Shown here one piece after another: positions 1 through 64,000 of a DNA stretch of 64,000 nt. Below the pieces are notes generated by a model that was not told where the DNA came from, searched no databases, and worked only from the letters and a program-made list of their open reading frames with translations. The translations under genes and the position numbers were made by a program. Each line of letters begins with the position of its first letter. Within the stretch, counting starts at the first letter, position 1. The DNA lies in NCBI GenBank assembly GCA_963737635.1, contig CAVTTL010000001.1, positions 1,536,001-1,600,000 on the forward strand. Reading direction: 5' to 3'. The DNA comes from an uncultured Methanoregulaceae archaeon. Its GTDB lineage: Archaea; Halobacteriota; Methanomicrobia; Methanomicrobiales; Methanospirillaceae.

Positions 1-281
1 CCATTCCTTATTCTTGCTGCGCCTATAGATTATAGGGATCAACTATGTAATAAATCAATTTATTTCGGTGAAATCCAATAGATAATATAATAAATATATA
101 TGCAGATACCGTATGGTTCTGCTGGCAAAATTCTTCGCAGATATCATAGACTTCATTGAGAAAGAGACGGGAAAAGAGCCCCAAATAAGTATCGTAACAA
201 ATAAATCAACAACAAAAATTGTCGCAAACCCCGAGAATTGTGTACCTTTTCCATTCTGCTCCTCCGACCGGAATCCATCGT

Positions 282-2979
282 TTATTGCTGCATTTTCGCG
301 TACCGGTATGCCACCGTGGGGACCATAATCTCGAAGCGGGCACCGTTGCCCGGCTCACCGGTTTCCCGCATGGTCATACCCGAAATGGTGAGAATCTCCC
401 GGCAAAGGAATAATCCAAGCCCGGTATTTTTCCCATATCCTTTCTCAAAAATTTTATCTTTCTCTTCATCCGGGATGCCAATGCCGTTATCCTCCCATAC
501 AACACTCAAACCTTCATCTGATTGACGGGACGAGACCCCAATCTCTGTTACCTTCTGACCGTGCCGGATGGAATTATCCAGGAAATTGAAGAACACCTTT
601 TCAAGCATCGGGTCTGCGTAAAGTTCAACTCCCCGGAGATCCACGGTGAGCGTAACAGAGTCCGGGACGTGTAAATGGCTGACGAGTTTGTCTATATCCT
701 GCCATTTTGGTTCGGAGATCCCCAGATTCTGGTAGTTCTGGGTATCCGTGATCAGGTGTTGAATTGCGGTAGTGAGATCTTCGAGTTTGCTCAGATAGTA
801 GGTCAACGCAGGATTCGGGAATTTAATGCGTAGGATATCGATGTAACCGAGTACGGCAGAGACATTGTTGAGGATATCGTGACGGGTGATGTTGGTCATC
901 AGGTTGAGTTGGCGATTTGCCTGAAGCAACGCAGCCACCGCCTGTTTACTTTCTGTGATATCTGAGAAGACTGCGGCAACCTGGTTTTTCTTGGGGGAAT
1001 ATACCGAGATCCGGAAATATTTCTGAAGCGAGGGGAAATGAGTTTCGAAGATTTCCGGTTTACCGGTGTCTGCGACCCGTGCATATACGTCGAGATTTTG
1101 GGACTCTGTTGTGTTGTACACTTCCCGGCTGGTCTTTCCAATCACTAATGCACGGCTGATACTGAGCTGGCGTTCGAACGAATCATTAATCTCGAGGATC
1201 CGATAATCTGATGCCTTTTTGTCATCGTCAAAGATAATCTCGTACAGGGCTATTCCCTCTTCCATATTTTCGAAGAGAGGGAGGAGTTTTTCCTCACTTT
1301 CTTTGAGGGCTTTTTCAATCCGCCTACTTTCTGTAATATCCCGGATAGATAAGAGATCCGCGATTTTTCCCTCATACGCAATGACCGTTCCGGTGCTTTC
1401 TATTTGGATTCTTTTTCCTCGTGCTGATATGAGCGAATAGTGTGCGGGGCAGGTGCCGGATTCCTGGGATGCCTGTGTAAATTCTCTTGCCAGATCTTCC
1501 TGTGATTCCAAGGCGATAAATTCCATAACATTCTTGCCAAGCAATGAGAATCTATCCCCTGCCTCAATTATCCGGACCGCCGCATTGTTTGCAAATAAAA
1601 TCGTTCCCTCGTAATCGACTATAAGGATGGATTCGTGTAAATGGTCTGCAAGAGACCTGAATTTCTCCTCACTGTCCAGAAGCATTTTTTCGGCCGTTTT
1701 TCTCTTGGTAATATCGAGTAAAACACCTGAGTATACCAGTTCATCTCCATGCACTACCGGGCTCGCCATGCCACAGAACCAGATGGTCTCCCCATAGGGT
1801 TTAACGAACCGGCCCTCAAAATGCCAGGATGCAGTCTTTCTTCTGGCTATCATTGACCGACTCGATGAACCGATCCCGGTCATCCGGGTGAACGCGTCCA
1901 GTAAACCACCGGAAGAAATCCTTATCCGTGTGATCGAATCCAAAAATGGTTTCGCTAACGTGTTCATTGATAAAATAGACGACCCTCTTCCCATTGGAAC
2001 GGACATAGTACTGGTAGACAACCCCGGGAAGCAAGGCAGTTATTTCTTCAATCTTCTGCTGCCCACAGTCTATTAGGTCTTCCGGTGCCGGGGAATTTAC
2101 CCTCTGTATACTGGAGTCGCTCTCCCGGATTGCGATCTCCGTGGTTTTCTGCAAGGTGATGTCGCGAATCGATTCAATCGCACCGACAATATTTCTTTTA
2201 TTGTCCCGGAGAGGGATGGCCATGCAGGAGAGTGTGCGGGGAAGACTCTGTGGCCGTGCTACTTGTAACTCGGCTATAATGACGTCGTCCGCCATTCTCA
2301 CGAGGTGGGGATAGCGTTGTTCACTCGTTGCGTCTGAATTGAAAACCAAGTCGATAAGGGCAGGATAATGTTCCCCGTGGAGTACCCGGGCATATTCATG
2401 GTGATTTTTACCGAGCATATCGATGGCTGCAACACCGGTCATCTCTTCGATCGCCTTGTTCCATGCGATTATGATCCCCTGTTTATCGATGGCAAAAGTG
2501 GCATCCGGCAGGAAGTTGATAATTTCATAGATCTGGGGATCGAGATTTATCCGGATATCTTTTTTGTATTTTCGCTGCACGGCCAGTTTGATTTTATTTT
2601 CAAGCTTGGCAAATTGTGATCGTGCATCTTCGCCTTTCTGAATATAGAAATCCACATCGTTTTCAATTGCCTGGACCGCCACTTCTTCTCGTCCTTTACC
2701 GGTGAACAGAATAAAGGGCAGATCGCTAAACTTCGACCGGATATTCTTAAGGAATTCGATGCCATCCATTCCCGGCATTTGGAAATCCGATATTACGGCA
2801 TCGTATGCCTGATTCTTCAGGATATCGAGGCCATCCTGTGCCGATATTTTAGTATCGACTGAGAATTCTCCATTGAACTCTAAAAATAATTTTGTAAGCT
2901 CAAGAAGATTTGATTCGTCGTCGACATAAAGAACTGATAACATGTCACTTTCCCTGTCGGTATTGTGTTGCAATATCAT
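282..2979 (-). CDS. Hybrid sensor histidine kinase (REC-PAS x4-HisKA-HATPase), split by a single-base frameshift at ~1835
   Basis: ORF 1816..2979 has REC (VLYVDDE, ISDFQMP) and PAS; ORF 282..2021 has PAS domains, H-box ITRHDILN, N-box FFNFLDNSIRHG, EDNGIGI, NTGLGLFL. Removing one base in AGTCT (1833-1837) joins them. Alternative start ATG at 2943. Confidence 0.9.
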
Positions 2980-3332
2980 ACGATCAAATATTTAATAAAT
3001 CAATTGATCCTGTTCTGGAATCAATATCAATTGTATAATATATAGTAAACTATAGTCCCCCGAAAAGCAGAACTGCATTGAATCGATTCTTTTTAAAAAT
3101 TACCTATGAGATGAATCTGTTTTATTGTTTTAGTTGTGCTCAATCTCTTTGACCTGAGATGAACATTCAGGAGAGGCTAAAACGATAAAATTTTCAAGGC
3201 AGTGAATTGCTCATCTCTCTCAAAAAAGAAATCAAATATCTTGTATCGTAGACTCATCGCCGATCGAATCTATATTGATTTTCCAGAATCAATATATCTT
3301 ATGATTTGAAGGTTATAGTTGATGACATCGCT

Positions 3333-3744
3333 TTAATCCACGATTTGTTCTCCCATCTTCCGTTTCTGGACAGTCTGGCGGATCTGATGTGCCAACTTAG
3401 TGAACTGCATCTTTGCATCCCCTCCTTTCTGGAAGTAAAGGTCTACGCCGGCATTAAGTGCCTCAGTCCCGATCTCTTCCCGCCCCTTCACGGTAAACAT
3501 AATGAACGGAACGGTATCTCCAGAGGCCCGAATTTTTTTCAGGAATTCAATCCCGTCCATCCCGGGCATCTGATAGTCTGAGATGATCGCATCGTACTGG
3601 GTCTTTCTCAGTATGCCGATGGCTTTCTGTGCCGAATCCACGGTTTCGACGCTGAAATCACCTGATCGCTCTAAATAGATCTTAGTGATATCCAGAAATG
3701 CAGGTTCATCATCAACGTACAGGGCTCTAATCAGAATAGCTCAC
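3333..3744 (-). CDS. Stand-alone response regulator receiver protein
   Basis: Reading frame extends upstream of the called ORF to LIRALYVDDEPAFLD; ISDYQMP present. GGAGG lies 8 nt before a GTG at 3744, which is one base out of frame next to AGCT 3738-3741. Confidence 0.8.
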
Positions 3745-4243
3745 GTCCGAATCCTCCGGTACCCCTACTTTCCGCTGTAGTCACCGGACCTTGCCTATGA
3801 ACAATATTCACAATTTTTGCTGCCTAAACCAGCTCATCTGGATTTTCTATTGTTGATCTTAATGATCCCGTTTCCAATTCAAGTTGATCCGATAAGTACA
3901 ATCTTACTTCTATGTTGTTATAAAGACTTTTACTTTACTAAAACCATGTGAACCTTATTTTTTGTGATGAAGTCGAGCGGATTAATTTCTGCAAAGGCGT
4001 CCATTCATCCCAGATCCTCTTCATTTGCCCCTCTGATAGCGTCGTTTGCTTTTGGATTGCCCCATTGGTACGTGCGGAAGGTATCTTCATGAGCCGGGCT
4101 GCTGATGTCTGGTGGGACCTGCGGGTGCGAGCACCGGCCTGTAGTAGCATCGCGACGATCCGGCCGGCTTTCCCGGTTTCTTTTATGGCCAATCTGAAAA
4201 AAAGAATCTATAGGGGGCGACCGGTTATTTTCTGACTAGATCA

Positions 4244-6247
4244 TTACTTCGCTGCAGAAAAGAGCGGGATGATCTTTCCCGCCATCTCATCTGTTATAAA
4301 AAATACTAGCGTATCTCCCACTTTCAGTTGCAGGGCTGGGTCAGGTTGGGAAAAACGCATTGAGCCCCGGCGGAACCCGAATTCCCTGATGCCAAACCGG
4401 TCTTTCAGGCCCATTTCGGCGATAGTCTTTCCCTCTGCCACCGACCCGGCTTCCACCTGTACTGTATGAATATGCGTCGCTCTAAAAAGAGTCTCGAAAT
4501 TCTGGATCTTTCGGTGCTCGTTTGGGTCAGTGCACCGGGTAAAGAGGGCAGCGCCTAGGCGTTTTGCCCGTTTAATGATCCTCGCGACTTCTTCGTCCGG
4601 GATCTTGTACCGTTTCAGGGCGCGGGTAAATATTTCAAGAGCAGATTCAAATTCCTCAGAAATGACCTCATCTGCACCGAGATCGAGGAGATTCTGGGCA
4701 TTCCTGACGTGCCTCGTTCGTGCAAGGATATGCACACCGGGCGAGAGTTGCCGTGCTGCATGGATGATGCGGGGGATTGCCTCTTCCTCTGAGACTGCTA
4801 TTACGAGCGTCCGTGCCTGCTGGATCTCGGCATGTTTGAGTATCTCCACCTGTACGGCATCTCCAAAGATGAAGTTAGGCCGGTACTGGGATCGCTCCTG
4901 TCGGATGATCTCGGGATTGAGTTCGATGACCATATAGGGTATGCCGGCAAGGGTTGCCGCCCGGGCCACGCTTTTCCCGGTAATCCCATATCCTGCGATT
5001 ACGATATGGTTCGTGAGCCCCGTCTCTGGTACAATCTCATCCGGACCACGTGATCTTTCCCGACTTATCCTCGTCGGGAAGAGCCGGTAAAGCAGATCGA
5101 CAACTGCCGGTGATGAGCGCATGGCGAATGGTGCAAATGCCATCGTCACAATAGCCCCGGCAAGGAAAATCTGGTAGGATGAAACCTCTATGATCCCGGC
5201 ATCGAGGCCACTTTTTGCGAGCACGAAAGAAAATTCTCCGATCTGGGCAAGCGCAAGGCCGCAGAAGACTGCAATCCGTGCCGGCATCCCAAGCACAGCC
5301 GCGGAGAAGGCACCGGTCACGATTTTTACACAGAAGATTAACAGAATAATCAGCGCAACATAGCCAAAGTTATTGAGAACTGTCCCCGTGTCTAAGAGCA
5401 TCCCTATCGAGAGGAAGAAAATAGCCGCAAAGACATCCCGGAATGGGATGATATGACCTAATGCATCGATATTGTAATCCGACTCCCCGATGATCAGACC
5501 AGCGATAAATGCTCCTAGCGTGAACGAGAGTCCGGCTTCGCTGGTCAGCCAAGCAATAATGATGCAGATACCAGCAATGGTAAATAGGAAGAGTTCGCGG
5601 CTCCGTTCTTTCGCCACTCTGAAGAGTAAACGCGGGATGACCCAGTACCCAAGGACAATGATTACGAGAATGATCAGGGCAATTTTTATTACCTGATAAG
5701 GAAGGTTAACAAGGTCAAACCCTCCTTGGTTCCCGGCGAGGATCGGTAATACAAGAATCATCGGAATGATTGCGAGATCTTGGAAGATGAGGATTCCCAG
5801 AAGCGTCCTACCTTGGATTGTGTCTACCTCACCCTTTTCCTGAAGGATCTTCATCACGATGGCCGTACTCGAAAGCGAGACGATAAAGCCGAAGATCAGT
5901 GCCTCATTAAACGGCATCTGGAATGCAAGGGCAATCAGAGTAATTGCGACAACCGTCGTGGTGATCTGGACAAGACCCCCGATTATGACTGCACGCCACG
6001 AACGAAGAAATGACTGGAACGAGAATTCCAGACCGATAGTGAAGAGCAGCAGGACGATGCCAATCTCACCGATCGTGTTGATGAGGGACTGGTCCGTGAT
6101 GAGCCCAAACCCGAATGGCCCGGTGAGCATCCCGATCACAAGGAAACTCACGATACTGGGCAGACCGAACCGGTGGCCGAAGTAAAGCAGGATAATAGAA
6201 AGTATGATTACACTTACGGCAGCAAGCATAGGGTCCATAGATAACAC
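4244..6247 (-). CDS. CPA2-family (KefB/KefC-like) K+/H+ antiporter with TrkA-N and TrkA-C domains
   Basis: Many TM helices, LLFTIGLE, SLSSTAIV, LAQIGEF, Rossmann IAGYGITG, C-terminal RCK-C-like VEAGSVAEGKTIAEMGL. Confidence 0.9.
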   Translation of the reverse strand: MLSMDPMLAAVSVIILSIILLYFGHRFGLPSIVSFLVIGMLTGPFGFGLITDQSLINTIGEIGIVLLLFTIGLEFSFQSFLRSWRAVIIGGLVQITTTVVAITLIALAFQMPFNEALIFGFIVSLSSTAIVMKILQEKGEVDTIQGRTLLGILIFQDLAIIPMILVLPILAGNQGGFDLVNLPYQVIKIALIILVIIVLGYWVIPRLLFRVAKERSRELFLFTIAGICIIIAWLTSEAGLSFTLGAFIAGLIIGESDYNIDALGHIIPFRDVFAAIFFLSIGMLLDTGTVLNNFGYVALIILLIFCVKIVTGAFSAAVLGMPARIAVFCGLALAQIGEFSFVLAKSGLDAGIIEVSSYQIFLAGAIVTMAFAPFAMRSSPAVVDLLYRLFPTRISRERSRGPDEIVPETGLTNHIVIAGYGITGKSVARAATLAGIPYMVIELNPEIIRQERSQYRPNFIFGDAVQVEILKHAEIQQARTLVIAVSEEEAIPRIIHAARQLSPGVHILARTRHVRNAQNLLDLGADEVISEEFESALEIFTRALKRYKIPDEEVARIIKRAKRLGAALFTRCTDPNEHRKIQNFETLFRATHIHTVQVEAGSVAEGKTIAEMGLKDRFGIREFGFRRGSMRFSQPDPALQLKVGDTLVFFITDEMAGKIIPLFSAAK

Positions 6248-6337
6248 CAGGGGCTAGGTGAAACGAGGTATATAGGTCTCCATCGTAAGAACAATTATAG
6301 GTTCCGAAGAGTCTAAAAACTGCAAAAAATAGCTTCA

Positions 6338-6411
6338 TGCCCCAGCCCGGATTTGAACCGGGGACAACCAGATCTTCAGTCTGGCGCTCTCCCAGTCTGA
6401 GCTACTAGGGC
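6338..6411 (-). tRNA. tRNA-Phe (GAA), no intron, CCA not encoded
   Basis: Reverse complement GCCCTAGTAGCTCAGACTGGGAGAGCGCCAGACTGAAGATCTGGTTGTCCCCGGTTCAAATCCGGGCTGGGGCA folds as a cloverleaf; anticodon loop CTGAAGA; T-loop GTTCAAATC. Confidence 0.97.
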
Positions 6412-6511
6412 AGGAGTACAATTGTTGGCACTGGTGATTAATAAATGATACGCACGGGAAGGAATGTCTATGAGGTCTCCTATTTATGTCCCGCCATGCC
6501 AGTATTAACCA

Positions 6512-7478
6512 ATGCCCCCAACACCTGCGTGCGATGATGGTGCCGGCCTCGCCCATGCCCTTGCCTCACGCACCGCCCATGTCGTTCACCTGACTCATAA
6601 CGATTTTGATGCGGTCGGAGCAGATGCGATCCACAGGATGAAGTTTGGAAAAGACGGCGTATTCACGGTCTGGAGTTCGGTTGGGAAATTTTCGAGCCTT
6701 TTCTCCCTGATTGCGTCCTGCCCCGGGAAAGGAGACCTGCTTTCTGTATCGGACCTGAGCTGCCAGCGGGACATGGAGTCCGTGACTGCAAGGGCGCGGT
6801 TGAACGGCTGGGTGATTGAATGGCGGGATCATCATCGCTGGCGGGAGGAGGAAATTGCGGGGATCAGAAGAGAGGTTTCTCTCCTCCATGTTGACACCGG
6901 GGTCTGTGCGACCGGGATAGTTGCACGTGATCTTTTACCGGGGAACCCGGTAGCAGGCTGAGGTTGCCCGGGTGGTCTGCGATTACGATCTCTGGAAGCA
7001 TGCCGATCCCCGGTCTGCAGTCTTGGGTCAAGTGCTCCAGAGAAAGAAAAACCGGGAGCATGTTCGCGACTGCCTCGTTGCAGGGATCTTCTCAGACTCA
7101 TTTATAGAAGCCGAGTACGCGGAGATCAAAGCCGATATGGGTGCCATAATGGAGCGGAGTCTGTCTCACGCAACCTTCCGGGAAAAAAAGTACCGGATTG
7201 TCTTTGCCCCGCTCTACGGGTACCCAAGCGAGACTGCGCATTTTATCAGGCATGCAAAGGATACCGAGATCGAAGTGATCATCGCAAAAGACGGGAAGTT
7301 TTCGATCCGGTCGGTGCCGCCAATCAGTCACCTGATTGCCCGGGAGTTTGGCGGCGGTGGGCACCCGAACGCTGCGGGAGGAAGTTTCTCCTTTACGGTC
7401 GTCGAGCGTTTCACTTGGTGGCTGTTTAAGAAGAGCCGTCATTTTGACGAGCTGGTGAAGATCGCCGAATCGTTATGA
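6512..7478 (+). CDS. DHH/DHHA1 family phosphoesterase, frameshift at ~6957
   Basis: THNDFDAVG, SDLS, WRDHH motifs in 6512..6961; DYDLW and GGGGHPNAAG in 6972..7478; removing one G from AGGCT (6955-6959) joins them. Confidence 0.88.
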
Positions 7479-7650
7479 ACTCGCCACTATCTGTCTGGAA
7501 AATTACCTGGCAATAATAAATCATTTTACGATTCTTCTGGCAACTGCCTGACCGGGTGGTATCGTCGTTATGGGGTAACCGTCTTCCTTTGATACCGCGA
7601 GAAGGCAACAAACCTTTATATCTAAAATTGTAATGAATACCTGACATACT

Positions 7651-8148
7651 ATGAAGCTCAGCTATCTTCTCTTAGGATGCATCCTTATTGTCTTGTTAGC
7701 GGTCATCCCGGCACAGGCTTTCACCGCAAAGACGCTCACCATAACCCTGAATGGGAATGGGGATGCACAGGCCGATATGCAGTACGACCTCTCGTTTATG
7801 GAACAGGCAGCTATCTATCTCCACGCCGCAAATCCCTCTACCGTGCTTCAGAACGCCTTGCAGGAAAATCTCAATCGGCCGGTCACGGTGGTCAGTGCGG
7901 ACATGTCGTCAGCGAATGTGATTATCTCATCCTTTGGCACTGTTACGCAGTCCGGTAATGCAACCACGGTAACTACCCCGGCTTTCTCATTTGCAGACGC
8001 CCAGCAAGCGATACAGAATGAATGGTATGCACCGTTTATTTCTGCAAATTTTGCTCCCCAGACAACCACGATTGTGTTTCCGGATGGGTACCAGACGAGC
8101 TTCAATAGCCAGATCAGCATCCCCTCCGTATCCCATACCATTTCATAA
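7651..8148 (+). CDS. Secreted hypothetical protein
   Basis: Signal peptide ending AQA, beta-rich mature region. Confidence 0.75.
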   Translation: MKLSYLLLGCILIVLLAVIPAQAFTAKTLTITLNGNGDAQADMQYDLSFMEQAAIYLHAANPSTVLQNALQENLNRPVTVVSADMSSANVIISSFGTVTQSGNATTVTTPAFSFADAQQAIQNEWYAPFISANFAPQTTTIVFPDGYQTSFNSQISIPSVSHTIS

Positions 8149-8289
8149 ATCCACTTCATGAGATGCCCGATCCGGGCAAAATCTTTTTTTAGCACTCCTC
8201 ATTACGGATTATACCCTTCACAACCGTCGAAACGATCGCATATGAAAAAATTTATCTTCCGGCACGAGGGAACGGAATCATGGTAGTAT

Positions 8290-8856
8290 ATGACCCTGAA
8301 TGAAATTCCGGTTGAAAATATCACCGGTATCAAGTGGGGATCTCTTGCCCTTCTGGGGATCCTCTCGGTGATATTTGGGCTCCTTATTGTTCTTTTCCCA
8401 AAAATCTCCGCCGCTGTGTTGGTCGAACTCATCGGGATCCTGATCCTTCTTCTCTCATTTGCCGCAGTTATGCTGTCGGCGTTATCTCCCGGTGGTTGGA
8501 AAAACTCAGTACTCCTCGCAGTGCTTGGAATTATTGGGTTTTTCTTTGGCATCGCTACGATCATCCATCCCCTCATCATGGGGCTGGTAATCTTTTTGAT
8601 TGCCGGTATCGCCCTTTTCCTCGGTGGTCTTATCGGTCTTGTGTTCGCGTTTGGTGAACCACATGAGATGCATCGCGGGCTCTTTTTCCTGCAGGGCATT
8701 CTCGCAATCATTATCGGCCTTCTTATCTGTGTTTTTCCAGCCCTCGGTATAGCCCTGATGGTTCTCTGGATCGGCATAATCCTGATCGTTTACGGTTTGA
8801 TCAGCATTGCCTTAGGGTATTGTATCCGTTCCCGTCTTGTAATCCGGCCACGATAA
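8290..8856 (+). CDS. HdeD/DUF308 family membrane protein
   Basis: Six TM helices with repeated GILSVIFGLL...P and GILAIIIGLL...P units. Confidence 0.85.
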   Translation: MTLNEIPVENITGIKWGSLALLGILSVIFGLLIVLFPKISAAVLVELIGILILLLSFAAVMLSALSPGGWKNSVLLAVLGIIGFFFGIATIIHPLIMGLVIFLIAGIALFLGGLIGLVFAFGEPHEMHRGLFFLQGILAIIIGLLICVFPALGIALMVLWIGIILIVYGLISIALGYCIRSRLVIRPR

Positions 8857-9026
8857 ATCCATTTTTGCCGGTGAGGTTTACTTTTCGTCGTGAAAAACGG
8901 GTTTGAATGTATTTTCCGGCGGTTCTGCCTAACACCGGTTGAAGCCCCTTCCCGTTTGTTAGACGGGTTGGCAGGCCCGGGTAAAAAGAGAATGTTAAGA
9001 AACGACCGAGAATGATGCAGGCAGGT

Positions 9027-9290
9027 CTAGTCCAGCGGAATGGTCTCGAGTTGGGATACGAGCTCCCAGATCCGTGTCCGTGCATGAATGGGCATATTAG
9101 GATCGTTTGAGATTTCATCGATTTTTGAGATTGCTTCTGCAACGCGCAGCCCCATCGCCTTAGTGGTATTGGAGAGCAGCGCCCGGGTTTCATCGGCAAC
9201 GCGCCGGATGTTCCGAGGTATTGTGCTGTCTTCCTGGATGTGCTGCAACATCAGGATACAGTTTTCCATCGTTTTTTCGGGGTTTGGCAT
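9027..9290 (-). CDS. UPF0147 family protein
   Basis: IQEDSTIPRNIRR and DEISNDPNMPIHARTRIW motifs; GGTGA upstream of ATG at 9290. Confidence 0.9.
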   Translation of the reverse strand: MPNPEKTMENCILMLQHIQEDSTIPRNIRRVADETRALLSNTTKAMGLRVAEAISKIDEISNDPNMPIHARTRIWELVSQLETIPLD

Positions 9291-9367
9291 GGTATCACCT
9301 ACCGCGTACCTGTAGTTAATACGTATAACTCGCATATATAGTTTGAATATTAACCTGACGGTGACGT

Positions 9368-9767
9368 ATGGCCGAAAAGAAAGATGATGAGATCATGGCG
9401 GAGTATCTCCTCAAAGGCGGGAAGATGCTTGAAAAGTCTTGCCCCACCTGCGGCTGCCCGCTTTTTGAATACAAAAAAAAGACGTTCTGCGTGGTCTGCG
9501 CCGAAAAGAAACCGGAGCCTGTAACAAAGGTGGAACCCCCGGTCGCAGTCTCTCCCGGAGAGCTCCTGCGGGTGCAGGATGAATCCCCATCCCGGGTTCA
9601 TTCCTCACCATCACCGGAGATAGAGATGTTGGTCCGCGAATTGTCTGGTACTATCCTCGTACTTTGCCAGCGCATCAAAAACGATGACGATCCTGATCAC
9701 TGTCTCATATTCATGGATGCCGCAAAAATAGGGACAGAAGCGCTCGTCAATCTGCGTCAGTCTATAA
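9368..9767 (+). CDS. UPF0148 / SSSCA1-like zinc-ribbon protein
   Basis: MAEYLLKGGKMLEKSCPTCGCPLF...FCVVC. As given the ORF runs to 9838; a one-base correction at 9761 gives a stop at 9765-9767. Confidence 0.85.
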
Positions 9768-11994
9768 GGCCGGCGGCAGATATCATACAATTTTTGTGCG
9801 GTCTTTTCCCCGATTCCTTTGACCGAAACAAGATCTGAAAGTTCTGCGCTCGCGATAGTCTGGATCGAACCAAAGTGCGTAAGGAGAAGCCGGGCATTTT
9901 TCATGCCAATTTCGGGAAACGCGGAGATGATATACTCCTGCTCTTCTTTGATCGACGTAAACGACTTGCGGGGATGGAATTTGCGTTCGCCACGCTCTGC
10001 CTCCTCCCTTTTTGCAAGGACAAAGAGCATCCGGGCGGTCTCCGTCTCATCCCGGGTAAAAAGAAGCGATAGGCCCATATCTATCGCGAGTGCCGCGAGT
10101 ACACCCCGGAGTGCATTCGGGTTCATGTCTCTCTGGGTATAAATATCGCCGCCTTCGATCATCATGACCGGCCGGGTACCGCTTCGGCAAGAGCCTTTGC
10201 CTGCCCAAGAAGATCCCGGTTGATAAGGGTATCGACAAAATCGCGGGCTGTCTTACGTTCGACCAAGATACGATCGCCAATTGCATAGTCTCCCTGAGGC
10301 AGACGTTCGAGCCGGATTGCCGCCCCCATTCCAGACAACTCCTCGACAACCTTCGAAGAGGTTTCCCTGTCATCGATCCGGATTGCAGGGCCCCGAGGGG
10401 TGAATTCCTCGATGAGTGCCTGATCTGTCACTGCGGGTTGTGAGTGGGGAATTGAAGACCTGCTCATCTGTTGTATGTTCTTTTGCATCCTGCGCTCCTT
10501 GGACTGGCTCACAAACCGGTACACATCGTCCGACGTTCCCTTTGTCGCCAGCACTACTACCCTCCCCGCAGCAGAACGACCAGTCCGCCCTTTGCGCTGG
10601 ATGGACCGGATCTCGGATGGCACTGGCTCATAAAAGATCACCAGATCGGTGGAAGGGACGTCAAGGCCCTCTTCCCCGACGGAGGTCGCAATAAGAACCT
10701 GAAATGCCCCTTCCCGGAACCGGGTAAGAGCCGCAATCTGTTTTTTTTGTGAGAGTCCTTTCTCCGAGTCCTTTGTAGCCTGGCCGACAAATCGCTCACA
10801 GGAGATACCATTTTCGGAAAGATAATCTACGAGGAGCTGCACGGTATCCCGAAAGGTCGCAAATATAATAATACGGCTGTCAGGATGGCATTCAAGTTGC
10901 TTGCGTACAATGCTAAGAACGACAGAGGGCTTGGGATGGAGTTCTGTGGTCCAGCCCCGTGTCTGGTCGAAGAGCAGGTGAAAACCCGGATCCTTGATCA
11001 GCCTTTGGCTGGCTTTGCTCCCTCCTGGCCCCGTTCCTTCGGCGACCAGTTTCGCGATATACCCCCGGAACACTTCACTTCCCTGCGATTCAGCAAGATT
11101 TACGGCATGTTTGAGTTTCATGCACTCTGCATAAACTGAGGCAGCCGAGTACCCCGCCGGATCCCGGTTCTGGATCCTCAGCTGGATCTGGGTGTTGATA
11201 CCGTTGAGTTCTTTCATAGAAAGGCGGTCCCTCTTTGGGACTACAAAGCCAAGCGAGGCAAGGAGGGCCAGTCGGTCGTCAATAAGGGTTTGAATTGCAT
11301 GGATGGTCTGCCTGAGTTCGGCAGGAAGATCAACCGGGTAGATCTCGACATCACGCTCGTGGATATAGGGACTTACATCCGGATCGCTCTCTGTCCGGTT
11401 TTCTATCTGGGTGATACCAAGGTTCGCACAAACCTCCTGGACCTTTTCCGGTGCGCCTCCAGGCGATGCAGTCATGGCAAGTACCAAGGGTTTATCTGCA
11501 GTATCATGATACCGCTGGGCAAGGAAGACATATGCGTAATTTCCTACCGCCCGATGGCATTCATCAACAATCAGGAGTGTCACGTTCTGTAACGTATAGC
11601 GCCCCGCGATAAGATCGTTTTTGACAACCTGTGGTGTGGCAAAGGTTACCTGTGCATGTTCCCAGTCCGCGGTACGTTCAGCGGCCGGAGAATCCCCGGT
11701 GAACATCGCAAACGGCGGGACTTCAGGGCCGGCGGGACTTTTTGCGACCAGATATTTCTCGAAAAAACGGAGATGCTGCTCCACAAGTGGCTTTGTGGGA
11801 GCGAGCATCAGTACTCGCCCCCTTTCGTTGAAGAGCCGGGATGCAGCAACAATAAGGGCGATAGCAGTCTTCCCAAGCCCTGTTGGGAGGATCACCATCG
11901 TATTCGCATCCAGCGCCTTCATCGCAATCGCAAGCTGGTACTCCCGCGACTCGATGCTTTCGGGACGAATGAGAGGATGGCTTATGCAGCTCAT
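9757..11994 (-). CDS. hef: Hef helicase/nuclease (SF2 helicase + ERCC4/XPF nuclease + HhH), frameshift at ~10175
   Basis: LPTGLGKT, DECH, TAS, QRKGRTGR; nuclease IDDRE, GDY, VERKT; HhH motifs PEIGMKNA and KGIGEKTA in 9611..10165. Confidence 0.92.
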
Positions 11995-12030
11995 AGGTGT
12001 TGTCTGGTTATATTTCAGCCGGAGTGTCTT

Positions 12031-13751
12031 TTAAAGTCCGGTGAATTTCACATTCCCATTTACAAGAGCCGGGATGGTCGCGGGGAGTCTGTCAACTGCA
12101 ATCCGTACTTGGCTCATGCTGTCCCGGTCCCGGAGTGTGACTGTGCCGGTCTCTTTTGTCTCATAGTCTACTGTAACCGCGAACGGCGTGCCGATCTCAT
12201 CCTGCCGGCGATATCTGCGGCCAATCGCGCCGGAATCGTCGTATTCCGCGAGGATACCCTGTTTCTGGAGGGTAGCTGTGATCTCGTGGGAAATGGTGTC
12301 AAGACCGTCTCGGGCCATGAGCGGGAAGACTGCGACCTGCACAGGAGCGACTTTCGGGGAAAGCCGGAGCACCGGTACGTTTCTCGCCATCTGCAGTATC
12401 CTCATCATATGCCTGTTCAAGTACTGCATAGCACATTCGATCGATCCCGTATGAAGGTTCGATTACGTGGGGCACGATCTCCTCGCCCCTGATATCAACA
12501 GTCTCGTCCCGGATCTCGAAAAGATCAGGTGGTATGTGAATTGTCTCACCATCTACCGTTACATCTGCGCCATCAGCTGTCGGTGTCGCTGTTTCAAGGG
12601 CGGCAAAGATGATCTTTGCTTTTTGCCGGTATTGCTTACCGAGCACCCCCATATTCGGGATGATACGCCGGCGTTGGACCTTCTTTGGCGTATCGTACTG
12701 GATGAATACCGTCATAGCAGTACCGCTCTGCTGTGCGTGGGCATTGAGATCGTAATTTGTCCGGTCAGCTATCCCAACGGTCTCAACCCAGCCGAAGCGC
12801 TCCGAGTACACCTCTGCATCCCAACAATCGGTTGCATAGTGGGCCCGTTCATCGGGGAGGTGCTGGCGGAACCGGAGCCGGTCGGGTCGAATCCCCACCG
12901 TTACAAGCAGTTCGTGGGTGAGAGCAACATAGTAGGCTACATATTCATTTGCGATAATACCGCCATTCACCGCTTCGCACATCGTCATCTCCACCGCAGG
13001 CTCGCACTTCTGCTGATGGGTATACGTTAACAGGGGCATACGATAGTCCGCGTATCTCCGAAACATCGGATGATGGTTTTTTTCGGACGGGTGGACGAAG
13101 ATCTCAGCCTCCGCCTGGGTGAATTCACGGAGACGGATCATGCCCTGACGGGGTGAGATCTCGTTCCGGTAGGATTTGCCGATTTGCACTGCGCCGAAGG
13201 GAAGCTCGTCCCGGTAGAACCTGAGCAGCCGGGCAAAGTCTACAAACATGCCCTGTGCCGTCTCAGGCCCGGAGGTAACCGACTCTCTGGGACCCGGGAC
13301 CGATCGTCGTCGAAAACATCAGGTTAAAGTTGTAGACCTCAACGGTTTTGAGTTTCTCTCCGCAGGCAGGACATGTACATTCTGCTATTGCTGCGGCGAG
13401 GGTCTTGTTATTCATCATCGCCGCCCCGCTCACACCGCCGCCCTCTGCCACGTGATCTGCCCGCAGGTACTCCCTGCAGTGCGGGCACTGGCACATCTTG
13501 TCAGAGAACCCTTTAACATGGCCGGAAGCAATAAAGACCGCTTCCTGTGCAATCGTAGGGCACTCGATCTCGTAGTATCCCTCTTGAACAACGTAGAAAT
13601 GGCGCCAGATATTCTCGATGCGTCGTTTCATCATCGCGCCAAGCGGTCCGTAATCAATAAAGCCGGCCACCGCCCCATAACATTCCGAGGTGGGCCAGAT
13701 AAAACCCCGGCGCTTGGCCAGATCCATTACATTTTCGAAAACATCACTCAT
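12031..13751 (-). CDS. glyS: Glycyl-tRNA synthetase (alpha2 type), frameshifts at ~13268 and ~12373
   Basis: AKRRGF, DYGPLG, YLR[P]ETAQG, YRNEISPRQGMIRLREFTQAE, HVIEPSYGIDR, anticodon domain IGRRYRRQDEIGTP. Confidence 0.95.
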
Positions 13752-14006
13752 GCAGGATCCCTGGTACTTCGTCTCTTATACAGTTGCACGACTCCCGACA
13801 AAAAGGCTCGTGTCCGGTTCCTGTTTCCGTTCCTTTATTATAGCACATGCAGCTTTGTGCTGGTGTAAGAAGGTGACATCCTATTTCCGCGGGGATTCAT
13901 GCTATTGCGAAAATGCTATCCAGACTTAAATAAAAGGTTTCTGGTCAAAAGAACTGTAAAGATAGGATTAAATAGTTGACGAAGTATTGTATATCCTAAT
14001 CCCAAG

Positions 14007-14627
14007 ATGGGGTATCCAATGACGGAAGACAAACGAAAAACACAGTTGCTGGAACTTTTCAGCACCATGTCTGGTAAGACAAAGATTGTCGAGCCGATGA
14101 AAAATATTCATGGCACCCTTAGGGATAGCGATGCGATTGAACGTGAAGTAGCGCTGGTAATGCGGGAGATTATTGAACAGGGAATCTTCAAGACGTCGCT
14201 CAAACCGATCCAGCTTGCCAAGCTTGTTACCTCATTTTATGCAGGAAAAAACGACACAGAAATAGCCCGCGAGCTCGGCGATGAGAAGCTTAGTAAGACC
14301 GTGGCACGGGCACGGGTCAGGCTTAAGCTTTTCCGGGATCTTGATTTCAGGATGCCGTTTGACAAGGTAAAGATGGAAGAACTGGTTGCATCGGGAAAGA
14401 CCATGAAGGAAGTTTCTGATGAACTTGGAGTAAGCCCATCTACGCTTCGGGAATACCGGCACGTGATTGAAGAACAGGAAGACCCCACCATCGACCCCTA
14501 TATCCACCGGATCCGGGATGTCATGGAAGATCGCGATCTCTCCGAGCAGATGACCCGGAGCGCCACGGCAGATAACTTGGGCGAATCCATCGACATTACC
14601 GAAGCCGAAATGATCGATGTGACATAA
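14007..14627 (+). CDS. Hypothetical protein with two helix-turn-helix motifs
   Basis: NDTEIARELG...TVARARVRL and TMKEVSDELGVSPSTLREY. Confidence 0.75.
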   Translation: MGYPMTEDKRKTQLLELFSTMSGKTKIVEPMKNIHGTLRDSDAIEREVALVMREIIEQGIFKTSLKPIQLAKLVTSFYAGKNDTEIARELGDEKLSKTVARARVRLKLFRDLDFRMPFDKVKMEELVASGKTMKEVSDELGVSPSTLREYRHVIEEQEDPTIDPYIHRIRDVMEDRDLSEQMTRSATADNLGESIDITEAEMIDVT

Positions 14628-14721
14628 AAACCGTTTTTCATATCGGATACTTTTTTTAACTTCTCCCTCGTCACCGGTTTCTATAATAATATTCATCCCT
14701 GCATAATCCCCATCAGCATAT

Positions 14722-15390
14722 ATGCAGCTTACTTGGCTTGGTCATGCTTGTGTCCTCCTTACCGGTACGAAAAAAATCCTGATTGATCCGTTCGTTCCGG
14801 AGGGCAGTACTGCCCGGATGAACCCTGACCTTGTGCTTGTCACTCACGGACATTCTGACCATCTCGGTGAAACCGTCGCCCTCAAGAAAACGACAGTTTC
14901 TACCGGGGAGATTGCCCAGTATCTCGTATCAAAGGGAGTTCCCGCTGAGGGAATGAACATCGGAGGAACGATCAGTCTTGATGGTGTTACCGTCACCATG
15001 ACACCTGCATTGCATTCATCCCGGATCGATGATCCGACCACGGCAGTAAATCCGGGAATGGCCTCGGGTTTTGTCGTCACTATGGATGGTGTTTCGGTGT
15101 ACCATGCAGGTGATACAGCCCTTTTTTCCGATATGAAATTGATCGGTGATCTTTACCATCCCGATATCGCCCTTCTCCCCATTGGCGGGAGGTACACGAT
15201 GGGTCCCAGAGAGGCCATGATCGCGGCACAGTTGGTCGGGGCAAAGATCGTACTACCTATTCACTACAATACGTGGGAGAAGATCGCGGCAGACCCGGTG
15301 GCGTTCAAAACATCTATCGAACGGACAACAAATCTCGCGGTAAAGATCCTCCGGCCTGGCGAGAGCATTGAGATTACACCCCCATCATAA
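14722..15390 (+). CDS. Metallo-beta-lactamase fold hydrolase (UPF0173)
   Basis: LTWLGHA, THGHSDH, YHAGDT, LPIGG, PIHYNT. Confidence 0.92.
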   Translation: MQLTWLGHACVLLTGTKKILIDPFVPEGSTARMNPDLVLVTHGHSDHLGETVALKKTTVSTGEIAQYLVSKGVPAEGMNIGGTISLDGVTVTMTPALHSSRIDDPTTAVNPGMASGFVVTMDGVSVYHAGDTALFSDMKLIGDLYHPDIALLPIGGRYTMGPREAMIAAQLVGAKIVLPIHYNTWEKIAADPVAFKTSIERTTNLAVKILRPGESIEITPPS

Positions 15391-15536
15391 AGAATTCATC
15401 GTAACGAATGCGTCTCCTACAAATCCTCTCTTCAGGAAGGTCCAATCTTAGATTTTCCGTTGCCTGATCCCAGAATACCTGCTATGGGCATTTCAAGAGT
15501 TTTTTATGCCTTAAGTGAGAACTACACTCGATATAT

Positions 15537-17029
15537 ATGAAAGAACACCGGCCGCGGCATCAGGAGGTCGATCTCAGAACCATCGCATGGCACGCGATGG
15601 AAAAATACGGTTTTGAACCCCGGTTTTCCCCGCAGGTGATGGATGAGGTCAACGGGATGAAGGAGCGGACCTTCTCCACTATACCTAAGGACACCCGCGA
15701 CCTCCGCTCGCTCCTGTGGTCGTCCATAGACAACTACGACTCACAGGATCTTGATCAGCTGGAATACTGCGAGCGCAAACCCGACGGAACGACCCGGGTT
15801 ATGATCGCTATAGCTGATGTCGACTCCTATGTGGAAAAGCAATCTCCCACCGATGAATATGCGGCGCATAATGGGACATCTGTATATACAGGGATAGTCA
15901 CATTTCCTATGCTTCCCGATCGGCTCTCTCATGGGATCACCTCTCTTTTGCAGGGTAAAGATCGTCTTGCTGTTATCATTGAATTTTTGATAAAACGTGA
16001 TGGAAGTTTCATTCCGGGTGAAGTGTACCGGGCACTGGTATGCAATAAGGCAAAACTGGTGTACGAAAATGTGGGAGAGTGGCTGGAAGGCACCGGTCTC
16101 ATCCCGACCGGTATACAGGATATCACGGGCCTCGAAGAACAGATCCGGATCCAGAACGACGCAGCTCAGCTTCTGCGGAAATACCGCCGCGAACTGGGAG
16201 CGCTCGAATTTGACACCTTGGAGGCCGAGGTGGTTGTAGAAAACGGTGAGGTGCAGGGGCTCGTATCCCGAACACCTAATCCTGCACGGGCGTTAATCGA
16301 AGAATTCATGGTTGCGGCGAATGGAACAATGGTTGCCCGGCTGGGAGAAGCCGGGGTCCCCATGATCCAGAGAGTGGTAAAAACCCCAAAGAACTGGGCT
16401 GGGATCATACTTACGGCAGCGTCGCATGGGGAGACTCTGCCGGAGAAGCCGGATGCAAAAGCACTTGCGCAGTTCCTTACAAAAGAAAAAACTGCCGATC
16501 CTCTTCATTTCCCCGATCTTTCCCTTACCCTCATAAAACTGCTCGGACCCGGTGAATACACGATGCTTGAACCCGGCGCTACGCCGACCGGTCATTTTGC
16601 CCTTGCCGTCATCGATTATACCCATGCGACGGCACCGAACCGGCGCTACGTAGATATAATCAACCAGCGCCTGATAAAAGCCATCCTGACGGGGACTCCC
16701 GGACCCTATTCTTCCCGAGATCTTCTGGAACAGACTATATGGCTGACTGATCGCGAGAAAGCATCAAAGAAGGTCAAACGTTTCATGAGGAAGGCCGTTG
16801 CGGCTGTGCTACTAGAAGATTGTATTGGCAAAACGTTCGATGCCCTTGTAACCGGGGCAGCAGACAAAGGGACATATGTAAGACTCCTTACCCCCCAGCC
16901 GAAGGCCGGGTGGTCAAAGGGGAGCAGGGCCTTAGCGTTGGCCAGAAAGTGCGGGTTCGTCTCTTAAAAACCGACCCTTATAACGGCTTTATTGATTTTG
17001 AGTGCATCAGCCGGGAAAAAATGGTCTGA
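15537..17029 (+). CDS. RNB-domain exoribonuclease (RNase II/R family) with C-terminal S1 domain, frameshift in a C-run at ~16892
   Basis: [44 protein letters not shown]; S1 tail GQKVRVRLL in the other frame. Confidence 0.9.
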
Positions 17030-17118
17030 AAGAATCTATCGTCACCTTGTCCTCTTTTTAATTCTGTGACATTCCTGTTGATAAGGAGGGGAGGGAGACC
17101 TCTTTTGGCAGCAATTCC

Positions 17119-18691
17119 TTAAAGGTCTCTGCCTCTCGAGTATCGTTTGTCGCCGGATCTCCCTCTTCGGTGAAGCACCAGTGCAATGACCACAAGTACC
17201 ACGATCACGACGGCAATCAAAGGCAGCGTCCATGAAGGAGAAGTTCCTGAGGGTGCCGGGGTAGTAACAGCAGGCGCCTGAGTTTCCGTCGTCGTAGGCG
17301 TAATCGGTTGGGCTGAAGTTGTAACTTGGGTTGGCATGGTAGTTACAAAAGTCGGCGAAACAATCATGTAGCTCGGCACGGTCGTGGTATTGCTGCCGCC
17401 GGAATTTGTTGCGGTCAGGCTGACCGTGTACGTGCCACTTTGGGTGTAAATATGTATGGGGTTCTGTTCGTTACTTTGGGTTCCGTCGCCAAAGAACCAC
17501 TGCCAGATGTCCGGAGAATTGGTCGAGGTGTCCCTGAACTGGACGGTCAGCGGAACAGTTCCCGATTGAATATCTGAGCTGAAAGGAGCTAACCGGTGGG
17601 GATTGGGCATTGGTCACCGTAATATATGCCGGCATGGTTGTGATGTTACTTCCTGCACTGTTCGAAACGCCAAGCGAGACAACGTAGGATCCGACACCGG
17701 TGAACGTATGTACCGGGTTTTGACTGTTGGCTGTGTCGCCATCACCAAAGGTCCAGTACCATCCGGTAGGGGTGTTGTTGGAGGTATCGGTGAACTGGAC
17801 ACTCAATGGATTTGAACCAGAAGTTACGTTTGAGGTAAATGATGCAAGGGGAATCGCGGCGTTCACGGTAATATATCCCGGCTGGGTTATTGTGTTGCTG
17901 CCCATATCGTTGGATGCAGTGAGGGTGACTGCATAGTTTCCTGCCGCCGTGTAGGTATGTACCGGATCCTGAAGTGTGGATGTTGCCCCGTCTCCAAAAG
18001 ACCAGACCCATGAAATTGGGGAATTGGTTGAGGCATCAACGAATTGAACTGTGAGTGGTTCATATCCTGATGTTACTGTGGATTTAAACAATGCAGTCGG
18101 GATCATCGTCACTTGGGTTGCGGTAATATAGTTATTCAGAGATGTGGTATTACTCCCCGCTGAGTTTGTAGCCGTAAGCGTGACAGTGTACAGGCCTTGG
18201 GTCGTATAGGTATGTATGGGTTCGGGACTCGTAGACGTTCCTCCGTCCCCGAAGGACCAGACCCATGAACTTGGAGAGTTGGTCGAAGAATCGAGGAATT
18301 GAACGGAGAGCGGCACTATTCCCGAGGTGATATTCGCCATGAATGAGACGACTGGCACCGATGTCGCCTTTGTTACGGATATATATCCTGACTCAGTGAC
18401 TGTGTTACTGCCCGCCGAATTTGTTGCAATAAGCGTAACCGTGTAGGCCCCGGCAGTCGTGTAGGTATGCGTTGGATTCTGACTCGTGGAAATACCGCCG
18501 TCACCAAATAACCAGGTCCATGAAGTTGGCGTGTTCAGAGAGGAGTCCACGAATTGTACAGTAAGCGGGACGGTTCCAGAGCTAGTATTCGATATAAACG
18601 ATGCCTCAGGTACAGCTCCCAAGACCGGGCTAATGAGAATCGCACCAGAAACAAGGATAAGAAATAGCCAGACCACAGATTTTGTTTTCAT
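17119..18691 (-). CDS. Cell-surface protein with 5 PKD domains and a C-terminal TM anchor, frameshift at ~17583
   Basis: Signal peptide, five WxWxFGDG...HTY repeats, Thr/Pro linker, TM helix followed by a basic tail. Confidence 0.9.
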
Positions 18692-18854
18692 ATCGAATCA
18701 TCCGGTTTTTTTCGATAAGGATGCGATGAGGCATTCCTGCGAGATATATGCCCTCTCGTTCCTTTATAACAATGCTTTTATCCCTTCCTATTAATGCTTG
18801 CTCTATTGGTTATGATACTGGATGGTTTCTTTATTTTCCTTGGATTTTAGGAAT

Positions 18855-19652
18855 TTATTTCATATACACCGCACTTTCTACGAGTTTTTTCCAGTAGTTA
18901 TCACAGTCCTCTTTACAATACCCCCCCGCTATTATCTGGTCCGGGTCGAATTGAGATAATGCAAGACCGATTCCTCCGTTGTTGGGCTCCATGATGATCC
19001 ATTGGTGAATATTATACATTTCTGAAAGATCGATTGCCATTTCAAGGTTTTTTGTACTAACCGCTATCCGACGCTGGTATTCCATAAGCGGCATAAAATC
19101 CTTTTTCTTTGGTGCCGGTGCAAAAAAGAAGACTTTCTTCCCTGCAAGTATTGAAATTTCCTGCTCGTCGACTGTATCGCAGATAAGCACATGTCCCCCG
19201 ATGCCCGCGTCTCGCATTTCCCGCATTATGGTACGGTACGCCGCTGTGATCGCATCGGACCACTCACCGGAGTCACCATAATAGTCGTCCGTGAAACCGA
19301 GGGACTGGGGGGCCGGGAGAGCACACCACACGTCTTTTTTCTGCGTAGCAAGCAGGATAGCATCCTCAATCAACGTACTGGTATCTACATGGATCTCCCC
19401 GATAACTGTGTCCCGGTTTGCATTTAAACCGATGAGACTTTCGCGAACCCGTTCATGATAGAAGAGACCGCCCGCACAAGGAACAGTGATACCGGCTGAA
19501 AGTTCTTGTGCAAGCAACACGTCGAGCCAATACGCACGAAGATCTACTGCAATTCCCCGGTGATCTGCCACCCAACCGGCAAGCGTGGCAAGATCCGGTA
19601 TGCCGGGTTCACCGCCGAGCGCCTGAGTTGTAAGAGACATCACCTTTTGCAT
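18855..19652 (-). CDS. Hypothetical protein, possibly a degenerate MetE/URO-D-like TIM barrel
   Basis: 265 aa ORF; ALPAP...DDYY...AYRTIMREMRDAGIGGHVL resembles the methionine-synthase barrel. Confidence 0.6.
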   Translation of the reverse strand: MQKVMSLTTQALGGEPGIPDLATLAGWVADHRGIAVDLRAYWLDVLLAQELSAGITVPCAGGLFYHERVRESLIGLNANRDTVIGEIHVDTSTLIEDAILLATQKKDVWCALPAPQSLGFTDDYYGDSGEWSDAITAAYRTIMREMRDAGIGGHVLICDTVDEQEISILAGKKVFFFAPAPKKKDFMPLMEYQRRIAVSTKNLEMAIDLSEMYNIHQWIIMEPNNGGIGLALSQFDPDQIIAGGYCKEDCDNYWKKLVESAVYMK

Positions 19653-19694
19653 GGTACATGAATTATTACGTATTGCATGCTAAAAAGTACCTGA

Positions 19695-21683
19695 ATGACT
19701 CAACCTCCGCTGCTGGTCACTTGCGGGCTCCCCTACACAAACGGGCCCTGTCATCTCGGGCATCTGCGCACGTACGTCCCCGCCGACTGTTACGTTCGCT
19801 ATATGCGGCGGACGGGTAAAGAAGTCGTGTTTGTATCGGGATCGGACAACCATGGGACGCCCATCGTGGTTTCTGCTGAAGAGAAGGGGATTTCCCCCCG
19901 TGCACTTTCCGAGCAATACCACCGGCATTTCGATGAGACGTTTAAAAGGATCGGCGTTAATTTCGATTATTTTGGGATGACCGATGCCCCGGTTAATCAT
20001 CGCCGGACCCAGGAGATCGTCAAGCGTCTGGAAAAAAACGGATATGTATATAAACAAATCGTCCATCAGGCGTATTGCCCGAAGTGCAGGCGGTTCCTCC
20101 CGGATCGTTATGTCGAGGGCACCTGCCCCTACTGCGGCAAACAGGCTCGTGGGGACGAGTGTGATCAAGGCTGTGGGAAACATCTCGAACCAGGGGAGAT
20201 CAAAGATCCGGTATGCAAAGTCTGTGGAACACAAGCCGAGTTCCGGGATCAGGAACATTTTTTCTTCAGGCTATCCGCATTCAGGGAGTATCTCCTCCAG
20301 TTTCTTGACCGGCTCCACGGCACCAGCAACGCAAAAAACTATGCCCTCGGTTGGATCAGGGATGAATTACACGACTGGTGTATCACCCGCACCCTTGAGT
20401 GGGGCGTGAAGTTCCCCGGTCGCGATGATCTCGTTGTATACGTCTGGGTTGATGCTCCGATTGGTTACATTGCATTCACTGAAGAGTGGGCAGCAAGGAC
20501 CGGCAAAAACTGGAAGGAATACTGGTGCGGGGATAACCGCGTCACCCATTTCATTGGTGGGGATATCATCTATCACCATTGCATTTTCTGGCCGGGCCTC
20601 CTGAAAGGTGCCGGATACGGTGAACCGTATGCGGTAGTCGCAAGCGGGATGGTTAAAGTAGATGACCATAAGTTCTCCAAATCCCGGGGTTATGTAGTCT
20701 GGACCAACGAAGATTACCTTGATAAAGGTCTTCCTGCAGATTACCTCAGATATTATCTGCTCGCATACACGAGTCATACCAAGGAACTCAACTTTTCATG
20801 GAAGGTATTTGGAGAAAGGATTAATAATGAAGTTGTTAATATTCTTGGCAACTTCATGTATCGCACGCTCTTTTTTGCGTATAAGGAGTTTGGAGGTATA
20901 CCTGCCGGGGCAGTTGATCCGGTTACCTCTGTTGAAATCGAAAAATGCCTGGTGGACGTAGATCGCCAGATGAAGGAATATGAGTTCAAGAGTGCAGTCG
21001 ATACAATTATGACGCTCGCGGCTTTCGGGAATTCGTATATCCAGACCAATGAGCCGTGGAAATTGATCAAAACCGACCGTACTGCAGCGGCGCAGGTAAT
21101 GAAAAACAGCATCCAGATTGTAAAAGCTCTGGCACTTCTGATTGAGCCGGTAATGCCATCAAAGGCACAGGAATGCTGGGCGCAGCTTGGATATTCTGAC
21201 TTGATTGCAACCCATAGAATTGATGAGGCAACTTGCACGATCACCGAAAAAGACCTTGCAGCACCGGCTCCATTGTTTGGCCGGCTTGAGGAAAACCAGA
21301 TAACCGAGCTGGACGCAGTGCTCCAGCAGCGTGTTATGGAGGCGAATAAAAAAATGGAGAAGGCACCGTCGATTTCGATCGAGGATTTCAATAAGGTTGA
21401 GATGATGACCGGGAAAGTGCTCGCGGCCGAGGCAATTCCAAAGTCAAGCAAACTCCTGAAACTCAGAGTGGACACCGGGGGAGAAATTCGGCAGATCGTG
21501 AGCGGTATCGCGCAGTTCTATAAACCCGAAGAGCTGGTAGGAAAAAATGTTGTCGTTCTCACAAATCTGGCACCAGCAAAAATCTTTGGCGTGGAGAGTA
21601 ATGGCATGATCCTCGCAGCCGGTGATGCAGCATCACTTCTGGTACCGGAGAAATCGGTTGAACCCGGGACAAAGATTCGTTAA
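19695..21683 (+). CDS. metG: Methionyl-tRNA synthetase
   Basis: [12 protein letters not shown], Zn knuckles, [16 protein letters not shown]-terminal tRNA-binding (Trbp111-like) domain. Confidence 0.98.
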
Positions 21684-21749
21684 ATCTTTTTTCAGCTGAC
21701 TGTCGAAGCCTTTTGACTGGTACGAGGAAAAGCGACGCGCCGGATCCAG

Positions 21750-23900
21750 TTATTTCAACCCCTTATATCTCCCTTTAGGCACCACAATTTCAAAGCGCAA
21801 TCCGTGTCCGCGCTCCCCTGTTTCTGTGATGATGATGCCGGTAAAGCCGAGCAGCTCGCGGATCAAGAAGAGACCGACAATATTTTCGTGGCTGTATTCA
21901 ACTTCAAAGATGTGCTCTTTCTCGCCCACCGGCAGACCTGAACTGTCATCCTCATAGATCAACGTAAGATTCCCGTTGTCCTGTCGGGCAGTCATCCGAA
22001 TTGTCGAAAGTGCCGGTCCGCCAAGACGGAATGAAAGGGACAGGAGGCTAAAGAAGATTCGGGGGAGTAAAGGATCGGCCAAGATCTCTATTTCACCGAC
22101 TCCGGCGCTGATATCAACCGTATGTTCGGGAAGCATCTGGATCGCTTCTGCAAATACCTGATTCACTGACTGCCATCTGGGTGAGATGACACCGGGGTCC
22201 TGGAGGGCACGTTCGAACGCGATCCGGTTCTTTATGGATTCTACCGATCCAATGGTCTTGTCAAAGAACATCTGCATCGCTTCGTGAGTGGTTTTCAGCT
22301 GGGCCCTTTCAAGGTAAGTCATGATGATCGCCAGCTGATCGAGGATATCACTTCGCGTAATGCTGAATATCAGGTCCTTTTTGAGTGTGATCGCTTCATC
22401 TGTCACGTCATCTGCAATACCGAGCATGTATCGTACGGATTTCTTCGAATCATAGATCGGTACGATAATCATATGGATCACACGCTTTTCGCCTTTTTTT
22501 GACGTGATCTTCTTATATTTGATCTCTACGCGTGACGCGAGCGCTTCCGCATCCTCTCTTTTAATCTGTGCGGCCATTGTTGGCGGGAATATTTCTTCAT
22601 CGGTTTTTCCAATTACATCCCTTGCCGGTCGCTCGAAGATTTCCTCACTCGCCCGGTTCCAGAAGATGTAGGTTTCGGTATCTGTCTTTTTAAGAAAAAT
22701 CCCCACGGGTATTTGATCTATGAGATCCCTGTGGAATATTTCTTCATCATTGATCCTCTTTGTTGCGGATTTAAGGGAATCCACCATTCTGTTGATACTC
22801 TTTTCAAGGATCATAAATTCCCGGGCATCTGTGGTGCCGATGCGGTGGTCAAAATCCCCGCCTGAAATAACATCCGCGTCATGGGCTATGTTTTCTATTG
22901 GTTGAGTCATACGGCGGGAAAGTACAAAGGCAAGGATGCATCCAATCCCAAGGGCACATATGCCGAATACGAGATGGATGAAGACAAGGTGATTAAGTTC
23001 ATCCTGAACCCGCCCAGTGTCATACGTGATCATTACAATTCTACTCATGTCGGAGCCATACTGGGGATTATAGAGATCGACAAAAAGATACCGCGTTTCC
23101 GTGTGATTTGTCGGGTCATCTTTTTCCATGCTCGTCCGGCTTGTAATTACCTGCGCGAGAATTGTTTCTGTACTATTGTCCGGCAGGCTGTCATCATTAG
23201 TGTCATGGCCCATCGTGTCAAAGATGCTATAGTGATTAATAAAGGGGTTAAAGGAAACAAACCTACCAATGTTGTCTCTATCATCAAGCCTGAGGTTAGT
23301 AGAATTGAAAGAAGGTGGAGAATATCCAAGTTCCATCACATATTGGTGATCCGGTGTTGACTCGTAGGCATACTTTCGGAATTTGCCTGTATTTGGTATC
23401 TCCCTTACAACACGATCGGGGAAGAAACCTTGCGATAACCTGACCTTTGTCAGGTATGTGTAAAAATAGGGGATGTTCCGGAAATCTTCCCCTTTTTCCG
23501 GAGGATAGGTCGTATAAACAATGACTCCGGATTTATTGATTATATAAATATCATAACCTTCTCCCAGCGACTCTTTCACCTTTGTCAGGTTCATATCTGC
23601 CGGGTTTTCCCCGGAACTGTTGTATTCGGTAAAGAGCGTACCAAAACCGCCCATCATCTGTCGGTTGAGCTGATCATCCAGAATCGTGGTTGCCAGATCA
23701 TCCAGTCGTAATGCTGCAGTGACGCTGTCTTCTGTCTGATTTTGAAAGACTGTAAATTCAGAGTCGATGTTGTTTTTGAGATTAATATAATCGTAGACCG
23801 TCATGAGGCTGACAAGAAAAATGACTAGGATGATCATGGAAATGAGGAGCGATTGGGAAAAAGAGCGGTTTGTTGCAGGAGTCGGTTTTCCGGGTTCCAT
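21750..23900 (-). CDS. Membrane sensor (extracellular domain-TM-HAMP-PAS) with degenerate histidine kinase domain
   Basis: Two TM helices, HAMP (MTQPIENI...GDFDHRI), PAS, H-box ITRSDILDQ lacking His. Confidence 0.85.
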   Translation of the reverse strand: MEPGKPTPATNRSFSQSLLISMIILVIFLVSLMTVYDYINLKNNIDSEFTVFQNQTEDSVTAALRLDDLATTILDDQLNRQMMGGFGTLFTEYNSSGENPADMNLTKVKESLGEGYDIYIINKSGVIVYTTYPPEKGEDFRNIPYFYTYLTKVRLSQGFFPDRVVREIPNTGKFRKYAYESTPDHQYVMELGYSPPSFNSTNLRLDDRDNIGRFVSFNPFINHYSIFDTMGHDTNDDSLPDNSTETILAQVITSRTSMEKDDPTNHTETRYLFVDLYNPQYGSDMSRIVMITYDTGRVQDELNHLVFIHLVFGICALGIGCILAFVLSRRMTQPIENIAHDADVISGGDFDHRIGTTDAREFMILEKSINRMVDSLKSATKRINDEEIFHRDLIDQIPVGIFLKKTDTETYIFWNRASEEIFERPARDVIGKTDEEIFPPTMAAQIKREDAEALASRVEIKYKKITSKKGEKRVIHMIIVPIYDSKKSVRYMLGIADDVTDEAITLKKDLIFSITRSDILDQLAIIMTYLERAQLKTTHEAMQMFFDKTIGSVESIKNRIAFERALQDPGVISPRWQSVNQVFAEAIQMLPEHTVDISAGVGEIEILADPLLPRIFFSLLSLSFRLGGPALSTIRMTARQDNGNLTLIYEDDSSGLPVGEKEHIFEVEYSHENIVGLFLIRELLGFTGIIITETGERGHGLRFEIVVPKGRYKGLK

Positions 23901-24103
23901 GGATGTCGTCCTGGAGGCAGGGATTCGTAATCTGAAAAGGTATCAATAAATGAATCGCTCATCAGATGTGATAAAGATACGTAATTGATATTTCGGGACC
24001 GGAGGATTAAAGTAAAAAGGGGCAATCCCTTACTTACTGCAAAAAATTCAAGCCTTTGAGGTCGGGATGGTACTAAATTATTGATGGATACATATCAGGA
24101 TAA

Positions 24104-24706
24104 TTATTTTAACGCCGCTTCCATCGCTTCTTTGACGTGTTCATCGATCTCGTTGGCAAGAGCCTCCTTGATGGCTGCCAGTACCTTCTTTCCACCGATT
24201 GCAGACAGCGCTTTTGTTGTCATTATCCGTACTACCGGGTTATCGTCTTTTAAGAGAATTATCAACGGATCGACCGCTGAGGAATCCCCTAGCCCCGTCA
24301 GACCCTTCGCTGCCATATATCTCACGTGATCGCGGCTGTCCTGAAGCCCCTGAACGAGAGGTTTTATGGCCTTCTCATCGGCGAGTTTCCCGAGGGCTTC
24401 TGCTGCACGGTATCGGGTCTCCCATTTGGGATCTTTCATTGCGCCAGCGAGCGGTTCTATTGCAGCCTTACCTGTAGCAACAAGCGCAAGCATTGCCTGT
24501 TCCCGTACGGATTTGTCCACATCTCCGAGTGCTTCAATTAAGGGTCTGATGGCCTGGGGAGTTTTTGCATTTCCCAGCTGGTACGCAGCGTACCTTCTGA
24601 AGGCGGGCTCAGTATTGTTATGCAACGTACTGATCAGGATGTCAATACCTTGTTTCTCAAGATTCTCCCACCCGTCTGGGATGGGGGGCGCGTTTGTATC
24701 TGTCAT
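24104..24706 (-). CDS. HEAT/PBS-lyase repeat protein
   Basis: Repeats of the type AIxPLIxxLxDxxxxVRxxAAxALG. Confidence 0.9.
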   Translation of the reverse strand: MTDTNAPPIPDGWENLEKQGIDILISTLHNNTEPAFRRYAAYQLGNAKTPQAIRPLIEALGDVDKSVREQAMLALVATGKAAIEPLAGAMKDPKWETRYRAAEALGKLADEKAIKPLVQGLQDSRDHVRYMAAKGLTGLGDSSAVDPLIILLKDDNPVVRIMTTKALSAIGGKKVLAAIKEALANEIDEHVKEAMEAALK

Positions 24707-24879
24707 GATGTGACCTCAGTGACTACTATGCTCATGTAAAGATTAAAAACGATTTCTTCCAGTGGGAATCTAATGATGGAGAAATAATGGAAACTGCATA
24801 AATACGAAAATGATGGCGGATTTGAAATAAGTCGTTCTCGTCCCTGTGTTGTTTGTAAAAAAGGAAGAAACCAGCGCGG

Positions 24880-26352
24880 TCAAACGGAAGCCGAAACGGT
24901 CACTTGTCCATATGACGCGCTTGTGGCGTTAGAGGCAAGATCCTTACCATTCTCATAAATGCCCACGGTCAGCGGATACTTGGAATTGGTAGTATCGTCT
25001 GCCTTCTGGAAGGTTGCTGTCACCATGCCGGTTGCGTTTACGATTTGGTATACCTGGGCTCCCGAAGTTAGGTTCACGTTCGTAGTAATCCCACCGGTAC
25101 TATACGAACCGTTGAAACCACCAAGATAATTGGCGCTGACATACACACCTGTCGTCGGAACAGTAACTGGTGCCTGTGTTGGGACCGTAACTGGGGTGGT
25201 TGAACTACTTGTTGATGTGGTTGTAGTCACAGGGATAGTTGTTGTCGTCGCGATAGTGGATGGACCAGTACCCTGCGATCCCGACAATTTCATTTTTGGA
25301 AGGACGACAACACCTACTGCTGCGACGAGAATGATTACGATGATACAAGTCACCAGAATAATTTTTCTCTTGTTTGAGGGTTTCTTTGGCGGACGTGGGA
25401 CAGCTGTAGGCATAGATGAAGGGACGAGTGGGGTAGGTGGCAGGTCTTTTGGAGAGAAGAGTTTTGGCATGAACCGTTTCTTTGTTGAAGGGGCTGCCGG
25501 GAGGACCGCAGGCATAGTTGTTGAGATTGGCACTTCCGGTTTCAGTGACGTAGGTTCAGAAGATTTGGGGTGGAACGCTTCCGGCATCGATGGAGCAACG
25601 GTGGCGCCCGGCGGGGTTGTTGTCGCCTGGGTTTTGTCTCCGACGAGCTTCTCTTTTTGGGGAATAGGTTCTGGAATAAATGATGGCGGAGCTGAAACCG
25701 GCACCTGAGGAATCCCACCCAGAGGCACAATACGCGTCCCGCAGGTGTTGCAGAATCCGGATCCCTCAGGCACTTTCGTGCCGCACCGGGTGCAATACGT
25801 GCCAAGAACCGTTTCCGGGACGGATGTCGGTGCGGGAGTGGACACCACGGGCTGTAATGATTCAGGATGATTCTCCATGATTTTCTTTTCAGGCTTGGAA
25901 AATTCAAGCGGGCGTTTTGGAGGGACCGGGCTTGTCAGTGCAGCTGCTTTATCCCGCCCTACGGGCTGGTTTTCGATTCCAGGGATTACTTTCCGGATTA
26001 CCTGCTCAAACGAGGGCGTAAGATGTGTCCGGATCTGGCTAACCCATTCATCCCGTTCCTTCGCACGATTTCCCCCGCCCTCCCGGGAGAAAGTGAGCAC
26101 CATTTGTCGCGCTCCACCCGATTTTGTTATAACTCCTAACGTTACGACAAGATCCCTGATAGCGTTCTCTCCGGGTTCAATAGACTGAATGGTGGCAAGC
26201 GGAATCTCCTTTGGCGGCAGGAGGTTTTTTAATCTGTCAATAAGGATAATTCGTTTGTTAGTGAGGATCGCTTCAAAAGAGATCGATTTTACATGGACCC
26301 CTTGGGTTCGGATAAGTATCTGCTCATCACTCTGGAGCTCTGGATCGTCCAT
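24880..26352 (-). CDS. Membrane protein: PH-like N-terminal domain, zinc ribbon, Pro-rich linker, TM helix, extracellular domain
   Basis: AILTNKRIIL...ERDEWVSQI, YCTRCG...FCNTCG, TM IILVTCIIVIILVAAVGVVVL. Confidence 0.8.
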   Translation of the reverse strand: MDDPELQSDEQILIRTQGVHVKSISFEAILTNKRIILIDRLKNLLPPKEIPLATIQSIEPGENAIRDLVVTLGVITKSGGARQMVLTFSREGGGNRAKERDEWVSQIRTHLTPSFEQVIRKVIPGIENQPVGRDKAAALTSPVPPKRPLEFSKPEKKIMENHPESLQPVVSTPAPTSVPETVLGTYCTRCGTKVPEGSGFCNTCGTRIVPLGGIPQVPVSAPPSFIPEPIPQKEKLVGDKTQATTTPPGATVAPSMPEAFHPKSSEPTSLKPEVPISTTMPAVLPAAPSTKKRFMPKLFSPKDLPPTPLVPSSMPTAVPRPPKKPSNKRKIILVTCIIVIILVAAVGVVVLPKMKLSGSQGTGPSTIATTTTIPVTTTTSTSSSTTPVTVPTQAPVTVPTTGVYVSANYLGGFNGSYSTGGITTNVNLTSGAQVYQIVNATGMVTATFQKADDTTNSKYPLTVGIYENGKDLASNATSASYGQVTVSASV

Positions 26353-26609
26353 TTTTTACCACCCACTATACTTTCAACCGTGGGATGTTTGCCGAGAAAA
26401 AGATATTTGTCGCTCCAAACTCTGAAATGACAACAACTGCTTCTCTCTTGTCGGGGAAAAGCCATCGAATCGGGCATAGCGGGCAAGCTCCTGTTCTGGC
26501 GGAATCAGATGAATGCGGTAATCAACATCAAACATCGCAATACTACCTGAATGATTGTTGATCGGTAATTCCCGGCAAGCATATTATCTGCTATTGTCAA
26601 TCGTACATT

Positions 26610-27236
26610 ATGCGTACGGCATCTGCTGTCCTCGGGACGATTCTTGTGGCAGTGCTGCTCAGTGCCGGTTGCCTTTCTGCAATTTTCCCGTATCCTTCGG
26701 CATCTGCACCAGTCGAGACACCTACTGTAACTCCAGTGCCGACAACAGAAAACCCTTTTTCAACGGTCCCTGTATCGCAGATGGCACTCCAGCCATCAGA
26801 TATGCCGTCGGATTATATCCTTAGGGATCGATCAGACATTTCCTACTTGGAGATGGATCAGATATCCCACACTCTTGGTTGGAAAGCCGGATATACCGTC
26901 TCCTATTACCGGTTGAACCCGCAACAATACGATTTGACCGAAGTAAGTCAAGTCATTGATCTTTACCCCCTTGCAAACATGAACGAAGTATTCAACGTTG
27001 AAGAGGATGCGATTACTTCCCTAGAAAACGGCACAACCCAGATTTACCAACTTCCCTGTCCAAATATGGGTGAACAAACCTATGCGTATCGCGAAACTGA
27101 TTCCCGGAATTCTCCGTTAACAACGACATATTCGATTATCTTTGTCAACAAGGATATTTATGAAAAATTGACAATGAGCGGAACAACAACGGATTTTGAA
27201 ACATTAAAAGAACTGGCCCAGATCTCAGGCAGATAA
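26610..27236 (+). CDS. Hypothetical lipoprotein
   Basis: Lipobox-like LSAGC, Pro/Thr linker; the C-terminus may extend to ~27246 if one extra G is removed. Confidence 0.75.
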   Translation: MRTASAVLGTILVAVLLSAGCLSAIFPYPSASAPVETPTVTPVPTTENPFSTVPVSQMALQPSDMPSDYILRDRSDISYLEMDQISHTLGWKAGYTVSYYRLNPQQYDLTEVSQVIDLYPLANMNEVFNVEEDAITSLENGTTQIYQLPCPNMGEQTYAYRETDSRNSPLTTTYSIIFVNKDIYEKLTMSGTTTDFETLKELAQISGR

Positions 27237-27324
27237 GATCCAATAGAAGTTCGAAATGTCAGGTGTATATGCCGACCACGGATTTCCGCATCATCCCTTT
27301 AGATAGTACGGATGTGTTCAAGGA

Positions 27325-27813
27325 TTGCAGGAGGAAATGCTAATGACGTTTACTTGCCGGCAATGCGGATCCTGCTGTATGTATCTTGGTGATTATATTA
27401 TCATTGTTCACCAGACCGGCCCCTTTGAGTTTGCATGTGAATCTGTGTCTACCGGGACCCAATTCACTGCATGCGTGGATGAGGATAAGCGAAAGATATT
27501 TTGTGATTGGTCCTTTCCCAATGAGCATCCTCATGCCTGTCGTTTTCTCCGTCCTGAAGGTAATCTTCTGCGATGTACTATTCACAGGGACAGTCCGGGA
27601 CCATGCAAATTCTACCGCTGTGTCCTCATGCGGATCGTGGATTCAGGAGGAGCTGTCCTTGGTTTGGTAACCGGAACGCTTAACTTGCACTCAGATGATC
27701 CCAGACTACGAGCAATCTGGGAAGAGGCGAAAAAAAGTATCCCGGAATCCTCTCCCGATGCCGAAGAACGTCTCTGTCGCTATCTCACTGAGCGCGGGTA
27801 CCATATGAGATAA
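27325..27813 (+). CDS. YkgJ family cysteine-cluster protein
   Basis: FTCRQCGSCC, CRFL, CTIH, PGPCKFY. Confidence 0.85.
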   Translation: MQEEMLMTFTCRQCGSCCMYLGDYIIIVHQTGPFEFACESVSTGTQFTACVDEDKRKIFCDWSFPNEHPHACRFLRPEGNLLRCTIHRDSPGPCKFYRCVLMRIVDSGGAVLGLVTGTLNLHSDDPRLRAIWEEAKKSIPESSPDAEERLCRYLTERGYHMR

Positions 27814-28122
27814 AGGAAAAACCCTTCTTTAGTCCCACCCTGATTTTCCCTGTCTTCATATGATGGGCCTCTTATTCTTGTTGATATTGAACAAGTATTT
27901 GCTCGAAAGATCTATATTAGAGCGATATACGGATCAGCGGGACAAGTGGATTTAATGAGTGTTTCTCATGTCGTTATGGATATATTAAAAAACATAAAAA
28001 AGAATAATCGTCTGTACTGGTGTTCTTAGGGATCTTCCCTGTTCATGAGATGAACCGGACGCAGGATTACTGTGTCCAAGAGAAAAAAGAACTCTGACCA
28101 ACCATTTTAAATTTACCGGTAA

Positions 28123-29049
28123 ATGAGCTCAGCTCTTGATTATTACAATGAAGGAATTGCTCGGGGAAGGGAGGGCAGGCACGACGAGGCCCTCCGCTTA
28201 TTCACCCTTTCACTCACCATAAACCCGTTACTTGCAACTGCGTGGGCTGGTCGGGGTTTCGCGTTAGGGAAAATGGGACGGTTCGAAGAAGAGATCGAAT
28301 GTTGCGATCAAGCGATTAGTATTGATCCTGCGTGTATAGGTGCCTGGAATTACAAAGCCTTTGCGCTGGGGAAACTTGGCAGGTTAGAGGAAAAAATTAC
28401 CTGCTGTGATCGGGCACTCGCACTCGATCCAAACAATTCAGCTGCATGGAATAACAAAGGTGTCGCTCTTGGGATGCTGGGAAGATATGATGCAGAGATC
28501 CGGTGTTGCGACCGTGCGCTTCAGTTACGAAGCCGGTATCTCTCGGCGTGGGTAAACAAGGGTTATGCACTTGGGAAACTGAAACGATACGATGAGGAGA
28601 TTTCCTGTTATGACAGGGCCCTAAAAATTTACCCTTTCTATTTCTCTGCACTTTATAATCGTGGAATTGCCTTTATTAACCAAAAAAGGTATCAAGATGC
28701 GCTTGAAACTTTGGATTGTGCGCTTGGTATCAATCCCCTTCACCCGCAGACACTTTACCGGAAAGGTCTGGCACTCTCAAAGATAGGCTCACATGAAGAG
28801 GCAATTCACTGCCTTGAGCAAGCGCTTTCGATCGATCCTACAATGGCCGATGCTTGGGTAGTTTTGAGCAACTCCTGCTTTGCGCTGGGGAGGCTTGAAG
28901 ATTCGGCCCGCGCTTTTGACCAGGCCTATTATATCGATATTCATGATGTGCGGACCGGAATGGTGAAAGGACTTTCTCTATTCAAGGCAAAAAAATTTGA
29001 CGACGCCCTCCATTCTTTCTCTGAAGTGCTCGGTATCCTGCGCCGGTAG
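28123..29049 (+). CDS. TPR repeat protein
   Basis: About 8 repeats of AWxNKGxALxxLGRxEE...DRAL. Confidence 0.92.
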   Translation: MSSALDYYNEGIARGREGRHDEALRLFTLSLTINPLLATAWAGRGFALGKMGRFEEEIECCDQAISIDPACIGAWNYKAFALGKLGRLEEKITCCDRALALDPNNSAAWNNKGVALGMLGRYDAEIRCCDRALQLRSRYLSAWVNKGYALGKLKRYDEEISCYDRALKIYPFYFSALYNRGIAFINQKRYQDALETLDCALGINPLHPQTLYRKGLALSKIGSHEEAIHCLEQALSIDPTMADAWVVLSNSCFALGRLEDSARAFDQAYYIDIHDVRTGMVKGLSLFKAKKFDDALHSFSEVLGILRR

Positions 29050-29109
29050 CATCTGTTTTTGGAAAGGGCATAATGGAGGTATTTATGGCTCAGGGACGAA
29101 TACGGATAC

Positions 29110-30444
29110 ATGGATGTTGAGGAATATGCCAGAAGACATCTTGCAGCCGGTGAAGACGAAGATACTGTTGTACAACATCTCATCGAATATATTTCGGAAA
29201 TAAAACAAGCCCCACTTTCGTATAAGAATGCCTTTGCGCGGGCAGTTGTAAAAGAAGTCAAAAACACACAGGGGCTATCCGGGGATTTTTTCTCGTTCGA
29301 ACCTGCACGAGTCAAGATGGGAGAGTTCGGCGTCGGTTCCCGGGGAAAAGGTGATTTTTTTGCTCACCGGGAGATCGCCCGAATCATCGGAAAGACACGG
29401 GCCTCGGTTGGAGTAGACGAGATGGACGATGCAGGAGTTGTCAGAGCTTGTGGGGAGTACATGGTCTGCACCGTTGACGGGATGCATTCACGGCTCTCTG
29501 ATTACCCATATCTTGCCGGTTTTCATGTGACCCGTGCTACGCTGCGGGATCTCTATGTGATGGGTGCAACACCGGTTATGCTCTTTTCTGACATCCATGT
29601 AGCCGATGATGGGGATGTGGCAAAAATATTCGATTATACGGCAGGGATAACGACTGTAGGTGAAATGATGGATGTGCCTCTCGTCACCGGTTCCACACTC
29701 CGTATCGGCGGAGATATGGTTCTGGGCAACCGGCTGACTGGTTGCGTCGGGGCAGTCGGCGTGGCTCGTCATCTGACGGCCCGGAAATCGACCCAGCCTG
29801 GCGACGTGCTGCTGATGACCGAAGGTGCAGGAGGCGGGACGATTGCGACAGCTGCTATCTATTCCGGGTTTCCTGATGTCGTCGAAGAGACAATCAACCT
29901 CAATTTTCTTATTACCTCTGAGGCCCTCATCAAAAACCCGGTCTTCGATCAGATCCACTCTATGACCGATGTGACTAACGGAGGCCTCCGGGGGGACATC
30001 TTCGAAATGGCAGAGACTGCCCGGTGCCGGATGGTGGTGAGAGAAGAAGATACGCTCCCCCTCGTTAATCCAAAAGTGCGAAAGATGCTTGAGGTACTTG
30101 AGATCGATTACCTCGGTGTTTCTCTCGATGCACTCCTTATAGTAGCCCCGGAATCGTTTGCAGCTGAGATTATTCGGGTCATCCAATCGACCGGCGTAAA
30201 CTGTCGTGAAATTGGAATGGTGGAAAAAGGAAAACCGGCATCAGTGCTGGTGACTAATGGAAAGGAACATGATTTCCAGCCCCGTTTCCGTGAGTCTGCA
30301 TATACCCCTGTTAAAAAAGTAGTTGACGCAGAGGCGACGGATTTCGAGGAGATGAAAAAGGGGGTTCTGCGGGCATCTCAAGCTGCAATCGCAAAAAAGG
30401 AACGGGTGCTTGCGCGGTTGAGGGAAAAAGGGAAATCCGTATAA
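29110..30444 (+). CDS. AIR synthase (PurM superfamily)-related protein
   Basis: MDDAG, VDGMHSRLS, MTDVTNGGLRGD PurM-fold motifs. Confidence 0.85.
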   Translation: MDVEEYARRHLAAGEDEDTVVQHLIEYISEIKQAPLSYKNAFARAVVKEVKNTQGLSGDFFSFEPARVKMGEFGVGSRGKGDFFAHREIARIIGKTRASVGVDEMDDAGVVRACGEYMVCTVDGMHSRLSDYPYLAGFHVTRATLRDLYVMGATPVMLFSDIHVADDGDVAKIFDYTAGITTVGEMMDVPLVTGSTLRIGGDMVLGNRLTGCVGAVGVARHLTARKSTQPGDVLLMTEGAGGGTIATAAIYSGFPDVVEETINLNFLITSEALIKNPVFDQIHSMTDVTNGGLRGDIFEMAETARCRMVVREEDTLPLVNPKVRKMLEVLEIDYLGVSLDALLIVAPESFAAEIIRVIQSTGVNCREIGMVEKGKPASVLVTNGKEHDFQPRFRESAYTPVKKVVDAEATDFEEMKKGVLRASQAAIAKKERVLARLREKGKSV

Positions 30445-30510
30445 AAAAATTTGATATTCTGAAGTGAACTGAAGGAATGCAATAATGCAGTTTTGAAAAG
30501 GATTATATGG

Positions 30511-31416
30511 TTACTTCTCTAAAACCTCATTAAATCCTTGCTGACTCGCCTGGGCTTTCTCAATGCAGTGCTGATGCCAGATTTTCAGGGCGAGAAGCGT
30601 ACATGCAATTTCGAATTTTTCCCAGTCAATTACCGATGCATCATCAGGGGATTGGGGATGCCAGCTGAACCCCCCCAGAGTCTTTGTGTTTCTCCTGATC
30701 GGAATGCGTAATAATTCATCATAATTCCTTGAATTATGATCCTGCCGGTCTATATCAGGTTTTTCAAAGGCTAATTGGGAAATTGAGGAGGGCTTATCCA
30801 ATGTTTTTGTTCTGTTATCCATTCCGTCCGGCATTTGTGTCTCACGCCAGCAATACGAACAACGGAATCCCTCCATATCCGGGATATATATGTCCAAAAT
30901 GCATTCATCGGAATTGAGAAGCGGATGCATATGCTCCAAGGCCCAAGGTATCAGTATTGTGCATGATTCCCTCTCGTAAACCTGAAGCCGGGTTAACAGT
31001 TCCCGCAAATACGTATCCCATGCCGAAGGTACATTGTGTGAAGAAGCCGTTTCCGCACGTTTGGGTTTTGTGTTACGGAGCACACCTATCACTGCCCCTG
31101 AGTCCATATAGGGAATCCATCCTAGGTGAAATGAATAGTTCACGGTATTTTCTGTTTCCCTACCTACCAGCATGATTTCGAGAGGTGGTGCGTTCAAACA
31201 GAGTCCTTTTCTGAGGGTTGAAATATATTTTTCGAGCGCAAGAACGGAGGATGCCTGAAAAAACCGTTTGATATTGCGCCCTTTTATTGAATCAAGCGGT
31301 CTTCCGAAAAGCCTCGAAAATGACTGGCTTGCATGGACAATATGCATATCCTGTAAAATAATAATACAGTCATCGGTCGGAAGAGCGCTCTCATCAGGAG
31401 CTGGGATAGGCATCAT
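30511..31416 (-). CDS. PAS domain protein with GAF-like C-terminal region
   Basis: IVHASQSFSRLFG...IKGRNIKRFF; LRIPI...TLGGF. Confidence 0.65.
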   Translation of the reverse strand: MMPIPAPDESALPTDDCIIILQDMHIVHASQSFSRLFGRPLDSIKGRNIKRFFQASSVLALEKYISTLRKGLCLNAPPLEIMLVGRETENTVNYSFHLGWIPYMDSGAVIGVLRNTKPKRAETASSHNVPSAWDTYLRELLTRLQVYERESCTILIPWALEHMHPLLNSDECILDIYIPDMEGFRCSYCWRETQMPDGMDNRTKTLDKPSSISQLAFEKPDIDRQDHNSRNYDELLRIPIRRNTKTLGGFSWHPQSPDDASVIDWEKFEIACTLLALKIWHQHCIEKAQASQQGFNEVLEK

Positions 31417-31993
31417 TCCTCGATCCTGCGGTGCCTTTTTTCCACGAGTGTTTCGAATACACAGCTACAAGTGGTTCCATTCCTTGGAGTGGAATAGGAA
31501 ACGCCCGGTATGCAAGCATCATGGCCTTGTTAGTATCATCCGTTTTTCTTATTTCATAAAGGGACTGTAAGGATCCCGATGCCGTTTTTATCCCTGAAAG
31601 CCACTGAAGGAATTGCTCCGATTCAAGAACTGCCGATATCTCTTGGGGGAAAGGCATATCGTCTGTTTGTTCAGGATTAAGACTGAAAATCGAATTTTTC
31701 TGATAAATTTTGTCAAAAATGAAGACCGAACGCGAAGTATCAAGAATAAGAATGAATTCTTGCATATCGTCTTCATGATGGCCGGACACATCTTTTGGAG
31801 GAAGGTAAAATTTTTTTGCCATCCCATGATGAATCATCGCAACACTGCCCCCCAGTATCATTCCTTCGAGATACTTTGAGAGTGTGTTTCGTGAAATGCC
31901 CGTTATCCGGGCCAGACCGGCGATTGAAATTGGCTTTTTGGTCTCTTTTAAGACGGATGTTATGGTTTCGCGTATTTCGGATGATACTACCAT
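31394..31993 (-). CDS. Winged-HTH regulator with PAS-like C-terminal domain
   Basis: ISIAGLARITGISRNTLSKYLE...GMAKKFYL. Confidence 0.75.
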   Translation of the reverse strand: MVVSSEIRETITSVLKETKKPISIAGLARITGISRNTLSKYLEGMILGGSVAMIHHGMAKKFYLPPKDVSGHHEDDMQEFILILDTSRSVFIFDKIYQKNSIFSLNPEQTDDMPFPQEISAVLESEQFLQWLSGIKTASGSLQSLYEIRKTDDTNKAMMLAYRAFPIPLQGMEPLVAVYSKHSWKKGTAGSRNDAYPSS

Positions 31994-32103
31994 TGAATTT
32001 TGACTATATATAACTAGTATTTAATGGTATTTTCATTGCTGTGCAATTTCTTTGAATTTATCTTCTCTTGATAATGATCTCATTTCTATCAAAAAAGATT
32101 CCC

Positions 32104-32115
32104 TATACTAGTATA
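32104..32115. promoter_or_regulatory. Perfect palindrome TATACTAGTATA in a divergent promoter; related ACTAGTAT copy at 32013-32020
   Basis: Read directly from the AT-rich intergenic region between the HTH gene and the signalling genes. Confidence 0.4.
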
Positions 32116-32145
32116 TGGTTTAGGCATGACGACGAAAATGAATAA

Positions 32146-33066
32146 TTGCACCGGATTGTGAAGGAAAAAGTAGTGAAGCGCATGATTTCTGTTGCCTACA
32201 TCAATGATGATCATACCATGCTGGAATATGGCAGACAATATCTTGAATACCTTGGCAGTTATTCAGTCGAAATATTCGATAGCCTGAAGTATACTTCAGA
32301 ATGGTTTCCTTATCATTCCTATGATGTTATAATATTCAGGGATTACAGTGCCGGCCTGAACGTCTTAGAAACGATCTTATCCGTTCTTCCGAATGGTGAT
32401 TCAACACCAATTATTATCCTGAAAGACTTACTTCAGCCCCATCCGGTTCCTGAAGTTCATACGACCTCCCCAACTGTAATCATGCTCAAGACCCACAAAG
32501 ATCTTCCTGTTTTCTTCTTTGAACTGCACCAGCTGATAGAACAGGTTGTAGGCAAACGAAAAATAACTGAGAGTATAAAATCCCTCGATATCCTCTTCAA
32601 AGACTCCAAGATTGTGCCGGATAAGACTTTTGAAGAAAATATCACAACCGTCGTTGAAACCTGCGGCAGATCCCTATCAGCAGTTTTAGTCGCATATCAT
32701 CAGAGCTCCGATACAACACAACCTCCGGTTGCAGTATGGTATGCCGGGGAGCTACCTCTTCACTTTGCATCGGCTGCTCATGCCTCGATACCTACCAGAT
32801 CCCAAAAAATCAAAAAGGGACGAATATCATCAGGATGGACCTGTTCACCAGATGGCAGGATCGAATGGGCCGGAAAAGAGGGGACATTCTCTGTTGTCAT
32901 GTATCCCGTCCGCCGGCATGAGTGCCAAAAAGGTGTTCTTAGTCTTGTTTTCCTTTCGAACTACCTGCCTGCCGATCATGAACTTCTGATGGTAGAGACA
33001 TTTGCGGATATGATTTCTTGGCATGAGGAGATAGCACCCCAGTTTCGGAGGGAAGCGAATGCGTGA
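32146..33066 (+). CDS. Degenerate receiver domain + GAF-like domain protein
   Basis: VAYINDD, YDVIIFRDY; VMYPV...KGVLSL...ELLMVETFADMI. Confidence 0.65.
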   Translation: MHRIVKEKVVKRMISVAYINDDHTMLEYGRQYLEYLGSYSVEIFDSLKYTSEWFPYHSYDVIIFRDYSAGLNVLETILSVLPNGDSTPIIILKDLLQPHPVPEVHTTSPTVIMLKTHKDLPVFFFELHQLIEQVVGKRKITESIKSLDILFKDSKIVPDKTFEENITTVVETCGRSLSAVLVAYHQSSDTTQPPVAVWYAGELPLHFASAAHASIPTRSQKIKKGRISSGWTCSPDGRIEWAGKEGTFSVVMYPVRRHECQKGVLSLVFLSNYLPADHELLMVETFADMISWHEEIAPQFRREANA

Positions 33067-33339
33067 TATGACCCAATATGGACAATCCGAATGTGGGATA
33101 GCCGGTAACGACGACACAAAAGAGACTGCAAAAACACAATATATCTTGCGATGCCGGATGACTACGGGGAGGGATAAATATTGAATATAATAACAGATAG
33201 CGGGAAAAATCAGGTAATGCAACTCAATATTGGGTCTAGGGAGTGTCTCAATAAGGGCAGTTCCTGCCTTCCGAAGTATGAAGGCGATAATACTTCATCG
33301 TTTCCGTCCCAGTCCCGGTTGAGTACAGCAAGTAATGCG

Positions 33340-34758
33340 ATGCCCGGGGGCATTTCCCGCGTGCTGTACGTTGATGATGAACCCGCCCTGCTTGACCTGA
33401 CCCGGGAGTATCTGGAGAAAACCGGCGAATTTAAGGTTGATACAGTGCCCTCAGCTCATAATGCGACTGAAGCGCTCAAAGAAGAGCCCTATGATGTCGT
33501 TGTCTCAGATTACCAGATGCCTGAGATGAATGGAATATCTTTCCTGAAACAACTCCGTCACCAGGGAAACACTATCCCATTCATTATTTTTACCGGAAGG
33601 GGCCAGGAAGACGTTGTTATCGAGGCACTCAACGCAGGCGCGGATTTCTACATCCAGAAAGGGGAAGACCCAAAGGTTCAGTTTGCCGATCTTGGGAATA
33701 AGATCCGGCAGGCGGTGAGGAGGAGTACAGCGGAACGCTCCCTCAGGGAGAGTGAAGAAAGATTCCGGAATGTGGTTGAAGACCAGACTGAGCTCATATC
33801 ACGATTCAGACCTGACGGAACATTCCTCTTCGTCAACGACGCATTCTGTCGGTATTTCAATGTACTGCGGGAACATATTCTCGGCCACAGGTTCGAAATA
33901 CAGATTCCTTCTGAAGATTGTGCCATGGTGGAAACCCATCTCAAATCGCTGACCCGGGAGCACCCAGTTGCAACTATCGAGCACCGGGTTATCATGCCTG
34001 ATGGATTCCTACGGTGGCAACAAAGGAATGACCGGGGTATTTTCGACAATAACGGCGTCCTGATCGAATACCAGTCGGTCGGAAGAGACATAACTGATCT
34101 GAAACTTGCAGAAGAATCCCTGAAAACATCGCTCAAAGAGAAAAATATGCTTCTCCGGGAGATTCATCACCGGGTCAAGAACAACATGCAGGTCGTTATC
34201 GGCTTGCTCCAGTTTCAGGCATCGACCGTCTCGTCACCTGAGATAGCGCGAATCGTCCTTGATACCGAAACCCGTATCCGATCAATGGTCCTTATCCATG
34301 AGCGGCTCTATAATTCCAACGATTTCGTTAATATTCCCCTCGAGTCGTATATACGGGATCTCATTGACAGTCTTATCTATACTTACAGGACGAAAACGGC
34401 TATTAAATTTGAATATAATATTGAAAATATTCAGATAGATCAGCCAAAGCTGATTCATCTGGGGCTTCTCATCACAGAAGTTGTATCCAATTCACTGAAA
34501 CACGCCTTTCCCGACCGGGATACAGGCACGATTATCCTGTCGTTCAGCCGGAAAGAAAACAATTACCTGACCCTTTCTATCCATGACGACGGCATCGGCA
34601 TTCCTGATTCCTGCGTGCGGGAAAAACCCACCACGATGGGTCTGCAGCTTATCTATTTGCTCGGCCGCGACCAGCTGAATGGGTCGATCCTGATTGAAAG
34701 AAACAATGGGACAACGTTTACCTTTACCTTTAACCCGGCACTGACAGAGGAAGTATGA
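33340..34758 (+). CDS. Hybrid histidine kinase REC-PAS-HisKA_2-HATPase
   Basis: VLYVDDE, SDYQMP, PAS, LLREIHHRVKNNMQ, DDGIGIP; ORF is open from 33181 but ATG 33340 is the likelier start. Confidence 0.9.
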   Translation: MPGGISRVLYVDDEPALLDLTREYLEKTGEFKVDTVPSAHNATEALKEEPYDVVVSDYQMPEMNGISFLKQLRHQGNTIPFIIFTGRGQEDVVIEALNAGADFYIQKGEDPKVQFADLGNKIRQAVRRSTAERSLRESEERFRNVVEDQTELISRFRPDGTFLFVNDAFCRYFNVLREHILGHRFEIQIPSEDCAMVETHLKSLTREHPVATIEHRVIMPDGFLRWQQRNDRGIFDNNGVLIEYQSVGRDITDLKLAEESLKTSLKEKNMLLREIHHRVKNNMQVVIGLLQFQASTVSSPEIARIVLDTETRIRSMVLIHERLYNSNDFVNIPLESYIRDLIDSLIYTYRTKTAIKFEYNIENIQIDQPKLIHLGLLITEVVSNSLKHAFPDRDTGTIILSFSRKENNYLTLSIHDDGIGIPDSCVREKPTTMGLQLIYLLGRDQLNGSILIERNNGTTFTFTFNPALTEEV

Positions 34759-36654
34759 CGGTACTGGAGCCCTTCCCGCAAGTCATGCCATATGATGACA
34801 CTGTTTACCAAATGGTGTTTGAAGTGTCACGGGATGCAATCCTATCCATCGAACCGCCGTCTTGGAATATTACGGCATGCAATAGAGCATCGGTAAAGTT
34901 ATTTCAGGCATCTGGTAAAGAGGAATTACTCTCAAAAAATCTCCTGCAACTCTCCCCGAAGTACCAACCGGACGGACAACTGTCCGCTAAGAAAGCCACT
35001 GCGATAATTGAGAAAACAATCGAGGAAAAACAGACTTGTTTTCCCTTGGAGATGTATACGTTTTACGGGCCAGGAATTCCCCGCATCCATCATTATTACT
35101 TGCATTGAGGTAAAAGGGCAGACACTTTTTTGGGCCACAATTGATGATGTGACTGAAGCTGAGCGTCTCAAAGATACGCAAGAGGCAACCCAGCAGGAGC
35201 TTATTGCGACTGAAGAGGAATTACGGGCCAGGTACAATGAGCTGAAGCGTATTGAAAACGACCTACGTGCATCAGAAGCGAAATATCGAACACTCACCGA
35301 AAATACTCACGATATAATTTATTCCGCTGACCCAAAGGGCGTAGTGACTTACATCGGACCTCAGGTCGCCAGGTACGGATTTACGCCGGAAGATTTTGTT
35401 TCCCATAATCTCAGAGAATTCATCTTCGAAGAAGATCTGGAGAAAATTCTCGAGGAAGCCAAAAAGACCGTTTTTGCCGGGCAACCGGTAAGAACAGCCT
35501 TCCGGACGAGGGATCACGCGGGAAATATTATCTGGCTTGAGGATAACAGTTCGATTTTGACAGATCCCCGCGGAACGGTGGTTGCAAGGACCGGGGTTCT
35601 CCGTGATATAACGGAACAAAAAGTGAATGAAGAGCGGTTAAGGAAGAGCGAAGAATTGTATTATTCACTTGCAGAAGCTTCGCAGGACTTAATTTATATC
35701 ATCAATGCCGATGACCGGATCGAATACGCCAACAGCTGCGCAGTCGCTGCATTCGGGAGAACCTACGATGAACACATTGACGAGGATCGGGGCGAAATCT
35801 TCTCTTCGGGAATTAACCTGATACAGCCGGAACACCTGCTCCAGGTATTTACGACGGGTAAACCTAGGCGGCTCGAAAGCCAGATCCCTCTTCATGGAGT
35901 GACGCGGTGGTTTGATCATGTACTTAATCCATTAAAAGACCCGGATGGGACGGTGAGAGCAGTTCTTTGCATATCGCGTGACATCACCGATATTAAACAG
36001 ATAGAAGAAGCTCTGAAAACGTCGCTGGAAGCAAAGGAAGCACTCTTGCGGGAGATCCATCACCGTGTCAAGAACAACATGCAGGTCATTATCGGCCTGC
36101 TTCACTTTCAGGCATCGACTGTCTCGTCTCCTGAGATCGCACGAATCGTCCTTGATACCGAGACCCGTATCCGATCAATGGTCCTTATTCACGAGCGGCT
36201 CTATAAATCAGACGATTTTATCAATGTCAGCCTGGAGACCTATTTAAAGGATCTCGTTAACAGCCTGATTCATGCATACGGGACAAAAACGTACATCAAT
36301 ATTGAATATTCCATTGATAAAATCCAAATTGACCAGTCCACCCTGCTTCACTTGGGACTGCTCATAACCGAAGTCATATCCAATTCCATCAGGCATGCCT
36401 TTCCCGGCCGAAGCGTTGGAACCATAGCCGTGTCATTCCACAGGCGGGAAAACAACTGCCTCATCCTTTCCATTCGTGACGATGGGATCGGAATTCCCGA
36501 TTCCTGCCTGAAAGGAGAGGCATCGACTGTTGGCCTAGCGCTCATCTACTTGCTTGGCCATGATCAGCTTGACGGGGAAATCCTGATCGAACGTGACAAA
36601 GGAACCACGTTTACCTTTAAGTTTCATTATTCATCACCAAAGGAGGAAAAATGA
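34755..36654 (+). CDS. PAS x3 HisKA_2 histidine kinase, frameshift at ~35034
   Basis: PAS (LSPKYQPDGQLS) joins 35008..36654 when one base is removed from AGACT (35032-35036); LLREIHHRVKNNMQ. Confidence 0.88.
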
Positions 36655-37868
36655 TGGCTCAGGAAAAAATTCTGATTGTTGAAGATGAAGTCATAACGGC
36701 AAAGATTCTCGAGGACATGCTCACTTCTCTTGGGTATAAGGTGGTAGCGCGGGTAAAAACCGGAGAAAACGCCATAAAAACTGCGGGTAAGTATCAACCG
36801 GATTTTGTCCTGATGGATATCGTACTTGAGGGGATGATGGATGGCATTGATGCTGCCGCTGAAATTAAGAAGCAGTTTGGCATTCCGGTTATTTACCTGA
36901 CAGCATTCTCCGATGATGCTACCATAGGCCGCGCAAAAGAGACAGATCCGTACGGGTACCTGGTGAAACCTTTTGTCAAAGAGACTATTCATTCAACGAT
37001 CCAGATTGCCGCTGCGAAAAAATTATTTGATGACCGTATACGGACATCATCAGTCTGGCTCAACCGTACAATACAGATATTGGACCGAGGGATCGTAACC
37101 ATAGATCGTGGCGGAAGAACGATCCTGATCAATGCCTATGCAGAGCAGTTGACTGGCTGGAATATTCGCGACGCCTACATGAAACAGCTTGAGGATGTCT
37201 TGCAGTTCTATGATGCAGTCACCGATCAACCTTTTATTCTCCACATTACACCGACACTTAATAAAGGGGTCGTCTCGGTCTTCCCGTCAGATGTGTATAT
37301 TCTTTCCCGGAATGGGGGCCGGCAGTTATTGAAGGACTGCGTGCTCTCCCCGGTGATTGACACGAAGGGTGTAATAATTGGTGCGCTGATCGCGTTTTCT
37401 GCCGTGGATGACAGTCGTGCCAAAGGAGAAATAACCAATACATATCTGAAGATTGCCCAGAAAGAGCCGACGCCCGATATGAGTAATCAGAAACAAACAG
37501 CTGGACCGGCGAATTTGAAATCGCAGTCTTCGGAACGAATGAACAAGATCCTCGAAGAGATCAGCGACCTTATGCATCTCGAACAGGCGAATACGCTTTC
37601 TGTCATGGGAAAATTCGACGAAGCAATTCTAGAATACCAGAAAGCGCTAAAGATCAGGTCCAGTAATTTCCAAGCATGGCATAATAGTGGGGTTATTCTT
37701 GAGAAAATCGGGAGAAATGAAGAAGCTCTGGGTGCTTTCAACAAGGCGCTTGAGATCAATCCCCGCTCTCATGAAACGCTCCGTCATAAAGGAGAGCTTC
37801 TCAAGAAATTAGGTAGGGTCGACGAATCGCAACAGGTTTTTGAACAACTGGAACTGTACACGAGGTAA
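36651..37868 (+). CDS. Response regulator REC-PAS-TPR
   Basis: ILIVEDE, LMDI, YLTA, YLVKP; PAS INAYAEQLTGW; C-terminal TPRs. Confidence 0.88.
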   Translation: MMAQEKILIVEDEVITAKILEDMLTSLGYKVVARVKTGENAIKTAGKYQPDFVLMDIVLEGMMDGIDAAAEIKKQFGIPVIYLTAFSDDATIGRAKETDPYGYLVKPFVKETIHSTIQIAAAKKLFDDRIRTSSVWLNRTIQILDRGIVTIDRGGRTILINAYAEQLTGWNIRDAYMKQLEDVLQFYDAVTDQPFILHITPTLNKGVVSVFPSDVYILSRNGGRQLLKDCVLSPVIDTKGVIIGALIAFSAVDDSRAKGEITNTYLKIAQKEPTPDMSNQKQTAGPANLKSQSSERMNKILEEISDLMHLEQANTLSVMGKFDEAILEYQKALKIRSSNFQAWHNSGVILEKIGRNEEALGAFNKALEINPRSHETLRHKGELLKKLGRVDESQQVFEQLELYTR

Positions 37869-38124
37869 TTTCCTGGTCTTCTGTCCTCCTCAGCTTCCCG
37901 GCCATTGAAAAGAGTGGTCGTTGTAGCTGGTGAAAAAAAGATTTCCCTGCGGAATATAAGGAGAACTGCACGTGATGATGGAAGGAAAGAAGCGATGAGG
38001 TGCATGATTTTCGGTTGCATATATCAATGACAGCCATGCCCTACCGACATATAGCAGGCAATATCCCGGATGTTCCGGAATGCCTGACTGGAACATATAA
38101 GGAGCTGAAATCTACTCCGGACAG

Positions 38125-41100
38125 GTGCAGATGTGGGGAAAAGGGTACCGTATTTTAAGTATATTTACTATCAGCTGCATTCTTGCGATTCTGGTACTTC
38201 CCGGGATCAGTTCGGGAGCTATCAAAATTGGAACGAAAACTTATACGACGCTTGAAGATGCCATAGCTGCAGCAAATCCCAGCCAGACATTACTTTTAAT
38301 CAGTGACACCCCGGTGACCCTGACTCCTGGTAATATTACTGCAATTGGTAAAACTCTGACTATACAACAAAATAATACCGTTCCGTATAAAATTCTCCTG
38401 AATGGTACGATTGCATTCAATGGAACTATTAAAAGCTATACCTTAAATCCAGGCGTCAACCTCACATTAGCAACATCATATGCATTAATTTTTAGCTCAC
38501 GATCCTACTGGACCCGCGATATTCCAGAATGATTCTCTTATTGAAATCACCGGAAATTCGAATTCATTTTCTGTCAATGAACCTCATCCTGATTTGCTCC
38601 CAGGAGCATTTTCCGGTACGGGAGTAAATCTTACAGGAAATAGCAATTCTCTCAATTCTTGGATTGGCGAGATCGACTCCCGTACTTCCAATTTATCGGT
38701 AGTGTTCAACTTAGCAGGCTCATACAACAGTATCAGTGATTCTTTGTCTTGTCCGCTGATTACCAACGCCAGTGGGGGTATCGGACTCAAGGTTATTGGC
38801 AATTTTAATGGGGCGTCCGGAACGCCTTCTGCTAGTGGAAATCAGGAAAATCCAGTGACTTTTCTCCCGGAAATTTCCCCGCCTATCTATATCGCCACAA
38901 ATCAAATGAGCGCTCCAGGTGGGAGAATCTATATTGCTCCATCAGCAAATGGGAATGTTATCGAGGATGATAGTTTCGATCTGACCGCTCAACCAACTGT
39001 TTATCTCTCGAACGGAACTGCAAACACACCGACGACATCCTGGTATTTCTTCAACAGTTCATGGTCGCCGTCCGGTGGAAACAGAAACGTCAGTATCTAT
39101 TCCTCTTCACCATGGATTTTCCCTCTCGCGGGAAACATCAGCCTCGTTGCAGGTTTTTCTAATGTTACAGGGCAATCGACGGATATTATCCAAAATAACT
39201 CCTTGTCCTTGGATACTTCAACCGATGCGACATCCGGTGAATCATCAGGGAGTCTCCTGACAAATGATACCAGCTCCCTGAACTTCAGCTCGATTTCTGC
39301 AGTTGTCCCAGTTGGCATGGCAATGGGAAACAATACATATCTCGATGTGTATGGCAATACTGTATCTACCCTCGGATCTCTTGGTTACGTAACCATCCTT
39401 GACTTCGACCCCTATCATTCCCTCCCCGGTGAAAACTTCAATGAGACACAGACGACCAACTGGGGTTCGATATCGGACTTCAGGACAGTCCCTAATCTTA
39501 CATTCGTCGTTGAAAATCCAACCACGCATGCGTTGCTCGGGAATGTCAGTTACGATCAGAATCTTAGTCTTTTAGCTCAGGGAATAGATTCAGGCCTTTC
39601 CATATTTGGGAACAATTTCGATATTTCTTCGACTGGAAATAGCACCAATTTTACCATGACAAACACGACCCTTAATCTGACCTTCAACTCATCGGCCACC
39701 CTAACGATGTACCCCAATAACTTCCCATTTGCAAGTTCTGGGAACATAACGATTGTTGCAACTACCGATGCGGGATCAGCAACTACGATTTTCGATAAAG
39801 GTGCCTTGCTTAACCAAGGTGCTGGTTTTGTTGCTCCTTCCCAGACACCTACTGTTGTAGCGGATACCAGCATAACCCTCCCGATCCTTCAGTTCAGTAA
39901 GTTCGATTTCTTTGAAACGGATCCGGTCGCATCTTTTACGAGTAGTACCACATTCGGTTATGAACCTCTTGCAGTTCAGTTTAATGATACTTCAACTTTC
40001 AACCCGACTGGATGGAACTGGTCGTTCGGGGACGGCACCTGGTTCAATACGACCGATACCACCCAAAGAAATGTAACTCATATTTTCGGTTCAGCAGGTA
40101 GTTTTCCCGTATTTCTAACCGCCTCAGATGTCGGTGGATCCAATATAACCTCACCAATCTACATCAACGTCTCAGCATCTCTGCCGATCCCTGTATTTAC
40201 CGGCACGCCGACATTCGGCTACGAGCCCCTGAATGTCCAGTTTAATGACAGCACGCCATCGACCGGCATTCTGTATTGGAACTGGTCGTTTGGGGATAAC
40301 AACTGGTTCAACACTACGGACAGCACGCTTCGGAATATTTCGCATCCCTATTCCTCCGTCGGAAGCTACACGGTTAACCTGAGCATTACAAACCAGTCCG
40401 GACTGAGCTCCCCTGCGATCGTCAGTAACACGACGTCAATAGCGAATTATATTAATGTCTCATCCCCTCCACCAATACCATCGTTTACCAGTAATACCAC
40501 GTTCGGGTATGTGCCACTCGGAGTCCAGTTCAACGATACGACAGTTTCAATGAATATCCTGTATTGGAACTGGTCGTTCGGTGATAATACCTGGTTCAAT
40601 ACCACGGTCAGCGCGCTTCGGAATATTTCGCATCCCTATTCCTCCATCGGAAGTTACACGGTGAACCTGAGCATCACGAATTCAACCGGCCTCAGCGTCC
40701 CGGCAACAAATACCAACACGACGTCAATAGCGAATTATATTAATGTCTCATCCCCTCCGCCAATACCATCGTTTACCAGTAATACGACGTCCGGGTATGT
40801 ACCGCTTGGGATCCAGTTCAATGATACGACGGTTTCAACGAATATCCAGTACTGGAACTGGTCATTCGGTGATAACACGTGGTTCAATACCACTGATGAT
40901 ATGCTTCGGAATGCGACGCACCAGTATGTATCTTCAGGAAGTTACACGGTGAACCTGAGCGTCACGAATTTAACCGGCCTTAGCTTTCCGGCAACAAATA
41001 CCAACACAACGTCGATTGCGAATTATATTGATGCCTTATCACTTCCAATTCCTGATTTCACGGGATCGCCGAGGAGTGGAAATGCAACCCTGAATGTCCA

Positions 41101-43128
41101 GTTCAACGATACGTCAACACCCTTGGGCATTATCTTATGGAACTGGTCGTTCGGCGACAATACATGGTTTAACACTACGAACAGCATACTCCGGAACGCC
41201 ACCCATACGTACCAGATTGAAGGGGCATATACCGTAAACCTGTCATTGACCAACTCATCGGGAACAAATACCACATATCAGCCCGGATACATCGTTGTGT
41301 ACCCACCCCTTCCCATACCAGCTTTCATAGGATCACCGACAAGCGGAAGTATCCCGCTATTCGTGCAGTTCAACGATACCTCCCCCTCCCCCGGTATCAC
41401 CATCTGGAACTGGTCGTTCGGTGACAATACGTGGTTTAACACGACCGATAGTACGGCTAGGAACGCATCGCATACATATTCGGCAATCGGCTCCTTTACC
41501 GTGAACTTGACCATCACTAATACTACCGGCGTAAACACCACCAGCATGTCGGGTTACATCCGAACTACGCCGCCCCCCCCCTCCCCTCATTTACCGCTTC
41601 ACCGGTAGCGGGTGCCACTCCGCTTTTAGTCCAGTTCAACGATACGTCAACATCACTAGGCATTACATTGTGGAACTGGTCATTTGGCGACAATAGCTGG
41701 TTTAATACGACCGATGCCACCCAAAGAAATGCTTCTCACACCTATGTCTCCGGAGGAACCTTTACCGTGAGCCTGTCGTTGACCAATTCGTCCGGGACAA
41801 ACACTACGTCGATACCGGGCTACATCAGCGTTACGGCACTGCCCTCCAGCGTCAGTTTTACTGCGTCACCGACATCTGGTTCAATACCTCTCTTTGTCCG
41901 GTTCACTGATACGTCGACATCCCTTGGCATTACGGTATGGAACTGGTCGCTCGGGGACAATACCTGGTTCAATACGACCGATGCCACCCAAAGAAATGCC
42001 ATTCATACCTATGTCAGTGCCGGCAGTTATACGGTGAACCTCACGATAACCAATACTTCTGGAACGGATACCGCCTCAAGTTTCAATCTCATCACTGCAA
42101 CCATTCCGACGGTGACGACAACTTCCGGGAGAAGCGGTCGCGGAGCTACTACCGCAACCTTTTTGTATGCGATCCAGCAGGCACCAACATCATCCATTAC
42201 CCCGGCCACCACCCCGGTTACCCCTGCAAGTACCACGCCGGTGGAAATTTCCTCTAACCCCGGGCTGACCTCAACAATAAACATTGTACCCGATGGTATC
42301 AGGTTCCCACCTGCAACAGACGGAGTGCAACAATTCTTGCTCAACCGGATGACTGCTGAACATGCCGGTTACACAGTCGAGAGCACGAAAGACAGCGTAA
42401 CCGCGACTGGGTCTGACGATATTTTTGTTATTAATGGGGTTAATATCATGGAGAATCCTCCCGGCTTCATCACGGGTTCTGTCCAGAATGTCAATTTTGT
42501 CCTCCAACCTGCTCCTGCAGCTCTTAGTATTGGGAAAGTTTCAGTTATTGCCGGGGCATCGCTGCCAACGCTTCCGGAAAATGGAGCTGATATCAGCATA
42601 ACCGTATCCGATCTTGTTCCAGATGAAACGATGAGCGCATTCCGTGGCGTTGCTGCACAGCAGGGCCAGACGATTACATCGGTGGGTTATACGGCTGCAT
42701 TCCGAAAGGAAGGAATAACGGCCACCGGTCCGGGAGACATCCGGATGACCAGCCCGGCTGGCTGGGTAAACCAGCATGGGGGTATCCCTTCCGTCAGCAT
42801 AGTTCATATCGGCGATGACAACTCAGCTGAAATTCTCAACACTAATTATGCCGGAACCGACTCTTCGGGAAATCTTATATTCGAAGCTGATTCGCCCAGT
42901 GGGCTTTCCACATTCGGCTTGGTCACCCTGAAAAACCAGTCTCTCTCAGTCCCGGCCGAAACGCAGAATTTGGGACAGATCGGAAATCGCGTTGGGACAT
43001 ACTCGTCGGCTCTTTCTGTTGTCACCGAAAATATTCTTGTCATCGCTGCTGTTCTTCTTTGTCTTGTTGTAATTGTTGCAGCTTTATGGTTGCGCCGGAG
43101 AAAATACGACTGGTTATTCATGAAGTAA
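38125..43128 (+). CDS. Giant cell-surface glycoprotein: N-terminal beta domains, 8 PKD domains, PGF-pre-PGF-like domain, TM anchor; frameshifts at ~38492 and ~41580
   Basis: Signal peptide in 38125..38532; eight WNWS(F/L)GD repeats; DSPSGLSTFG; TM helix followed by RRRK. Confidence 0.85.
40150..41030 (+). repeat. Three near-identical 288-bp PKD-coding tandem repeats
   Basis: AACACGACGTCAATAGCGAATTATATTAATGTCTCATCCCCTCC occurs at 40427 and 40715; a third, more diverged copy is near 41003. Confidence 0.85.
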
Positions 43129-43251
43129 GGTTATCGTAAAAACAGCACAAAGCATGTCTGACTAATCCGGGATCTTGTGGACTGGATCTCCAGTCCGGCC
43201 TCTTACTTTTCGCATCCAGTTTCCGGTAACCGACAATCCCTTTACCACATG

Positions 43252-44494
43252 TCATAATTGAGGTGAAATCACCGGTGCAAGCTTTCTCCGCAGCTGGTTC
43301 AGCATCTCTTCCCGTGATTTAATCTCCCTGTTGACAGTATCAATATCTCCGGTTAATCCGTCCTGAACCGACTCCGTTGCTGAATGATCGGCACGAAGTA
43401 TCCCAAGGAGACTTCCTATCAACTTCGACTCTCTTGCGCAGTCGGGCATATTCGCATACCATCTCTTTTTCATATCCGGCCCTCGTCGCAGCGCGAATAT
43501 CCTGCTTGATTAACTCTCTGCGTTTCAGCACATACTCAATTTCGCTATACAGTTCCTGTGCATTGACCGGTTTGAGGATATAATCATCGATGCACAACCC
43601 ATACCTGCGTGCCTGCGCCGGGGTAGGTGCAAAACCAGTCAGCATGAGCACCGGGATCTTCTTTGTCAAGGGGTTTTTCTTGATCTCTTCGAGAGTCTCC
43701 CACCCGTCCATGGGGTACATCTTGACGTCAAGCAGGATAAGATCGGGACGTTTCCACCATGCCTTTAAGATTGAAAGGCATTCTTGGCCGCTGAACGCCC
43801 GGAGCGTGACATACCCTTTTTTCTCAAGCAGGAGTGAGAACACTTCCACGATATCTTTCTCGTCATCGACAATGAGAATTTTTTCAGGCAGGTGACGGAA
43901 GGACAGGGTGTAATATGCCAATCCGGATATGCCTATGATAATAATTCCCGATATCAGAAGAATTACGGCGGTGAACCCGGAATTTTGAGATCCAGCTTGA
44001 TTTTGGACGACCTGCATATCAGGATCTTCGGGGTAGATCTGCTGAAATGCAGATATAGCCGGAGAAAGATCGACGGTAACAAGGGTATCCCCGGTTGCAG
44101 TATCCTCAAGGAAGACGTACCGGAGATCCGGAGTGAAAGGGACGATCACACCGAAGTTTCCATTTTGGGAATATTGGCTGCTTCCACTAAAGACCTGCCC
44201 CGACGTTTCGGTGCTGATTGCCTCTCCTACCTGGGTACTGGGATCCCTGATGGAAAATTCATTAATGATCCTGTTCTGCCCATCGAGAAGCAGACCCTTA
44301 ATACTGCCGGTTTGGATATTGAGGTTGGGCGGAATCCCGTACTGTATTTCAGAAGAGACCTCTTTTATCCCCGTACCACTATAGGAAAAGCTGATAACGA
44401 CAATCTTCTGGTAGGAATTTGCTTGGGCGACTGCCGGATACACAAGTAAAAGCGAGAGCAGAAGGATGAGTCCGGCAAATTTCTTCACATCCAT
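43252..44494 (-). CDS. Signal peptide + extracellular domain + TM + receiver domain protein, frameshift at ~43411
   Basis: Signal MDVKKFAGLILLLSLLLVYPAVAQA; TM TAVILLISGIIIIGISGLAYY; REC ILIVDDE/LLDVKM/LTG/ILKP. Confidence 0.85.
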
Positions 44495-44505
44495 AGTTCA
44501 CCGTT

Positions 44506-45768
44506 TCATGATTGGTCAGGAGATACTCTAGTCAGTACATACAATATTCTTTTAGTCGAGGCATTCCCGAAGGTTCCATCATATCCATCGTGCATGATAT
44601 CCGGGTCAGGGTCCCATCGCCAGAACTCCTTGGTGCATACGCTTGGCTCACCAGACGAAATCTGTCTGCAGACGTCGGGGTTCCAGGAATTTGCAATAGC
44701 ATAGTCCTTACAGTTCCCAAGGGAGCTCCAGACATTTGGATCGGGATCATTCTGGGCATAATAGGTATCTCCACAATACGTATCGATAAGACCATACAGA
44801 CCGTGACCAATCTCGTGCATGGCAAGGAAAGGCATATTCGCTGAAATCTTGAGGTATACCCTGCCCAACCCATTTGGGTTTGTGCATCCTATCGGCGGGC
44901 TGGGAGGTCCCGCATACCTACCACTAACTGAAGGGTAAAGAATAATGGTCAGATCACTAAAGGTGACTTCATCCCAGTAGGTTTCCGGGATCGTTCCTGC
45001 ACAGCCGTTAAATGCATCCCCGTAAGTCTTACCATCCCAGAAATAGTAAAAATTGAACCGTTTCTCGTAATCTTCAGGAAGGGGATAAGAGGGCGAGGTG
45101 ATCACCGGATATTGAAGAAACGTAGTGGCGATGAATTGGCGTACATCCGCCTCAAACTGCTGTTGTCCTCCGGGATATCCCCCCATCTGTATTGTGGCAT
45201 TTTCCGTATAGTTAAACGATGTATCCGATGGCAGGAAAACGATATTTATTCTCGATGCCGGAGGACCGTTTATTTCTATCGGAATTATATCGGAAGGGGC
45301 AAGGCTTATGATCACCTCGCCAGCCCTATTCAGGTCTGACTGGACAGTTTTATCCAGATAACCATCTTTTGCGGCCCGGATTGTGCTGATATTCGATCCG
45401 GAACCGGTAATCGGAAGAATAAAAGTTCCGTTATTAGAAGATGTGCCTACAAAAAGACCATTGATATATAGTGAGACTCCGGAGAGAGGAGCTCCGCTTT
45501 TTAAATTGGTGATTACGATCCAGACATACGGGCCGAGAGGTATAGCTGGACCTTCCTGGACCGGTATGACAGATCCGGCGATGGTCCGGTTCACAACTGG
45601 CTGGGCAATGCCAGCATCCTGGCTTGAGACATTAGGTACTATGCCTGATGCCCGTGAATTTCCAAACGAAATATTGAGTAAAAAAAGAATACCCGAAGTG
45701 ACGATAAATAGTATTCCTACACAGAAGAACGCAACGGATCCCCATCGGAATAAAGTTTTCCTGTCCAT
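44506..45768 (-). CDS. Membrane-anchored M64 (IgA peptidase)-like zinc metallopeptidase with a PEGA/CarboxypepD-like domain
   Basis: N-terminal TM; NGPPASRINIVFL; HEIGHGLYGLID (HExxHxxxGxxD); PNV; DIM Met-turn. Confidence 0.75.
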   Translation of the reverse strand: MDRKTLFRWGSVAFFCVGILFIVTSGILFLLNISFGNSRASGIVPNVSSQDAGIAQPVVNRTIAGSVIPVQEGPAIPLGPYVWIVITNLKSGAPLSGVSLYINGLFVGTSSNNGTFILPITGSGSNISTIRAAKDGYLDKTVQSDLNRAGEVIISLAPSDIIPIEINGPPASRINIVFLPSDTSFNYTENATIQMGGYPGGQQQFEADVRQFIATTFLQYPVITSPSYPLPEDYEKRFNFYYFWDGKTYGDAFNGCAGTIPETYWDEVTFSDLTIILYPSVSGRYAGPPSPPIGCTNPNGLGRVYLKISANMPFLAMHEIGHGLYGLIDTYCGDTYYAQNDPDPNVWSSLGNCKDYAIANSWNPDVCRQISSGEPSVCTKEFWRWDPDPDIMHDGYDGTFGNASTKRILYVLTRVSPDQS

Positions 45769-46026
45769 CTGTCTTCGTCCAGATCCATGTTCTTAAATTG
45801 AGAAAAAAAAATTTATTCTCTGTAAAAGTCTCTTTCTGCGATTTTCTCGTTTGGAATTTTATTCTTAAATGCTCTATGCAGTTGCTGAGCATCTTACATC
45901 ATTATTTATATGGATTTTTTTTGTTTTAAGATATTATAGGCGATTGCTGAGCATTTTCCGTTCTTTTATCATTATGCCTTGCCATCAAACACATACGATC
46001 GCTTGGATCGAATGATGTGATGACTC

Positions 46027-46584
46027 ATGAAAGCAAGATTATTGATTATTGTTGGCCTTATGATCATGGCCGTAGCGTTGACGGTTGCGCCAGTGATGGC
46101 ATTATCGACAGGAACAACTTCTATAACGGGAAATCCGCAGTCGTATGTTTCGATCACTCTGAGTAATACTTCGGTATATCTACCATTAGACCCGTCAAAT
46201 TCTCCCGCTACTAACTCTTCTATGGGTATAACAGTCTTGACCAATATTCCATTCAGCATTACTGTTGCAGATAGTACCGGGCGCTCTACAGGACAAGGGT
46301 TTTTGGGAAATTACACGAGCGGCGTATATGATGCGTCTCCATTGAATACGGACTTAGGCTCACCTATCCAACTAACCGGAACCACTAACACCACTACAAC
46401 TGCAGATTCGATTACCCCGCCAATAACTACTGGCTCACCACAGACATTCTTTACAGGATCTTCATACGTCACCAACCAGGTTCTTGCAACCGAGTTCACT
46501 CAGCCGGTTGCATATACTGATCCGGTGTTACCACTGGATTCCACGTATAGAATTGATTTGACGTTCAGCATCGGAGCGACATGA
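46027..46584 (+). CDS. Secreted beta-sandwich protein, putative major fibre subunit
   Basis: Signal peptide ending VMA; C-terminal QPVAYTD...YRIDLTF; no anchor. Confidence 0.75.
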   Translation: MKARLLIIVGLMIMAVALTVAPVMALSTGTTSITGNPQSYVSITLSNTSVYLPLDPSNSPATNSSMGITVLTNIPFSITVADSTGRSTGQGFLGNYTSGVYDASPLNTDLGSPIQLTGTTNTTTTADSITPPITTGSPQTFFTGSSYVTNQVLATEFTQPVAYTDPVLPLDSTYRIDLTFSIGAT

Positions 46585-46633
46585 GTGATTAAGGTTCTGA
46601 ATTACTTTTCATTTTTATATCGCATCCCTATGA

Positions 46634-47176
46634 GTGATAATTATGATGGCAAATTTTCAGGGATTTCTAGTGATACTTTTCGCGGTTTCTGCTACCGCTG
46701 CGATTTTGGGTCTTGTTTTGCCGGTTGGGGCCGCAACGATTACTCTATCGGTTGACGGAAACATCCAGAACTGGACGCTTATACCGGGAAGTACAAATGA
46801 AAATTCCACCGCGGTGACCCTGAATGTTTCCTGCGACAGTTCTTCATGGACGGTCAGCGTCGTGGACAATCTCGATGATGATAAACCCGCTGCTGGTGCC
46901 GGAAGAATGGCAGAATACAACACAACTACCGGTTATGTCAATAGCGGAAGTATTCTCGGAGCGAATTTGACCGTGGAGGGAGGATCCGCTGTGAACATGA
47001 CTAATACAACGGCAACTCTAGGCCCCACCGATCAGGTTATAGAAACGGGAAATAATATCGTCACCAATGTACAGGTGCCGGTTGCTATGAGCCAACAGGT
47101 TGCTACGACGGATCTTCATTTAACAAATGGCGATGAATATCGTGTTGTCATAACGTTCGTAGGGGGGACATCATGA
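46634..47176 (+). CDS. Secreted paralog of 46027..46584, putative minor or tip subunit
   Basis: Signal peptide ending VGA; QQVATTD...YRVVITF; aligns by eye over its full length with the upstream gene. Confidence 0.75.
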   Translation: MIIMMANFQGFLVILFAVSATAAILGLVLPVGAATITLSVDGNIQNWTLIPGSTNENSTAVTLNVSCDSSSWTVSVVDNLDDDKPAAGAGRMAEYNTTTGYVNSGSILGANLTVEGGSAVNMTNTTATLGPTDQVIETGNNIVTNVQVPVAMSQQVATTDLHLTNGDEYRVVITFVGGTS

Positions 47177-47234
47177 TGTACAGGCGAAAATTATACATAA
47201 TCGCAGTTTCATTTTCCTTTATCAAGTCTTCGAT

Positions 47235-48244
47235 GTGAGGTGTGATATGACATATATGCAACAACGATTCTGGTCGACAAGGATCGCACTTTCGGCTATC
47301 GTAATTCTTTTGCTTCTCTGCATAGCACCAACAGCCGCTCTCGGCGTACTGGGTGCAAAGTACACCGGGAGTATTGCTCCCGGTGGAAAGGATACTCACG
47401 TGATGACCATCGAAATCGGGGCAGATGAATCGCCTACCGATGTTATGGTGGAAGTTGCGGGATTCGGGCAGAATGCCAACGGAATTTATGTACCGCTGGA
47501 TCCGGCGACTGACGTAAGCCCGTATTCAGCCCGGAGTTTTATCACTCTTGATAATACTACGCTTCACCTCGAGCCAGGTACGGAGCAAAGTGTAACGGCG
47601 ACAATCTCTCTTCCACAGGATACCGGCCCGGCGGCCGGTACGCGATCCTCTATGTCCGTTCAATCCCGGGTGCAGGTCAATCCCTTGCAACGGCAGTAGT
47701 CGTTCCCATGTTCATTACTGTCGCTGGGACGAAGCCAACAGAAACCGGTAGTATTACACAGATAGGCACGGGAACGGTCGCTATCGGCCAGCCGATCACA
47801 ATTACGACGACCTTCAAAAATACCGGCAATTATCATTATTATTCTGCAAGTGACGAAGTGACCGTGAGTGATTCGAATGGAATCATCGTTGCAAATACAT
47901 CGACGACACCGATGGCCTATGCGATCATCCCTGGCAACACAGTGCAGTTTGTCACGCAGCCTCAGGTAAAAAACCTGCAGGCAGGGACCTACACGGTAAA
48001 TTCGACAGTTCTTCTGAACGGCCAGGTATTGGATCAAAAGAGTACGACATTTACTGTTACTGCGACTGTACCGCCTACAACCGAATCGGGGGAAGCGGTG
48101 AGCCCAGTGGGCCAGGTCACCTCAGCGGGTGCAGGATCTCCCACTAGTGTACCGACGAAGGCATCCATGCCCTCTGTGCTGAGTATTGTAGCCTTGGCTG
48201 CTACAGCAATTATTGTAGGCGGTGCGGTCAGGCAGAGGAAATGA
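47235..48244 (+). CDS. DUF916/DUF3324- or PapD-like two-Ig-domain protein with C-terminal TM sorting signal, frameshift at ~47630
   Basis: LHLEPGTEQSVTATISLP...GG(R)YAILYV, FKNTGNYH, IIPGNT; tail PTKASMPSVLSIVALAATAIIVGGAVRQRK. Confidence 0.7.
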
Positions 48245-50365
48245 CCTCCAAAAAAATACCTCTTGTTTTTATTATCATTTGCTGCTGTTTTTTTACGGTA
48301 TCGGTTCTTTTGTCAAATTCTGCTGGTGCTCTGGATTCCGTGACGGTGGGAATAACCGGCCGTATCCCGCTGGTTACATACAACATCTCAGTCATCGGTA
48401 TCGATACCGGCAATGCCACTGTCACGTGGAGCACGAACGGGAATGCCAACAGCACAGTGCTGTATGGCACGACAACGAGTTACGGATCCTCCAGCACTGA
48501 CGATGTCATGACAGAGGACCACACGATATCCCTGCACAGTTTGACACCCGGCACGATATACCATTACCAGATGGTATCGGTCGACCTGAGCGGTAACCAA
48601 GCCATAAGTGCTGATCAGGTGTTCACTACAGCCAACATTTCGCAAGGGACCGTGGTAACTACGACCACTACGTCGACGACGTTTTCTGGGACGACGATCC
48701 AGACGGTTGGCGGGGTTCAGCAGGTCAGTCTCAATGAATCGACCATTCAAGGAACAATCCAGGTTTCCGGAAACACCGTAAACATCCAAAATCCGGGTAA
48801 CGGCTGGGCTACAATGCAATATGTCGGTTCAGCGGTCACGGATCTTAACGGTAATATCAGCACGGGACAGATCCAGAGTGTGAGCATGGTGAGCGACCCG
48901 GTCACAGCGTCCCTTGGCAGTACCATTGGTACGGTCAGCACTCAGATCAATATAGGGCTGACTCAGATCGTACCTGATCTAACTATTCAGCAGAGCATTA
49001 TCGAGGGAGCGAGTCCTACCGTTTCAGATGCCTTCCAGATCGCGGCAGCGAACAATAATCTCAATGTGCAGGCCATTGCCTATACGGTACAGTTCCAGAA
49101 TACGGCCCAGTTAGACGCCAACCTGAATTCTGCTGGGGTTGAACTGAATATGAGTGTCGACAATGCATGGGTGGCCGAAAATGCGAATGGCAGTGTGAAT
49201 AATGTAAAGATCTTCCGTTTTGGAGATGATGGGACAGAGGAAGTCCTCAGTACGACGTATCTTGGCAGTCAGGGCACCACCGATTATTTCCAAGCCTGTC
49301 TCACCTCACGGGATTTCCACGTTCGGTATTGCGGCCGTGGCCTCCAGTAGCACAACCGGCAGCAGTTCCAGTAGCGGGACGAATGGTGGTAATTCGGGCT
49401 CTTCCGGATCAGGTCGATCACAGGCACCCTCGGCAGTCCAGCCCGTGGCCCCGGCGCAGGTTGCACCCGCGCCCCAGGTTCAGCCACGACTCGGACCTCC
49501 GCAGAATGCACCCACGACAACACAGTCACTGGTTGTTGCCGGATTAACCACAACAACCGGACTATCTGGAATTCAGGTCTTCGCATTCAACACTACGCTG
49601 GCGGCCCAATCCGGTGTTTCAGCAACTGTCGAGAATGCCACTGTTATTATCAACCAGCCCGGTCTTATCCTGACTATTGTCACAAACGGAACCCTCTCTA
49701 TCGAGAACGGAGAAATCTCGGGCACCGTCCAATCTGTTGGCATAAACACGACGCCATCAGATACTATCCTGAGTTTTGGGCGGGTTTCAGTATCGATCAA
49801 TGCTTCGCTTGCCACTATTCCGGAAAATGCAGCGATTACAACTACCGTCTCAGAAGTGGTGAGTTCTGACGTCAAGAGCGCATTCCAGCGGGCAGCGAAG
49901 GACAATAACCGGCAGATCGAAGCGATTGCCTACGTTTTGAACATTGAAAAAACCAACTTTGAAGCGACAGGTCCGGCTACGGTGACCATGACTATAATTC
50001 CTGACTGGGTTACGAACCATGGCGGCATTGGATCGATAGCAATTGTGCGGATAGGTGATGATCAGACCGTCGAAATGCTTGCCACTTCCTTTATCGGGAC
50101 GGATGTGCAGGGATCCCTTGTCTTCGATGGCTATTCTCCGCATGGTTTATCTGTATTTGGTCTTACTGCCGTGACAATCGCACGTCAGCCGCAACAATCG
50201 GCCACATCTGAGTCACTCCTGCAAGCGGAATTCGGAGAAATGGGCGCGGTTCTTGGAGGAATCACCGGATTGATCAAGAACAATTATGCCATCATACTTG
50301 TTGTGGGTCTTATTACGGCGGGTATCCTAGCCTATGTTGTCTGGCGTATACGCAGACGAACGTGA
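48241..50365 (+). CDS. Cell-surface anchor protein: FN3 domain + two PGF-pre-PGF-like domains + TM, frameshift at ~49295
   Basis: FN3 ATVTWSTN...VLYGTTTSYG...LTPGTIYHYQM; SPHGISTFG and SPHGLSVFG; TM followed by RIRRRT; ATGA overlap with the upstream gene. Confidence 0.8.
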
Positions 50366-50411
50366 TAGAGATCTGGCCCCCTCTCCCCTCTTCTCCTATA
50401 TACTTTTGTCG

Positions 50412-50750
50412 TCACAAACAGGCTTCGATCTCGTTTTTTATACGATCAGCGGTGATCCTCCCGATCTTGGTGAGCTTCCCGTTTACGAGAACCATCGGAA
50501 GGGGAGGATATTCGTTTTCAAGTATTGTGCGTACGTGATCGGGAACACTATCATCGATGAGGGTAAGTTTCATCCCGACCTGGTTGCCATACGTTTCCTG
50601 TACCTTTGTTTTGAGTGCTTCAAACGCCTGTACCAGTTTTCCTGAGGGATAGCATTTAGACAATCCGCAGGTCCGGTTTGCATCGCAGGGAAACGGGGAA
50701 CATTCAGAAGATTTCAACCCGACAATCTCGACAAGTACAGGTATATTCAT
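50412..50750 (-). CDS. Cys-rich thioredoxin-fold-like hypothetical protein
   Basis: CSPFPCDANRTCGLSKC; YPPLPMVLVNGK cis-Pro-like motif. Confidence 0.7.
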   Translation of the reverse strand: MNIPVLVEIVGLKSSECSPFPCDANRTCGLSKCYPSGKLVQAFEALKTKVQETYGNQVGMKLTLIDDSVPDHVRTILENEYPPLPMVLVNGKLTKIGRITADRIKNEIEACL

Positions 50751-50912
50751 GTACGATAGATTGGTGCTGTACGGTATTTTTAGTATTGGGACGGAGAATT
50801 CCCTGGAAGGAAGGTTTTATCATTCGAATTAGCGATCGTCGCTTCAAAGATTAAACCCAAAGAAAATCATACGCACAATAAGAGAAAAAAAATGCCGACG
50901 GATCCTGACAAA

Positions 50913-51425
50913 TCAGATGAACTTCTCAAACCTTTCTTTTGCGGCCTTGCAAATCGGGCACAAGTCAGGCGGCTGCTCACGTGCACAGAGATAGCCGCAC
51001 ACTTTGCAACGCCAGATTGGAAGCGGAAAGAGTGGTGAATCTTGTGCGGTAGTAAACCGGACAATACTTTTTCCCCGTTGGGAACGAGGCGGGCGACGCT
51101 CCGGTACCGGGACCGCCTTCCGGGTTCCATTGGCAATTGCTTCGTTTACATATAAGGCACAATAACAGGCACCATATTCTGCCAGATCCTGGTCCCGGTA
51201 ATCACAGGGGCATATAATGTCAAGATCCTCTTCCTTTTTACCGGAAGCGAGACGGCAGGGACAGGCACCGTAACCGTATCGTTTTTCGTTTTTCAAAAGC
51301 CCATGAATAAGATTTTTGGTAAAATCAATATCCGGGTTAAGCCTATAACCACTTTTTCCAGTATCGTCCTTGAGTGTCGTGTATGCGACTTCGACGGAGT
51401 TTTCCGTAATCTCGGGGACATTCAT
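50913..51425 (-). CDS. Ferredoxin:thioredoxin reductase-like catalytic subunit fused to rubredoxin (FDR-type)
   Basis: ACPCR, ICPCDY, ACYCALY; WRCKVCGY...CPICKA. Confidence 0.92.
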   Translation of the reverse strand: MNVPEITENSVEVAYTTLKDDTGKSGYRLNPDIDFTKNLIHGLLKNEKRYGYGACPCRLASGKKEEDLDIICPCDYRDQDLAEYGACYCALYVNEAIANGTRKAVPVPERRPPRSQRGKSIVRFTTAQDSPLFPLPIWRCKVCGYLCAREQPPDLCPICKAAKERFEKFI

Positions 51426-51710
51426 GCTGTTAGTGCCTCCCGGATCTCGTGCTCACGGAACCCTACGATTGTGCGTTTGTTATCGATCACAAGTGTGGGA
51501 AAGGACCCTCGGGGATTCCATCGTTCGAGCTTGTCCATCGCCTCATCCTGTTCTTTTCCTTCGAGCAAGTCGACATAATCGTAATCAAACGCGATCCCGA
51601 GTTCTTCCAACAGAACCTTTGTCTTATGGCACCACTGGCATGTCGAAAGTGCATACAGCATGACAGAACCCCGGTTTTTTCCGTTAACGTGTGTTGACGT
51701 TACAAAACAC
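51422..51710 (-). CDS. Glutaredoxin/NrdH-like redoxin
   Basis: LSTCQWCHKTK, SFPTLVI, VGF; start uncertain (GTG at 51710 needs a one-base correction at GTTAC 51699-51703). Confidence 0.88.
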
Positions 51711-51952
51711 TTCCCGTGAAAAAAGTGCGGCCGGGTACTATATAAAAATGGGGATGCGGACGATCCGATTTCAGAGTGAACCATCCCGAGCCGGCGGCCT
51801 CGATAAGAAATGCCTCCGCATGGTTCTTCTTACGTTCTGGTAGGGCATTGCAGCAGACTCCTTGCATAACGGCTCATTCATGAATAAATATCGACCAGTA
51901 GGGCGTTTCTATCCTTTGCATTATCGTTAATAACTAACCCGGCACATTAAGT

Positions 51953-53017
51953 ATGGAAATCATGAAGGCGGTTCTGGGATTTGAGGACGGTGATTTTGTC
52001 GTCGGTGAAGGATTCGGGGTGGAAGGTGAATGTGCAGGTGAACTGGTGTTTAATACCCAGATGACCGGTTACATGGAATCCCTCACTGATCCAAGTTATT
52101 TCGGTCAGATCCTGATGTTCACGTTCCCCCAGATTGGAAATTATGGCGTGGATACCCGGAATTTCCAGAACCCGCGCGTATGTGCGCTGGGTTGTATTGC
52201 TAAAGAGATCTGCGAGAAACCTGAATATGAACCAACCATCAGAACGTTTTTTGAAAAACACGGTCTTCTGGGAATGACCGGTGTCGATACCCGCGCCCTG
52301 ACGATCAAGGCCCGGGTTCACGGCACGATGCGCGCAGCTCTTGTTGTGGGAAGTGACGATGGGGCGTACGCGGTAACACTTGCAAAAAAATCCCCGACAA
52401 TATGTGATATCGTCCCCATCCCTGAAGTCTCGTGCAAGGAACCGTACCATATTCCCGGCAGCGGGAAACGAATTGCCGTCATCGACCTCGGAATTAAGAA
52501 GAATATGCTTACCAGCCTTTCGAAGCGGAATGGGGATCTGTATGTTTTTCCGTACAATGCCATGTCCGATCAGGTCCGAGCCTGCAATCCGGATGCTCTC
52601 TTCATAAGTAACGGGCCGGGTGACCCAAAACAGGCCCCGGATGCGATACACTGCATCCAAGACCTTCTTGGCGAACTGCCCATTTTTGGGATCTGTATGG
52701 GAAACCAATTATCCGCTCTCGCACTTGGCGGGGATACTTATAAACTTAAGTTCGGTCACCGAGGGGCAAACCAGCCGGTACGGTATGAAGATGGCCGAAT
52801 CTTTATCACCACCCAGAATCACGGTTTTGCTGTTGACGCGGATTCCCTGCCGGAAGGGTGCCGGGTGACCTATTCGAACGTCAATGATGGTACTGTCGAG
52901 GGATTTGAGAATAAAGATTTGTGCCTGACAACGGTACAATTCCACCCGGAAGCCAACGGGGGCCCCAGGGATACGGAGGCGCATTTCTTTGACGCGCTCT
53001 TCCGGAGGCTGGAATAA
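51953..53017 (+). CDS. carA: Carbamoyl-phosphate synthase small subunit
   Basis: GELVFNT, LTDPSY, SNGPGDP, GICMG, QNHG, QFHPE. Confidence 0.97.
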   Translation: MEIMKAVLGFEDGDFVVGEGFGVEGECAGELVFNTQMTGYMESLTDPSYFGQILMFTFPQIGNYGVDTRNFQNPRVCALGCIAKEICEKPEYEPTIRTFFEKHGLLGMTGVDTRALTIKARVHGTMRAALVVGSDDGAYAVTLAKKSPTICDIVPIPEVSCKEPYHIPGSGKRIAVIDLGIKKNMLTSLSKRNGDLYVFPYNAMSDQVRACNPDALFISNGPGDPKQAPDAIHCIQDLLGELPIFGICMGNQLSALALGGDTYKLKFGHRGANQPVRYEDGRIFITTQNHGFAVDADSLPEGCRVTYSNVNDGTVEGFENKDLCLTTVQFHPEANGGPRDTEAHFFDALFRRLE

Positions 53018-56000
53018 ATGCCCCGGCGAAATGACATCCGGAAGGTTCTGATCATTGGCTCGGGACCGATCCAGATTGGCCAGGCAGCGGAGTTTGATTT
53101 CTCCGGCTCCCAAGCCTGCCAATCCCTCAAAGAAGAGGGCATTGAAGTGGTGCTGGTTAACTCAAACCCGGCAACGATCATGACCGATCCGGACATGGCA
53201 GACGAGATCTATATCGAGCCATTACGGGCTGATATCATTGCCCGGATCATCGAAAAAGAGCGACCGGATGGCATCCTCTCCGGCATGGGTGGCCAGACCG
53301 CTCTCAATCTTACCGCAGAGCTTGCGGAAATGGGCGCCCTTAAAGGGGTAGAAATTCTCGGCACTCCGCTCGAAGCGATCTACAAAGGTGAAGACCGGGA
53401 GAAATTCCGGGATCTTATGAATGAGATCGGCGAACCCGTTCCTATGAGCATGGTAATCAATACGCTGGGTCAGATTGATGAAGCGATTGCAAAAATCGGC
53501 CTGCCAGCAGTCGTGCGCCCCGCATACACCTTGGGGGGTGCCGGGGGAGGGATTGGCCGGACCCGGGAGGAACTGACACGGATCGTTGAACTGGGGCTCT
53601 CGCGATCCCGGATCCACCAGGTTCTCATCGAACAGAGCGTGACGGGCTGGAAGGAGCTTGAGTTCGAAGTGATGCGTGACTCTGCAGACACCTGTATTAT
53701 CGTCTGCAGTATGGAAAATGTTGATCCGATGGGTATCCACACCGGCGAGAGCGTCGTAGTTGCGCCCATCCTGACGCTGCGTGATGATGAGTTCCAGATG
53801 ATGCGCAGTGCCGCCATCCATATAATCAGGGCTCTCGATGTACAGGGCGGTTGTAATATCCAATTCGCATTCAAGAACGGTGAGTACCGGGTCATTGAAG
53901 TCAATCCCCGGGTCTCCCGGTCTTCTGCTCTAGCTTCAAAAGCTACCGGCTATCCCATTGCACGCGTCGCAGCAAAAATTGCAATTGGTTTGCGTTTAGA
54001 TGAGATCCAGAATTCGGTGACCGGGTGCACTGCGGCGTCGTTCGAACCAACCCTTGACTATATCGTGGTAAAAGTACCCCGCTGGCCGTTCGACAAGTTC
54101 AAGGGAGCAGACCGGACGCTCACCACGTCCATGAAAAGTACTGGTGAAGTGATGGCGATCGGGAGGACGCTAGAGGAGGCGTTCATGAAGGCAAAACGGT
54201 CGATCGACACCGACGTCCGCACGCATACGAGCCAGAGCGAGATCCGGATGATCCTCTCCCGCCCGACCGATGAGCGTTTCCACTGCCTTTTCGATGCATT
54301 CCGTCAGGGCTTCAGCGTTGACGAAATTTCACACCTGACTTCAATTGTGCCCTTCTTTCTCGAGAAGATTAGAAACATTGTAGATCTGGAAAAACGCCTT
54401 GCCGCAGGCAGCAAGGACGAAGATATCTTCCTTGCAAAGACTTATGGGTTCACGAACACCGAAATATCTGCACTCACCGGCAAAGGAACGGATATGATCG
54501 AAGAGCTTGTGGGAGCCCCGGTCTACAAGATGGTGGATACCTGTGCGGCGGAGTTCCCTGCCTGCACGCCCTATTTTTACTCGACATGGGAAGCCACCAG
54601 TGAGATTGTCCCGGACAAAAAGCAGAAAATACTCATACTCGGTTCGGGTCCCATAAGGATTGGTCAGGGCATCGAATTTGATTATTGCACGGTACACGCA
54701 GTAAAAGCGCTGCGGGAAGAAGGTGTCGAAGTCCATATCGTTAACAATAACCCTGAGACCGTATCCACGGACTTCGATACCTCGGATCGCCTTTTCTTTG
54801 AGCCGATGCAGCTCGAGGATGTAGCCAATATCCTCATGACCGACGAATATTATGGTGTGATGGTTCAGTTTGGCGGCCAGAACGCGGTTAATCTTGCGGT
54901 CCCTCTCGAAAAGGAGATAAAACGGCGTCATCTTCCCACAAAAATTCTTGGTACAACCCCGGATGCAATGGACATTGCCGAAGACCGTGACCGTTTCAGC
55001 ATGCTTTTAAACACGCAGAAAATTCCCAGTCCTGCAAACAGTTCTGCCTATTCAGAAGCGGAAGCAAGGGAAAAGGCCGAGAAAATCGGTTACCCGGTCC
55101 TTGTCCGTCCGTCCTATGTTCTTGGAGGGAGGGCAATGGAGATTGTCCATGACACGGTAGAACTCGAGACCTACATGAAAGAAGCCGTCCGGGTAAGCCA
55201 GCATCACCCGGTACTGATCGACTCGTACCTCAGAAATGCTGTCGAGCTCGATATCGATGCAGTATGTGATGGCGAAGAGGTGCTTATTGGAGGGATCATG
55301 GAACACATCGAGCAGGCCGGTATCCATTCAGGCGATTCTGCATGCGTCATACCTCCCCAGTCTCTCTCGCCTGATATCATTGCAACGGTCCGGGAATACA
55401 CCAAAAGAATTGCCCTCAGCCTTGGTGTTGTCGGGCTTGTCAACATTCAGATGGCAGTAAAAGACAATGTTGTTTATATCCTTGAGGCCAACCCCCGGGC
55501 GAGCCGCACGGTCCCGTTTGTCTCAAAGGCAACAGGTCTTCCCATCGCAAAGATTGCGGCCAAAGTGATGATCGGAAAGAAACTGCGGGATCTCGGGTTC
55601 CATGAAAGAAAGATCGACCATGTGGCCGTAAAGGAAGTGCTCCTGCCCTTCAACAAACTAGCTGGGGTCGACACGATCCTCGGGCCTGAGATGAAAAGTA
55701 CCGGGGAAGTGATGGGGATCGATTACGATTTCGGGCTTGCCTTTTATAAGGCGTGTATCTCGGCAGATAACGAGCTGCCTCTCGAGGGAAATGTCTTTAT
55801 CTCGGTGAATATCGGCCAGAAAGACGAGGTGATCCCTATTGCCCGGCGCTTGCGGGATCTCGGTCTTACCCTGTACGGTACAGAAGGTACTGTGGACTAC
55901 CTCCATGAGGCATGTGTGGAAGCGCACCTTGTCCGGAAAGTGCAGGAGGGTTCCCCCAATGTGCTGGATATGATGCATCATGGCGAGATACGGCTTATCA

Positions 56001-56179
56001 TAAATACGCCCCAGGACCGCCAATCCCGCCAGGACCATTACCAGATCATGCGTGCGGCGATCGATTTCAGCATTCCTTACATTACGACCCTTCAGGCAGC
56101 GCGGGCAGCGGCACTTGCTATCGATGCGATCAAACACGAAAAGATGACGCTCGAGCCAATCAGCCATTATCTCAAATAA
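53018..56179 (+). CDS. carB: Carbamoyl-phosphate synthase large subunit
   Basis: GSGPIQIGQAAEFD, two ATP-grasp halves, EVNPRVSRSS, MGS domain. Confidence 0.98.
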   Translation: MPRRNDIRKVLIIGSGPIQIGQAAEFDFSGSQACQSLKEEGIEVVLVNSNPATIMTDPDMADEIYIEPLRADIIARIIEKERPDGILSGMGGQTALNLTAELAEMGALKGVEILGTPLEAIYKGEDREKFRDLMNEIGEPVPMSMVINTLGQIDEAIAKIGLPAVVRPAYTLGGAGGGIGRTREELTRIVELGLSRSRIHQVLIEQSVTGWKELEFEVMRDSADTCIIVCSMENVDPMGIHTGESVVVAPILTLRDDEFQMMRSAAIHIIRALDVQGGCNIQFAFKNGEYRVIEVNPRVSRSSALASKATGYPIARVAAKIAIGLRLDEIQNSVTGCTAASFEPTLDYIVVKVPRWPFDKFKGADRTLTTSMKSTGEVMAIGRTLEEAFMKAKRSIDTDVRTHTSQSEIRMILSRPTDERFHCLFDAFRQGFSVDEISHLTSIVPFFLEKIRNIVDLEKRLAAGSKDEDIFLAKTYGFTNTEISALTGKGTDMIEELVGAPVYKMVDTCAAEFPACTPYFYSTWEATSEIVPDKKQKILILGSGPIRIGQGIEFDYCTVHAVKALREEGVEVHIVNNNPETVSTDFDTSDRLFFEPMQLEDVANILMTDEYYGVMVQFGGQNAVNLAVPLEKEIKRRHLPTKILGTTPDAMDIAEDRDRFSMLLNTQKIPSPANSSAYSEAEAREKAEKIGYPVLVRPSYVLGGRAMEIVHDTVELETYMKEAVRVSQHHPVLIDSYLRNAVELDIDAVCDGEEVLIGGIMEHIEQAGIHSGDSACVIPPQSLSPDIIATVREYTKRIALSLGVVGLVNIQMAVKDNVVYILEANPRASRTVPFVSKATGLPIAKIAAKVMIGKKLRDLGFHERKIDHVAVKEVLLPFNKLAGVDTILGPEMKSTGEVMGIDYDFGLAFYKACISADNELPLEGNVFISVNIGQKDEVIPIARRLRDLGLTLYGTEGTVDYLHEACVEAHLVRKVQEGSPNVLDMMHHGEIRLIINTPQDRQSRQDHYQIMRAAIDFSIPYITTLQAARAAALAIDAIKHEKMTLEPISHYLK

Positions 56180-56309
56180 TTCCGGCGTGTGGGCGTGTTT
56201 CCTTTTTTTAACTGAGCGATAAGAAAAAGCGCTGGCGTTTCTGAAGAGGGGCTTAAACCCGTATTAAGATAGAATATCCTTATATACCGAGATAACAAAA
56301 AAAACATGC

Positions 56310-56822
56310 ATGAAGAAAGTATTTGTTGTTCTTGTAGTCCTGTTTATCGGGATCCTGTTTGCGGGATGCGCATCCCAGTCACCAGCACCGGTAGCCACAC
56401 CGACGCCGACTCCAGTACCCACCTCGGTGGTAACCGCCGTTCCAACCGTCATGCCGACCCCGGTTGTTACCTCTAATATGACAGCAAACATGACTGCCAA
56501 TGTAACCGCCAATATGACAGCTAATGTAACTGCCAATGTAACCGCTGTCCCAAAGGTGCAAATGATTACCTTTACCAAGAGTCTGACCATAACCCCGATC
56601 GGGACAATCTATGTGCCCGTTGGAACAACGGTTTCTTGGTGTAATAAAGATCCCTATAAGCCCCACGGCATAAAGTCCCTTACGAATGTTGCCGGTTTCA
56701 ATTTCGGGTCTGTAGTGATCCCCTATGGTAAGTCCTATAACGTAACTTTCACCCAGAAAGGAGCGTACGATTATACGACTCTATTCCAACCTCAAGTTAC
56801 CTTGAAAATCATTGTAAGCTAA
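56310..56822 (+). CDS. Lipoprotein with cupredoxin-like domain lacking Cys/His/Met copper ligands
   Basis: Lipobox FAGC; VPVGTTVSWCN..PH; GAYDYTTLFQPQVTLKIIV. Confidence 0.7.
   Translation: MKKVFVVLVVLFIGILFAGCASQSPAPVATPTPTPVPTSVVTAVPTVMPTPVVTSNMTANMTANVTANMTANVTANVTAVPKVQMITFTKSLTITPIGTIYVPVGTTVSWCNKDPYKPHGIKSLTNVAGFNFGSVVIPYGKSYNVTFTQKGAYDYTTLFQPQVTLKIIVS
56475..56546 (+). repeat. Six 12-bp tandem repeats encoding N(M/V)TA
   Basis: aatatgacagca aacatgactgcc aatgtaaccgcc aatatgacagct aatgtaactgcc aatgtaaccgct. Confidence 0.9.
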
Positions 56823-56838
56823 AAGAATGATATTTCGC

Positions 56839-56880
56839 GTTCAGGGAATTTTCCTGAACAATCCATTTTTGTTCTTTGTT
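56839..56880 (+). terminator. Hairpin followed by a T-rich tract after the lipoprotein gene
   Basis: GTTCAGG-gaatttt-CCTGAAC, then aatccatttttgttctttgtt. Confidence 0.45.
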
Positions 56881-56983
56881 ATATCCCTGCCTGTTTTATG
56901 CTGGATTATCCGGTCATCGTGATCATCCCAAATATATGGTGAGACATCTAACCTGATACTCTGACAAAACGGAAGTATCCATC

Positions 56984-58192
56984 ATGGGAAAAGGTACTGT
57001 CGTACTCGCATATTCCGGGGGGCTTGACACCTCCATTTGTATCCCCCTGCTAAAGGAACGGTATGCCTACAACCGCGTAGTTACGGTCGTCGTCAATGTC
57101 GGCCAGAGGGACGAGGAGATTGAGGAAGCCACAAAAAAAGGCCAAAATCTCGCTGATCGCCATTATACTATCGATGTGCGGGAGAGATTTGTTGCCGAGC
57201 ATATCCTTCCTGCGATCAAAGCAAACGGATCCTACGAGGGCTATCCTATGGGAACCTCGCTCGCCCGGCCCCTGATTGCAGAAGAGGTGGTCAGGATTGC
57301 CAGAAAAGAAAAGGCCACTGCTGTAGCCCATGGCTGTACAGGAAAAGGAAACGATCAGCTCCGGTTTGATTTTATTATCCGCTCAGCCGGCCTCGATGTC
57401 GTTGCCCCTATCCGTGAGCATAACCTCACCCGTGACTGGGAGATTGAATACGCAAAAGAACACCGTATTCCGGTGCCCGTTAAAAAAGGAAAGCCATGGA
57501 GCGTTGACGAGAATTGCTGGAGCCGAAGTATAGAAGGCGGCCGACTTGAAGATCCGGCTTTCTATCCACCTGAGGAGATCTATGTCTGGACTATTTCTCC
57601 TGAAAAAGCCCCGGTAAAACCGGAGAAAATCACCCTGACGTTTTCCCGCGGGGTACCGGTTGCCTTAAACGGGAAAAAACTCTCCAGCTACAACCTGATC
57701 CAGAGACTGAATGCCCTTGCCGGAAAGCACGGAATCGGCAGAAATGACATGATCGAGGATCGTATCCTAGGTCTCAAGGCCCGGGAGAACTATGAGCACC
57801 CGGCTGCAACGGTAATTCTTGCCGCACACCGGGATCTCGAGAGTCTTGTCCTTACCCGGCAGGAGCTTGCATTCAAGCGGATTGTCGACGATAAGTGGTC
57901 AGAACTGGCATATATGGGGCTCGTCTACGAACCACTCTATACGGCACTAAATGCGTTTATCGATACCACTCAGGAAAGGGTAAATGGCCGGGTCGATCTT
58001 GAACTCTTCAAGGGAAGTGTCCGGGTCCTTGGCCGCAGCTCCCCTCAGGCAATATACTCCGGGGATCTTGTCTCTTTCGACAGTGCCTCCATCGACCAGT
58101 GCCATGCAATCGGTGTCTCCCAGTACTTCGGGATGCAGGCGCGTCTGGTTCATGCCATGAATGAGAAGACTAAGAAGAACGCCCGCAAATAA
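56984..58192 (+). CDS. argG: Argininosuccinate synthase
   Basis: [30 protein letters not shown]. Confidence 0.97.
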
Positions 58193-58320
58193 TACCGTCC
58201 CGGTCCTGACCAGGCCCTCTCCCCTTTTATCAACCACTTCCTCGCGGTATCCGGGTTTATGCTGCTCCTCATCTGCATAAAAAAGAAACATATATCCTGT
58301 AACAACCAAATCGTTAGAAT

Positions 58321-59819
58321 ATGTGCGCCAGTTTTTTAAACCGGTGGGGAAAACCGCGACCCCATATCGTTGAAAGCCCTCCACCACCCTCAATTGCGCA
58401 CGGTGCGGGAATGCAGATCCCTGAATACAAGAACCAGCCCTATTTTATCGTTGCTTCCGTTGAGATGGGTAATACAACTACCAAGTGTATCCTTACCGGT
58501 GTGAGCCTAGAAACCGGTAAATCGTACGTTATCAACAAGACGGTGAGCATGAGCCGGGATATACGTCCGCCAAAGCCCGGGGAGGAAGTCTTCGGTGAGA
58601 CACTTGACGGGACAAAACTCTCGCGACTGGCAGTCACCGAGCTGGTGCGGGATACCTTAATCCAGTGCCACCAAGAGGCACGCCTTGACATCAAGACAGA
58701 TCTCGATTTTGTCGTCAGAAGCACCGGTGTGGTGGCAGAGATGGAATCCCCGGATCAGATCGGGGATTTTGTTATCGCCCTCGCAAACGGCTGCCTGATC
58801 GCTGGTGTCCCTCCCAAAAAGATGACACCGCCCATGACCAAAGCAAACCAGGCCGAAAAACTCCAGCCGTTCAGCTTCGCCGACAAAGTTGTTTTTATTG
58901 GAGCAGTTGCCGGGGTGATCCCACCGGTGGGTTCAACCGGGGTCGAGATGGTTGCAAACGAGATGGAGGGTGAACTTGCGATGGCCGGGATCAAGGAAGG
59001 CGCAAAGTGGACGCCAGTCGATTTCCGGAATCCCTGTGTATCAGTGGATTTCGGGACGACGCTTGACGGGAGGATCACCAGTGACGTTAAGCCGGATGAT
59101 CCAAACCCGTTTGCAAAGACCATCGGCAATTTCTGCGGTCTTGCCGGGGCAATTCCTGACGCGATCGTCCGGGTACCGGTCTTGTCCAGGCGCGGACCGG
59201 CACCGCTCTTGACATCTTTGGCGAGCACAGTGTTGCCGGCGGATTTTTCTCCGGGAGTAACCGAAAGGTTGTAGAGGATTTAGTCAACAGGTGCCACGAA
59301 CATATTGATATCAGGATTGTACCACCGGACCGGGACCGGTTTGGGCGTGTGCCGGTCAATGCGAAGCTGGCAAAAGAGTCCAAGGTAGCGATGATTGGAT
59401 GTGACTGTGGGAGCAATAGCAGCGATCTCGACAAGCTGATCGAGATCGGTGCAGAAATCCATAAAAAATACAATCTTTCAGTTCTCAATGATGTGGTCGA
59501 CAGGGTTTGTGCGAGAATGGCCCTGAGGCTTATCGATGTTGCCGTTGAAGAACATCTGGTCCCAAGAAACGCCTCGATCGGTTTTACCGGCAGGGCGGCG
59601 ATCTCCGGACGAAAACCCGAGTATATCCTGGAAGGAATTATAGAGCGCAACCTCTTTGACGACCCAAATGACCATCTCGTCTTCGTCGATGACGGCCTTG
59701 CCCGGGGGGCAGCTCTGATGGGGCGGTGTATGAACTCGCTTGGAAAACCCAAAAATCCCATTGGGGGGGTAAGGGGCGGGCCCTGTATTATGAGCCGGAG
59801 AATCAAAATCGGTAAGTAA
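58321..59819 (+). CDS. Methanogenesis marker protein 14, frameshift at ~59172
   Basis: VASVEMGNTTTKCIL, NEMEGEL, VDFGTTLDGR, DDGLARGAALMGRCMNSLG. Confidence 0.88.
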
Positions 59820-59832
59820 GGATAGATCCATT

Positions 59833-60108
59833 ATGTCAGACCAACCAGTAACCGATCAGAATCGTGAAAGCCAGAATCCCGAAGAATCGCTCTGTGATGT
59901 CCTGATTCCCCCGGGGGTCCCGCGCTCCATTATCCTGGATATAGCAAAAAAGTTTGACGTCGAGGTTGTAGAACGCAAACAGAAACTATATTTTGCCAAT
60001 ATGGAAGGGGATGAGAGAGAACTTCTTGCGTTCCGTGGCAGGCGCGATGTGGCAGAACAGGTTGAAAAGTATATGATCGATGAGGTTCGCAAGTTTATCG
60101 GGGAATAA
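59833..60108 (+). CDS. Hypothetical protein
   Basis: 91 aa ORF directly after marker 14; IPPGVP and LLAFRG. Confidence 0.7.
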   Translation: MSDQPVTDQNRESQNPEESLCDVLIPPGVPRSIILDIAKKFDVEVVERKQKLYFANMEGDERELLAFRGRRDVAEQVEKYMIDEVRKFIGE

Positions 60109-60134
60109 GAGCGTTTCTCTGTCGATATCCGACC

Positions 60135-61046
60135 CTATTTTTTAAGGAGTTTTACCAGTAATGCTTTTTGGGCATGGAGCCGGTTTTCGGCCTCGTCCCA
60201 CACAAGGCTTTGCGGGCCGTCAAGTACGTCCCCGGTAATTTCCTCGCCCCGGTGGGCGGGCAGGCAATGGAGCACCCGGACGTCCGGAGCGGCATGTCGA
60301 AGTAACGAATCGTTTACCGTAAACGTGTGGAACGCAGCAAGCCTTTTTTCCCGCTCTTTCTCATCGCCCATCGAGACCCACGTGTCGGTGACAATCACAT
60401 GCGCATCCTTCACTGCCTCTGCCGGAGATGAAGTCATCTTAACGTTCCCTCCAAGTTTACGTGCGCGGTCGAGGATCTCCGGTGCCACCTCATATCCTTT
60501 CGGGCTTGCCACCGTAACAGCCATACCGGTGAGAGCAGATGAGAGGACAAGAGATCTGCAGACGTTATTTCCGTCTCCTACCCACGCGACGCCGAGATCC
60601 CTGACATCCCCAAAATGCTCGCGTATGGTCAGGATATCCGCAAGGAGCTGGCAGGGATGTTCGCGATCGGAGAGCCCGTTGATGACCGGTATCGTGGCAT
60701 GCTCCGCCAGTTCTTCAATTGTACAGTGGCGGTACGCACGGATCATCACCGCAGATACATAGCGGGACGCGACCCGTGCAGTGTCGCGGATCTCCTCTCC
60801 CCTCCCTATCTGGAGATCCTTTGCGTTTAAAAAGAGCGCATGGCCGCCGAGTTCGTGCATGCCCACCTCAAACGAGATATGTGTCCGGGTAGAGGACTTT
60901 TCGAAGATCATGGCAAGTGACATGCCCCGGAGTAACTCATGGGGCACCCCCGCCCTCTTCTGGCGTTTGAGGCGCTCTGCGTCGGAAAGGATCTCGCCGA
61001 GCTCTGTTTTGGTGATGTCCAGAATGGAAAGAAAATCTTTCTTCAT
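60135..61046 (-). CDS. argF: Ornithine carbamoyltransferase
   Basis: [27 protein letters not shown]. Confidence 0.97.
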
Positions 61047-62329
61047 CGCAGTTCCTTCATGTGGGCGATCCGCCGATCGAGCAGCGCCTGTGTCCCGATG
61101 TCGCTCCGGTGGTAGACATTTCCCTTCACTGCCGATGCGGCCTGCTCTGCAATGAGTTCTGCCGTTGCAAGGGTATCTGCTTTTCCCACAAAAGCAAGTG
61201 TCCGCGAGGTGAGGGTAAAGAGCCTGCCGTCCCGCTCCTCGACGTTTGCATAATAGAGGATCGCGTCGCCTTCCTTACCGGTGACCAGTGGTTTGCCGGT
61301 AAGTGGCGCTGCCGGATATCCCTCAGGCACAAGGTACTTGCACACGGTTGCCGCGCACTCAAATGCCACCTTGGATGCCGAAAGAGTACCCTCCGTAATT
61401 CCGGTAACCACATCAGTAAAATCGGAAGAGAGGAGCGTAAGCACATTCATCGCTTCAGGATCCCCAAACCGGGCATTGAATTCTATCACTTTGGGACCCT
61501 CAGCAGTATTCATGAACTGGCCGTACAGGACCCCTTTGTAAGGAAACCCCTCTTGTGCCATTGCAGCGACTACTGAGGCCATGATTGTAAGAGCGGCGGT
61601 GTGATCTTTCCCACTCACGAAAGGGAGCATATGGTCCGGCATCGTGTACGAACCCATCCCGCCGGTGTTTGGCCCGGTGTCTCCTTCAAATGCTCTTTTG
61701 TGATCCTGCACGAGCGGCATAGGGACGATATGGAAACCGTCGACAAATGCCTGAAGCGTGAATTCTTCACCTTTCAACCGTTCTTCGAGAACAACTCCGC
61801 CGTCAATCTCCTTAATATATGCTATGGCCCCGGCACGGTCCACCTGTTCTCCCATGATCCGGACGCCTTTCCCTCCGGTCAGGCCGATCGGCTTAACGGC
61901 CAGATCGCCGTCATGATCCTTGACAAACGCGATTGCTCCTGACGTATCATTGAAGACCCGGTAGGTGGGGTTCCCTCCTATATTATGATGCGTCATAAGG
62001 TTCCGGCAGAACGCCTTATCTGTTTCAATGCGGGCGGCCATCTTTGTCGGGCCCACGCATTCCACTCCCGAGGCAGAAAGTCGGTCAACCACACCGGCCT
62101 CGAGAGGTGCTTCGGGGCCTATAAATGCATGAGTGACGCCGGTCTCCCCGGCAAACGCCGAAATCCGGGCCAGATCCGTTTCCGGCGCAAGGCAGATCTT
62201 CCGGGAGATGCGGGCAATGCCGGGGTTCTTTCGTGACATTACAGAATAGATCTCATTCTCGCCGGTGCGGGAAAGTGCAGACGCGATCGCATGTTCCCGT
62301 CCTCCGCCACCGATAACGAGAATCTTCAT
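61043..62329 (-). CDS. purD: Phosphoribosylamine-glycine ligase
   Basis: [33 protein letters not shown]. Confidence 0.97.
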
Positions 62330-62385
62330 GATCCATCACATGGGTTCTTTTGTTAAAAATGGTTTATGTTTGGTGTGCGCTTTCT

Positions 62386-62889
62386 TCAGAGGATCTCGCT
62401 GACCTTCACAAGCGGAAAGAGATCGATCGCATGCTCTTTTAAAGCTGCTGCTGCGCCCTGCTCACGGTCGACAACAGTGACAACCCGGTCAGCGTGCGCA
62501 CCGGCGTCCCGGAGCACTGAAATACCATATAATGCCGATCCCCCGGATGTAGTGACATCTTCGACAAGGAGGACCACCTTTTCTTTGACCTCGCCGATGA
62601 TCAGATTTTTCTTGCCGTGGTCTTTCTCTTCTGACCGGATAATAGCAAAGGGTTTTTTCGCAGCGAGCGCGGTTGCGACTGCCAGCGGTACTCCTCCGAC
62701 GGCCACACCTGCCACCACATCAAATTCGTATCGTTCTGCGATCTCGTGTGCTATCGCCGAGAGGAATTCGGGGTGCGTTACCGCCGTTTTTACATCGACA
62801 TAATACCGGCTTTTTGCACCAGACGATAAGGTAAAGTCGCCAAATTCGATGGCTTTGTGCCTGATAAGAAGATCTGCGAGCGCATTCAC
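62386..62889 (-). CDS. pyrE: Orotate phosphoribosyltransferase
   Basis: FTLSSGAKSRYY, VEDVTTSGGS, VVDRE. Confidence 0.95.
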   Translation of the reverse strand: MNALADLLIRHKAIEFGDFTLSSGAKSRYYVDVKTAVTHPEFLSAIAHEIAERYEFDVVAGVAVGGVPLAVATALAAKKPFAIIRSEEKDHGKKNLIIGEVKEKVVLLVEDVTTSGGSALYGISVLRDAGAHADRVVTVVDREQGAAAALKEHAIDLFPLVKVSEIL

Positions 62890-62895
62890 GGAAAT

Positions 62896-63429
62896 TCACC
62901 AAGGCTCTTTCTTAACCCGGATCTGGAACCCGATAATATTGACCACACGATGAAGGATGGGTGTCAGGACCAGAATAACCACCAGGATTGGCAGCGTTAT
63001 GTTTGTAAGGAGCCATGACGGATCAAAGACAGCTATTAGGATAAAGGCGCCAACGACCAGATCATACTGATCTGCAACCGGCCACGACGCCCCTCGATCT
63101 TTCCCCAGCCGCCTCTTGATAAAACTCTTTCCCATATCGCCGAGGAGTGCCCCAAATGCCAGGATCACAATGGAAGCTCCCGTCTGTTGTGGGAGAAACG
63201 TCCACCCATACGTGATGGTAAGCCAGATCTGCGCTGCCCCGGCGGCGATACCGGCACATACTCCGCATACGAGACCACGGTACGTTTTGCCGTCGCCAAG
63301 GATCCTGCGGCCGTCAGAGTACGTTTTGTTAAGATCTATAGGCATCCCGCCGCCACAGAGCGCTGCGACAGGATTTGGGACATAGGCAGGGACCATGATC
63401 CAGAACGCGGAAAGTAGTATCGAAAGCAA
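62896..63429 (-). CDS. carS: CDP-archaeol synthase
   Basis: PAYVPN, PID, ILGDGKT, GDMGKSFIKRRLG, DQYD, KKEPW; start uncertain (TTG 63429, or the 63513 start of the called ORF). Confidence 0.9.
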   Translation of the reverse strand: MLSILLSAFWIMVPAYVPNPVAALCGGGMPIDLNKTYSDGRRILGDGKTYRGLVCGVCAGIAAGAAQIWLTITYGWTFLPQQTGASIVILAFGALLGDMGKSFIKRRLGKDRGASWPVADQYDLVVGAFILIAVFDPSWLLTNITLPILVVILVLTPILHRVVNIIGFQIRVKKEPW

Positions 63430-63555
63430 CGTTATTATGAATGACTCAGCACTAATAATGTAGCACTCCAATACCTCTAATAAAGAGCAGACAAAAAGAT
63501 TAAGGTTACTCAAAATGCCAAAGATTGTCGTGTCCTTGGTGCATCGGGTGAATAT

Positions 63556-64000
63556 ATGGTGATCAAAAAAACACGCAGCCTTTGCCCCGTCTGTGGGTCA
63601 GTTCTCGAAGCGGAGATTGTCGAGGAAGAGGGGAAGATCTGGCTTGTGCGGACATGCCCCGAGCACGGGCGTTTCCGGCATATTTATTGGTCGGATCCGG
63701 AGATGTACCACCGGTTCGAACGCTATGATGCGATTGGTCGTGGTGTGACAAATCCCCAGAATCCTGTAACGTCAGATACCTGTCCGACTGCCTGTGGTCT
63801 CTGCAGTAACCACCACTCGGGAACGCTGCTTGCAAATATCGACCTGACCAACCGGTGCAATCTCGACTGCGATTTCTGTTTTGCCAATGCCCGCGCATGC
63901 GGGTTCGTATACGAACCCACGTTCGACGAGATTGTTAACATGATGCAGGTGCTCCGGAACGAAAAGCCGGTTCCGGCACCTGCCGTGCAGTTCTCCGGGG
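63556..64000 (+). CDS. tes: Radical SAM tetraether lipid synthase (Tes/GDGT-MAS), 5' part only
   Basis: My translation: MVIKKTRSLCPVC...TCPEHG...CPTACGLCSNH...NIDLTNRCNLDCDFCFANA...AVQFSG; runs off the window end. Confidence 0.85.
   Translation, partial: MVIKKTRSLCPVCGSVLEAEIVEEEGKIWLVRTCPEHGRFRHIYWSDPEMYHRFERYDAIGRGVTNPQNPVTSDTCPTACGLCSNHHSGTLLANIDLTNRCNLDCDFCFANARACGFVYEPTFDEIVNMMQVLRNEKPVPAPAVQFSG

Follow-up and report, generated by a model that had tools for sequence, protein, structure and literature searches.

A Candidate Usher-Free, Chaperone-Guided Donor-Strand Pilus Operon in a Methanogenic Archaeon

Introduction

What kind of surface structure might a methane-producing archaeon build with four tightly spaced genes for secreted proteins? 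The chaperone-built route to strand-swapped fibres has so far been demonstrated in bacteria only. The four genes, here named A to D, lie in a 64,000-nt stretch of DNA from an uncultured Methanoregulaceae archaeon (the window), and a sequence-only reading of it had proposed an undescribed fibre system. This holds for the archaeal case, of which we found none in the published literature, but not wholly for the kind of system, since the Elr and Pam pili have been described in bacteria. Our analysis suggests that the product of the operon is probably a donor-strand pilus on the surface of the archaeon, guided by a chaperone and assembled without an usher.

Results

The four genes are all co-oriented on the forward strand, where the sequence-only reading had placed them, and the motifs that it quoted are present in the sequences. 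Gene A (46027..46584, +) encodes a 185-aa precursor, a predicted shaft pilin with both donor and acceptor. It is followed after 61 nt by gene B (46646..47176, +; 176 aa), a paralog of A without the N-terminal extension and a predicted acceptor-only tip, and after a further 70-nt gap by gene C (47247..48244, +; 332 aa), which encodes a putative two-domain WxLIP-like chaperone with a C-terminal transmembrane helix. An ATGA overlap joins C to gene D (48241..50365, +; about 707 aa), the predicted donor-only base or terminator. An alternative GTG start of B lies upstream at 46634, the start used in the earlier reading. The N-terminal signal peptides, judged by eye and hydropathy, would direct the export of all four proteins.

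In the assembly, C and D are each interrupted by a one-base frameshift. The assembly is one base short in C at 47629, the extra base being present in contigs from 4/4 sequencing runs (four studies), and has one base too many in D at 49295, where contigs of two of the four runs carry the shorter version (one of the other two has a loose contig end there and one has no row). Because the contigs of other runs differ at these sites and an unbroken 332-aa C exists in the protein collection as P0177, matching both halves at 100% identity, the frameshifts are assembly errors; a pseudogene reading of C and D is ruled out on the same grounds.

Fibres of the TasA/AbpA/Tafi type are linked to a dedicated SipW-type peptidase. 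In agreement with the earlier reading, neither SipW nor an usher or ATPase was matched in the 11 scanned ORF pieces of 38125-50365, and no usher was seen in the related loci that were printed.

The likeness of C to DUF916 proteins and chaperones, and its tethering to the membrane, had both been proposed beforehand, and both find support in its structural model (pLDDT 87.6), which includes a helix at residues 313-329. In a Foldseek search the top three rows are Enterococcus faecium WxLIP (9i1y, 9i25; E 1.6e-12 to 8.2e-12), with the CfaA and CsuC chaperones in lower rows. Compared with 48,161 chains, WxLIP again comes first (Z 18.2, 235 aligned, rmsd 4.8), and the next match (Z 14.1) covers one domain only. 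The sequence signal is weak. The two best matches of the C profile to PDB sequences are EfmWxLIP1 (E 0.041 and 0.05), and PF06030 and PF11797 are matched below cut-off in 9/12 and 3/12 C rows, respectively (best E 2.1e-4, under the cut-offs; E 0.053 and 0.089 for the halves of the window's C). One homolog, P0240, does pass PF06030 (27.9 vs 27.3 bits), and among the proteins reached by the C profile are some from Chloroflexota that score above the PF06030 and PF11797 cut-offs and adjoin PF13731-passing proteins. The first Atlas match of C is a WxLIP cluster (0.94; recognition 2297, just under the 2300 mark). We predict from the model that C is a two-domain WxLIP-fold chaperone with a C-terminal membrane helix. 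When C (32-273) and mature A were predicted as a complex, the score was 0.85, but one unrelated control partner reached 0.71, so the value speaks neither for nor against binding.

A and B are indeed paralogs, as previously read, with 29% identity over 177 columns (E 2e-6), and belong to an unnamed family of 899 clusters which includes Mboo_0961, Mboo_0963, and Mboo_0310 of the cultured Methanoregula boonei 6A8. The absence of a membrane anchor extends to the family members listed, with a C-terminal hydrophobic segment in 0/150. A has a 25-aa signal peptide (by eye), a 12-aa N-terminal extension (46102..46137, +; mature residues 1-12), which is the predicted donor strand, and a single domain, an incomplete Ig-like pilin domain running to the C-terminus of the 160-aa mature protein. 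In the model (pLDDT 96.0) residues 1-15 have no paired strand, and the fold is predicted to be that of a chaperone-usher-like pilin with a free N-terminal donor-like strand. Donor-strand pilins make up nearly all of its structural matches (CfaE Z 9.3, TLP-1a 8.4, FimH pilin 7.6, CsuA/B 7.5), with identities of 10-18% to the closest solved folds. Z values of 7-9 are near the level given by a common beta-sandwich. In the Foldseek comparison suggested by the sequence-only reading, no match of A reached E 0.001 (best E 2.8e-3). The alignment of the core of A (about 13-160) with pilin domains in their chaperone-bound form runs as far as the C-terminal end of these domains (FimH 279, PapG 316, CsuE 312), and the incomplete Ig fold with its groove is predicted, the groove being read from alignments, not coordinates.

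A WxL-like nature of A and B, the other part of the original proposal, was not borne out at the sequence level, where by Pfam and profile comparison they are not WxL domains. PF13731 was matched in 0/23 A/B-family rows at E<=1. By reciprocal HMM and profile-profile comparison with 120 relatives of a PF13731-positive Chloroflexota protein, 0/120 exceeded 10 bits, the same as shuffles, with an hhalign probability of 0.4%; the A-family profile gave a probability of 0.2% with eight Chloroflexota pilin-like neighbours. The two matches of the A profile to PDB sequences are at chance level, and the nearest named Atlas cluster (0.92), with 20% WxL members, is flagged as often chance. The WxL chain of 9i25 is not among the fold rows listed for A, an absence that does not imply different folds. 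Since A has no detectable relation to PF13731-positive proteins, a WxLIP-like chaperone would here be paired with a different pilin family.

The length of the N-terminus separates two types in this family. The first core strand follows the hydrophobic stretch after 30-40 residues in 67/87 rows (A type; one a fragment) and after 16-27 in 16/87 (B type), the remaining 4/87 being fragments. Without an N-terminal donor strand B should cap rather than polymerise, which corrects the earlier suggestion that A and B both polymerise. A genome-wide profile search picked up A and B and no other protein, which leaves B as the one tip candidate found; on these sequence features we predict that it is a tip and not another subunit of the shaft. 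In relatives, large domains of adhesin type are fused to the pilin domain, which stands at the extreme C-terminus in 44/48 members above 260 aa; PKD, TIG, Kelch, ice-binding-like, beta-helix or Gly-rich domains were found in 25/28 larger members scanned. A terminal Tyr motif is present in 125/150 listed members, exactly 12 residues from the end in 108 of these 125. A B-type subfamily (P0014, P0049, P0063; loci L027, L028, L030) has extra domains downstream of the pilin domain, and thus a free C-terminus is not always needed.

D was thought to combine an FN3 domain, a PGF-pre-PGF-like segment and a transmembrane tail that anchors the fibre. We find a signal peptide, a donor-like N-terminal strand (48331..48369, +; mature residues 1-13), an FN3-like domain matched below cut-off (Pur_ac_phosph_N E 2.7e-6, fn3 E 0.043), an unnamed extracellular domain present twice (35% between the copies), and a hydrophobic C-terminal tail. 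The tail would place D to anchor the fibre, but its link to the fibre would be its own donor-like strand. No LPxTG was found ahead of the tail, and the PGF-pre-PGF segment is not confirmed, with no match in D at E<=1 in an NCBIfam scan. Processing of C or D by the PGF-pre-PGF/archaeosortase route likewise drew no support, with no NCBIfam match for the tails. One exosortase-family gene lies elsewhere in the genome, and archaeosortase processing of C or D is therefore possible but unsupported.

The donor pattern of the pilin family (64 rows) reads T/S-G-T/S-A/T-x-I/V-T-G, then N-P, with no Phe among its common residues, and does not follow the Elr consensus [S/T]-x-[G/A]-x-[V/I]-x-F (10.64898/2026.10.17.759780), for want of Phe14. 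With a matrix trained on rows chosen partly by two of its own positions, the donor strand of A scores 18.7 bits, the top of 389 signal-peptide-like ORFs in the genome. The strand of the window's D scores 2.6 bits, as high as or lower than 13% of controls and so not significant alone. Nevertheless, D-type genes directly behind C have an A-type motif start (median 7.9 bits vs -2.9 in the 389 controls, which include six-frame ORFs), and the strand is above the 95th percentile of controls in 10/17 D orthologs, which are kin. This start is kept when the next domain is PKD in place of FN3. In several loci D-like genes are missing, on the opposite strand, or lack a membrane tail.

The synteny across relatives that was suggested as a check is found, with an A-family gene within 7 kb of C in 30/32 loci. 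Loci with both pilin and chaperone occur in Methanomicrobiales, Methanotrichaceae (where C proteins have no membrane tail), and some Chloroflexota. Among same-genus genomes, a single-protein search found A in 8/36, an undercount vs the 8/13 obtained with the C profile. In an unrooted tree of 50 chaperone rows, the C family is set apart both from Chloroflexota rows of the PF06030 type and from another archaeal group, and the two methanogen groups share a fork with Chloroflexota C-like rows, with no branching order. A chaperone-assisted pilus pathway in Archaea, common to some Chloroflexota, seems likely.

Discussion

The four genes look like a complete set of parts for a strand-swapped fibre on the cell surface, its chaperone tethered to the membrane. 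After export, B, with a groove and no donor strand, would start the chain as the tip, a place that in relatives may be filled by large adhesin-type proteins ending in B's domain. A would form the shaft, its unpaired N-terminal strand acting as donor. D, with a donor-like strand and no pilin domain, would then fill the last groove and end growth, while its helix would hold the fibre in the membrane, in place of the anchoring by sortase that WxL pili of Gram-positive bacteria use. The likely use of the pilus is adhesion, either to surfaces or to partner cells. What the analysis establishes is the gene set, its synteny, the predicted folds, and the presence or absence of donor-like strands; the fibre itself is a prediction, and the expression, binding, and polymerisation of A to D we infer.

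Several other readings deserve consideration. C might load the tip (B or a giant adhesin) onto one or a few copies of A plus D, giving a short stalk, and no long fibre, on which a surface protein would be held out beyond the S-layer. Proteins of up to 3252 aa that end in the pilin domain, present in many loci, would suit such a stalk, as would the C-D ATGA overlap, which points to coupled synthesis of terminator and chaperone, and the loci L055 and L056, where the profile finds large members alone and no small A. However, the small A type with donor and acceptor is the commonest form (67/87 rows) and its gene is usually first in the unit, as for major pilins. According to the Elr preprint, the equivalent there forms fibres hundreds of nanometres long (10.64898/2026.10.17.759780). 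On balance we consider a short stalk unlikely.

Far less probable is a static complex, in which C would bind A or B permanently by strand donation and serve as an S-layer accessory or a binding scaffold at the membrane. Such a platform leaves unexplained why the N-terminal strand is conserved in A, absent in B, and reused in D, although it accords with a membrane-anchored C, often with a further C-terminal domain (about 455-aa forms), with the solved WxLIP-WxL complex (9i25), and with the model first proposed for WxL clusters (PMC9772566). This model is revised in the Elr preprint by biochemistry and cryo-EM (10.64898/2026.10.17.759780). Least probable of all, in our judgement, is chaperone-free self-assembly of A with C only a nucleator or a structural base piece. 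Its precedent lies in archaeal donor-strand filaments described, in the available text of the reports, without chaperone or usher, namely threads (PMC9715654), cannulae (PMC12518558), and Tafi (PMC11821415, PMC12337348), as well as AbpA (PMC9245690). These likewise join Ig-like subunits by an N-terminal strand in an archaeon, and A shows a weak fold likeness to such proteins (CanA Z 7.0, AbpA 6.6, Saci_0406 5.8, TasA 5.4). However, the locus differs from theirs in its chaperone-fold gene and in having no SipW-type gene among the scanned ORFs; C has a full two-domain chaperone fold in the model and travels with pilin genes in 30/32 loci, and the precise C-terminal end of the subunits fits chaperone recognition.

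The chaperone-guided pilus finds its closest parallel in the Elr pilus of Enterococcus faecalis and other Bacillota, with ElrE/WxLIP (DUF916-DUF3324-TM), the pilins ElrD/C, the tip ElrA, and the terminator ElrB (10.64898/2026.10.17.759780). Shared with it are a membrane-anchored two-domain chaperone of WxLIP fold (C), a predicted small donor-and-acceptor pilin (A), tips that are acceptors only, end in a pilin domain and vary in payload, a putative donor-only terminator (D), the absence of an usher, and chaperone and pilin genes within 10 kb. In contrast, the archaeal pilins do not belong to PF13731 and their donor motif lacks Phe14, C falls below the PF06030 and PF11797 cut-offs, a large membrane protein that contains FN3 or PKD and has no LPxTG serves as the predicted base, and the host is an archaeon. 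The preprint calls the WxL pilus system confined to Bacillota, on Pfam cut-offs and one proteome per genus (10.64898/2026.10.17.759780).

Shaft, tip, and terminator roles are reported for Elr (10.64898/2026.10.17.759780) and proposed for the Pam pilus of CPR bacteria, with pilins PamA/B/E, chaperones PamC/D, tip PamT, and terminator PamR (PMC13278184). The Pam chaperone also has a C-terminal helix, as C does; PamT resembles B, a single-domain tip without donor strand, PamR resembles D, a terminator of FN3 type that begins with a strand and ends in a helix, and membrane anchoring again does without sortase. However, the Pam major pilins are two-domain proteins with an internal linker strand, whereas A is one 160-aa domain, and the Pam family models gave no NCBIfam match for A-D. 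The chaperone-usher systems (archaic Csu, alternate CFA/I) and the TLP-1 fibrils (PMC11494351) include the solved structures nearest to A in fold (CfaE, TLP-1a/b, CsuA/B, FimH pilin domain) and, in CfaA and CsuC, secondary matches of C, but the locus has no usher and the chaperone is membrane-tethered in Methanomicrobiales.

If this interpretation is correct, usher-free chaperone pili would be a feature of many single-membrane prokaryotes, not of Bacillota alone, and a tip-shaft-chaperone-base kit in methanogens would overturn the views of archaeal donor-strand filaments as "chaperone-free" and of the pilus system as "confined to Bacillota". It would also give a function to about 900 sequence clusters of "hypothetical" proteins, and a candidate means by which methanogens of peat and sediment may attach to surfaces or partners.

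Organization and Distribution of the Locus

The four genes proposed in the sequence-only reading as a tightly spaced, co-oriented set are present as such. They comprise the pilin-like A (46027-46584) and B (46646-47176), the chaperone gene C (47247-48244) and the predicted base or terminator gene D (48241-50365), with gaps of 61 nt (A-B) and 70 nt (B-C) and an ATGA overlap shared by C and D. The paralogy of A and B also holds, at 29% identity and under a common family profile that matches only these two in the 90%-complete genome of the window. C and D are each split in the window assembly. Because contigs from public runs differ from the window, with one extra base at position 47629 in all four runs compared and one base fewer at 49295 in two of the four, these splits are assembly errors; the unbroken C is P0177 of our protein collection.

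The operon is real, intact and conserved. Genomes of the same genus repeat the gene order A, B (or a large tip), C, D at various places on the chromosome, which answers the question of synteny raised earlier. An A-family gene lies at most 7 kb from C in 30 of 32 C loci; the remaining two contain large secreted proteins whose C-terminal end is divergent but similar. The C profile has matches in 45 of 401 genomes from the window's phylum; 24 of them, the window's genome among these, match strongly (E<1e-50), and the 21 weak matches represent a second family. A further 401 genomes, from the phylum of a Chloroflexia MAG, gave 16 matches (five at E<1e-29), and locus L054/L095 shares the pilin-chaperone-FN3 order of the window. 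C homologs are present in Methanoregula and other Methanomicrobiales contigs; homologs with a named source belong to Methanothrix, Dehalogenimonas formicexedens, Dehalococcoidia and Anaerolineaceae. Mboo_0963, Mboo_0961 and Mboo_0310 of the cultured M. boonei 6A8 are among the proteins that cluster with A and C.

Pilin-Like and Chaperone-Like Proteins

A and B resemble pilins, and their family comprises 899 clusters at E<=0.001. By sequence they lack the WxL affinity first suggested for them, with 0 of 23 members scanned matching the WxL domain PF13731 and no signal between the family and 120 relatives of a PF13731-positive protein. Nearly all structural neighbors of the A model (112 rows; pLDDT 96.0) are donor-strand pilins, namely CfaE (Z 9.3), TLP-1a (8.4), the FimH pilin domain (7.6) and CsuA/B (7.5); because no Foldseek E-value was as low as 0.001, this predicted likeness is one of fold class, not of close kinship. 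Chaperone-usher pilin chains are incomplete. The A core can be aligned as far as the ends of pilin domains bound to a chaperone, in which the last strand is missing, and residues 1-15 of the model are confidently modelled and unpaired. Mature A (46102-46581) carries four N-glycosylation sequons and mature B (46733-47173) seven, so a fiber made of them would probably be glycosylated.

The halves of C match both Pfam domains of WxLIP, the chaperone of WxL/Elr pili, weakly and in the correct order (E 0.053 and 0.089); PF06030 is matched by 9 of 12 C-family rows, none above the cut-off. Its model, built from a 96-row alignment (pLDDT 87.6), has two beta domains, a linker and a helix at 313-329. 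The E. faecium WxLIP is its top Foldseek match (E 1.6e-12), and WxLIP also ranks first in a wide structural search (Z 18.2, 235 residues, rmsd 4.8), with the chaperones CfaA, CsuC and SafB lower. Against PDB sequences, the two best matches of the C-family profile are again E. faecium WxLIP (E 0.04-0.05), and the profile reaches Chloroflexota proteins above both the PF06030 and PF11797 cut-offs (locus L100). C is thus a predicted WxLIP-like chaperone, as had been suspected. The NTGN motif that had pointed to this identity is not decisive alone; the modelled fold carries the assignment.

At L100 (414-3014) and L105 (391-2250), both in Chloroflexota, a chaperone above the PF06030 cut-off adjoins a pilin above that of PF13731, and by the Elr preprint's own rule these count as WxL operons outside Bacillota. 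The L100 pilin has 330 relatives, one named from Actinobacteria.

Predicted Division of Roles

Each part of the locus can be assigned a role in a donor-strand chain. In 67 of 87 small family rows an extension separates the signal peptide from the core (16 lack it; four are fragments), with the pattern T/S-G-x-A/T-x-I/V-T-G-N-P in A-type rows. A and B were both thought to polymerise; this remains the prediction for A, which has the donor-like extension, whereas B lacks it and is the predicted tip. Of the 150 best family matches, 48 are longer than 260 aa, and in 44 of them the domain forms the C-terminal end; PKD, TIG, Kelch, ice-binding-like, beta-helix or Gly-rich regions precede it in 25 of 28 larger members scanned.

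D and its orthologs have no pilin domain; an A-like motif directly follows the signal peptide, and behind it lie domains of FN3-like or PKD type and, in most cases, a membrane tail. Minimal forms of about 200 aa (L075 and L080) retain donor strand, FN3-like domain and tail. Of 32 loci examined, 10 had no D candidate and five a gene of another kind. We scored the motif by a matrix built on 64 A-type rows, against 389 signal-peptide-like ORFs of the window's genome. The 17 FN3-type D genes behind C reach a median of 7.9 bits, 10 of them above the controls' 95th percentile, and D of the window 2.6 bits, equalled or exceeded by 13% of controls; because the rows are related to one another and the matrix was in part selected, such scores are support, not proof.

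Variants and Neighboring Genes

Tail-less Methanotrichaceae C proteins, some tail-less D-like proteins and a B-type subfamily with TIG-like domains behind the pilin domain are variants that speak against a rigid model. Methanotrichaceae-type loci (L057, L072, L074, L077 and L078) combine a chaperone of ~270 aa without membrane tail with several paralogous pilins; no D-type anchor is obvious within the stretches seen, and these loci appear to be a soluble-chaperone variant. Tip-type subunits in which the pilin domain comes first, followed by more Ig-like domains, occur at L027:3939-5114, L028:4695-5798 and L030:4526-5791, where one or two other secreted genes lie between pilin and chaperone, and in P0014, P0049 and P0063. 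The second, more distant chaperone-like family (L082-L087, other families of the phylum; about 400-430 aa) forms a clade of its own and matches the C profile at E 1e-9 to 1e-19 in 21 of 401 genomes. It adjoins secreted proteins of ~350 aa in L083-L085, and its L083 member matches PF11797 (E 1.4e-5); possibly it is a sister system with larger subunits.

Some C-homolog tails (P0234, L056, L069 and L070) have P-G-F before the hydrophobic stretch, which we take to resemble archaeosortase signals. An NCBIfam search of these tails gave no match; the window's genome has an exosortase-family gene (G000:C1:2100846-2101433).

Upstream, 38125-43128 encodes a large PKD-repeat surface protein with a membrane tail and no pilin domain, sharing D's unnamed C-terminal domain (35% over ~320 residues), of which two more copies occur elsewhere in the genome. 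Three of four runs compared show the break at 38498 to be an assembly error, and a further break lies near 41600. On the minus strand, 43340-45768 holds a membrane-anchored response regulator with a MetOD2 domain (its frameshift at 43411 an assembly error in three of four runs) and a secreted, uncharacterised protein that carries an HExxH-like motif. Both may be linked to the cluster, since comparable genes lie on its flanks in L018, L022 and L040.

Proposed Assembly and Relation to Known Systems

The Elr preprint (10.64898/2026.10.17.759780) demonstrates chaperone-guided donor-strand chemistry for Enterococcus WxL clusters and, using Pfam cut-offs across 4,698 genera, calls the system confined to Bacillota; in PMC9772566, WxL domains are stated to be bacteria-only. 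The Pam preprint (PMC13278184) proposes the same chemistry for CPR bacteria, with pilins called exclusive to them; its tip parallels B and its FN3-type membrane terminator parallels D. Read from its genes, our locus would work like Elr and Pam, but by their defining tests it belongs to neither.

Judged from genes and predicted folds, C would prime every subunit at the membrane through strand donation, the tip would be B or a large adhesin, A would polymerise via donor-strand exchange, and D would end the chain and anchor the fiber. We consider this the probable course. A short stalk using the same donor-strand chemistry is rather unlikely; a static platform is improbable. Threads (PMC9715654), cannulae (PMC12518558) and Tafi (PMC11821415, PMC12337348) are, in the portions consulted, described without chaperone or usher, and assembly without a chaperone would be the least probable reading here, beside a WxLIP-like C.

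The largely open-access literature covered on WxL/DUF916, donor-strand and archaeal membrane-anchored-chaperone pili gave no archaeal case. The locus, known here from genes and predicted folds, would extend usher-free chaperone-guided pili, in a variant form, to Archaea.
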